A program made the translations under genes and the position numbers. This document shows, piece by piece, positions 1 to 41,168 of a DNA stretch of 41,168 bases (the stretch's first letter is position 1; every line of letters starts with the position of its first letter). This stretch comes from an uncultured bacterium (GTDB taxonomy: Bacteria; Patescibacteriota; Minisyncoccia; UBA6257; GWB1-50-10): assembly GCA_903827975.1 (NCBI GenBank), contig CAIKKG010000024.1:66523-107690 (forward strand). Direction: 5' to 3'. A model generated the notes under the pieces. That model was not told where the DNA came from. It saw only the letters and a program-made list of their open reading frames with translations, and searched no databases.

Positions 1-1
1 T

Positions 2-250
2 GAAATATCGCAGGTTGACCTAACAGATAGAGGGAGAAAACAAGAAGTTGTTGAACCAAGGCAGGTAGCAATGTTCCTTTTAAGAGAAATATTAAAACTT
101 TCTTACCCAAATATCGGAGAGAAGATGGGGAAGAGAGATCACACAACTGTTATCCACGCCTATGAAAAGATTTCTAAAGAGATAACTACCAATTCTGCAC
201 TAAATCAAAAAATACTGTTAATAAAAGAAAGGTTGTTTAAGAATGTATAA
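2..250 (+). CDS. dnaA: Chromosomal replication initiator DnaA, C-terminal domain IV (5' truncated by window)
   Basis: Manual translation gives ...EVVEPRQVAMFLLREILKLSYPNIGEKMGKRDHTTVIHAYEKI...KNV*, containing the DnaA signature RDHTTVIHA; lies directly upstream of dnaN. Confidence 0.96.
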   Translation, partial: EISQVDLTDRGRKQEVVEPRQVAMFLLREILKLSYPNIGEKMGKRDHTTVIHAYEKISKEITTNSALNQKILLIKERLFKNV

Positions 251-441
251 GGTCTTTATAAGTAGTGAATAAGAGTGGGAATAAGTGTGGTGAATATCAG
301 CAAAATAGGAATTTACGAAATATTCATCAACAGCTATTTCTTTTCCATCCACAGGATTAGAAAAAAGAAACTTAGAACTGGTTTAGAAAAACAACAATAT
401 CCACATATTCACAACACCTACTACTACTACTATCTTTATAT
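251..441. promoter_or_regulatory. Replication origin oriC (DnaA boxes and DnaA-trio unwinding element)
   Basis: dnaA-dnaN intergenic region with DnaA-box-like 9-mers at 264-272 (reverse TTATTCACT), 289-297 (reverse), 345-353 CCATCCACA, 397-405 ATATCCACA and 405-413 ATATTCACA, followed by (CTA)5 at 418-432. Confidence 0.85.
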
Positions 442-1548
442 ATGAAATTAATAATACTAAAGAGTAATATCATCGAGGGACTAAATGCTGTTGAAAGAGC
501 TATTAGTTCTGTAGCAAATCTTCCGATATTAAAAAATCTTCTTATTAAAACGGAAAACGGGCGTATTTTATTTACATGTACAAATCTCGAGATCGCTATT
601 ACTCAAGTTGTTCCAGGGAAAATTATTGAGGACGGTGAGATTACAGTTCCTGTTTCTGTTTTTGCTCCCGTAGCTAAAAACCTGAATGCTGAGCGTATAT
701 CTCTCGAGGTTAAAGAAAAACAGATTCTTGTAACAACTGATAATTATGAAGCTTCTATTCAAGCTCAAAGCGCTAAAGATTTTCCTATAATTCCTGGAAT
801 CAACGAGAAAGAAAATGTAATTAAAATGTCGGCTAGTCGTTTTTTGGAAGCGCTACAAAATGTTTTTGTAGCGACACAGTATTCCGAAATACGACCGGAA
901 ATAAGCGGTGTATTCTTTAGGGTTTTTGATAACGAGATTATTCTAGCCGCAACAGATAGTTTCCGTTTAGCTGAAAGAATTATGAAGGTTGAAAATCTCA
1001 GTATTCAAGATGATATTTCAATGATTATTCCTTACAAAACGGCAGAAGAGTTAACAAGATTTCTATCAGGAGAGGTAGCCGACGTAGAGATTTTTATCGA
1101 GCAAAACCAGGTTTTATTTAAAACAAGTTCAAAACAATTAATATCTAGACTTGTTGACGGATCATTCCCGGAGTATAAAGCTATAATTCCTAAGCAAATT
1201 CAGAACGAAGCGACAGTTAATAAAAACGAGTTTGTTAACGCAATTAAGTTAGCCAGTTCTTTCTCAGGAAAAGGAAACAGCGTTACTATTTCAATAAACG
1301 AAAACAAAAAGTTTCTTGAACTATCTTCTTCAGACTCATCACTAGGAGAGAACCACTACAAAATACCGATAAAATTTAAAGGAGAAGCTTTCACGATCGT
1401 TTTTAACTGGAGGTATCTTTTAGAAGGAACAAAAATATATTCAACAGAAGAAATTATTTTAGGTGTTAACTCGCCAGACAGACCAGCCGTTTTAAAAAGC
1501 ACAAATGAAACAGGAATTGTTTATGTGGTCATGCCTATAAAAAGCTAG
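442..1548 (+). CDS. dnaN: DNA polymerase III beta sliding clamp
   Basis: 368 aa; LPILKN, ATDSFRLA, SRLVDGSFPEY and C-terminal YVVMP motifs; follows dnaA. Confidence 0.97.
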   Translation: MKLIILKSNIIEGLNAVERAISSVANLPILKNLLIKTENGRILFTCTNLEIAITQVVPGKIIEDGEITVPVSVFAPVAKNLNAERISLEVKEKQILVTTDNYEASIQAQSAKDFPIIPGINEKENVIKMSASRFLEALQNVFVATQYSEIRPEISGVFFRVFDNEIILAATDSFRLAERIMKVENLSIQDDISMIIPYKTAEELTRFLSGEVADVEIFIEQNQVLFKTSSKQLISRLVDGSFPEYKAIIPKQIQNEATVNKNEFVNAIKLASSFSGKGNSVTISINENKKFLELSSSDSSLGENHYKIPIKFKGEAFTIVFNWRYLLEGTKIYSTEEIILGVNSPDRPAVLKSTNETGIVYVVMPIKS

Positions 1549-1555
1549 TAGTAAC

Positions 1556-1584
1556 AAAAAAACCCCGCTGTGCGGGGTTTTTAT
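1556..1584. terminator. Bidirectional intrinsic terminator
   Basis: A-tract, AACCCCGC-tgt-GCGGGGTT stem-loop, T-tract, between convergent dnaN and the PBP gene. Confidence 0.85.
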
Positions 1585-1589
1585 CTTTA

Positions 1590-4055
1590 TTAGTGGTAAA
1601 CAGTCACCTTATCAGAAGACGTTAAACCACTGGCAGTTTTAACTTTAATCTCTATTAAGTTTTGAGGACTGAGAGGTATATTAATTTCATACTGATATAA
1701 ATATGTCTGCCCGTTTATATCCTCAGCTCCAACCAAAAGGTTATTGAAATAAAATTCAACTCTTTTTAAGGAATCGTTTGCGGCTTTTAAAGAGGCGGTT
1801 ATTTTTAATGGCGTATTAGAGAATACTGCATTTTTTGGTTCTATAATCGAGACAGAGACGGAAGCACCAACAGAAGGAGATTGAGTAATAATCGGCGTGT
1901 TAGTTGTATAAGATCCCAAACCATTAGGATTTTCTTTTAACCAATTATTAACCCCAGTTTCCCAGTTAGAAAACTGCGAGTCACTTGCTGGATCATCAGG
2001 CATTCCACCTAATGGATTAGATTTATCAACATAATAAAGAATAGAGTGAGACTGAGGAGATGGAACCCCGTTTATAACAGGTGAGTATACTGCATCACTG
2101 TTTAACATAGGTTTTGTTGGTAGAGAATATGGTTCGGGTTTCTCGAATAATTCAACAGGAAATTTTGGTAAGGCTTCTGTCATGAAAGCACTCCATATTG
2201 GAATAGCGGCCAAAACACTACCACCTTTATTGGATAAAGGTTTATTGTTATTGTTTCCAGCCCAAACACCAACCACTAAGTTCGGTGTGTACCCAAATGC
2301 CCACGCATCTCTATAATCCTGAGTTGTTCCTGTTTTAATAGCTACATCATGTCCCGGGAATATTGTTAAAGGAAGACTTGCATGTAACATAGGCGCGCGT
2401 AAATCAGAATCAGAAAGAATCTGGTTTATTAGTTTAGGATATTGTGAATCAATAACACTATCCGCTTTGTCTGTAAAATCTTCTAAGACAGCGCCTTTAC
2501 TATCCTCAACTTTTAATACAAGTTGTTGCTCATGAACCGTTCCGTTTTGAGATAAGACAGAATAAGCCTTAACAAGGTCTATTAATTTTATCTCACCACC
2601 ACCAAGAGTAAGAGATAAACCATAGCGCCATTTTTCTTTTAAAGTTGATATACCAAAAGAGCTAAGATTTTTTAAAACAGGGTCTAGTCCAACAAGATAT
2701 AATGTTTTTACCGCTGGCACGTTTAGTGACTGAGCAAGTGCTTGCTCCATACGAACCGGACCCCTAAAAAGACCGTCAAAATTACCTGGTTTGTAGCTTG
2801 TCTCTGGGTCATTTCTCGTATCAAATTCTGTTTCTGCATCAAACAAAAGAGTTTTGGGTGAGTATCCTTTTTGGAATGCTGTTAAATAAACAAAAGGTTT
2901 TAAGGAAGACCCTGGTTGCCTAAGTCCTTGTGTTGCTACATTAAAATTTCCTTCGAATAAACAATCAACCGTTGGTGTGCACCCGGCTGGCTCCGGGTCT
3001 CCAAAGTAATCCTTAGACCCAACCATTGCTAAAATCTGGCCCGTTTTAGGGTCTTCAGCTATCATCGCGGCGTTTCTACCGTTATACAAATCCGTGTTCC
3101 TTTTAACACCCTCTTCAACAGCTTTTTCTGCAGCGGTTTGCAGTTCGGTATCAAGTGTTGTTATAACTTTTAATCCACCGCTTGTTGCGGCCAACTCACC
3201 ATACTTATTAACTAAATATTCTTTAACAGCCAAAGAGAAGTGAGGCGCGGAAATAGAGCCAATAGAGGTTGGAGCAAAATCAATTTTTTCTTTTTTAGCA
3301 GAATCACCAACACCTTTATTTATAAACCCAAGAGCGATCATTCTATCTAGAACATAATCGCTGCGCTCATATAATTCTTTTGTATGGGAGCCCCAAGGGG
3401 AGTAATATGTTGGCGCTTTCAACATGCTAGCTAATATTGTTGATTCTCTTAAGGATAGGGATTTAACAGGTTTTTTAAAATAAATCTGACTTGCCGCCTC
3501 AACACCATATGCATTTGATCCAAAAGGAATCTGATTAAGGTAAAAACCAAAAATATCTTTTTTTGAATATTTCGATTCCAGTTCTATTGCAAGAATAAGC
3601 TCCTTTATTTTTCTTGTTAGTGTGCGCTCCGGAGTAAGAAGTGTGTTTTTTACTAACTGCTGAGATATAGTTGATCCACCCTGAGAAGTAGAACCACTTT
3701 TTAAATTAACAAGAAAAGCGCGTAAAATTCCTCGCCAATCAAAAGCCGGCTCATTATAAAAATTAGAATCCTCTGCTGCAAGAACCGCGTTTTTTAAAGT
3801 TTCTGGTATATCGTCAAATAAAACTATTGTTCTTTTTTCAGCCCCGTGTATCTCATAAATTAAGGTCTGGCCTGTTCTGTCGTAAAGTTTTGTTGACTGA
3901 CTAACCTCGCGATTCCCAAACTGATCCGGAGCTGGTAACTCACGCAACGTCACAACAACAAAAACAGCCCCAACAGCCAAAACACTAAGCAAGAAGCCCA
4001 AAACAACAACGAGTGAGAGCGACAAAAAACGTTTTTTCTTTTTAGTAATTTTCAT
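1590..4055 (-). CDS. Class A penicillin-binding protein (PBP1A family) with C-terminal Ig-like tail
   Basis: N-terminal TM; transglycosylase motifs EDxxFY, GGSTISQQLVKN and RKIKE; transpeptidase motifs SxxK (GSSLKP), SLN and KTGT. Confidence 0.95.
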   Translation of the reverse strand: MKITKKKKRFLSLSLVVVLGFLLSVLAVGAVFVVVTLRELPAPDQFGNREVSQSTKLYDRTGQTLIYEIHGAEKRTIVLFDDIPETLKNAVLAAEDSNFYNEPAFDWRGILRAFLVNLKSGSTSQGGSTISQQLVKNTLLTPERTLTRKIKELILAIELESKYSKKDIFGFYLNQIPFGSNAYGVEAASQIYFKKPVKSLSLRESTILASMLKAPTYYSPWGSHTKELYERSDYVLDRMIALGFINKGVGDSAKKEKIDFAPTSIGSISAPHFSLAVKEYLVNKYGELAATSGGLKVITTLDTELQTAAEKAVEEGVKRNTDLYNGRNAAMIAEDPKTGQILAMVGSKDYFGDPEPAGCTPTVDCLFEGNFNVATQGLRQPGSSLKPFVYLTAFQKGYSPKTLLFDAETEFDTRNDPETSYKPGNFDGLFRGPVRMEQALAQSLNVPAVKTLYLVGLDPVLKNLSSFGISTLKEKWRYGLSLTLGGGEIKLIDLVKAYSVLSQNGTVHEQQLVLKVEDSKGAVLEDFTDKADSVIDSQYPKLINQILSDSDLRAPMLHASLPLTIFPGHDVAIKTGTTQDYRDAWAFGYTPNLVVGVWAGNNNNKPLSNKGGSVLAAIPIWSAFMTEALPKFPVELFEKPEPYSLPTKPMLNSDAVYSPVINGVPSPQSHSILYYVDKSNPLGGMPDDPASDSQFSNWETGVNNWLKENPNGLGSYTTNTPIITQSPSVGASVSVSIIEPKNAVFSNTPLKITASLKAANDSLKRVEFYFNNLLVGAEDINGQTYLYQYEINIPLSPQNLIEIKVKTASGLTSSDKVTVYH

Positions 4056-4085
4056 ATGTGCCTATCTCTTATGTTAGCAAATGAC

Positions 4086-4129
4086 AAAGAAAAATCCCTT
4101 TGTTTTTCGGCAAAGGGATTTTTTCTTTT
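4086..4129. terminator. Intrinsic terminator hairpin
   Basis: AAAAATCCCTTTG...CAAAGGGATTTTT inverted repeat just downstream of the small acidic ORF. Confidence 0.75.
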
Positions 4130-4134
4130 GTTTT

Positions 4135-4302
4135 TTAAAACTCTTCTGCACTACTCTCTTCTTCCTCGCCCGGTATTATTGGGGCGCTCTCCTCTCCTTC
4201 TCCCTCCAGTGGTAGTGTTTGGTCAAAAAGCGCTTCACCAAGGCTATTGGCCAAATCCTCATCTCCACTTGTAAATATTCCGTCGTCTTTCAATGATTGC
4301 AT
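4135..4302 (-). CDS. Small highly acidic hypothetical protein (55 aa)
   Basis: MQSLKDD...GEEEESSAEEF; has its own promoter upstream and terminator downstream. The longer ORF-track start (4398) overlaps the -35 box. Confidence 0.65.
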   Translation of the reverse strand: MQSLKDDGIFTSGDEDLANSLGEALFDQTLPLEGEGEESAPIIPGEEEESSAEEF

Positions 4303-4370
4303 GCTAGTAAAACGTTTGTTTTTCTCGACCGTTTTATTTACAGCTATATTTTTTACAGCTGAATGGCAGA

Positions 4371-4398
4371 AGTATACCTTTAAAGATTTTTGTGTCAA
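4371..4398 (-). promoter_or_regulatory. Sigma70-type promoter
   Basis: TTGACA (4398-4393), 16-nt spacer, TATACT (4376-4371). Confidence 0.7.
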
Positions 4399-4404
4399 GA
4401 AGGA

Positions 4405-4878
4405 CTAGACAACCCTCTTATTTATAGAAGAGATGGCTATTGCTAAAGCATCCGTCTCATCATCTAAAAGACCCACTGTTTTTATTTTCAATATAATAGA
4501 GACCATTTTAGCAACCGCTGATTTTGAAGATGTTCCACTGCCAGTAACAGCAATTTTAACTTCGTTTGGTGTTGGCTCAAAAAGAATAATACCCGCACTA
4601 GTTATTTTTTCAATAATAACACCACGAGCCTCAGCGACAGAAAGTGCTGTTTTTTTGTTTTTTGCAAAAAATAATCTTTCCACACCAACCTTCTCTGGTT
4701 TGACTAATTTAAGTAGTTTTTCTAACTCCAAACTTATTGAGCGCAATCTAAGTGCGCTGCTTTCTGTTTTTGTTATTTTTAAAACACCACTTGTTATGTA
4801 CTCAACAGAAGTGCTAGACGCATTAACAACCCCATATCCTATTCGAGTTGTGCCAGGGTCTATTCCTAAGACAATCAT
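4405..4878 (-). CDS. ruvC: Crossover junction endodeoxyribonuclease RuvC
   Basis: LGIDPG, VERLFF, EARGVI and DETDALAIA motifs. Confidence 0.96.
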   Translation of the reverse strand: MIVLGIDPGTTRIGYGVVNASSTSVEYITSGVLKITKTESSALRLRSISLELEKLLKLVKPEKVGVERLFFAKNKKTALSVAEARGVIIEKITSAGIILFEPTPNEVKIAVTGSGTSSKSAVAKMVSIILKIKTVGLLDDETDALAIAISSINKRVV

Positions 4879-4882
4879 AGTT

Positions 4883-6223
4883 TTAAAAAGATCCTATAAC
4901 TGTCTCACTTTTCGGAATAAGAGATTTATCAAGTGGTAATGTAAACCAAAAAGTTGAACCTCTATCTAACTCTGATTCCACATTTAAAACACCACCATGG
5001 CGAATAACAATGTTTTTTGCTATATAAAGCCCAAGACCACTACCATTCGGTTCTGTTTGAGCAGCATTAGATCCACGATATAGTTTTTGAAAAAGGTTTT
5101 TCATATCTTCTTTCGAGATTCCAATTCCGGTATCAGAGACAGAGACGCGCACAAAACGACCATCTGGTTCCTTGTTTATTGTAATTGTTACTCTACCATT
5201 CTTAGAATTATAACGAACAGCATTATCAATAAGATTAAAAACAACAGAGCTTAATTTATCTTGGTCTATTAACACATCGTCTATTGTGGTCTGTGGGGGA
5301 ATGAAGTCAATTGTTATGTTGTATTGAGCCGCCAAAATTTTCATTTCTTTTGCGATGTTTGAAACAAAATCAATAAGATTTGTTTGTTTAAAGGAGAATC
5401 CAAACTTACCATCCTCAATTTTAGAAACATCCAAAAGGTCGTTTGTTATTTTTAAAGAGCGCTCAGAAACAACCAAAGCCTCTTTCGCTATATCATGAAC
5501 CTCTTTGTTGTTTTCTGAGAATTTAACAATACTTTCCATTGCCCAATGAAGCGCTGTAAGCGGTGTTCTTAATTGATGAGCTGCAACACCAATAAAATCA
5601 GTTTTTGAACGAAGGAGATTTTTCTCTCTCGTCATGTTGTGAATAATCTTTATAAATCCAGTTGGCTTCCTATCCTCGTTTATAACTTGGTGTAATGTTA
5701 CACGAAGTTCAAGTGTTGGATTCTCAAAAGACAAATCTATTACTTGTGGCCAACTATCAGATTCAGATAATTGTGTCATTGACGGGGCAAGTGATGGAAA
5801 TAGTGTTTGAACAAAAATTCTATAACGAGAAACCTTAGTCATGCCAGGATTAAACTGTTTACCAACAACCTCCTCCGAAGAAACCCCAAACAATTTTTCA
5901 GAGGCAGTGTTTATTGTGAGAACGGTAAAATTTGGATCATACACAATTACGCCATCTTCCAACGAAGAAATAATTAAATCACGTTCCTCGGTTTTAAATT
6001 TTTCCTCGGCGCTTAAACGAGAAAGATTAACAAATTTACCAAAAAGATTTATGACAATTAAGCAGTACAAAAGAATTAAGAACAAACCAAAATAAAAATT
6101 GTATTGAGAAGATACAAACGTAAAAAGAGCAGCAAGAATCAAAAGAACAAAATATAAAGAAATCATTTCTTTATTTCTATAAACACGCAAAAAAGTTTTT
6201 ATTAATGATTTTTCTGGTCCCAT
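4883..6223 (-). CDS. Membrane PAS-domain sensor histidine kinase
   Basis: Two TMs, PAS-like segment, H-box AAHQLRTPLT, N-box NLIDNAVRY, G1 DTGIGI, G2 GSGLGL. Start 6223 or 6166. Confidence 0.93.
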   Translation of the reverse strand: MGPEKSLIKTFLRVYRNKEMISLYFVLLILAALFTFVSSQYNFYFGLFLILLYCLIVINLFGKFVNLSRLSAEEKFKTEERDLIISSLEDGVIVYDPNFTVLTINTASEKLFGVSSEEVVGKQFNPGMTKVSRYRIFVQTLFPSLAPSMTQLSESDSWPQVIDLSFENPTLELRVTLHQVINEDRKPTGFIKIIHNMTREKNLLRSKTDFIGVAAHQLRTPLTALHWAMESIVKFSENNKEVHDIAKEALVVSERSLKITNDLLDVSKIEDGKFGFSFKQTNLIDFVSNIAKEMKILAAQYNITIDFIPPQTTIDDVLIDQDKLSSVVFNLIDNAVRYNSKNGRVTITINKEPDGRFVRVSVSDTGIGISKEDMKNLFQKLYRGSNAAQTEPNGSGLGLYIAKNIVIRHGGVLNVESELDRGSTFWFTLPLDKSLIPKSETVIGSF

Positions 6224-6224
6224 A

Positions 6225-8663
6225 TTACTTCATTGTACCCCATTTTTTCCCTATTTTCATTTCAGTTGTTAGAGGTACCGAGATTGGGTATATACCCTCC
6301 ATTATGGATTTGAGGCGGGGTGCGAGTGTTTCAACAAACTCATCTTTAATCTCAAAAAGTAATTCATCGTGGATGGATAATAAAAGAAATGCGGAGTCTT
6401 TTGTTTTTACATTATTTTCCAACTCTTTTTCACAGGCAATCATTGCCATTTTCAATATGTCAGCGCCAAGTCCCTGTAGTGGCATATTAATTGCCGCTCT
6501 CTCAAATTCACCAAAAGCCCCATCCTTTGAAAACCATCGTTTTCTCCCATTTTCATTTTCAACAAACCCATTTTTTTTCATCTCAGTTTTTATATGCTCC
6601 TGCCATATTCCAACTTTTGGAAATGCGCGAAAATACTCAGCTATAAATTTCTTAGATTCATCAAGTGAAAACCCACTTGTTTTTGAAAATAAGCGAGGTC
6701 CCATACCATAAATAATTCCAAAATTTAAAGTCTTACCAATACGCCTTTGTTTCTCATCAATCTCATTTAAAGGTATTCCAAAAACCATAGAGGCTGTTAG
6801 TGTGTGAATATCGGACCCACTCATAAAAGCGGATGTAAGGGTCTCATCACGCGAAACATGAGCTAACAAACGAAGTTCGAGTTGAGAGTAATCAAGTGAC
6901 AAAAGGGTGAATCCATCAGTTGAGTGAAATGAGTCCCGTAAGTTTTTTGCCCAACGTCCGCCATTTGGAATATTTTGAAGGTTCGGTTTTTCTGAGGAAA
7001 GACGACCAGTTCCCGTGCCTGTTTGTAGATATGTTGTGTGAATTCTTCCGTCCAACAAAGCGGCCTCTTGTAGCGGAATTAAAAAACCCGAATATATTTT
7101 GAAGGTCTCTCTATATTGAATAATTAATTGGACAACTGGGTGCGCATCAACTAGCTCTGTAAGAATGTCTATCCCGGTTTTTCTTTGTCCGGTGGTTGTT
7201 CTTTTTTTGTTGCGTGTTTCTAGTTTTAAGCGCTCAAACAAAACCTCGCTTATCTGCTGAGGCGAGTTTATGTTAAAAGCCCCACCCGCGGACGAGTAAA
7301 TTTTTTCCTCCAAATCAATTAGTTCTTTTTTAATTTCAATACCAAGTTCTGAAATAACACCCTCATCTAAAGAAATTCCCCGTATTTCCATTTCTGCCAA
7401 AACACGAATAAGTGGCATCTCAATCTCATAAAAAACCTTCTCAAGATTATTGGATTCTATCTTCTCTCTGAAAAAAACAAAAAGTTTTTCTAATGCAACC
7501 AATTTTTCTAACGGACCACCAAGAATTTGTTCGGCCAATTCTTCAAAAGAAAGGTCCTTGTCGTCAGGGTTTGTAAGCCAGGCGGCTATGTGAATATCAA
7601 AAAAAGGGTCTTTTATTTCAACACCTGCTTTTGAAAACTCTTTTAATAATAACTTACAATCGTAAGCCACTTTTGTTTTCGAACTTATTAATTTCTCACC
7701 CAACCTATTCGAGTCTTCTGTGCCAGATAAGAAAACAAAATTATTTTCTTCAAAAACAAGACCAAGTCCTTGTTGTGGAATAACCTTTTGAAATTTCTGT
7801 TTTATCTTCTGTTTTGATCCAGCCATACTATCAAACCCTAGGCTCAGGAAATATTCAGACAAAACAACGTCGTCTGGTTTTTTATAAACCAAATCATCAA
7901 GTGATACTGTTATAGGTGTTTCTTTGTGTATTGTTGAAAGTTCTTTTGAGAAGAAAGCATCCTTTTTGTAAGGAAGAAATTTTTTGGCTAATTTGTGGGT
8001 TTCTGTCATTGAGGTATAGAGATTCTCAATGGTTCCAAACTCTTTTAGTGCCTCAAGTGCTGTTTTAGGCCCAACACCTGGAATGCCCGGGATATTGTCT
8101 GATGGGTCACCAACAAGACCTTTGTAATCGGTCATTTGTTCTGGGTTAAGTCCATATCTTTCTCTAACAGCGTCTGCGTCGTAGGTTATTGTCTCACTTA
8201 TTCCTTTTTTTGGAGCCCTAACAACAACGTGTTTATTTTTGACAAGTTGAAGCGTGTCCATATCTCCAGTGAGAATTGTTATTGTGAGGTCTTCATCATT
8301 ACCAAATTTAGTTGCTAGAGTCCCGATTATGTCATCACCCTCATACCCAGCAAGTTCAAAACAAGGAATATTTAATTTTGCAAAAAGTTCACGAGCTTTT
8401 ATAAGTTGAGAGACCAACTCATCAGGCGCTTTTGGGCGCTGAGCTTTATAACCATCAAACATTTCTTTTCGAAATGTTGGTTCCGGCCTATCAAATGCGG
8501 CCGCAACATAATCAGGTTCATGTTCGCGCATTGTTTTCATTAGTGCTCGTGTAAGTCCGTAAATAGCGCCTATTGGTTCTCCCGATGGGGTGGTAAGTGG
8601 GGGTATTGCATGAAAAGAACGGTGAATAAGTGCGTGCGCATCAATAAGAAGCAATGTCTTCAT
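6225..8663 (-). CDS. polA: DNA polymerase I
   Basis: 5'-3' exonuclease domain (GDPSDNIPGIPGVGPKTA) and polymerase motifs DYSQLELR, KTLNFGIIYG and IHDEL. Confidence 0.97.
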   Translation of the reverse strand: MKTLLLIDAHALIHRSFHAIPPLTTPSGEPIGAIYGLTRALMKTMREHEPDYVAAAFDRPEPTFRKEMFDGYKAQRPKAPDELVSQLIKARELFAKLNIPCFELAGYEGDDIIGTLATKFGNDEDLTITILTGDMDTLQLVKNKHVVVRAPKKGISETITYDADAVRERYGLNPEQMTDYKGLVGDPSDNIPGIPGVGPKTALEALKEFGTIENLYTSMTETHKLAKKFLPYKKDAFFSKELSTIHKETPITVSLDDLVYKKPDDVVLSEYFLSLGFDSMAGSKQKIKQKFQKVIPQQGLGLVFEENNFVFLSGTEDSNRLGEKLISSKTKVAYDCKLLLKEFSKAGVEIKDPFFDIHIAAWLTNPDDKDLSFEELAEQILGGPLEKLVALEKLFVFFREKIESNNLEKVFYEIEMPLIRVLAEMEIRGISLDEGVISELGIEIKKELIDLEEKIYSSAGGAFNINSPQQISEVLFERLKLETRNKKRTTTGQRKTGIDILTELVDAHPVVQLIIQYRETFKIYSGFLIPLQEAALLDGRIHTTYLQTGTGTGRLSSEKPNLQNIPNGGRWAKNLRDSFHSTDGFTLLSLDYSQLELRLLAHVSRDETLTSAFMSGSDIHTLTASMVFGIPLNEIDEKQRRIGKTLNFGIIYGMGPRLFSKTSGFSLDESKKFIAEYFRAFPKVGIWQEHIKTEMKKNGFVENENGRKRWFSKDGAFGEFERAAINMPLQGLGADILKMAMIACEKELENNVKTKDSAFLLLSIHDELLFEIKDEFVETLAPRLKSIMEGIYPISVPLTTEMKIGKKWGTMK

Positions 8664-8701
8664 AAGGTTTATTTTACTATTTATAAACGGTTATGAACAA
8701 T

Positions 8702-8725
8702 AAAAAACCCCGCCGATAGGCGGGG
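8702..8725 (-). terminator. Intrinsic terminator
   Basis: CCCCGCC-gata-GGCGGGG stem-loop with T6 on the minus strand. Confidence 0.8.
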
Positions 8726-8729
8726 ATAC

Positions 8730-9047
8730 TTATCTCATGGGTTTGAGGTCTCTAATAATCGCGAACGTGATGCAGCTGGCCACTAACTCGCGGATTGTGT
8801 CTTTTACGTCCCCAGCATAGTGGACGTACTTGAAAAGCTCTTTTTGTGAGGCCTTCACCGAGCCGAACTCGAAAGAGTCCAGAAGCCCAACAAGTGTACG
8901 AACATTCATCTCACCAACCTCTCCATAGAGGACGTCGTGAAATACAAGTTCCGCAGCTTTTTCACGACTCAGGTCCTTGGTCCACTCAGCATAATTGTTC
9001 TTATGCGCGAGGTGGGTCACAAGTCTTTGGCTATTTATTCGCCCCAT
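8730..9047 (-). CDS. Orphan hypothetical protein (105 aa), single-gene cassette
   Basis: SD AAAAGGAG before ATG, upstream TTGACT-16-TATTAT promoter, own terminator; visibly GC-richer than its neighbours. Confidence 0.75.
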   Translation of the reverse strand: MGRINSQRLVTHLAHKNNYAEWTKDLSREKAAELVFHDVLYGEVGEMNVRTLVGLLDSFEFGSVKASQKELFKYVHYAGDVKDTIRELVASCITFAIIRDLKPMR

Positions 9048-9129
9048 GCTTCACTCCTTTTCAAATGCACAAAAATGCAGTGCTGTGAAATAATACAATT
9101 TTTGGAGAAAAAGTCAACTTAAAAAACTC

Positions 9130-9582
9130 CTACACACCAGAGACCCTTAGAGAACGATCACTCTCTTTTTTTCCATAAGAGAATGTTACAGATGCTGCAC
9201 CACGCAATAAAGGGCTTTTTATGTTTTCAGCCCACTCAATAAGAATAATATTATTTGGATTTTTTATAATCTCAATAAAGCCAAGCGGATTCATATCTTT
9301 AATTTGTTTCATTCTATATGCATCAATGTGATATAGATTTTTATAACCACCATGTTTTGTTATGTGACGTTTCATGATTACAAAAGTTGGACTGGTAATT
9401 CGGCGGGTGATGCCCAGTGTTTTTGCAAACCCTTGTGTGAATGTTGTTTTTCCAGCTCCCAAGTCACCGTTTAATTTGATAACAAAAGCCCCAGCTTTTT
9501 TGTGTGGAGCCGAGATAATTTTTTCAGCAAGCGAGGCGGCAAAGAATTTTGTTTCTTTTTCTGAGGAACTTTTTAAAACCAT
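9130..9582 (-). CDS. tsaE: tRNA t6A biosynthesis ATPase TsaE
   Basis: GDLGAGKTTF, ITSPTF, LYHIDAYR and IEWAE motifs. Confidence 0.96.
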   Translation of the reverse strand: MVLKSSSEKETKFFAASLAEKIISAPHKKAGAFVIKLNGDLGAGKTTFTQGFAKTLGITRRITSPTFVIMKRHITKHGGYKNLYHIDAYRMKQIKDMNPLGFIEIIKNPNNIILIEWAENIKSPLLRGAASVTFSYGKKESDRSLRVSGV

Positions 9583-9584
9583 TT

Positions 9585-10592
9585 TTAAATAAGACTACTT
9601 TTCTTTTTTAATCCAAGGTGCTCATATGCAAGGTCTGTTGTTGTTCGTCCGGCCGGGGTTCTATTTAACAATCCTAATTTCATAAGAAATGGCTCATATA
9701 CATCCTCGATTGTTCCAGGGTCTTCGTTTAATGCCGCGCCAAGAGCTTTTAATCCTGCTGGGCCACCACCAAATTTTTCAATAATTGCGATTAGTAATTG
9801 CCTGTCTGTTCTATCAAGTCCGAGCGAGTCAATTTCTAATAAATCTAAAGTTTTTCTAACAGCCTCCTCGTTTATTACATTATTTAAATATATCTGAGCG
9901 TAGTCGCGTGCGCGTTTTAACAAGCGGTTTGCTGAGCGAGGTGTAAAACGCGATGCCTCAGATATTAGTTTTGTTGCCTCAGGAAGAATCGAGACGTTTA
10001 ATAATTTTGCCGAGCGAAGAATTATGCGCTCAAGATCTTCTGGTGTGTAGTAGTCCAATCTAAATGTCGCGCCAAAACGTGAACGAAGCGGAGCCGATAG
10101 GAGATTAGCTTTTGTTGTTGCCGCTATTATTGTGAAAGGGGGTAGATCTAGAGAGAAGGTTCTTGCTGATGGGCCCTTCCCAACAATAAGGTGAAGTTTT
10201 CTACTTTCCATTGCAGGATAAAGAATTTCCTCAACCATTGTGTTTACTCTATGAGCCTCATCAATGAAAAGGATTTCATTTGGTTCAAGGTTTGTAAGTA
10301 GTGCGGCTATGTCACCAGTTTTTTCTAGCGCGGGACCGGATGTAGATTTTATATTCGCACCCATCTCTTTTCCAACAAGATAAGCGAGTGTTGTTTTGCC
10401 AAGACCAGGTTGGCCGTAAAACAAAAGGTGGTCGCATGTTTCTCCACGTCCTTTTGCTGCGTCAACAATAAGGCGAAGATTGTTTTTTACATTCTCCTGA
10501 CCAACATAGTCTTCCCATCTAGATGGGCGAAGAGATAGATCAAAATTTACTTCTTCAACCACATCATTTTTTTTCACATCTTTGTTGCTCAT
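9585..10592 (-). CDS. ruvB: Holliday junction branch migration ATPase RuvB
   Basis: LRPSRWEDYVGQ, GQPGLGKTTLA, FIDEAHR and EDVYEPFL motifs. Confidence 0.97.
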   Translation of the reverse strand: MSNKDVKKNDVVEEVNFDLSLRPSRWEDYVGQENVKNNLRLIVDAAKGRGETCDHLLFYGQPGLGKTTLAYLVGKEMGANIKSTSGPALEKTGDIAALLTNLEPNEILFIDEAHRVNTMVEEILYPAMESRKLHLIVGKGPSARTFSLDLPPFTIIAATTKANLLSAPLRSRFGATFRLDYYTPEDLERIILRSAKLLNVSILPEATKLISEASRFTPRSANRLLKRARDYAQIYLNNVINEEAVRKTLDLLEIDSLGLDRTDRQLLIAIIEKFGGGPAGLKALGAALNEDPGTIEDVYEPFLMKLGLLNRTPAGRTTTDLAYEHLGLKKKSSLI

Positions 10593-10724
10593 AGTCTTTT
10601 GTACAATTTAAGTTTGTGCCATTTCATCTGTTTCTGCAAACAGCCAACACTAAACCAATAACAAAAACCGCCATTTTCAGGAAAATTAATAAAAAACCGC
10701 CTAAAATAGGCGGGGAAGCGAGGG

Positions 10725-10753
10725 TTGACAAAAAAGTTGTTCTGTGACAGAAT
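10725..10753 (+). promoter_or_regulatory. Putative promoter of the ncRNA
   Basis: TTGACA, 17-nt spacer, then (TGa)CAGAAT, about 7 nt before the RNA 5' stem. Confidence 0.55.
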
Positions 10754-10760
10754 AACCACC

Positions 10761-10935
10761 AGAGATCCTGAATTGGATTCTGTGGGCATTCGGATTATTT
10801 CTTAGACCTTAGGATTGTTTGGCTTCGGCTGGATGACTCCTCGGAAACATCCGTTCCTCTCTTAAACTACATTTAAGAAAGGTTTTTCAAATGCCTTATG
10901 GGCGCCCTGCCCACAGAATTTAGTTCGGGATTTTT
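10761..10935 (+). ncRNA. Rod-shaped structured ncRNA, candidate 6S RNA
   Basis: 10765-10788 pairs with 10908-10931 over 24 bp, with four G-U pairs that work only on the + strand; inner helix UUUCUUAGA/UUUAAGAAA; UUCG-capped hairpin; trailing U-tract; ~175 nt. Confidence 0.6.
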
Positions 10936-10937
10936 TA

Positions 10938-12629
10938 TTACCCCGAAAGTAAGGCACCTGACAGCCACTCAACAACACCTGTTGTCCTTTCTACTTCTGC
11001 AATACTAGTAACCCCAGATATAACTTTCAAAATACCATCTTCTTGCATTGTAACCATTCCTTGCGCTCTTGCCAATGTGAATAACTCTGTTTCGGACGGT
11101 GTGTGATAAATTGAGTCACGTATCTCACTGGTAATCTGGAAAAGTTCAAAAATTGATATACGCCCACGGTAACCAATATTGCCGCACTCAGTACACCCCT
11201 TTTTTTCGTAGATGGTAAAATCAGCATAATGGGTTTTGTCTACGCGTGTAGGTAGTTCAGATATAAACTTTTTAATCCTTTCATTTAGTTCCGTTGGTAT
11301 TTCTTTTTTAACCTTACATTTCGGGCAGAGTACGCGCGCTAGACGTTGAGCAATAACAAGATTGAGAGATGGCGCTAATATGTTTGGTTTTGCACCTAAA
11401 TCAATAAAACGCGGAATCGCACCAAGAGCGTCGTTTGTGTGGAGTGTTGAGAAAACAAGGTGGCCGGTGAGTGCGGCATTCACAGCAATCTCAGCAGTCT
11501 CTTTGTCACGAATTTCACCAATAAGAATAACGTTTGGATCTTGTCGAAGAATTGAACGAAGTCCGCTAGCGAAGGTGTAATTTACATCAGCATTAACTTG
11601 TGTTTGAGAAATCCCTTCAAGGTGATACTCAATAGGATCTTCAACTGTGATGATTTTAATTTCCGGAGAATAAACATTTTTTAAGAAGGCATAGAGAGTT
11701 GTTGTTTTTCCAGAGCCGGTTGGGCCAGTAGTAAGAATTAAACCGTTCGGTTTTACAATTTCTTTTTTTACAATATCAAGATCGTCAGAACGCCAACCAA
11801 GATCTACAAGGTTTACCTTGAGAGCTAGTGGATCCAAGATACGCATAACAACTGTTTCTCCAAACTCGGATGGGATGATGGATGTACGAATCTCGATATC
11901 TCTATTTGCTAGACCAACTGTGAAGCGACCATCCTGCGGCTCATCCATCACATTAAGTTTTAAATTAGAAAGAAGTTTTATGCGCATCACAATAGAGCGA
12001 TATGTGTGCATATTAAATTTTGCATATACTGAGTGTAGTATTCCGTCTATGCGGAAGCGCAATAAACCAAACTCTTGATTTGGTTCCATGTGTATATCAG
12101 ATGATTTTAGAGCCATGGAGCCACCAAGAATAATTTCCAAAAGTTTTGAAACAAGCGGACTTTTGAAGTCAGTAAATTCCTGATCCAACATCTCTATGGT
12201 TTTTATCTTTTCAAAAAGCTCCGCTAAACGCTCCTTATCTATGTTTACCTGACCGCTTATTTCCTTCGCTTCGTCTTGTACATACCGATAGTAACTCCAA
12301 GCATGTTCAAGACTAACTACTGACACAACAAAAATCTGAACCTCGTATTTCTTTTTTAACTCATCAATAACAGCAATGGCTGAAGGCATACTCGGGTCAA
12401 AAGCACCAATAAAAAGCTTTTTTCGTAGAAGTTGGAATGGTACGAGTTTGGCTTCTCTAGCAACCTCGGCTTTCACTAGTGCCATAGCCCTAATTTCTGT
12501 GGGAATTTTAACGGAGACTAGATTGAGGTATGGGATATTTAGTGCTAAGGCGCGACGTTTTGCGTCACTTTCCTCTCCCAATATTTTTGCTTTTTTTAAG
12601 CGCTCATCTAAATCACTTTTACTTAACAT
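10938..12629 (-). CDS. pilB: Type IV pilus assembly / T2SS ATPase (PilB/GspE family)
   Basis: SDIHMEP, PQDGRF, GPTGSGKTTTLY, LRQDPNVILIGEIRD, TGHLVFSTLHTN and CxxC...CxxC zinc motif. Confidence 0.9.
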   Translation of the reverse strand: MLSKSDLDERLKKAKILGEESDAKRRALALNIPYLNLVSVKIPTEIRAMALVKAEVAREAKLVPFQLLRKKLFIGAFDPSMPSAIAVIDELKKKYEVQIFVVSVVSLEHAWSYYRYVQDEAKEISGQVNIDKERLAELFEKIKTIEMLDQEFTDFKSPLVSKLLEIILGGSMALKSSDIHMEPNQEFGLLRFRIDGILHSVYAKFNMHTYRSIVMRIKLLSNLKLNVMDEPQDGRFTVGLANRDIEIRTSIIPSEFGETVVMRILDPLALKVNLVDLGWRSDDLDIVKKEIVKPNGLILTTGPTGSGKTTTLYAFLKNVYSPEIKIITVEDPIEYHLEGISQTQVNADVNYTFASGLRSILRQDPNVILIGEIRDKETAEIAVNAALTGHLVFSTLHTNDALGAIPRFIDLGAKPNILAPSLNLVIAQRLARVLCPKCKVKKEIPTELNERIKKFISELPTRVDKTHYADFTIYEKKGCTECGNIGYRGRISIFELFQITSEIRDSIYHTPSETELFTLARAQGMVTMQEDGILKVISGVTSIAEVERTTGVVEWLSGALLSG

Positions 12630-12781
12630 TACTTATAAGTTTACCCTTTTAAGCGTTTATTGAGTAGTGGAAAAACAACCATTGACTAAATCCAAACTAA
12701 ATATCATTCTATACCATAGAACTTTCACTTATAGCACTGGCTTAACTAGTGCATATCGGCCACGGGCCAGAAGGAGATTTT

Positions 12782-13336
12782 ATGAACATTAGAGCGTTAG
12801 CTCTTTTATTTGTAGCACCATTTTTTTTGGGGTGTATTCAGATGCGGGTATACAAGCCTGTTCCTGAAAATATTCCACCTGTTACACGTGTAATAACCTC
12901 AAATCAGACGGTTGTGAGTGTTTCGCTTCCGAACCAAAACCAGGATAAGCAGGTTGTTAAACCAACCGAGGTTAAGCCAACCAGCTCTGGTGTTACTACT
13001 GTAAAAAAAGAAGCGCCCATCCCAGCACCTGTAAAAGCACTACCCACAACTCCTCAAGAGGTTCGTGGTGTTGTTGTCTCTTGTCCAAACACACTCTCTC
13101 GTCTCGTTATTGAGAAGAAAGAGCTTGGGTCTGTCAGGCAGATAGAGTACCTGAACCCAGGGGAGGAGAAGAGGTTTTTACTTTCTTCGAGAAACACAAA
13201 AGACGGAATGGTTCTTATTGCTGCTGGATACACAAAGGAGAGTTGCGGAGATGTTCTTTTGGGGGTTATTTCCAAAAACTTTAATCCACGAGGTATAGAG
13301 CGATGGGCACCACAAAAAGCCGATTTTCATAAGTAA
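12782..13336 (+). CDS. Putative lipoprotein with Pro/Thr/Lys-rich linker
   Basis: SD AAGGAG; signal peptide ending FFLGC (lipobox-like); low-complexity linker; beta-rich C-terminal domain. Confidence 0.75.
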   Translation: MNIRALALLFVAPFFLGCIQMRVYKPVPENIPPVTRVITSNQTVVSVSLPNQNQDKQVVKPTEVKPTSSGVTTVKKEAPIPAPVKALPTTPQEVRGVVVSCPNTLSRLVIEKKELGSVRQIEYLNPGEEKRFLLSSRNTKDGMVLIAAGYTKESCGDVLLGVISKNFNPRGIERWAPQKADFHK

Positions 13337-13345
13337 TATATAAGT

Positions 13346-13372
13346 AATGCCCCGCAAACACGGGGCATTTTA
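13346..13372 (+). terminator. Intrinsic terminator
   Basis: AATGCCCCG-caaaca-CGGGGCATT stem-loop followed by Ts. Confidence 0.8.
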
Positions 13373-13386
13373 TTACATAATACTAC

Positions 13387-13415
13387 TTGACTTATTCTTA
13401 AAATAATGCTATTTT
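13387..13415 (+). promoter_or_regulatory. Sigma70-type promoter
   Basis: TTGACT, 17-nt spacer, (TGc)TATTTT. Confidence 0.6.
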
Positions 13416-13475
13416 ATAGACAGTTAGTTTTACAACCCAACCAAATTTTCGGCGCCAATGCGCCAAGGAGATTTT

Positions 13476-13835
13476 ATGTTTAAGACTGCCATTGTTGCAA
13501 TTTTTTCAATAATTTGCACAGGGTGCTTGGTCCCCGTGGCCATGCCTGGCATGTCCATAAGGACGACTGGATTCGCCACAAGCAATGTGCTCGTGGTGGT
13601 CTGCCCTCCCCAATGTATGATGCGCGTTGAGCGTATCACTCCCTGGGGGCGCGAGAGTTTCAGCGTACAGGAGGGGGGGTCTGTCGCCATCCCTGGCGCC
13701 GGCATCTTCGGCGATGCGCCGTTTGTTGTGGTGGCCTACGGCTACCGAAACAACCGCCTCGTCGGGACTCAGACCCTGGAGGTCCGTTTCTACGGAAACG
13801 ACCCCCAGACCAGGGTATGGTCACCATCCTTCTAA
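13476..13835 (+). CDS. Putative lipoprotein, distant paralog of 12782-13336
   Basis: SD AAGGAG; signal peptide ending ICTGC; GC-rich coding region. Confidence 0.75.
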   Translation: MFKTAIVAIFSIICTGCLVPVAMPGMSIRTTGFATSNVLVVVCPPQCMMRVERITPWGRESFSVQEGGSVAIPGAGIFGDAPFVVVAYGYRNNRLVGTQTLEVRFYGNDPQTRVWSPSF

Positions 13836-13853
13836 AGGATGGTACAAATCAAA

Positions 13854-13892
13854 CCCCGTTTAGCTGAAATATGCTAAACGGGGACTTTTTTT
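13854..13892 (+). terminator. Intrinsic terminator
   Basis: CCCCGTTTAGC...GCTAAACGGGG stem followed by a T-tract. Confidence 0.85.
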
Positions 13893-13926
13893 ACTCTCTA
13901 TTATATATATGTATATAATAGAGAGA

Positions 13927-14733
13927 ATGATTGTGTATCTCTACGGGAAGGACTCATATCGCAGGACAAAAAAACTAAACGAGATTATTCGGTTAAATAA
14001 AGAAAAGCAACCAAATGCGGACATATTTTTTATTGATTTGTCTGAAGACCAGAGTGCCTGGCAAAAAGCAAAAGAATTTTTAGAACAACCCTCGATGTTT
14101 TCGGATTCAAAAACACTAGTAGTTTGCGAGAGTGGTGAGGTAGAGGAAAAGGAGTGGATTAAGATATTAAAAAAACAAGTTACAACATCAAAAGTATTTG
14201 TAATTATTTCGGACTCATGTGCAAAACCTAAAAAAGCATTTTCTTTTCTTATTAGTGAACCAGTAAAAATTCAGGAGTTTCCAGAATTAGAAGGTAAGAC
14301 ACTCGAGTCGTTTTTAAAAAAAGAAGCAGAGAAAAAAGGACTTATTTTCGACAAAGATTCATGGTATTATTTTTTGCAATTCCTTGATTCAAAAAAAGAA
14401 AAAGCTTGGGTTGGTATTCGTGAGCTGGAGAAGATGGAGTGTGCCGGATTCGGAAGCCCGATTTCTAAAAAAGAAATAACTAAGATTATTCATTTCGATG
14501 AGGAGACTAACATTTTTAATGCGTCACGCGAGTTAATGTGTTCTGGGCAGGTATATAAAAAAATGGCCCTACTTGAGGCACTTCTTATACAAAAAGAAGA
14601 CGCCCCGCACTTGTTTAACCTTCTGGCATATAACGCAAGCGGTGCACAAGCGGTTCGCTTGGCGGATCTAGATATAGCGATAAAAAGCGGAAACTCAGAC
14701 TACGAGGAGGCACTCCTAGATTTTATTCTATAA
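13927..14733 (+). CDS. holA: DNA polymerase III delta subunit (HolA-like, shortened)
   Basis: MIVYLYGKDSY N-terminus, PSMFSDSKTLVV, RELEK and C-terminal DIAIKSG are typical of HolA; adjacent to rpsT as is common. Confidence 0.8.
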   Translation: MIVYLYGKDSYRRTKKLNEIIRLNKEKQPNADIFFIDLSEDQSAWQKAKEFLEQPSMFSDSKTLVVCESGEVEEKEWIKILKKQVTTSKVFVIISDSCAKPKKAFSFLISEPVKIQEFPELEGKTLESFLKKEAEKKGLIFDKDSWYYFLQFLDSKKEKAWVGIRELEKMECAGFGSPISKKEITKIIHFDEETNIFNASRELMCSGQVYKKMALLEALLIQKEDAPHLFNLLAYNASGAQAVRLADLDIAIKSGNSDYEEALLDFIL

Positions 14734-14745
14734 ATGCACACAAAC

Positions 14746-14772
14746 AAAAACCCGCCTGATAGGCGGGATTTT
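14746..14772. terminator. Bidirectional terminator
   Basis: CCCGCCT-gat-AGGCGGG flanked by A/T tracts between holA and rpsT. Confidence 0.8.
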
Positions 14773-14773
14773 G

Positions 14774-15037
14774 TTACGCAACAACCTTAAGTTTCTTTGC
14801 TAAGCGCGATTTCATTCTGTTCGCCTTACCCTTTTTTATGAAGTTAACCTTGGCCATTTTATCAATGGTTTTGTAGGTTTCTTTTAAAAATGCTTGTGCG
14901 TCTGCTTTTGTCTCCGCAACGACAAGTTTTTTAAACTTTTTTACAGTATCCTTGAGTTTTTTCTCGCGGATAAGGTTTTGTTCGCGTCTTCGTACTGTCT
15001 GACGCAATGCTTTTTTTGCTGACTTCGTTCGTGGCAT
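14774..15037 (-). CDS. rpsT: 30S ribosomal protein S20
   Basis: MPRTKSAKKALRQ...IDKMAK...KANRMKSRL. Confidence 0.96.
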   Translation of the reverse strand: MPRTKSAKKALRQTVRRREQNLIREKKLKDTVKKFKKLVVAETKADAQAFLKETYKTIDKMAKVNFIKKGKANRMKSRLAKKLKVVA

Positions 15038-15166
15038 AGTGCATCTATTTAACCGCACCACGCATAAAAAGTCAATCCTGAGTGGTCTTCAAGCAACAAT
15101 AAACATACTAAAACAAGTAAGGAGGGGCTCGCTTCTAACAAGGCGGATTTCTGTTATTATTAACGC

Positions 15167-15745
15167 ATGCTACACACAATTAGTGGTAGGATTGTTTCTA
15201 AAAATACGGATTCTATTATCATTGAGGTTGGTGGACTGGGTTTATTTGCATACACAAATACACAAACATTATCATCTTTACCAGATGAGGGTGGTGAGGC
15301 GAAGATTTTTTGTCACCTTTTCGTGAGAGAGGAGAAGTTCGAACTTTATGGCTTCCACAATGAAGAGGAGTTAAGATTTTTTGAAATACTGAACTCTGTT
15401 GCGGGAGTAGGTCCAAAAACCGCTCTTGGTGTTTTAAACATGGACCGCGTTCCAAATATTATGGCGGCAATTTTAGAAAAAAGGGTTGATGTTCTAACGC
15501 GAGCATCTGGAATAGGTAAAAAGACTGCCGAACGAATTATTTTAGAATTACAGAGTAAGATAAAACTCCCAACAAACCACGCATCTTCAAAAGAGATGGA
15601 TCTGAATAATGATGTTGAAGATATTCTTGTTGGTCTCGGATATACACGAGGTGATGTTCGGGCAGTATTACAGACTATTGTAGAGAAAGAGACAATTGAG
15701 GAGCGCCTCCGCCACGCGCTAAGAGAATTAGGATCAACCAAATAA
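15167..15745 (+). CDS. ruvA: Holliday junction DNA-binding protein RuvA
   Basis: VREE..LYGF, HhH motifs VAGVGPKTAL and GIGKKTAERIILEL. Confidence 0.96.
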   Translation: MLHTISGRIVSKNTDSIIIEVGGLGLFAYTNTQTLSSLPDEGGEAKIFCHLFVREEKFELYGFHNEEELRFFEILNSVAGVGPKTALGVLNMDRVPNIMAAILEKRVDVLTRASGIGKKTAERIILELQSKIKLPTNHASSKEMDLNNDVEDILVGLGYTRGDVRAVLQTIVEKETIEERLRHALRELGSTK

Positions 15746-15765
15746 AAAGCTGAAAATTAGAATAA

Positions 15766-17031
15766 ATGAAATATATCTCATCTATATACCACTTAGCATT
15801 CGCATTTATAGGAAATATTATATATGGATTTCCTAGCCACAAAATTTATGTTGTTGGGGTTACTGGAACAAAGGGTAAATCCACGACAGTTGAAATAATG
15901 AGTTCAATATTTGAAGGGGCTGGAAAGAAGACATCAGTAATGTCTTCTGTCACAAGGAAAATTGGAGATAAGGTTGAGCGAAATATGACTGGCAACACTA
16001 TGCCTGGTCGTTTCGCAATACAGAAGTTTTTACGAGACGCTGTAAAAGCGGGGTGTGAGTATGCATTTATTGAGGTTACTTCTCAGGGTGTGATTCAACA
16101 TAGACATGAGTTTATTGATTGGGATTCAGCTGTTTTTTTGAATCTTGCGCCTGAGCACATTGAGTCGCACGGCTCATTTGAGAAGTATAGAGATGCAAAA
16201 GTTTCATTTTTTAAATATGTTGCTCGCTCACCAAAAAAGAAAAGAACATTTTTTGTAAACGAGAAAGACGAATCTTCTCCATATTTTGAGGATGCGGTAA
16301 GGCATAATTTTGCGAACACAATAATAAGGTTCAGTGGTGAGCGATTTTTAAGAGATGAGCTTGCTGAGCGACACGATTTAAGGGATGAAAAAAATAGAAG
16401 AATGTTTGGTGACTGGTTACTTGCAGAGTTTAATCTTGAAAATGCCGCGGCCGCATATGCACTTGCAACAGAGCGCGGGATATCTTGGGAGGTAATTGAG
16501 AAGGCCTTAATAAACTTTAAAGGGGTTCCAGGTAGGTTGGAGCTAGTTCAGAAGAAGCCATTTGTTGTTGTAATTGATTACGCACATACACCAGACTCCT
16601 TAAATAAGTTATACGTAACTTTAAAAAGAGATTATCTTGAGCCAGGTGGTAGGATGATTTGTGTCTTGGGTTCTGCTGGTGGTGGTAGAGACAAGTGGAA
16701 GCGACCTGAGATGGGTAAGATTGCGGCTGAATTTGCGTCATTTATTATTCTTACGAATGAAGACCCATATGAGGAGGAGCCCGAGGATATTATGAACGAT
16801 GTAAGGATTGGGGTTATAGAGAATCATTTTTCGCCAGCTAAATTATTTGAGATTGTTGATAGACGGGAAGCTATTCGTAAGGCCCTTTCACTAGCCGAGA
16901 GTAATGACGTGGTTGTAATGACCGGCAAGGGGAGTGAGACGTCTATTAATGGTAAAGGTGGTAGCAAGATTCCATGGGGTGAGAGGTCTGTGTGCGATGA
17001 ATTACTCTTTGAGCTTGGTGCTGGAAAATAA
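15766..17031 (+). CDS. murE: UDP-N-acetylmuramyl-tripeptide synthetase (MurE-like Mur ligase)
   Basis: GVTGTKGKST, EVTSQG, GVPGRLE, DYAHTPD, GGGRD and GKGSE motifs. Confidence 0.88.
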   Translation: MKYISSIYHLAFAFIGNIIYGFPSHKIYVVGVTGTKGKSTTVEIMSSIFEGAGKKTSVMSSVTRKIGDKVERNMTGNTMPGRFAIQKFLRDAVKAGCEYAFIEVTSQGVIQHRHEFIDWDSAVFLNLAPEHIESHGSFEKYRDAKVSFFKYVARSPKKKRTFFVNEKDESSPYFEDAVRHNFANTIIRFSGERFLRDELAERHDLRDEKNRRMFGDWLLAEFNLENAAAAYALATERGISWEVIEKALINFKGVPGRLELVQKKPFVVVIDYAHTPDSLNKLYVTLKRDYLEPGGRMICVLGSAGGGRDKWKRPEMGKIAAEFASFIILTNEDPYEEEPEDIMNDVRIGVIENHFSPAKLFEIVDRREAIRKALSLAESNDVVVMTGKGSETSINGKGGSKIPWGERSVCDELLFELGAGK

Positions 17032-17046
17032 CAAAAAAATAAAACC

Positions 17047-17068
17047 TGGGGCAAATGCCCCATTTTTT
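17047..17068 (+). terminator. Intrinsic terminator
   Basis: TGGGGCA-aa-TGCCCCA followed by T6. Confidence 0.8.
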
Positions 17069-17101
17069 ATTTTTAGGTAAAACAAAGTATAATACCAATA
17101 T

Positions 17102-18457
17102 ATGAAGCTTTCATTTTTTGGTGGCGCAAAAGAGGTTACTGGATCGAATTACCTTTTAGAATCAGAAGGGACAAAAATTCTTATAGATTGTGGTCTTTTT
17201 CAAGGCTCAAACTATTGTGATGATTGTAACCACGAACAATTTCAGTTTAATCCAAAGGAGATTGATGCTCTACTTATAACGCACGCACACATAGACCACA
17301 TCGGAAGAGTCCCCAAATTATTCAAAGATGGATTCAGAGGGAAGATATTTTCAACCGAACCATCAAAGGATTTTGCGGAGCCACTTCTTTTAGATGCAGA
17401 GCACATGATGCGCGAGGAGAGCGCAAGAAGAGGAACGGAGGTTATTTATAACATCGATGATATTGATGGAGTTTTAAAACTTTGGGATGGTGTTAAATAT
17501 CACGAGAAAATGAACATCGGTCCTTTTGAGATTGAGTTTTATGATGCCGGGCACGTTCTCGGCTCATCGTCTATTTTAATAAAAGCGGAAGGTAAAAAAA
17601 TCCTTTTTTCTGGAGATCTTGGGAATGTGCCATCACTCCTTATAAAAGACACAGAATATTTTTCCGATGTCGATTATGCACTCATCGAGTCTGCTTACGG
17701 AGACCGAATACATGAAGACGTAGAACGAAGAGCAGATATTTTGGAGGATGCAATCGAAGAAACGGTAAAACAAAATGGAGTTGTAATGATTCCGTCGTTT
17801 GCTCTTGAACGAACACAGGAAATGATTGTTGAGATAAGCGAGCTTATAAAATTAGGAAAAATTCCTGATGTCCCAGTTTTTATTGATAGCCCACTAGCTA
17901 TTAAACTAACCGCAATTTATCAGAAATACGGAAGGAATCCAGACTATTTTAACGATAAATTCCTGGCTCGCGCACATAGCGGACAAGCAACATTCGATCT
18001 TCCAGGAATAACAATGTCCCAAACCCCAGAGCAGTCAAAAGAAATAAATGGTATTCCGGCTCCAAAGGTTATTATCGCAGGCTCCGGAATGTCTCAGGGT
18101 GGGCGAATACTTTATCACGAGATGCGATACCTACCCGACCCAAGAAGTTTGATTCTTTTTGTCGGGTATCAATCAAAAGGCTCTCTTGGTCGCGCGATTT
18201 TAGATGGGGCGCGGAAAGTTCGTATAATGGGCGAGGACGTTGACGTGAATTGCCGCATAGGTTTAATAGGTGGGTATTCAGCACACGCGGATCAAAATCA
18301 ATTACTAAAATGGCTTGAGCCAATGAGAGAAAAAGTTAAGAAAGTTTTTGTTGTTCAAGGTGAGGAAGAGAGCGCTGAGGCTTTAGCACAAAAAGCCAGG
18401 GATTTGCTTGCAATTGATGCTGAGGTACCATCAGTTAATACAACAGTAGTGTTATAA
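17102..18457 (+). CDS. MBL-fold beta-CASP ribonuclease (YSH1/CPSF73-like family)
   Basis: THAHIDHIG, AGHVLGS, SGDLG, ESAYG, GSGMSQGGR and YSAHAD motifs. Confidence 0.92.
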   Translation: MKLSFFGGAKEVTGSNYLLESEGTKILIDCGLFQGSNYCDDCNHEQFQFNPKEIDALLITHAHIDHIGRVPKLFKDGFRGKIFSTEPSKDFAEPLLLDAEHMMREESARRGTEVIYNIDDIDGVLKLWDGVKYHEKMNIGPFEIEFYDAGHVLGSSSILIKAEGKKILFSGDLGNVPSLLIKDTEYFSDVDYALIESAYGDRIHEDVERRADILEDAIEETVKQNGVVMIPSFALERTQEMIVEISELIKLGKIPDVPVFIDSPLAIKLTAIYQKYGRNPDYFNDKFLARAHSGQATFDLPGITMSQTPEQSKEINGIPAPKVIIAGSGMSQGGRILYHEMRYLPDPRSLILFVGYQSKGSLGRAILDGARKVRIMGEDVDVNCRIGLIGGYSAHADQNQLLKWLEPMREKVKKVFVVQGEEESAEALAQKARDLLAIDAEVPSVNTTVVL

Positions 18458-18464
18458 TTTATTT

Positions 18465-19085
18465 ATGCTTAAAAAAGTTATTAATTCAGACAAAGAATTT
18501 GCGGCAAACATTCATAAATTAAAATATAAGATTTGTGTTTCGGGTGCTGCTGAGACTGGTCACTGCTCAAAGGACGCATTTGAGAAAGCCGAGGCAATTG
18601 GTAGAGAGGTTGCAGAGCGCGACCTTGTTTTGGTAACTGGAGCGACAACTGGAATTCCGTATTGGGCAGCCAAGGGGGCTAAAATGGCAGGTGGTCTGGT
18701 TATTGGTCTTTCTCCAGCCGCATCAAGAACAGCTCACATCAAGTCATATAAATTACCAACCGACTATCACGACTTAATAATCTATACTGGGTTTGATTAT
18801 TCAGGAAGAAACCTTCTTTTAACAAGGTCTTCAGATGCAATCATAACAATCTGTGGGCGCGTTGGAACTCTAAATGAATTTACAATAGGATTTGAGGATC
18901 ATAAACCAATGGGGGTCCTAGAGGGCACGGGTGGAACGGCTGATTATATACGTGAACTTCTTGAAAAGTCGCACAGAGGAAGCGGGAATGTTTCATTTTC
19001 AAGCGATCCAGCGGAGCTTATTGATAAAGTATTGGCAACAATTAAGGAGGAAGAAGAGAAGAATGGCAAAAGCAGAATTTTATAA
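18465..19085 (+). CDS. LOG/SLOG family nucleotide-binding protein (TIGR00725-like)
   Basis: TGATTG, GRNLLLTRSSDA, GRVGTLNEF and GTGG motifs. Confidence 0.85.
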   Translation: MLKKVINSDKEFAANIHKLKYKICVSGAAETGHCSKDAFEKAEAIGREVAERDLVLVTGATTGIPYWAAKGAKMAGGLVIGLSPAASRTAHIKSYKLPTDYHDLIIYTGFDYSGRNLLLTRSSDAIITICGRVGTLNEFTIGFEDHKPMGVLEGTGGTADYIRELLEKSHRGSGNVSFSSDPAELIDKVLATIKEEEEKNGKSRIL

Positions 19086-19087
19086 AA

Positions 19088-19486
19088 ATGAAAAAGAAAA
19101 TAAAAAAAGCGAAGCCAAAAGCGAAGAAAAAAATAGTTGTTAAGCTAAAAACAAAAACTAAACCAAAGCAAAAAACCAAACCTAAAAAGGTTGTAAAAAA
19201 AGTATCAGTAAAAACAAAAGCTGTAAAAAAAATAAGTGTTCCTAAGGCAATAGGTAGGGTGACTCATTTTTTCGGACATATAAAAGTTGCTATTGTTAAG
19301 TTTAAAGTTCCAGTTAAGGTGGGGGCAGAGATACACTTTAAGGGCGCAACAACCGACTTTAAAGAGGTAATAAAATCAATGCAGTTTAACCACGAGAGCA
19401 TAAAGATTGCGAAAAAAGGAAAGGAAATAGGGATTAAAATAAAGAAAAAAGTTAGGGAGGGGGACGAGGTGTTCCAGGTTAAATAG
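19088..19486 (+). CDS. Lys-rich N-terminal tail plus translation-factor/U32 C-terminal-like beta-barrel
   Basis: About 50 aa K/A/P/V-rich tail, then IGRVTHFFGHIKVA...G.EIGIK...VREGDEVF. Confidence 0.7.
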   Translation: MKKKIKKAKPKAKKKIVVKLKTKTKPKQKTKPKKVVKKVSVKTKAVKKISVPKAIGRVTHFFGHIKVAIVKFKVPVKVGAEIHFKGATTDFKEVIKSMQFNHESIKIAKKGKEIGIKIKKKVREGDEVFQVK

Positions 19487-19495
19487 GTAATAAGG

Positions 19496-19527
19496 AAGCG
19501 AAGCGCTACGGAGCGCTTCGTTTTTTT
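19496..19527 (+). terminator. Intrinsic terminator
   Basis: GCGAAGCGCT-acgg-AGCGCTTCGT followed by a T-tract. Confidence 0.8.
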
Positions 19528-19555
19528 ATCAATCTTCATTTATAATGAGTGCGGT

Positions 19556-20668
19556 ATGAACCGAAACTTTATATTTGCGTCCAGCCTGCTTGCAAGAACA
19601 ATTATAGGCGCTGGAATATTCTCACTTCCGTTTGTTTTTTATTCTGTTGGGTTTGGTATTGGTATGTTATACCTTTTTGTTTTTGTGCTTGCATATTGCG
19701 CGATGCATATTATGTATGCCGAATCTATAGAAACAGAGCCCGAAGGCCACGACTTTGCACACCTGGCTAGAAAGTATCTCGGTAAAAAACTAGGTACTTT
19801 TGCTGTTTTAATAACACTCATAGAATTACTTATAGTTTTAACCGCTTACATTATTCTTTCACAGTCATTTTTCAGTATTTTATTTGGAATGCCTGGTATA
19901 TATGCGGCAATTCTTTTCTGGCTACTTGGAACTATTTTTATTTTTGTCGATCTTAAATGGATTGAGCGGGTCTCTGTTGGGAGTGTTCTTTTCTTACTTA
20001 TTACTGCTTTTATTATTTTCCAGTACTCACTACCTCATGTATTTACCACACCAACTTCTAAGTCGTTGGATTTATTTGTTTTACTTCTCCCATTCGGGCC
20101 ACTATTTTTTGCACTGAACGGAAGGCCGGGTATATCTAAAACGGTAGCGGTCTGGAGGAGTGCTAAAAAAAGTAACAGTCCATTCTCGTTAAGGAAGGCA
20201 ATTATAGTTGGAACACTACTTCCAAGTCTCGTTTATATAATATTTGTTATTGGTGTTTTAAAACTAAGCCCAATTCCATCACAAGACGCGATTTCTGGAA
20301 TTGCCAACATCCTTCCGTTGTGGATAGTAAAACTGCTTGGGGTTTTTGGATTCTTTGCTATCTGGGCGCCCTACTTCATGATTGGCTCAAATATAAAAGA
20401 TATTCTTGAGAAAGACCTACGCTTTGGACGGTGGATTGCTGCGTGGCTTATCATTCTTATTCCAATCGGTTTATTTTTTTCAGGTGTTACACAGTTTTTG
20501 TCAGTAATTGGTTTTGTTGGTGGTTTATTTCTTGCACTCGAGGGCATTTTCGTTGTAACAATATGGAGGAGGGCCTTCCCCAAAAGTAGGTTCCGCTCAG
20601 TTTCTTATTTTCTTTATTTGCTCTTTATCCTCTCAATTGCATATGAAATTATCTTTATAATTTTCTAA
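19556..20668 (+). CDS. Amino acid permease (aromatic amino acid/HAAAP-like)
   Basis: TIIGAGIFSLP motif; about 11 hydrophobic segments. Confidence 0.85.
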   Translation: MNRNFIFASSLLARTIIGAGIFSLPFVFYSVGFGIGMLYLFVFVLAYCAMHIMYAESIETEPEGHDFAHLARKYLGKKLGTFAVLITLIELLIVLTAYIILSQSFFSILFGMPGIYAAILFWLLGTIFIFVDLKWIERVSVGSVLFLLITAFIIFQYSLPHVFTTPTSKSLDLFVLLLPFGPLFFALNGRPGISKTVAVWRSAKKSNSPFSLRKAIIVGTLLPSLVYIIFVIGVLKLSPIPSQDAISGIANILPLWIVKLLGVFGFFAIWAPYFMIGSNIKDILEKDLRFGRWIAAWLIILIPIGLFFSGVTQFLSVIGFVGGLFLALEGIFVVTIWRRAFPKSRFRSVSYFLYLLFILSIAYEIIFIIF

Positions 20669-21982
20669 ATGCGTAAAATACTAAAAGGGTTAATTCTTAT
20701 ATTTTTTTTCTCTCTACCACTCGGGACAAAGAAATTTATTTCCATTCTTCTCCCGCAGTTTTTTGAGTATTCTCGCGAATTCTCTTCTTTATTTTTATAT
20801 GGCACAGACATACTTGCTGTAGTAATAATTATTCTATCTCTAATTTATTTTAAAAAAATTCACTTTGGCAAGGCAAAAATTATTCAGGTGCTGTCCGTGT
20901 TTTCCTCGCTTTTGATTCTTTCTCTTTTTTTTGTAAGCAATTTTTATTATTCTCTTTTTATTTTTATAGAACTAGCAATCGCAATTCTATCTGCTCTCGC
21001 CATACATAAAGTAATTGCAGATGAAATAGTAGACTTTAGAAGTATTTGCGTCGCGCTTGGTGTTTCTGCATTTTTTGAGGCTGTAATCGCAGTTATACAG
21101 TTTCATTTTCAGAAGAGTCTGGGTCTTTGGTTTTTGGGAGAGCCGGTGGTTGATGTAGCAACTCAGGGTGTGGCTAGAGTCACTATTGCGGGTATAAGTT
21201 ATTTGAGAAGTTTTGGTACTTTGCCACACGCAAACATTCTCGCATCATTTCTTATAGTTGGGTTTATATCTATAGCATATTTATATTTCACAGCTAATAA
21301 AAATATAATGGTTTCGCGGAGCATTTCTATTTTTGGTATTTTAACAATTCTATATGCTCTTGTTCTTACGTTCTCACGATCAGGTTGGATTATAGCCGGT
21401 ATATCAACGCTTGTGTTGTTGATATATGGATTTAGTGTGCGCGAACTTAGAAAAACAACAACAACCTTCTTACTTGTTATTTTGGCCTCGTCTATCTTAA
21501 TCACATATTATCTTTGGTGGGCGATAGCACCACGCTCAAGTTTTGTAAAAGGGGAGGCCTCTGTAGACCACAGGGTTTTTTATAACGAGATTGGTCTTTC
21601 ACTAGTAAAAAAATATCCGCTTGGTGTTGGAGTCGGTAATCAGGTAATTACCGCAGCACAAAACGGTTTATATTTGGAAAAGGGATTGAAGCAGGCCTGG
21701 CTCGCTCAACCAATTCATAATATTTATATTTTAATAATGTCAGAGGTTGGCGTCTTTGGTTTATTCACTTTTTTACTGCTTATTTTTTATTCATATAAAG
21801 CAGTAAGAATACGGCATCCAAAAACTGTATTTGCTGGAATTATGTTTGGGTCACTACTTTTATTCGGCCTTGTTGATCACTTTTCATGGGACCTACATGC
21901 TGGGCGACTGATGTTTTTTGTGATGTTAGGAACAATAATGGGACTTTCTATGGATAATAAGTCATCGTCTTTCAATGGATAG
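20669..21982 (+). CDS. O-antigen ligase-like (Wzy_C) membrane protein
   Basis: Multi-TM; RSFGTLPHANILA, TFSRSGW, PLGVGVGN and PIHNIYILIMSEVG motifs. Confidence 0.88.
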   Translation: MRKILKGLILIFFFSLPLGTKKFISILLPQFFEYSREFSSLFLYGTDILAVVIIILSLIYFKKIHFGKAKIIQVLSVFSSLLILSLFFVSNFYYSLFIFIELAIAILSALAIHKVIADEIVDFRSICVALGVSAFFEAVIAVIQFHFQKSLGLWFLGEPVVDVATQGVARVTIAGISYLRSFGTLPHANILASFLIVGFISIAYLYFTANKNIMVSRSISIFGILTILYALVLTFSRSGWIIAGISTLVLLIYGFSVRELRKTTTTFLLVILASSILITYYLWWAIAPRSSFVKGEASVDHRVFYNEIGLSLVKKYPLGVGVGNQVITAAQNGLYLEKGLKQAWLAQPIHNIYILIMSEVGVFGLFTFLLLIFYSYKAVRIRHPKTVFAGIMFGSLLLFGLVDHFSWDLHAGRLMFFVMLGTIMGLSMDNKSSSFNG

Positions 21983-22024
21983 GATGCTAGCCTCCGAAGC
22001 CAGAAATTGAGGTTCGACTCCTCA
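21961..22024 (+). pseudogene. Truncated, degenerate tRNA-Arg(CCG)
   Basis: D-loop AATGGATA, anticodon arm CTAGC-CTCCGAA-GCCAG (one mismatch), T-arm TGAGG-TTCGACT-CCTCA; the 3' acceptor strand is replaced by an A-run. Confidence 0.75.
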
Positions 22025-22046
22025 AAAAAAGATTTAAATATAATAA

Positions 22047-22958
22047 GTGATAAGAATCGAACGGAATAAAAACATAAGTAGCCTCACCACCTTTGGAGTT
22101 GGTGGAGGCGTAGAGTATTTTTGTTTAGTAAAAAACTCAAAAGAATTTTACGAGGCAATTGCTTTGGCAGATAAAAAGTGTCTTAAATGGCGACTATTTT
22201 CTGGTGGTAGTAATCTGGTTCTACCTGATAAAAGAATATCTGGACTAGTTATTCGAATGTATGGTGGGCAAATTAAAAAAGATAAAACAAAACTTATTAT
22301 TGATGCTGGGGTACTACTCTCACGAGTTGTTGCTGCGGCAATAAAGGCTGGATTTCAGGGTATAGAGCAGCTGTCTGGAATTCCTGGGACGGTTGGTGGA
22401 GCGATCGTTGGGAATGCTGGGGCCTACGGGTGTTCAATCTCAGATCTCGTTTCGCGGGTGCTTGTGTGGGATGGGTGCGGTGAGCGATGGATTTCTGTCA
22501 AAGAATGCGGATTTAATTATCGTGAAAGCATATTTAAAAATAATGGGTGGATTGTTCTTCGTGTTGAATTAATTTTTGTAAGCGGTGATAAGAATAAAAT
22601 CAATGAACGTTCTAAGGAAATTATTGCGGAGCGGTTAAAGAAATATCCAAAAGGGCTTATGTGCCCAGGAAGTTATTTTAAAAATATTCTCGTCGCCGAA
22701 CTTTCCGGTGAGGCACTAAAAAAAATTGATAGAACAAAAATTATTGGTGGTAAGGTACCGGTCGGATATTTATTAGAGGTTGTTGGTGCAAGGGGCATGA
22801 GGCGGGGAGACGTGTGTGTGGCTACATATCACGGAAACCTAATTTTAAATAAAAATAATGGAACAACGCATGACGCAAAATCACTCGCGCGAGCGCTTAA
22901 GTCTAAGGTTTTTAAAAAATTTGGAATACTAATTGAAGAGGAGGTAAGATATTGGTAA
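22047..22958 (+). CDS. murB: UDP-N-acetylenolpyruvoylglucosamine reductase
   Basis: TTFGVGG, GGSNLV, GIPGTVGGAIVGNAGAYG, YRESIF, GSYFKN and EEEVR motifs. Confidence 0.95.
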   Translation: MIRIERNKNISSLTTFGVGGGVEYFCLVKNSKEFYEAIALADKKCLKWRLFSGGSNLVLPDKRISGLVIRMYGGQIKKDKTKLIIDAGVLLSRVVAAAIKAGFQGIEQLSGIPGTVGGAIVGNAGAYGCSISDLVSRVLVWDGCGERWISVKECGFNYRESIFKNNGWIVLRVELIFVSGDKNKINERSKEIIAERLKKYPKGLMCPGSYFKNILVAELSGEALKKIDRTKIIGGKVPVGYLLEVVGARGMRRGDVCVATYHGNLILNKNNGTTHDAKSLARALKSKVFKKFGILIEEEVRYW

Positions 22959-23524
22959 TGGATAAGTGTAAGGCATTAAAAAAACTCGAGGAAGAAATTG
23001 AGAATAATAAGGGTCTCCCGCTTTTGGAGGCTAATCTTGTTTTTGGCGAGGGTAATGCGGACTGCAAAATTCTTTTTATAGGTGAGGCACCAGGGAAAAA
23101 AGAGGACGAGTTGAGAAGACCATTTGTGGGGCGCTCTGGTAAGTTGCTCGAAAAAACACTCTGTGGAATCGGTATTAGTCGAGATGATGTGTATATTACA
23201 AACATTATTAAGAGGCGACCTCCGGAAAATAGAGATCCATCCAAGAGCGAGATAACGGCATATACCCCTTATTTAATTCGCCAGATAGATATTATAAAAC
23301 CAACCGTTATTGCAACACTTGGTAGATTTTCAATGAATTATTTTCTGCCAGATGCAACGATTTCTATAGATCAAGGGCACGTGTTTAAAGTGGGTGAGTA
23401 TTTTGTATATCCCATTTATCACCCAGCTGCTGCAATGCGTAATAAGAAAACGATGGCTGAGTTTAAGAATAGCTTTAAAAAACTACAACTAGCTATAAAA
23501 AAGTGCGAGGGTTTAAATAAGTAA
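22958..23524 (+). CDS. Uracil-DNA glycosylase, family 4-like
   Basis: GEAPG, PFVGRSG, RPPENRDP and YHPAA motifs; TAATG overlap with the murB stop. Confidence 0.92.
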   Translation: MDKCKALKKLEEEIENNKGLPLLEANLVFGEGNADCKILFIGEAPGKKEDELRRPFVGRSGKLLEKTLCGIGISRDDVYITNIIKRRPPENRDPSKSEITAYTPYLIRQIDIIKPTVIATLGRFSMNYFLPDATISIDQGHVFKVGEYFVYPIYHPAAAMRNKKTMAEFKNSFKKLQLAIKKCEGLNK

Positions 23525-23578
23525 AATTCTGACTTTTCTACTACTCATAAAACCCTAAAACAGGTATAATTAGATTAT

Positions 23579-23920
23579 ATGGATTTTGCGCTCACGTATG
23601 TGATTTGGCGCTTTTTCTACCGAATCGGCGATTTCTTGCGCCATTGGTATGTCAGAAGCCCACACATGTATATGGAATTTGTTATTGATATTTTGCGTCG
23701 CATGGACAACACGCTTGCTTGGCGCATAACACTGAAATACATATTTAAACCGTTATACGGAGATTATTCCCTAATCGGTCATATTTTGGGTTTTATATTC
23801 AGATTTAGCAGGTTGTTAATTGGTGGCGTAGTATATCTTTTTGTTTTTGCACTTGCTGCACTCGCATATTTGTTGTGGTTACTAATTCCACTATATATTC
23901 TTTACCTAATAATTTATTAA
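23579..23920 (+). CDS. Small hypothetical membrane protein, likely partner of the Clp ATPase
   Basis: Hydrophobic; FKPLYGDY...G.IFR motif; ends 9 bp before the Clp gene. Confidence 0.8.
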   Translation: MDFALTYVIWRFFYRIGDFLRHWYVRSPHMYMEFVIDILRRMDNTLAWRITLKYIFKPLYGDYSLIGHILGFIFRFSRLLIGGVVYLFVFALAALAYLLWLLIPLYILYLIIY

Positions 23921-23929
23921 TAGAAAATA

Positions 23930-26440
23930 ATGTTATATTTTGATGAACAAAGATTAAGATTTACAGCTATAGGTGATTTTTTTGTTCGCTTAATCACATA
24001 CTCTGCTTATGCACTTTTATCAATTGGAGCATTTTTCTTTTTAGTTTCTACATCAACAAATATTAAAGCGCTTGGTGTCCTCTTCGCAATATTTCTTATT
24101 GATAGGGCATTACACGTTAAAGATGGTGAGAGATCAATTCCAGAACTTAAAGGTGAGAAGAGAAACGTGTCGCTTGCATTTACTCCGTCCGCACATAGAG
24201 TGCTTAGTCGCGCATTTAGGAAGTCGCGTGCCATAGGTAAGAATTTTTATCTTATTCTATTGCAGGAACTCATAGAACGCCACGATATAAAGGAGTCACT
24301 CACCAGACTATCAGTTAATATCCCTGAATTTGAGAAGAGGGTTAATAATGCAATAAGAGATTCAAAACAAGATTCACCAACAAAAGAAGAGTTGTTGAGT
24401 GTTGTTGAGTCATTATCTATCAGTGCCTATGGAGAGGCTGTTCAGATAGGAGAGGAGTATATCCATGGACGAAATTTATTCGTAGCGCTTTCCCTTGTAG
24501 GAGACCCGTCAATCGCGAGACTTTTTGAATTAGCAGAGCTTTCAACAGCAAATATAAAAGAAGCAATAATTTTTGGGAGATGGAGAAAGGCGTTTTTCGG
24601 TGGGATACCATCAGCATTAAGTGGGTTTGTTAATATACACAGAAGTCGTGGGACTCGTAAGGTTATGAATCGTGCGTGGACATCAAGGCCAACACCGCTA
24701 CTAGATAGGTTTAGTACCGACATTACTGATGTCGCGCGAGGTGGTGGGGCTGGTTTCTTAATAGGTCATGAGAAAGAGTATGACGCATTATTGCGAGTTG
24801 TTTCTCGCATAGGAAAGCCAAATGTATTGATAGTTGGTGAGCCAGGATCAGGAAAAACATCAATTATCGCACACCTAGCATATCGCATGTCTAAGGATGA
24901 TGTGCCGGCAGTTTTATTTGATAAACGATTAATCTCTATAGATATTGGAGCTCTTATTTCTGACACAAATACAGAAGCACTTGCAGGTAGGTTGAAGGGT
25001 ATCACAGACGAGATTCTCTCTGCTGGTAATGTGGTTCTTCATATTGCAAATATGCACGACCTTTTCCGCACTGGTCAGGCCAAGGCAATAAACGCAATTG
25101 ATATGTTGTTGCCAGTCATAATAAACGAGGGTATTCCTGTTATTGGTGAATCATTTCCACGAGAGTTCAAGCAGTTTATAGAACCAAGAACAGATTTTTT
25201 GGCGCAGTTTGATGTTGTAAATGTAGACGAGTTGTCTGAGGAGGATTCAGTTAGGTTCCTTATTTATAGCTCACTTATTCTAGAGAGGGAGTATGGTGTT
25301 TTTATAACATTCAGAGCGATTGAAAAAGCTGTTAATCTTGCGCATAGATATTTTCACGAAAGACTTTTGCCGGGAAGTGCTGAGGATCTTTTGAAGCAGG
25401 CATTATCAAATGCAAAAACAGAAAAGCTTAAAACACTAGACGCATCAGCAGTTATTGCTGTAGCAGAAAAACAAAGCAAGGTTCCAATTGAGCAAGCGAG
25501 TGAGTTGGAGGCGGAAAAACTTCTTAATCTTGAAAGCATAATCCATGAGAGATTTGTAAATCAGGATTCTGCTGTAAGCTCAGTCTCACGAGCACTTCGC
25601 GAATATAGGAGTGGACTTTCACGTAAAGGTGGTCCGATAGCAACGTTCCTTTTTGTTGGGCCAACCGGAGTTGGAAAAACTGAGTTAGCGAAAATTCTTG
25701 CGGGAATTCAATTTGGTTCTAAGGACTTAATGCAGAGATTTGATATGTCAGAGTATCAGGACAAGCAAAGTATTTTTCAATTAACTGGAACGCCAAACGG
25801 AGATAGGGGTGGAGCGCTTACAGACGCCGTGTTAAAAAATCCATATTGCCTAGTTTTGTTAGATGAATTTGAAAAAGCACACCCTGATATTTTGAATTTA
25901 TTCTTGCAGGTTTTTGATGATGGACGACTTACAGATAGCTCGGGGCGAACCGTTGATTTTCAAAACACAATTATAATTGCTACATCTAATGCAAACTCAA
26001 AATATATTAAAGATGAGATAGAAAAGGGAACTAAAATTGAAGATATCGCTGTTGAAATAAAGAAGAAGCTGACCGACTATTTTAAACCAGAACTTGTTAA
26101 TCGTTTTTCTGATATTATCGTTTTTCGTGATTTGAAGCCCGAGGAGATATATGTTGTTGCTAAATTCCTTATTAAGGACGTTGTTGGAACACTAAGAACA
26201 GCACAGGGTGTGGACCTTCGTGTAGATGATTCAGCTCTCCTTAAAATATCTGAGTTAGGATTTAGTCCAGTTTTTGGAGCCAGACCACTTAGACAGGTTG
26301 TTTCTGAAAAGGTAAGAAGCACGCTTGCGGAAAAGATATTAAGGCGCGAGATTGTGCGCGGCTCAGTTCTTTTGCTTAAGTATGAAAATGAAAAGTTTGT
26401 TTGGGAAAATGTCGATGACGGCGTAAATAAGGTACAATAG
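23930..26440 (+). CDS. ClpA/ClpB-family AAA+ ATPase with N-terminal transmembrane segments
   Basis: Two N-terminal hydrophobic helices, Clp-N-like region, GEPGSGKT, GPTGVGKTE, DMSEYQ, LLDEFEKAHP and FGARPLR motifs. Confidence 0.9.
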   Translation: MLYFDEQRLRFTAIGDFFVRLITYSAYALLSIGAFFFLVSTSTNIKALGVLFAIFLIDRALHVKDGERSIPELKGEKRNVSLAFTPSAHRVLSRAFRKSRAIGKNFYLILLQELIERHDIKESLTRLSVNIPEFEKRVNNAIRDSKQDSPTKEELLSVVESLSISAYGEAVQIGEEYIHGRNLFVALSLVGDPSIARLFELAELSTANIKEAIIFGRWRKAFFGGIPSALSGFVNIHRSRGTRKVMNRAWTSRPTPLLDRFSTDITDVARGGGAGFLIGHEKEYDALLRVVSRIGKPNVLIVGEPGSGKTSIIAHLAYRMSKDDVPAVLFDKRLISIDIGALISDTNTEALAGRLKGITDEILSAGNVVLHIANMHDLFRTGQAKAINAIDMLLPVIINEGIPVIGESFPREFKQFIEPRTDFLAQFDVVNVDELSEEDSVRFLIYSSLILEREYGVFITFRAIEKAVNLAHRYFHERLLPGSAEDLLKQALSNAKTEKLKTLDASAVIAVAEKQSKVPIEQASELEAEKLLNLESIIHERFVNQDSAVSSVSRALREYRSGLSRKGGPIATFLFVGPTGVGKTELAKILAGIQFGSKDLMQRFDMSEYQDKQSIFQLTGTPNGDRGGALTDAVLKNPYCLVLLDEFEKAHPDILNLFLQVFDDGRLTDSSGRTVDFQNTIIIATSNANSKYIKDEIEKGTKIEDIAVEIKKKLTDYFKPELVNRFSDIIVFRDLKPEEIYVVAKFLIKDVVGTLRTAQGVDLRVDDSALLKISELGFSPVFGARPLRQVVSEKVRSTLAEKILRREIVRGSVLLLKYENEKFVWENVDDGVNKVQ

Positions 26441-26448
26441 ACTCTGAC

Positions 26449-27000
26449 ATGAACATCAAGCCAGTTATTAAAACAGATATCACAAAAAAGGAATTCTCAG
26501 CAGGAATTATTATTTTTAGGCGCACCAAGGAGGGGCCTAAGTTTTTAATTTTGTACCATGGCGGTCCTTATTGGAACTTTCCAAAGGGAAAACTAGAAGG
26601 GGAGACAAATTTTAAAGCAGCCCTTCGCGAGGTAAACGAGGAGACGGGGATACAGCAGGATGAGCTTAGATTTAAGAGTTGGTTTAAAGTACAGGATAAA
26701 TTCACTTATGTGCGGAATAAGGAGAAGATTGCCAAGGTGGTTACATACTATTTGGCGGAAACAAAACAAAAAGAAATTAAATTGCACATTGTCCCAGACA
26801 CGCACGAAGGGGAGCAGCACGAGGGATACGGATGGTTCTTATATCGAGATGCTGTTCGCCTGCTAATTTCTCCAACACTTAAACAAAATCTTAAACGAGC
26901 ATACTTGGCTATAACAAGGAAGAAAGTGACGCCAACCACACAAAGAGTAGTGCCACAAATAATAAAGGCGATTCCAGTAATAAAAAACCCGCTCGAGTAG
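26449..27000 (+). CDS. NUDIX hydrolase (Ap4A hydrolase-like)
   Basis: SAGIIIFR and WNFPKGKLEGETNFKAALREVNEETG Nudix box. Confidence 0.9.
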   Translation: MNIKPVIKTDITKKEFSAGIIIFRRTKEGPKFLILYHGGPYWNFPKGKLEGETNFKAALREVNEETGIQQDELRFKSWFKVQDKFTYVRNKEKIAKVVTYYLAETKQKEIKLHIVPDTHEGEQHEGYGWFLYRDAVRLLISPTLKQNLKRAYLAITRKKVTPTTQRVVPQIIKAIPVIKNPLE

Positions 27001-27012
27001 AGCGGATTTTTT
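26982..27012. terminator. Bidirectional terminator
   Basis: CCGCTC-gagta-GAGCGG flanked by A/T tracts. Confidence 0.7.
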
Positions 27013-27013
27013 A

Positions 27014-27367
27014 TTACTTTGCGCTTGTTGCTGCCTCTACTATCTTCACAAATACTTTTGGTTCTGTTTTTGCTAGTTCAGAGAGAATTTTGCGATCTAT
27101 CTCAATGTTCTTTTTCTTTAATGCTCCCATCAAGACACTGTAGCTTACGCCCTGCTGTCTTGCTGCTGCATTTACCTGAACCTGCCAGAGAGCTCTCATA
27201 TCGCGTTTCTTTTCCTTGCGACCCTTGAACATTCTGCTTTGTGAGTGTAGCAATGCTTCTTTTGCTGCACGCTCTTTTGATTTTCTTCCCCATTTAAAAC
27301 CCTTTGTGAGTTTTAAAACCTTTTCTCTTTTTTTGTGGGCTACTACACCCCTTTTTACGCGTGTCAT
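27014..27367 (-). CDS. rplT: 50S ribosomal protein L20
   Basis: MTRVKRG...KRDMRALW...IDRKILSELA. Confidence 0.97.
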   Translation of the reverse strand: MTRVKRGVVAHKKREKVLKLTKGFKWGRKSKERAAKEALLHSQSRMFKGRKEKKRDMRALWQVQVNAAARQQGVSYSVLMGALKKKNIEIDRKILSELAKTEPKVFVKIVEAATSAK

Positions 27368-27370
27368 ATA

Positions 27371-27547
27371 TTAAAAATATTTCTTTACTAATTCTTTTGA
27401 GTTTACTAATCCACGATTAAGCTTCTTCCTATTCATCTGCGAGCTCGACTTATTAACCCTTGAGTGACCAAGTGCCATGGCTCGGCGGACAACCTTCCCC
27501 TTTTTTGTTATTCGTATTCTTTTTGAAATACTTTTCGGTGTTTTCAT
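27371..27547 (-). CDS. rpmI: 50S ribosomal protein L35 (58 aa, absent from ORF track)
   Basis: Manual translation MKTPKSISKRIRITKKGKVVRRAMALGHSRVNKSSSQMNRKK...; lies between infC and rplT. Confidence 0.92.
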   Translation of the reverse strand: MKTPKSISKRIRITKKGKVVRRAMALGHSRVNKSSSQMNRKKLNRGLVNSKELVKKYF

Positions 27548-27549
27548 AT

Positions 27550-28050
27550 TTATTTTTTTGCAATTTGTGTTATAAATCCTCTTCCTCCTTGTTTTGGTGG
27601 CAATGTAACTAGGTGTGGGGTAGTAATCATTTTTAGAAATTCTTTTAATTTCTGAAGTCCCCAGTCTTTATTACCTTTTTCTCTGCCTTTAAGGAACAAA
27701 CCAATCTCAACCTTATGACCACCAGCAAGAAACTCCTCAACCCTCTTCACCTTAACCATAAGGTCGTTTTGAGCGGCCCTTGGTGTTATGCGTACCTGCT
27801 TTAGCTCTTTAGCCTTCTGCATGGTTCGCTTCTTTTTCTCTTCTTTCTCCTGTTGGTATCTAAACTTATCAAAACCTATGATTTTTGCAACTGGTGGCTT
27901 AGCCATCGGGGCAATCTCTATTAGGTCCAGACCCCTCTCCAATGCCGCCTTTAGTGCCTGACTTAGAGACATAACACCAAGGTTCTCTCCCGCATCGGTT
28001 ACCACACGGAGTTCTGCTGCCTGTATTTGGTTATTTATTCTGTATTGAAT
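27550..28050 (-). CDS. infC: Translation initiation factor IF-3 (probable ATT start)
   Basis: RINNQIQAAELRVV, LDLIEIAP, PPVAKI and KGREK motifs; in-frame ATT at 28050 fits the usual AUU start of infC. Confidence 0.95.
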   Translation of the reverse strand: MQYRINNQIQAAELRVVTDAGENLGVMSLSQALKAALERGLDLIEIAPMAKPPVAKIIGFDKFRYQQEKEEKKKRTMQKAKELKQVRITPRAAQNDLMVKVKRVEEFLAGGHKVEIGLFLKGREKGNKDWGLQKLKEFLKMITTPHLVTLPPKQGGRGFITQIAKK

Positions 28051-28106
28051 AGGAAAATCATACCACAGATTTTCTATTTGTAAAATATTTGGAGGTGCCT
28101 TTGGAT

Positions 28107-28130
28107 AAAAAAGGAGCCCCGAAGGGCTCC
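28107..28130 (-). terminator. Intrinsic terminator with UUCG loop
   Basis: Minus strand GGAGCCC-TTCG-GGGCTCC-TTTTTT. Confidence 0.85.
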
Positions 28131-28135
28131 GAAAC

Positions 28136-28675
28136 TTATGAGTTGATGACAAGGATGGCTAACGAGGCCTCCTCACCGGAGACAACTCCGCGCTCTACGG
28201 CCGCGGCAAGCTGGTATCTGGTAAGCCTAACAGCCTTTATTGCCGTACTAAACGGCATGAATAGTGGGCGGACAAAGCTGTCATTTTCTCTGTCGCCCAT
28301 GCCGTCGTAGTACTCTGCCCCAACCCGGACCTCTCCCTCCAGTGGGTCGGGGGATAGGCGCGTTATCATACCTATCAGGACCTCCCCTGAAAACCGCTGA
28401 CTGTGCTCGAAGCACCTGAGGTCAACGTATGGCATGATGACGGGCCTCTGCGCCTCCTCCTTGGCTTGTTCCGCCAAGTAGGAGGGGTTGAAAGCCTTGA
28501 TAGCCTCCTTCAACTCTTCCAAAGTTTCAATGATTTCGGCCTCGTGCTTTCGCACGATATAGGCCTCCGCACTGTTGTTCTTTAGGCGGAGTCGTGAGGC
28601 ACTAGCCTCGTTGCCCACGCGGTTAAGCACCGCGGCCAACTTCATTCTTGTGTCTACGACCTTCACCATCTTCAT
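28136..28675 (-). CDS. Orphan hypothetical protein (179 aa), GC-rich single-gene cassette
   Basis: SD GGAGG, upstream TTGACT-17-TATTAT promoter, own terminator; N-terminus weakly Phd/YefM-like. Confidence 0.75.
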   Translation of the reverse strand: MKMVKVVDTRMKLAAVLNRVGNEASASRLRLKNNSAEAYIVRKHEAEIIETLEELKEAIKAFNPSYLAEQAKEEAQRPVIMPYVDLRCFEHSQRFSGEVLIGMITRLSPDPLEGEVRVGAEYYDGMGDRENDSFVRPLFMPFSTAIKAVRLTRYQLAAAVERGVVSGEEASLAILVINS

Positions 28676-28761
28676 ATTGCCTCCGATGTGTGGGTTAGGT
28701 TTTTAAAGGATTGCTGAGTAAATAATAAACCAAAATCACGAAAAAGTCAATACCGGTGTGA

Positions 28762-30219
28762 TTATGGATATGGTATGAGCGAGCCCCCTTGTGGCGTGAT
28801 GTTTGGAATATTTTTATTTACTTCACGTGCTTTTCTCATGTCCGCCCTAAATCCGAATAGTGTGGATTGTAGTTCGCTCTCTATCGAAAGACCAGTCCCA
28901 ATCAAATTATTTTGTTCATTTGGATCATTTGTGAGATCATATAACTCATCTTTTGTGTTTATTGGCTCGTGCGTTATTAGTCTTTTCATCCAATAGTCAT
29001 ATGTGTTGAGTCCATCCTTTATTGCTGGGTTTCTCATAATGTATTTCCAATTGCCACGACGAACAGCGTATTCATCAAAGGGTGGTCGTTCTGTAAAAAT
29101 ATCATGTGATAAAACCTCACCATTTATGAGTGGAATGATGTTTGTTCCACTTGTGTGTTCTGGCGGTACACCCTGCGCTATAGCAACGAGTGTGGGCATA
29201 AGATCCATCGTATTTACAGGCGTCGCAATGCGCATCGGTTTAATATATGGGGGATAGATGATAGCAAGTGGAACGTGTGTGTTTACCTCGTAAAGATCAC
29301 GATGGAAGAAGTATCCGTGCTCTCCAAGATCATCACCATGCTCACTGCTTATAATAAACATTGTGTCTTTATACCAAGGTTCATTTTTAATACTTTCAAA
29401 GAATGTTCGGAGTTCCTCATCTACGTACTGAACACCTCTGTCATATGCCTCATTTAGGTATTTCTTATCATCATCTGTAAATTGGTGGAGGGTTGTTGCA
29501 TCTCTTTTTTCGGATGTATACATCGGGATAGACGAGGTACTCTGTGCTTCCCAAATAAACGAATGTTCCATTTTTGAATCATCAAAGACACTATTGTAAG
29601 AGCTCGACGCGCTCATATATGGAGAATGAGCGTCATAGATGTGCCAAAATATAAATGTAGAATTTCCCTTTTTTAAATATTCAGAAACATCCGTTTTTGA
29701 AAACGCAACATTCTTTGTGTTTTCGCTCATTTTGTAATACTGGAAGCTAGTACTCCACCCAAAGCGCGGCCATAGGCTTGGTGAAACAAATCCTGCTGTG
29801 TTGTATCCATAGTTTGTAAGTATGGAGGGGAGTAAAGGAAGAGATTTATTTATTGGGGTAGTCCACTGAATAACATTATTTTCCGAAGGATAGAGGCCGG
29901 AAAATAGCGCTGCATCACTTTGGAATGTTAGATATGCTGGAGTTTCAGCATTCTCAAAAATTGCACCCTTTTTCATAAGTGAATCAAGAAACGGTGTTGT
30001 GTCTTTTGAGTATCCATAGATGCCCATGCGGTCAGCACGCAACGAGTCTATATTTATAACTACAATGTTTTTAGGTTTTGGTATTTCTAGCGGATGAATA
30101 GATTCACTTTTTTGTATTTTTAAAACAATAATAACCGCGGTTATTATTGTCGCGGTTATTGTAAGCACTAACGCTTTATATATTATTTTTTTCCTGTTGG
30201 TTTTGTAATCGGTAGACAT
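28762..30219 (-). CDS. Membrane-anchored sulfatase-like (alkaline phosphatase superfamily) protein 1
   Basis: N-terminal TM; NIVVINIDSLRAD, HIYDAHSPY, SEHGD and ELYDLTNDPNE motifs. Start 30219 or 30255. Confidence 0.88.
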   Translation of the reverse strand: MSTDYKTNRKKIIYKALVLTITATIITAVIIVLKIQKSESIHPLEIPKPKNIVVINIDSLRADRMGIYGYSKDTTPFLDSLMKKGAIFENAETPAYLTFQSDAALFSGLYPSENNVIQWTTPINKSLPLLPSILTNYGYNTAGFVSPSLWPRFGWSTSFQYYKMSENTKNVAFSKTDVSEYLKKGNSTFIFWHIYDAHSPYMSASSSYNSVFDDSKMEHSFIWEAQSTSSIPMYTSEKRDATTLHQFTDDDKKYLNEAYDRGVQYVDEELRTFFESIKNEPWYKDTMFIISSEHGDDLGEHGYFFHRDLYEVNTHVPLAIIYPPYIKPMRIATPVNTMDLMPTLVAIAQGVPPEHTSGTNIIPLINGEVLSHDIFTERPPFDEYAVRRGNWKYIMRNPAIKDGLNTYDYWMKRLITHEPINTKDELYDLTNDPNEQNNLIGTGLSIESELQSTLFGFRADMRKAREVNKNIPNITPQGGSLIPYP

Positions 30220-31583
30220 TGATCTGCATATACTGGTGAGCAACCTAGTATCCATGGCCCCTTATCCGCATTCATTGCCTTAAGGTGTGCGAATAGTTTT
30301 TGTTCTAGTTCGTATGCTATTTTACCCTCTTTTACAGAAAGGTTTGTCTGTTCGTTTGGATCAGTATTCAAATTATACAACTCCTTTTTCCCGGTCTCCA
30401 TTGTTTCAATAAATTTCCACCCATCAACCGTTGTTATGCTGCGCTTATGTGTGTAGAGCCTGTAATCCGTTTCTGAATATACGTCATGCGCCACAGGTGT
30501 TCCTGAAAAGGATGGTGAGATATCAACTCCTTTCATAGCTTCTACAGGAGCAATTTTGAGCATTGAGAGTACTGTTGGCGCAAGATCAAGCGTACTCACA
30601 AGATCTGTGATTGTTTTTGGTTGTGTCTGTCCAGGTGCGTGAATTGCAAAAAGCGTATTAAGTAGCTCACCATAGAGTGTGTGCCCATGATCAATGCCAT
30701 TGTGCTCAAAGAACTCGGTTCCATGATCACTTATAACGGCAATAATTGTGTTATCCGATATACCTAATGAATCTACATATTTCATAAAGTCACCGAACTC
30801 AGCATCTGCTCTTGAAATCTTCTCATCGTAGATTGCTCTCCAGAAGGCTTTATCTTCTGCGGAAAGCGAGAGGCCATGATTTGCAAGACTCTGTTCGCGA
30901 AGTATTCCTTGTTCCTTTGTACTACCAGTATATATTCCATTATATGGTTTCTGTACGTAACGGTAGTCATACTCCTTTGGTGCATACTGACCATGAACGT
31001 CATAACCATGTACGAATAGGAAGAATTTATTATCCTTATTTTTTGAGAGCCAGTCCTTAGCCATCGGCACGCTTGTATCTAACCCACCAAATGTTGTCTT
31101 GTCGTAATACGTATCAAATCCTTGCGCGTGGCCAAATGCAGCACTGATGCCAGCATCGCCGGTGAATCCTGCGGTTGCATATCCATTTTGTTTTAAGATT
31201 TGCGCAAGTGTTACTGCGTTAGGACTTAGGTTTTTTAAATTAGCTTTTACTAGCGATGTTGTTGCTCCAGTAACATCTTCAACCATCTTGTTTACAACCT
31301 TGTGTTCGCTGGGGTATAGGCTTGTGAATATAGACATAAAAGATGGAACGGTCCACGAGGCTGGGCTAACCGTGTTTCTGTAGAGGTATGAGTCTCCGAG
31401 AAACTTATCAAGATTTGGGGTTATATCTTTATCATATCCATATGCTGGTAGATGTTTTGCTTGGAGCCCATCAAACGCAAATACAATTAGGTTGCGCTGT
31501 TGTTTTGGTTTTATTGCAACAAAATAGATTGCGGAAATGATTGCAATACCAACAAGAAGTGTGGTGATGAGTTTCGGTTTCAT
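30183..31583 (-). CDS. Membrane-anchored sulfatase-like protein 2
   Basis: N-terminal TM; FDGLQAKH, WTVPS, HGYDVH, SDHG, HGHTLY and ELYNLNTDPNEQ motifs. The ORF-track extension to 31847 is judged spurious. Confidence 0.88.
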   Translation of the reverse strand: MKPKLITTLLVGIAIISAIYFVAIKPKQQRNLIVFAFDGLQAKHLPAYGYDKDITPNLDKFLGDSYLYRNTVSPASWTVPSFMSIFTSLYPSEHKVVNKMVEDVTGATTSLVKANLKNLSPNAVTLAQILKQNGYATAGFTGDAGISAAFGHAQGFDTYYDKTTFGGLDTSVPMAKDWLSKNKDNKFFLFVHGYDVHGQYAPKEYDYRYVQKPYNGIYTGSTKEQGILREQSLANHGLSLSAEDKAFWRAIYDEKISRADAEFGDFMKYVDSLGISDNTIIAVISDHGTEFFEHNGIDHGHTLYGELLNTLFAIHAPGQTQPKTITDLVSTLDLAPTVLSMLKIAPVEAMKGVDISPSFSGTPVAHDVYSETDYRLYTHKRSITTVDGWKFIETMETGKKELYNLNTDPNEQTNLSVKEGKIAYELEQKLFAHLKAMNADKGPWILGCSPVYADQCLPITKPTGKK

Positions 31584-31600
31584 ATATTCCATTGTAACAA

Positions 31601-31821
31601 AAAAACACCCGAATGGGTGTTTTCTCTTTTGTGGAGATGACCGGAGTTTCACTGCTCGACCATTCAGAATGTTCTCCACTCTAAAACCCTGCGGTTTTAG
31701 TATTTCCGCCACGGGGAAACAAGTTTCCCCGACCCCCTTTTTCGGTTCAACTCCTCTGGTTATGTTAAAAAATAAAAACACCCGTTTGGGTGTTTTCTCT
31801 TTTGTGGAGATGACCGGAGTT
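31601..31821. repeat. 48-bp direct repeat (tmRNA 3' end plus terminator) flanking a 125-bp hairpin-rich insert
   Basis: 31601-31648 and 31774-31821 are identical at 46/48 positions; the insert carries an inverted copy of the tmRNA T-arm. Confidence 0.9.
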
Positions 31822-32143
31822 GAACCGGTGTCCAAAATACTTCTCACAAACCGTCTACAAGCTTAGTTCGATTTAACTCGGAACAAATGATTCTAATTTT
31901 AACAACGGTTTACGAATCATTACGCCGTTGCGATTTTCAAATATAACACCGGCACTCCTCTATGAAACCTCGAGGACCGATGCCACTGCTATAAAAGCGG
32001 TGGAACACATTCATTACGCAAAAGCGAATGAAGGTGCTGCAACACGAGTGTTGTCAGTTAATGTTTTTTGAATGGTTTATACGAGGCACTCAGCTCGGCC
32101 TGCAAATTTATGAGTGGGTATTCTGTCAAAGCCCAACATCCCC
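31805..32143 (-). ncRNA. ssrA: tmRNA
   Basis: 5' GGGGATG pairs with 3' CATCTCC-A including G3-U; T-arm CCGG-TTCAACT-CCGG; tag frame 32055-32014 encodes (A)DNTRVAAPSFAFA*; lies 18 bp downstream of smpB; CCA not encoded. Confidence 0.95.
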
Positions 32144-32161
32144 ATTTGAATTAGTAATGAA

Positions 32162-32596
32162 CTAGATATTCCTTCGGATTTCGCGCTCAGTATCTCTCTT
32201 CTTAATTGCTTCGCGTTTGTCAGCCTTATTTTTACCACGCCCTAATCCGAGCTCAATCTTTATAAACCCACGAATATTATACGATTTTAGGGGTACAAGT
32301 GTCAATCCTTCGTTTAGTTTACCAAAAACATGCTGTATCTCCTTTTTTGTTAGTAGGAGTTTTCGTGTGCGCATCGGGTCATAATTACTAGGAGCATTCT
32401 TTACCTGGAATGGATGTATTGTTGCTCCAACTAGGTATGCCTCACCACCACGAATAATCGCGTGACTTCCTGACAAATCAAACCTGCCCATTTTAACAGA
32501 TTTTGCTTCATGACCAAGAAGCTCAACACCAGCTGTGAGTTTTTCCTGAATCTCGTAATCGAATGTTGCCTTTTTGTTTATTGAGTATGGTTCCAT
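32162..32596 (-). CDS. smpB: SsrA-binding protein SmpB
   Basis: NKKATFDY, AGVELLGHEAKSVK, RTRKLLL and DKREAIKKR motifs. Confidence 0.97.
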   Translation of the reverse strand: MEPYSINKKATFDYEIQEKLTAGVELLGHEAKSVKMGRFDLSGSHAIIRGGEAYLVGATIHPFQVKNAPSNYDPMRTRKLLLTKKEIQHVFGKLNEGLTLVPLKSYNIRGFIKIELGLGRGKNKADKREAIKKRDTEREIRRNI

Positions 32597-32672
32597 TACT
32601 ACTTCAAAATAGCACTTTATTTAATGGGTTGAAAGACTTTTGTATTTTGCCAACGTCTGCTTTAATGAGTAT

Positions 32673-34256
32673 ATGAGAGAGAAGATAATATCTTTGCTTA
32701 AAAAACAAATTTCAGAGGATGTAATGCCTGTGGTTTCTGTTGCGGAAAATAAAGTGTTTGGGCACTACACAACAAATATTGCATTCAGACTTGGTAAGCT
32801 TCGCGGGAAAAATCCGCGCGATGTGGTTGAGGATTTGGCAAAAGAAATAAAAAAAGAAAAGTTATTTGAACGTGTCGAGGTTGCCGGTGGGGGATTCTTA
32901 AATTTTTGGATTTCGCAAAAAACTCTCGCTAAGGAACTCACTGAGATTTTAAATAAGAAAGATTTATATGGTAAAAAGAAACTTCCAAAAGGAAAGAAGA
33001 AGAAAATCCAAATTGAATTCATTTCTGCAAACCCGACTGGACCACTTACACTTGCGAACGGCAGGGGCGGTTTTTTGGGTGATGCGATTGCAAATGTATT
33101 AGAGTCCGCGGGTCACAATGTTGAGCGTGAATATTATGTAAACGATGCTGGTAATCAGGTGCGCACGTTTGGACTTTCACTTATTGCTTGTGCTGGCATA
33201 ATTCCCTTTGAGGAGAATTTTTATAAAGGCGAGTATGTAAAGGAGTGGGCAGAAAAGAATGTTAAAACCGTAAAAAAGCTAAAAGATGATCCAGAAAAAC
33301 TTGGAGCAACAGCAGCGAAAGATTTTTTGAAGTTAATTAAAATTGCAGTAGAGAAGAAGGCGGGGATAAAGTTTGATAGGTATACATCGGAGAAGCTGGA
33401 TGTTCATGATAAAAAGTATATTGAGAAGACACTTAAACTTTTTAGTGAGCTTGGGGTGTCTTATGAGCAGGATGGTGCGTTGTGGCTTCGAACAACAGAC
33501 TACGGTGATGATAAGGATAGAGTTCTTATAACTAGTGAAAAAACGCCAACATATTTTTTGGCAGATGCTGGGCATTATCTAGAAACAAAAAAGAGGGGAT
33601 TTGATGGCAAGATTCTTATTCTAGGTCCAGATCACTACGGATATGTAAGCAGAATTCAGGCTGCCGCAAAGATTGTTGGGTTAGAGAATTCAGACGTTAT
33701 AATCACCCAGGCTGTTAGATTATTAAGTGGTGGAAAGGAGGCTAAAATGTCTAAGAGAAAGGGCGTTTTTGTTACGTTTGGAGAGCTTGTTGAGGATGTC
33801 TCTGCTGATGCTGCCAGGTTCTTCTTTTTGATGATTTCTCCTGATACTCATATGGACTTCGATATTGATTTAGCAAAAGAGCGCTCACTTAAGAACCCCG
33901 TATTCTATGCCCAGTATGCTCATGTGCGAGCGCTTAGCATTATTAAAAAAGCGCGGGTTAAAAAAGGTAAGATTGATTTGTCTTTACTAGATACTAAGGA
34001 GGATATAAATCTCATCCTTAAGCTTTCTGAATTCCCAGAAATTCTAGAGGATTCTTCAAGTGACTATGCAATTCATAGAATAACGCGATACATCCTGGAA
34101 CTTTCAAAAACATTCCATAACTTCTATGAGGTTGAACGGGTAAGTGGGGTATCAGATGAGCTTGCTCGTGCAAGACTTGAGCTCGTATCTGCTTCTGCAA
34201 TTGTTATTAAAAATGCACTTGATGTTCTCGGTGTTGGCTCGCCAAAAAAGATGTAA
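32673..34256 (+). CDS. argS: Arginine--tRNA ligase
   Basis: GFLNF, EFISANPTGPL, DDKDRV, KMSKRKG, NPVFYAQYAH and C-terminal PKKM motifs. Confidence 0.96.
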   Translation: MREKIISLLKKQISEDVMPVVSVAENKVFGHYTTNIAFRLGKLRGKNPRDVVEDLAKEIKKEKLFERVEVAGGGFLNFWISQKTLAKELTEILNKKDLYGKKKLPKGKKKKIQIEFISANPTGPLTLANGRGGFLGDAIANVLESAGHNVEREYYVNDAGNQVRTFGLSLIACAGIIPFEENFYKGEYVKEWAEKNVKTVKKLKDDPEKLGATAAKDFLKLIKIAVEKKAGIKFDRYTSEKLDVHDKKYIEKTLKLFSELGVSYEQDGALWLRTTDYGDDKDRVLITSEKTPTYFLADAGHYLETKKRGFDGKILILGPDHYGYVSRIQAAAKIVGLENSDVIITQAVRLLSGGKEAKMSKRKGVFVTFGELVEDVSADAARFFFLMISPDTHMDFDIDLAKERSLKNPVFYAQYAHVRALSIIKKARVKKGKIDLSLLDTKEDINLILKLSEFPEILEDSSSDYAIHRITRYILELSKTFHNFYEVERVSGVSDELARARLELVSASAIVIKNALDVLGVGSPKKM

Positions 34257-34258
34257 AC

Positions 34259-34287
34259 AAAAACCACCCTTTCGGGTGGATTTTTTT
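34259..34287. terminator. Bidirectional terminator
   Basis: CCACCC-tttc-GGGTGG flanked by A/T tracts. Confidence 0.8.
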
Positions 34288-34669
34288 AATTAGCTATTAC
34301 TTCTTTAACCTTAGCTACCACATCCTCAAGCTTCCAATCCGCTTTTACTAGGTAGTAAACCGGCTCAGTCTCCACTACCTCACGCATTATCTTGTCATCT
34401 GGAGAGAGGTTGGAGAGTATTATAACTGGAACCTTCTTACCCCAATCATCCTTTCGTAATTCCTCTAACATCGCCATTCCACCCATTCTCGGCATTATTA
34501 TGTCTAACAATATAAGATCTGGCTTTTCTTTTAGTGCTGTGGCTAGCCCTTCCTCACCGTCCTTAGCTTCAAGGGCTACCATTCCTTCGTGAACAAGCTT
34601 TTCAGCTAGCGCCTGCCTGATAGGTCCATGATCCTCAACTATTAGAACTTTTTTTTCATTATTTGCCAT
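34286..34669 (-). CDS. Single-domain response regulator (receiver only)
   Basis: LIVED, PDLILLDIIMP, VIILSN and YLVK motifs. Confidence 0.93.
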   Translation of the reverse strand: MANNEKKVLIVEDHGPIRQALAEKLVHEGMVALEAKDGEEGLATALKEKPDLILLDIIMPRMGGMAMLEELRKDDWGKKVPVIILSNLSPDDKIMREVVETEPVYYLVKADWKLEDVVAKVKEVIAN

Positions 34670-34683
34670 TTTATTATTTTATC

Positions 34684-35049
34684 TTATGCGATGCGCGCAC
34701 TTTCTATTTTTTCTATTATTTCGTTAATTGGGTGTTGCGCCTTAACAAAATAATCAATTGCACCCAAAGCAAAAGCCTTTTTAATATTTTCGTCTTCTCC
34801 AAGGTTGGAAAGGACAATAACGGGAATCATTTTTAATTCCTCATCGGCTTTTAACTCCTTTAAAACGGAGAAACCATCTTTTTTTGGTAGAATCAAATCA
34901 AGAAGAATCATCTCAGGTTTAAATGAGCGAGCAATCGCAATTGCTACCTCACCATCCCCAGCAACCCTTGTCTCAAAATTCGCCTTTTTTAGTTTCTCAT
35001 CCAGAACAAAGGATAGTGTCTTTTCATCCTCCACAATTAGAATTTTCAT
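34684..35049 (-). CDS. Single-domain response regulator (receiver only)
   Basis: ILIVEDE, ILLDLILPKKDG, VIVLSN and DYFVK motifs. Confidence 0.93.
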   Translation of the reverse strand: MKILIVEDEKTLSFVLDEKLKKANFETRVAGDGEVAIAIARSFKPEMILLDLILPKKDGFSVLKELKADEELKMIPVIVLSNLGEDENIKKAFALGAIDYFVKAQHPINEIIEKIESARIA

Positions 35050-35101
35050 ATAATATAGACTTTTGTTATTGTATCACAATAATAAAGCTAGGTCACTATT
35101 A

Positions 35102-36829
35102 CTAATCCTCAATCTCCGAGATGTTTTCAGTTATGTACTTTTCAGTCTTATCAAGCGAAGAAACCATCTTTTTTAGAGAAAATTCAATATTTGCTATGTC
35201 GTCACTATTCATTTTCTTAGCATTGAAGACTTCCATTGCTGAAGTTATTTCATTTTTCACCATTCCGAACGCGTGAACCACGTCGCGGTTCGCTATTATA
35301 ATCTGATTCTCCCTTCTTCTAATAGATTTCTTATTGTAAAAGAAGCCAAGTAAAAAACTTAGTATTAACGTAGTAAGAAGTGTCCAAATAAGGGCCATCT
35401 GTGTTACGGGGATTCCAAAAAGAATAGCAAGTGGCCTGTCCTTAACCGAGATCATGAGTGGTTTGGCCGGCATGCTTAGTGCGCCCCTATCATCTATAGT
35501 TGTTGCGATTACGGAATATGTGCCACGAGGAAGTAGATTATCAACTAGAAAATCATAAATTCCGAACGGGTCCGCGTGGGCAGTCTTTTCAAATGAAATT
35601 CCTGAAGCTGTGTTCTTGACCTCAATTTTTACATTTTTGTCGGGTTGTGTTGTACCGCGGAAACTCAAACCACTTTCATTTGTATATATATCCCTGTTCG
35701 CGAGTGAGATTGTGGGGGAGTCAAGCGGGACTATTTTTATATCTAAGTAGTTTTCAGTTATGTTTCCAGCTATGTCTAATGCACTAACTTTCACTTGGTG
35801 TTTGCCTGGGGTTTGTGCTGGAACAGCAAATGATGTGCTTGTTGCGTATCCAACTTCTTTTCCGTCTATAGTAATCTCATATTTGTTTATTCCAGAAAGT
35901 TGGTCAGCGCTTTCGAATGTCAGTATTGGACTCGGATTAGTGACTGAGTTACCGAAGTCCGCCTTTATTTCGAAAGGAATTGGAGGCGCTGTGTCTATTG
36001 AGATTTTATAGTGCTCTGCTGGGCCCCAACCTACATTATTTTTATACTGCGCATGTAGATACCAGATCCCATCAGTTAGAGTATCAAAACTTTTGTTGTC
36101 AAAAAGACCCTCAGATTTAATAGTTGTATCTGTCGGATTTTTTGAAATCAGTGTTGAGATGTCTGTTATGTCTCCAGGAAGAACAAACTCCACATTGAAG
36201 CGTGTAGAGATTGAAGACCAACCAGTTGATGTTGGATATACCTTTATTGAGAATTTTGGTTTTGATGGAAGGCCTGAAGCTATTGTAGCTTGGCGCGTAA
36301 TCTGTGATGGAGTGATTGCTATAATATTGCTCTGACTAGCACTTGTTATCTGCACGCCAGTTGTTCCTTTCATTACATTTGTTCCACTTCCATCACTTGC
36401 TGTTATTGCACCATCAATGAATGTGATGTCAGACTTTCCAATTCCCTTTACCTTGAAGGTAACCCTAAATACCTCAAGCGAGGTTCCAGCAAACCCACTC
36501 GTTGAACCACCAAGGAAGGTGACCCTACCAGTTGAATTTGTAAATGATGGTTCCTGGAGCCAGAAATTAAATACAGAATTTGTTCTATCAATTTTTAATA
36601 CGGATAAAACGTCGGGAGAGAATGAAATAGTTCCCTGAGATGCATTTATTCCGACGCCTTCTGTATCCATTTTTACGTCCGCTGTAAATTCACTCCCTAC
36701 AGGAAATGCCTGTTTGTCCAGAGAGAGTGTGAATGTTGCGGCGCGCGCAATAAATGGTGTTGCTAAAAGTGTGTACGCAATAAATATAAGCGCGCCAAAT
36801 ATTTTTTTCTTTTGGAAAATATTATTCAT
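35102..36829 (-). CDS. Cell-surface protein: signal peptide, cohesin-like domain, Ig-like domains, TM anchor and cytoplasmic coiled tail
   Basis: Signal ending ARA; VG.EFTADV...INASQGTISFSPDVL.V..I...SVFNFW...G.V.F.GG pattern is cohesin-like; IDTAPP/D..SGI..Y/A.DIAGN is Ig-like; TM near aa 475-500. Confidence 0.8.
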   Translation of the reverse strand: MNNIFQKKKIFGALIFIAYTLLATPFIARAATFTLSLDKQAFPVGSEFTADVKMDTEGVGINASQGTISFSPDVLSVLKIDRTNSVFNFWLQEPSFTNSTGRVTFLGGSTSGFAGTSLEVFRVTFKVKGIGKSDITFIDGAITASDGSGTNVMKGTTGVQITSASQSNIIAITPSQITRQATIASGLPSKPKFSIKVYPTSTGWSSISTRFNVEFVLPGDITDISTLISKNPTDTTIKSEGLFDNKSFDTLTDGIWYLHAQYKNNVGWGPAEHYKISIDTAPPIPFEIKADFGNSVTNPSPILTFESADQLSGINKYEITIDGKEVGYATSTSFAVPAQTPGKHQVKVSALDIAGNITENYLDIKIVPLDSPTISLANRDIYTNESGLSFRGTTQPDKNVKIEVKNTASGISFEKTAHADPFGIYDFLVDNLLPRGTYSVIATTIDDRGALSMPAKPLMISVKDRPLAILFGIPVTQMALIWTLLTTLILSFLLGFFYNKKSIRRRENQIIIANRDVVHAFGMVKNEITSAMEVFNAKKMNSDDIANIEFSLKKMVSSLDKTEKYITENISEIED

Positions 36830-36847
36830 ACTATTATTATAGCAATT

Positions 36848-39800
36848 TTACTTTCCGATGTTCTGTGCAAAAATACTTAAATCCTGGATATCTACCTTAC
36901 CGTCTCCATTGAAGTCTAAACTTCCTTTTGTTGTTGGATCGGTTGATAGCCATTTTGCGAGGAAGATGCTTAAATCACTTGCATTTATTGTTCCATCACC
37001 ATTTAGGTCTGTTTGAGGAACTAGAAGATTTGTCACAATAAATGTGCGTTCTATTGAAGAGTCACTAATTTCACCACTTGTTCTTGTCTGATACGCACGT
37101 ACTGGGTGTGCACCAAATGGAAGATTAAATGTATTGAAGAGAAGTGTATATTCTCCAGTGCTTTCAGCTTTTGCTGTCTCGGTTATTTCATTTCCATCCA
37201 CACTGGCACTTATTGTCGCGCCAGGCGTTGCAAACCCTTTAATTCCTAGGAAACCACCCTTAATTACTGCGCGTTGCGTAAACCCGATTGTAGGTGGTAA
37301 GAACACATCGCGAACAATTAACTGTTGATTTACATTCACGTTATAAACCTTTGTTTGTGTTAGGCGACCATCTTTATCTATTACAGATAAAAAGTATGAC
37401 TTTATACCTGGGGTTATATCGCTGAAACGAAGCGTAAACGAACCATCTGCGCGCGCTATCGTTCCTTGGCGTACTGGTATATCACCATTTCCAGTTCCAA
37501 CAATTGTTAGTTTTGCACCAGCAAATGCTGTGCCTGAGAATACTACCGTTGAACGTACTGGGGCTGAGACAACCTGACTTCCTCCAGCTGTGACAATCGG
37601 TTGTGCGGAGAAGAGGACGTCCTGTATTGATGAGGTGTCTAATCCTGTTACTGCAGAGTCTGTAAGTGTGAGAGTCACAGTTTCTGCAACAGCATCAGTT
37701 ATTGATTTTGTTCCAACACCATTTTGTATAGTTACCACACCTCCTCCAGTTGCTGAGCCTGATACATTAAGTGTTACATTGCGATTGTATGTTGTTTGTA
37801 CATTACCATTAATATCTTCAGCGCGAACCGTGACTACTGTGCTTCCTCCAACCATAACATCAGATGGGTTTAATATTGTGAAGCGCGTTGCGACGATTGG
37901 AATGCTCGATATCGTAACAGAGTCAGACGCATCTGCAATTCCTGCTCCGCCATTTGCAGTTGGTGTTGAATCAGACACAGTTATTGTGACGATTCCGGCT
38001 GCCTCATCGTAATACCAGAAGCCTGCTGATGATGCTCCACTATTTATTGTGCGCACGCTGATTGGGGAGCCACCACTTGCCGAGCTGTAAAACGCGCTTG
38101 ATGTGCTCACAGGACTTGCGTACAGATAAACTGATTCACTTCCAGAGGTAACCAAATTTCCAAATTGGTCCTCTCGCGATACCGTGTATCCAACGCGTGT
38201 GCCGGCTGTTATATCTCCCGGATCATTCAATATATATTGTGATGTTGCGGCTGGGGTTACTACTATAGCGTCTGTTGCATCGATTATTCCTGTTGCGTTA
38301 TCAGCTGTCGGCGTTGCATCGGACGCGGTTACACCCCATGAGCCCGCCTTACCTTCGTAATACCAGAACGATGCAACTGATGAACCATTTGCGATGCCTA
38401 TTGAAGGAGAAAGAGTTCCTCCGCTTGCAGCATCATAGAATTCACTAAGTCCTCCTGTTGCATTTGAGTAAAGATAAACCGTTTCGCTTCCCGAGGTTAC
38501 AAGATTTCCATACACATCTTTTCGCGTAACGGTATATCCAGCACGTGTGCCAGCAGTTATGTCGCTCGGACTATTTAAGAAGTATTGCTTTGTGGCGCCA
38601 GGGGAGAAGATAACATCTTGTGTTGAAAGTCCAAACCCCGTTGCTGCAGAGTCTGTAAGTGTAAGTGAGACGGTTTCGGCTTTCGTATCTGTAATATTAG
38701 TCGAACCACGACCACCAGTAATTGTTACTACCACTCCATTTTGTGGGGTTGCCTGACCGGATGTATTTAGTGTTACAGAACCACTATAAGAAGTATCTAG
38801 GCTACCACTATTATTTTCTGCACGAATAAGAACGGCGATTGTGTCACCAACTACACCGTCTGTAGGATTAACGATAGTAAACTGGGATGCGATAATAGGT
38901 GCCGTGCTTACCGTTATTGAATCAGTTCCATCAATAATTCCAGTTACGCCATTTGCTGGGGAGCTGTCTGACGCTGTTATTGTCCATAGTCCAGCCTGCT
39001 CATCAAAATACCACGCAGTTGCGGATGAAGAGCCATCAGCAATCGTGACATATGTGATTACTGCACCACCCACATCCGAGTTATAAAACGCCGTTGTTCC
39101 ACCAGGAAATCCAGTAGAATTTGAGGAAAGGTACACGGTGTCAGAGCCAGTCGTTACTGTATTTCCGAATGCGTCCTGTCTCGAAATTGTATACATTATG
39201 AATGTTCCAACAGTCATATCTCCAGGATTATCAAGAATAAATTTTCCAGTTGCTCCAGGCGTGACAATTATTGAGTCGGTCGCATCTGCAATTCCTGCTC
39301 CACCATTCGCCGGAGTGCTGTCTGACGCGGTTACGGTTGTAGTGCCTGCATGTTCATCATAGTACCAGGCGTTTGCGGACGACACTCCATTTCCGATTGT
39401 TACGTACGTAATTATATTTCCATTCGTTGCTGCGTCATAAAATCGTTTCGTGCCAGCTGAATCACTAAATAGATATACTGTTGTGTCACCAGAAGTAGAG
39501 AGATTATTGAATGCGTCTTTACGTGTAATCGTATATGCAACTCGCGCGCCAGCGGTCGTTGTTGTCTCATCGTTTAAATAGAGTTGTGAAGGCGCTGCGG
39601 CTGTGACTGTTACCGCATCTACTGCATCCACAACACCACTTGCTCCATCCGCAGGAGATGTGTCTGAAACTGCTACAGTTGAATTTCCTGCAAATTCGTC
39701 ATGGTACCAGAAGGCACCAGTTGATGTACCATTTTGAATTGTTACTGTTGTGACAACATTTCCATTCGTTGCTGCATCATAAAATCGTTTCGTGCCAGCT

Positions 39801-41167
39801 GAATCACTTGAGAGGTAAAATATTTCACTACCGACAGTTTTAAGATTATTGTATTGATCTTTTCGAGTTACTAAATATGGAAGTCGCGTACCGGCAGTCA
39901 TACTTACCTGATCATTTAAAGAAAGATATTTTGTTGCACCAGCCGTAAATACAACATCTTGTGTTGATGAGGTATTAAGGCCAGTACTTGCAGTGTCTGA
40001 TAGCGATAGGTTAACAGTTTCTGCAACAGTATTTGAGATGGTTGTTGTTCCGACACCATTCTGAATATTTACCAACCCTCCTCCAGTTGCTGAGCCATCT
40101 TTTAATAATGTGACGCCATGTCCATATGTAGTCGCAACATCTCCCGAATTATTTTGCGCTTCAATTGTGACAACAATAGGGGAGTCGGTTGTTCCGTCTG
40201 TAGGATTAAGAATCACAAATTTTGTTGGCACCACTACTCCAGACTCTATTGTAAATGTCTGTGCATTTGATGCCCCTCCTCCAGGTGTTGGGCTTACTAC
40301 TGTTACAGATGCAGAGCCTACCGATGCAACGTCGCCTGAGGTAATTACTGCCGTAAGTTTAGTAGGTGATACATATGTTGTTGTGCGTGATGCTCCATTC
40401 CAATAAACCTCGGAACTTGTTATGAAGTCGGTTCCATTGACAGTTAGCGTGAATCCTCCAGTTGCAACAATTGTTGATGTTGGTGAGATCGATGTTATTA
40501 CTGGTGTTGGATTTAAAACAGAAAAATCTGTTGAGGTTGCACTACCACCACCATTTGTTACTACAATAGTTTTTGTACCAGCTGTTGCTGTGTTTGACGA
40601 GTTAAGCGTTATTGTTAACTCATTTACAGAATTAATAGTTGGGGTCTTACTTGAACCATTAAACGTTACTGCTGTGCCAGTTGCGAATCCCGTTCCTGTA
40701 ATTGTTAGTGTTGGTGTTGTTGAAAGGAGTGTTGAGGTTGGAGAAACGTTTGTGATCGTAGGAGGTGCCTGAGTTATTGTTAGGTTTGCAGAAACAAAAT
40801 TTGATATTGAATAATTAGTTCCGACAATAGCAAGTGATCCTATTGTCATTGCATATACTCCAGCGCTTTCTCCAGGATCGCGACTTAGTGTTCCTGTGAA
40901 GGTCGCACTTAGGTCAGATGATGTATATAAGAATGTTGGGTCGGTATCTCCAAAAACTTTTGTCGCAGCTTGTGCGGTGACAGTTATATTTTTTGGAGTG
41001 AGAGTCACATTGATCGCCGCACTTGTCGCAGAATTGTAATTGCTATCAGCCGCCTTTGTTGCAGTTACTGAACACGTACCAGCTGCATCACTTACATTAA
41101 GAGTTGTAGTCGCCGTGATGTTACATCCAGTTGATGAGCCAACAGAGAATGTGACAGTTCCAGTTCC
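36848..41167 (-). CDS. Giant Ig/IPT-repeat surface protein with C-terminal dockerin (5' end outside window)
   Basis: The frame stays open to the window edge (GTGTVTFSVGSSTGC...). It contains an MBG-like domain, two IPT/TIG-like domains, eight ~100-115 aa repeats, and duplicated Ca-loops DLNGDGTINASDLSIF and DFNGDGKVDIQDLSIF. Confidence 0.85.
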   Translation of the reverse strand, partial: GTGTVTFSVGSSTGCNITATTTLNVSDAAGTCSVTATKAADSNYNSATSAAINVTLTPKNITVTAQAATKVFGDTDPTFLYTSSDLSATFTGTLSRDPGESAGVYAMTIGSLAIVGTNYSISNFVSANLTITQAPPTITNVSPTSTLLSTTPTLTITGTGFATGTAVTFNGSSKTPTINSVNELTITLNSSNTATAGTKTIVVTNGGGSATSTDFSVLNPTPVITSISPTSTIVATGGFTLTVNGTDFITSSEVYWNGASRTTTYVSPTKLTAVITSGDVASVGSASVTVVSPTPGGGASNAQTFTIESGVVVPTKFVILNPTDGTTDSPIVVTIEAQNNSGDVATTYGHGVTLLKDGSATGGGLVNIQNGVGTTTISNTVAETVNLSLSDTASTGLNTSSTQDVVFTAGATKYLSLNDQVSMTAGTRLPYLVTRKDQYNNLKTVGSEIFYLSSDSAGTKRFYDAATNGNVVTTVTIQNGTSTGAFWYHDEFAGNSTVAVSDTSPADGASGVVDAVDAVTVTAAAPSQLYLNDETTTTAGARVAYTITRKDAFNNLSTSGDTTVYLFSDSAGTKRFYDAATNGNIITYVTIGNGVSSANAWYYDEHAGTTTVTASDSTPANGGAGIADATDSIIVTPGATGKFILDNPGDMTVGTFIMYTISRQDAFGNTVTTGSDTVYLSSNSTGFPGGTTAFYNSDVGGAVITYVTIADGSSSATAWYFDEQAGLWTITASDSSPANGVTGIIDGTDSITVSTAPIIASQFTIVNPTDGVVGDTIAVLIRAENNSGSLDTSYSGSVTLNTSGQATPQNGVVVTITGGRGSTNITDTKAETVSLTLTDSAATGFGLSTQDVIFSPGATKQYFLNSPSDITAGTRAGYTVTRKDVYGNLVTSGSETVYLYSNATGGLSEFYDAASGGTLSPSIGIANGSSVASFWYYEGKAGSWGVTASDATPTADNATGIIDATDAIVVTPAATSQYILNDPGDITAGTRVGYTVSREDQFGNLVTSGSESVYLYASPVSTSSAFYSSASGGSPISVRTINSGASSAGFWYYDEAAGIVTITVSDSTPTANGGAGIADASDSVTISSIPIVATRFTILNPSDVMVGGSTVVTVRAEDINGNVQTTYNRNVTLNVSGSATGGGVVTIQNGVGTKSITDAVAETVTLTLTDSAVTGLDTSSIQDVLFSAQPIVTAGGSQVVSAPVRSTVVFSGTAFAGAKLTIVGTGNGDIPVRQGTIARADGSFTLRFSDITPGIKSYFLSVIDKDGRLTQTKVYNVNVNQQLIVRDVFLPPTIGFTQRAVIKGGFLGIKGFATPGATISASVDGNEITETAKAESTGEYTLLFNTFNLPFGAHPVRAYQTRTSGEISDSSIERTFIVTNLLVPQTDLNGDGTINASDLSIFLAKWLSTDPTTKGSLDFNGDGKVDIQDLSIFAQNIGK
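39416..39808. repeat. Near-identical 51-bp intragenic DNA repeat
   Basis: 39416-39466 and 39758-39808 differ at one position (both encode SDSAGTKRFYDAATNGN). Confidence 0.85.
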
Positions 41168-41168
41168 A

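Follow-up and report, generated by a model that had tools for sequence, protein, structure and literature searches.

This locus raises the question of what the 173-base unit behind its tmRNA gene is, and how such a unit comes to lie there. The window, that is, the whole stretch of 41,168 nucleotides that was analyzed, belongs to the 760-kb genome of an uncultured bacterium of the Patescibacteriota. A sequence-only reading had described the unit as a duplication of the tmRNA 3′ end with an antisense T-arm copy and two hairpins, and had interpreted it as a non-autonomous element that targets tRNA-like T-arms.

The duplication was recovered as described. The stretch from the middle of the T-loop through the terminator matches at 46/48 positions, and both differences are in the terminator loop (31612-13 versus 31785-86). 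The full direct repeat, 31596-31648 versus 31769-31821, comprises 53 nt with 92% identity at a spacing of 173. The phase of the 173-bp unit is arbitrary within this repeat, 35 letters fitting either side of the joint. The inverted T-arm copy is likewise exact, 31743-54 being 100% complementary to 31816-27 with a chance expectation of ~2e-4 (hand arithmetic, about 114 x 33 position pairs x 4^-12). Past its perfect 12 nt this copy turns unrelated to the target. Next to it is a conserved core made up of a G-rich leader, hairpin 1 (31712-31731), a conserved linker, and hairpin 2 (31681-31700). The 235-nt strand folds at -52.7 kcal/mol (z -6.6, equaled by 0/200 shuffles), and both hairpins are part of the predicted fold. 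The plus strand has terminator-like sites at 31602-31623 and 31775-31796, and the minus strand has one at 31797-31774. The downstream sulfatase/phosphodiesterase gene, which starts at 31592 or 31583, is outside the element and marks its far flank.

Table 1. Features of the unit behind the tmRNA gene and of its flanks, in window coordinates.
Feature	Coordinates	Strand	Evidence
tmRNA gene (ssrA), intact, junction inside T-loop	32143..31802/31804	-	ARAGORN; Rfam RF00023, 126.7 bits
Proximal terminator hairpin of the working tmRNA 3′ end	31774..31797	-	Terminator-site search; fold
Antisense copy of tmRNA T-loop and start of 3′ T-stem	31743..31754	+	Inverted repeat with 31816-31827
Conserved R1 core	31673..31742	-	Covariance model match, 86.4 bits, E 5.6e-21
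Variable cassette body up to the right junction	31649..31672	-	Alignments of copies
Dead, displaced copy of the tmRNA 3′ part (mid T-loop onward), plus trailer and distal terminator (31601-31623)	31596..31648	-	Direct repeat
173-bp unit, present or absent as a whole	31614..31786	.	Contig of DNA run X7
Downstream gene, sulfatase / type I phosphodiesterase family	30183..31592	-	Pfam PF00884, E 1.7e-34

No recombinase had been seen in the unit, and the 125 unique bases are indeed too short for a recombinase or endonuclease gene. The only long frames that cross them are a read-through of the downstream gene (30183..31847, minus strand) and a plus-strand frame of 109 codons. In one RNA run, available as assembled contigs, a contig with a depth of 255 spans 31803-32140, the mature tmRNA alone. 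The letters flanking it, which are without match in the window, we take to be sequencing adapters. No RNA contig of this run covers the cassette, which is no proof of absence because the data are contigs. A search for promoter-like sites in the region found none. The earlier suggestion that the arm pairs with the precursor RNA and affects its processing has no support: the terminator precedes the arm, and the one RNA contig found here (contigs only) ends at the mature tmRNA.

The unit is found in filled and empty alleles. In DNA run X7, which comes from a different study and sample, a contig of 20,247 nt joins position 31613 to 31787 and skips exactly these 173 nt, and DNA runs X4 and X5 contain the filled allele. 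A variant in run X5 has an 11-nt deletion within the displaced tmRNA copy, which fits a copy without function. Among seven congeners, the tmRNA locus has the element in two (G005, G006), its right half in one (G003), and no element in four (G001, G002, G004, G007). Other loci vary in the same manner. The tRNA-His locus is filled in five congeners and empty in two; tRNA-Pro is filled in two, empty in two, and has a possible scar in one; at tRNA-Ala(ggc), G001 has a filled site, and G006 and G007 have an empty one. Empty sites, which the sequence-only reading had called for, therefore exist both in relatives and in a natural population. As a part of the reading that we tentatively favor below, the 173-bp unit may be a recent insertion.

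The 173-base unit is one copy of a widespread family of protein-less mobile cassettes in Patescibacteria, designated R1. The insert would have had to be unique for a one-off scar, and it is not: its own genome contains six full copies in one orientation, each behind a tRNA or tmRNA gene, and R1 matches were found in 36/61 related genomes, with a maximum of 20 copies per genome (G001). In a phylum-wide sample 10/151 genomes, the own genome counted, had a match. An exact core pattern found at least 121 stretches in species-representative genomes. The family is not tied to one gene, since 55 copies carry 16 target labels (15 tRNA amino-acid types and tmRNA). The body sub-type of the tmRNA copy is also present at tRNA-Asp and tRNA-Thr, and alignments show that bodies differ among R1 sub-types while the cassette ends are common to them. 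In the own genome, 11/49 tRNA/tmRNA genes have a downstream 3′-end duplicate, and the number rises to 16/49 once genes with a duplicate of the 5′ end or an inverted copy of the T-arm are counted too. At the own tRNA-Asp and at loci L023, L035 and L104 there are tandem arrays whose outer units are truncated. A tree of 55 cores was poorly resolved (2 starred branches out of 52). Target and genome labels clustered on it slightly more than shuffled labels did (38 versus a mean of 42.6, and 34 versus 37.9).

The R1 cassette family is apparently undescribed so far. At five loci no Rfam model matched the core, even with E allowed up to 1, and only tmRNA and tRNA models reached their gathering scores. 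Neither the insert nor the core pattern had a match in phages, plasmids and viral contigs, and full-text and paper searches of the literature found no description of such cassettes.

Could the unit instead be what is left of a larger island once integrated at the tmRNA gene, or an error of assembly? Islands classically use tmRNA genes as sites, and their ends are marked by displaced gene fragments (PMC4383910). A remnant or artefact is nevertheless extremely improbable, as many genes in many genomes have this same core, filled and empty alleles are present in independent assemblies, and the unit is complete with the same layout everywhere.

The layout of an R1 cassette, read outward, is working gene end, short flank (the terminator in cassettes at tRNAs), inverted target copy, two-hairpin core, variable body, and dead direct copy. 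A tRNA or tmRNA was called directly upstream on the same strand in 56/70 distinct fetched copies, and eight further copies have tRNA-type arms. The prediction that copies would be found next to different tRNAs was thus borne out. So was the prediction that the arm tracks its target. The median longest exact match between an arm and its own tRNA was 11.5 nt, versus 6 nt for 2978 non-cognate pairs, and the cognate tRNA was the best or tied match in 41/56 copies. The arm repeats, in inverted form, the first 11-20 nt of the gene end, counted from the exact junction, usually G53 of the T-loop. Of arms with at least 9 nt, 44/46 start ahead of the called tRNA 3′ end by 21-24 nt, 28 of them by 22 nt (G53). 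A direct copy of at least 10 nt is present in 51/56 copies; its identity stops 0 to +4 nt from the tRNA end in 34/51, and its longest exact stretch ranges from 6 to 72 nt. The T-loop of the dead copy often departs from the target at loop positions 58-60. The idea that the arm is a guide or recognition segment survives, as it fits the exact register at the junction.

The two hairpins, which the sequence-only reading had noted as perfect, are under selection and kept by compensatory changes. Across 74 distinct copies 97.9% of 1254 cells are paired, 15/17 hairpin pairs have changes on both sides, and 0/500 shuffles reach any of the five measures. In the orthologous pair L108/L116 the arms have diverged while hairpin 2 pairing is retained, which suggests that the arm is perhaps not under lasting selection.

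Could the cassettes be passive by-products of replication or repair and not dedicated mobile elements, formed by a template switch of the nascent strand at the terminator hairpin and T-loop microhomology with the core copied from elsewhere? The repeat ends in or just after the terminator T-tract at the own tmRNA, tRNA-Pro and tRNA-Gly, and about 10 nt of T-loop sequence is common to tRNA genes, as such a process would have it. Hundreds of copies with one fixed orientation and register in many genomes argue against it, as do the compensatory changes that keep the hairpins and the protein-gene targets without a T-loop. The young tmRNA copy is a further obstacle: its inverted copy is perfect for 12 nt, then unrelated, and no other tRNA of the own genome explains the rest of the arm. 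We consider a passive origin improbable. The same abrupt end of the inverted copy rules out simple fold-back copying at the terminator for the tmRNA copy. A previous tRNA target was also considered as the source of the arm remainder, but none of the own tRNAs was a convincing candidate. An RNA origin of the duplicated end was rejected, because an encoded CCA is present in 8/56 cassette-bearing tRNAs versus 8/48 own tRNAs, which is no signal. At the own tmRNA, tRNA-Pro, tRNA-Asp and tRNA-Gly loci the repeat takes in the local terminator, and this looks more like in-place copying or a second insertion round than an imported flank, a point against the homing reading set out below.

Targeting of tRNA-like T-arms, the core of the earlier interpretation, is supported by the 56/70 copies beside a tRNA or tmRNA and too narrow for the family, as five R1 copies were found at protein-gene ends and one at a tRNA 5′ end. 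The orphan 5′ ends of rnhA, rplK and a class-I tRNA synthetase gene retain the start codon. Hand counts of residues shared by orphan and working copy gave 18/24 for rnhA, 17/22 for rplK and 15/18 for the class-I tRNA synthetase. The DNA of these orphan copies is visibly different from that of the working copy and encodes the same peptide. The orphan gene ends are diverged alleles.

The reading that we favor, tentatively and somewhat short of an even chance, is that R1 is a protein-less mobile cassette that spreads like an ORF-less homing cassette with a replacement gene end, the mechanism being inferred. Spread would begin when a naive allele is broken, or invaded by a strand, at its conserved junction, and repair from a cassette-bearing allele would follow. 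With the gene body providing homology on the left and the displaced gene end on the right, the gene would never be lost. Speculatively, the inverted arm might pair with the first gene-end copy, or with the displaced target strand, with joining at the second copy. A foreign gene end joined next to a displaced native one, which counts for homing, is seen at the 5′ ends of rnhA, rplK and the class-I tRNA synthetase gene, where either the working or the orphan copy may be the foreign one. Counting against homing, none of the nucleases and recombinases searched tracks the family, right homology at tRNA targets is only about 20 nt, and R1, unlike mobile elements of the mORF type, has no endonuclease gene within it. 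Since the working gene keeps the whole target, a homing nuclease would be left without obvious immunity. In G001, near-identical cores and bodies are present at no fewer than eight tRNA species with unrelated flanks and arms; allele-to-allele homing is insufficient for this, and easy retargeting or gene conversion among copies would be needed.

A close parallel, and a precedent for foreign gene ends on mobile elements, is offered by the mobile endonuclease ORFs (mORFs) of fungal mitochondria, which carry a foreign gene C-terminus in Allomyces atp6 and in Glomus atp6, atp9, cox2 and nad3 (PMC3630166). By the same account, mORFs resemble R1 in that they insert in a conserved gene, supply a replacement gene end, and leave the native end duplicated downstream. 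As in R1, the DNA of the copies differs while the peptide is nearly the same, which was read as horizontal transfer for mORFs (PMC3630166, same parts). mORFs differ in that they are about 1 kb long and encode a LAGLIDADG or GIY-YIG nuclease of their own, whereas R1 is without an ORF and its core and body together are ~100 nt. The conserved hairpin scaffold and the inverted target copy of R1 are not reported for mORFs in the parts of PMC3630166 drawn on here. R1 targets are mostly bacterial tRNA genes, unlike those of the fungal mitochondrial elements.

A second reading is site-specific integration of a circular or folded single-stranded element of ~170 nt, in which a host recombinase (e.g. Xer-like) would cross over in the T-loop. 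Arm and gene-end copy would fold into a stem resembling the target duplex, in the manner of the CTX attP hairpin or an integron attC. Integron attC and CTX phage attP(+) are folded single-strand recombination sites, and R1 shares with them two inverted target-like arms that enclose a structured spacer of ~100 nt (in layout only), a junction beside a G|TT step, and a structure conserved more than the sequence. Such sites have one dedicated recombinase and one target type, whereas R1 arms change with each target. Integration in tRNA and tmRNA genes reportedly falls into sublocation classes (Williams 2002). Genomic islands and prophages placed at these genes by tyrosine integrases are like R1 in regenerating the target gene and leaving a displaced 3′ fragment at the far end (PMC4383910), the junction in the T-loop is shared with Ms6 attP (PMC1762012), and tandem arrays at one tDNA are common to both. 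Integrase-less island derivatives (cis-mobilisable elements, CIME) can be compared as well: R1 has the regenerated 3′ direct repeat, with the integrase missing. R1 departs from tDNA islands in its size of about 125-175 nt, its inverted target copy, and its use of one core family at 16 target labels plus protein-gene ends, both 5′ and 3′, instead of one attachment site. The duplicated 3′ end is more than a simple integrase att repeat.

Site-specific integration would account for the precise 173-bp indel with repeat on both sides, the junctions at one T-loop position with dead copies that often differ at loop 58-60, the tandem arrays expected after repeated integration, and the structured spacer of about 100 nt between arm and gene-end copy. 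A conserved tyrosine recombinase is also present in every carrier examined. The PF00589 search identified one gene each in the own genome, G001, G006, G021 and G048, and three in G028; because the recombinase is present in all six genomes checked (the own and five top carriers), this offers no contrast. In both the own genome and G001 the single, Xer-like gene is a conserved neighbor of tRNA-Leu(tag), which counts against this reading, and the same search found no integrase in or near an R1 element, that is, no cognate integrase. Known tyrosine recombinases need a fixed core site, but R1 targets include unrelated protein-gene sequences, and orphan ends that are diverged alleles speak for exchange over homology. 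The contigs examined contained no circle junction, a weak point as only contigs were available. We judge site-specific integration unlikely.

The expectation of a co-occurring recombinase or nuclease failed among the enzyme families searched. No tested enzyme tracks R1, whether small GIY-YIG nuclease, reverse transcriptase, IS110, Y1, TnpB or extra integrases. Searches of the own genome, 97% complete, gave no match to Y1 (PF01797) or TnpB, and no IntI-like enzyme was found. A Y2 search had no match anywhere and was uninformative, as the controls were silent as well. IS110-type genes (PF01548) are on two 2.5-kb contigs of the own genome only, and in 0/5 top carriers. Reverse transcriptase (PF00078) is present in 22/61 genomes, comprising 15/36 R1 carriers and 7/25 non-carriers; it was not found in G001, G006, G021 or G028. 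Rfam gave no intron or retron match at the R1 loci searched. What stands of the earlier interpretation as a whole is a non-autonomous element with a target-matched arm and empty sites, and what finds no support among the enzymes searched is the partner; the targets are wider than T-arms.

The small GIY-YIG nuclease was a partner candidate strongly tied to tRNA genes. At 17/30 fetched GIY-YIG loci a tRNA or tmRNA is within 400 nt, and ORF-bearing cassettes of similar layout, with a small GIY-YIG gene, sit at tRNA genes. Its tie to R1 is weak. Among the 61 genomes, which as relatives are not independent, 32 have R1 and GIY-YIG, 4 have R1 only, 16 have GIY-YIG only, and 9 have neither; the gene was not found in 4/36 carriers, G001 (20 copies), G005, G011 and G031, and 0/30 GIY-YIG loci have an R1 core within 1.5 kb. 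It was rejected as a partner. A comparable known system is SegB, a free-standing GIY-YIG homing endonuclease of the phage T4 tRNA gene cluster (PMC2330249). SegB and R1 are alike as selfish elements tied to tRNA genes, with small GIY-YIG genes in the sister cassettes of R1. SegB is protein-coding and the parts of PMC2330249 drawn on report no gene-end duplicate, whereas R1 is without an ORF and also occurs in genomes that gave no small GIY-YIG gene on searching.

The missing effector weighs on a third reading, guide-directed insertion, in which the arm beside the hairpin scaffold would be a programmable guide (RNA or ssDNA) for a trans-acting nuclease or recombinase, likened to bridge RNAs, omega RNAs or the exon-binding sites of group II introns. 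It is attractive that the arm abuts a conserved structured scaffold and begins exactly at the junction, and that one scaffold is common to many unrelated targets. Wobble pairs also favor the tRNA-sense strand 16 to 7, a weak result on an alignment fitted on that strand and too weak to decide the strand of the functional fold. Against this reading, no effector matches: TnpB and Y1 are without match in the own genome, the IS110-type genes are confined to the two small contigs and missing from the top carriers, and reverse transcriptase has no link to R1. The lack of a promoter-like site in the region and of an RNA contig over the element (absence not proven) point the same way, and a guide fixed inside the element cannot alone explain why each copy matches its neighbor. 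Guide-directed insertion of this kind is, we feel, quite unlikely.

A variant that calls for no enzyme of its own is that core and target-matched arm together form a protein-less guide-directed targeting module, RNA or ssDNA, that captures both target strands and is inserted by host replication or repair. The arm would pair with one strand of the gene end and the duplicated gene end with the other, and arms would be re-templated from each new target. We regard this as doubtful. If true, the targeting module would represent a new class of mobile elements, directed by a guide and without an enzyme gene.

Small palindromic repeats of other kinds are known, among them MITEs, REP/BIME, IS200/IS605-derived PATEs and the Rickettsia palindromic elements. 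Like R1 they are small, non-coding, rich in hairpins, multi-copy, and patchy between strains. R1 differs from all of these in its strict gene-end placement with a gene-end duplicate. Unlike a MITE, it has neither constant terminal inverted repeats nor a short fixed target duplication, its inverted ends being target-derived in each copy. It is set apart from PATEs and REP/RAYT by the lack of Y1 in the own genome and the presence of a duplication.

If the tentative reading of R1 as an ORF-less cassette with a replacement gene end holds, selfish cassettes sit at up to about one third of the tRNA genes in some of the smallest bacterial genomes, and DNA can parasitise essential genes with no need of an intron, an intein or an enzyme that it encodes itself. 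Some cultivable relatives are naturally transformable. Many of the tRNA fragments and repeats seen in assemblies of Patescibacteria are explained by the cassettes, and probably some contig breaks as well. Few relatives are cultivable (PMC10633639). R1 cassettes mark horizontal exchange of gene ends between lineages, and a target-matched arm on a conserved scaffold may represent a compact, naturally retargetable insertion module.

The tmRNA gene lies directly behind smpB (Pfam SmpB), from which an arginyl-tRNA synthetase gene (Pfam) diverges, an ordinary context. Its 3' part, from mid T-loop through trailer and terminator, is duplicated 173 nt farther along as a repeat of 53 nt with 92% identity. 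The features that a sequence-only reading had described were all confirmed: 46/48 matches over the span it considered, with both mismatches in the hairpin loop, an inverted T-arm 12-mer without mismatch inside the 125 unique bases separating the repeats, and two hairpins in this insert. A sulfatase-family gene downstream of the element starts 9-18 nt past the second terminator.

Positions of the features discussed (window, other contigs of the same genome, and fetched loci)
Sequence	Position	Strand	Feature
Window	31802-32143	-	tmRNA gene
Window	32162-32596		smpB
Window	32162-34256		smpB and diverging arginyl-tRNA synthetase gene
Window	31613/31787		joint in the empty tmRNA allele (run X7)
Window	31630-31640		11-nt deletion in the dead tmRNA 3' copy (run X5)
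L039 (G003)	~1840-2320		behind the tmRNA gene: 91-codon GIY-YIG gene, R1 right half, degenerate tmRNA 3' end, in this order
L102 (G001)	~540-860		extra ORF of ~100 codons
L029	2059-2137	+	second R1 match
L118	764-843		second R1 match
L137	522-599		second R1 match
C14 (own genome)	32997-33200	-	GIY-YIG gene upstream of tRNA-Gln (L049)
C1 (own genome)	87370-87615	+	GIY-YIG gene upstream of tRNA-Tyr (L050)

The unit belongs to a family, here called R1, and is not the one-off scar that had been considered as an alternative. Its own 760-kb genome contains five further copies of the insert core, which follow tRNA-Asp, Pro(tgg), His, Glu(ctc) and Gly(gcc), all in the same orientation relative to the adjoining tRNA; the tRNA-Asp gene has an extra second unit, which is truncated. 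A covariance model of the core matched 36/61 related genomes including its own, with up to 20 copies in one congener, and 10/151 genomes of a phylum-wide sample, own included. Among species-representative genomes, at least 121 stretches contain the exact core pattern, and nearly all of the 80 rows listed were titled Patescibacteria or Parcubacteria-group. This pattern matched 0 viral contigs, the tmRNA insert had no match among phage or plasmid records, and the core corresponded to no Rfam family. At three fetched loci (L029, L118 and L137) a weaker second match, one opposite-oriented and two same-oriented, accompanies the main one at a distance of a few hundred bases, forming local arrays. 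Across the own genome (contigs C1, C4, C5, C14, C24, C27 and C39), 11/49 tRNA/tmRNA genes have a 3'-end duplicate within 450 nt downstream, and an inverted T-arm copy accompanies 12/49. R1, with its 6 copies, is not the only core family there with this layout: at least three more have it, sitting at Tyr, Trp, Pro-cgg and Arg-gcg, at Gly-ccc and Gly-tcc, and at Leu-gag and Lys-ttt.

One layout is common to every R1 copy. In gene sense, the working gene end is followed by a short flank (a terminator in the case of tRNAs), the arm, which repeats the gene end in inverted form, the core, a variable body in which a third hairpin lies, and lastly a direct copy of that end. The core consists of a G-rich leader, hairpin 1, a linker and hairpin 2, conserved in that order. 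Of 70 distinct fetched copies, 56 immediately follow a called tRNA or tmRNA on their own strand. In these 56 copies the match between arm and cognate tRNA had a median length of 11.5 nt (range 6-20), versus a median of 6 nt for 2978 arm and non-cognate tRNA pairs. The cognate tRNA was the best or tied match in 41/56 copies and strictly the best in 28/56. Among the 46 arms of at least 9 nt, 28 start at G53 and 44 within 2 nucleotides of it. These statistics, together with the cognate versus non-cognate contrast, establish that the arm co-varies with its target, which the sequence-only reading had named as support for its view. In 36/51 copies the direct copy starts at T-loop positions 57-61, 14-18 nt ahead of the called tRNA end. 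Its exact identity stops 0 to +4 nt from the tRNA end in 34/51 copies, and extends at least 10 nt past it in 9/51.

The R1 hairpins are under selection. Standard pairs occupy 97.9% of 1254 cells in 74 distinct copies, and 15/17 pairs have changed on both sides. None of 500 shuffles attained any of five measures, and sliding the pairing partners abolishes the signal. Wobble pairs number 16 for the tRNA-sense strand versus 7, a difference too weak to identify the strand or the type of nucleic acid. In the core alignment (A3), an A-G mismatch recurs (13 cells over all 17 pairs; those noticed by eye sit at one position of hairpin 2) and could reflect conserved non-canonical pairing instead of decay.

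Cores are shared between targets, while each arm is specific to its locus. At least 8 different tRNA species of G001 are followed by cores and bodies with short tree branches and few differences by eye, with unrelated flanks, terminators and arms. The orthologous tRNA-Leu gag copies of G001 and G006 share the proximal terminator and differ in arm, body and distal terminator; the pairing of hairpin 2 is preserved between them by compensatory changes. The core tree is poorly resolved, and target labels and genome labels both cluster slightly above chance.

The unit is mobile, and the empty sites anticipated for it were found. A 20,247-nt contig from DNA run X7, whose sample and study differ from the likely source, spans both tmRNA flanks with no more than 2 differences and lacks exactly 173 nt; 35 letters fit either side of the joint. 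The loop variant of this empty allele is that of the gene-side terminator. The filled allele occurs in runs X4 and X5, and the further 11-nt deletion in an X5 variant is as expected of a copy without function. Among seven congeners, the tmRNA element is present in G005 and G006 and absent from G001, G002, G004 and G007; G003 carries just the right half, which follows a 91-codon GIY-YIG gene, and nowhere else were a nuclease gene and R1 seen touching. Congeners also differ at tRNA-His (filled in 5 genomes, empty in 2), tRNA-Pro(tgg) (filled 2, empty 2, possible scar 1) and tRNA-Ala(ggc) (filled in G001, empty in G006 and G007). The empty tRNA-Ala(ggc) sites have 18-19 nt to the next gene and no terminator between. 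G001 has an extra ORF, seemingly MazG-like by eye, that separates the orphan tRNA-Ala end from the conserved gene downstream; G006 and G007 are without it.

The 14/70 copies without a called tRNA were classed by reading sequence prints, and L015 also by Rfam. Two are at tmRNA genes, one at a partial tRNA-Thr, five have T-arm-type arms with the tRNA beyond the fetched stretch or uncalled, and one (L015) is at the 5' end of an antisense tRNA gene. The other five are at protein-gene ends, named from peptides read by eye with no family search: the rplK 3' end (twice) and the 5' ends of rplK, a class-I tRNA synthetase and rnhA. In the three 5'-end cases the orphan copies retain the start codon and agree with the working copies at 17/22, 15/18 and 18/24 residues, respectively (counted by eye), with differences visible in the DNA. 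Since the peptides agree and the DNA differs, either the working or the orphan copy is an allele from another lineage. The protein-gene junctions fall in highly conserved codons. Gene ends in general serve as R1 targets.

The co-occurring recombinase or nuclease that had been suggested did not emerge; no partner enzyme was found among tyrosine recombinases, reverse transcriptases, Y1, TnpB, IS110 and small GIY-YIG proteins. The own genome has one tyrosine recombinase, a reverse transcriptase on one short contig, a second short RT-like match on another, and neither Y1 transposase nor TnpB. Its two IS110-type DEDD transposase genes are on short contigs, C25 (2517 nt) and C19 (2453 nt), that may be mis-binned; one of the genes adjoins an apparent repeat-protein gene, by eye. 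The five richest R1 carriers have 0 IS110 genes and a single tyrosine recombinase each, except G028 with three, and no reverse transcriptase was found in four of them. Reverse transcriptase occurs in 15/36 carriers versus 7/25 non-carriers. Small GIY-YIG genes lie within 400 nt of a tRNA gene at 17/30 fetched loci, and at those examined it is flanked by the dead part of a tRNA or tmRNA gene on one side and the working part on the other; the R1 core is absent from all 30. Their association with R1 across 61 genomes is weak (both 32, R1 only 4, GIY-YIG only 16, neither 9). The four carriers without a small GIY-YIG match have only a GIY-YIG frame of ~400 codons, a size suggestive of UvrC. In the own genome, tRNA-Gln and tRNA-Tyr each have a GIY-YIG gene of ~80 codons (82 at tRNA-Tyr) immediately upstream, and each of these genes is preceded by a dead copy of the tRNA 5' part with a GC-rich hairpin insert, a mirror of the 3' cassettes.

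On the favoured reading, R1 would spread between genomes by repair or recombination, with homology supplied by the body of the gene and its displaced end. Homing cassettes bringing a replacement gene end are described for fungal mitochondrial mORFs (PMC3630166), and the spread proposed for R1 would follow the same logic. Two rival routes are rated less probable: guide-directed insertion, and site-specific recombination acting on a folded strand. Homing would account for the allele-like orphans, for identity that stops where the gene ends, and for the indifference to synteny downstream. It does not explain one core at many targets, the local terminator inside the repeat at four own-genome loci, or the role of the inverted arm, which, speculatively, might mask the first gene-end copy or capture a displaced strand. 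R1 is a family of mobile, non-coding, structured cassettes aimed at conserved gene ends; the gene stays intact with a dead copy next to it, and each cassette carries a target-matched inverted arm.
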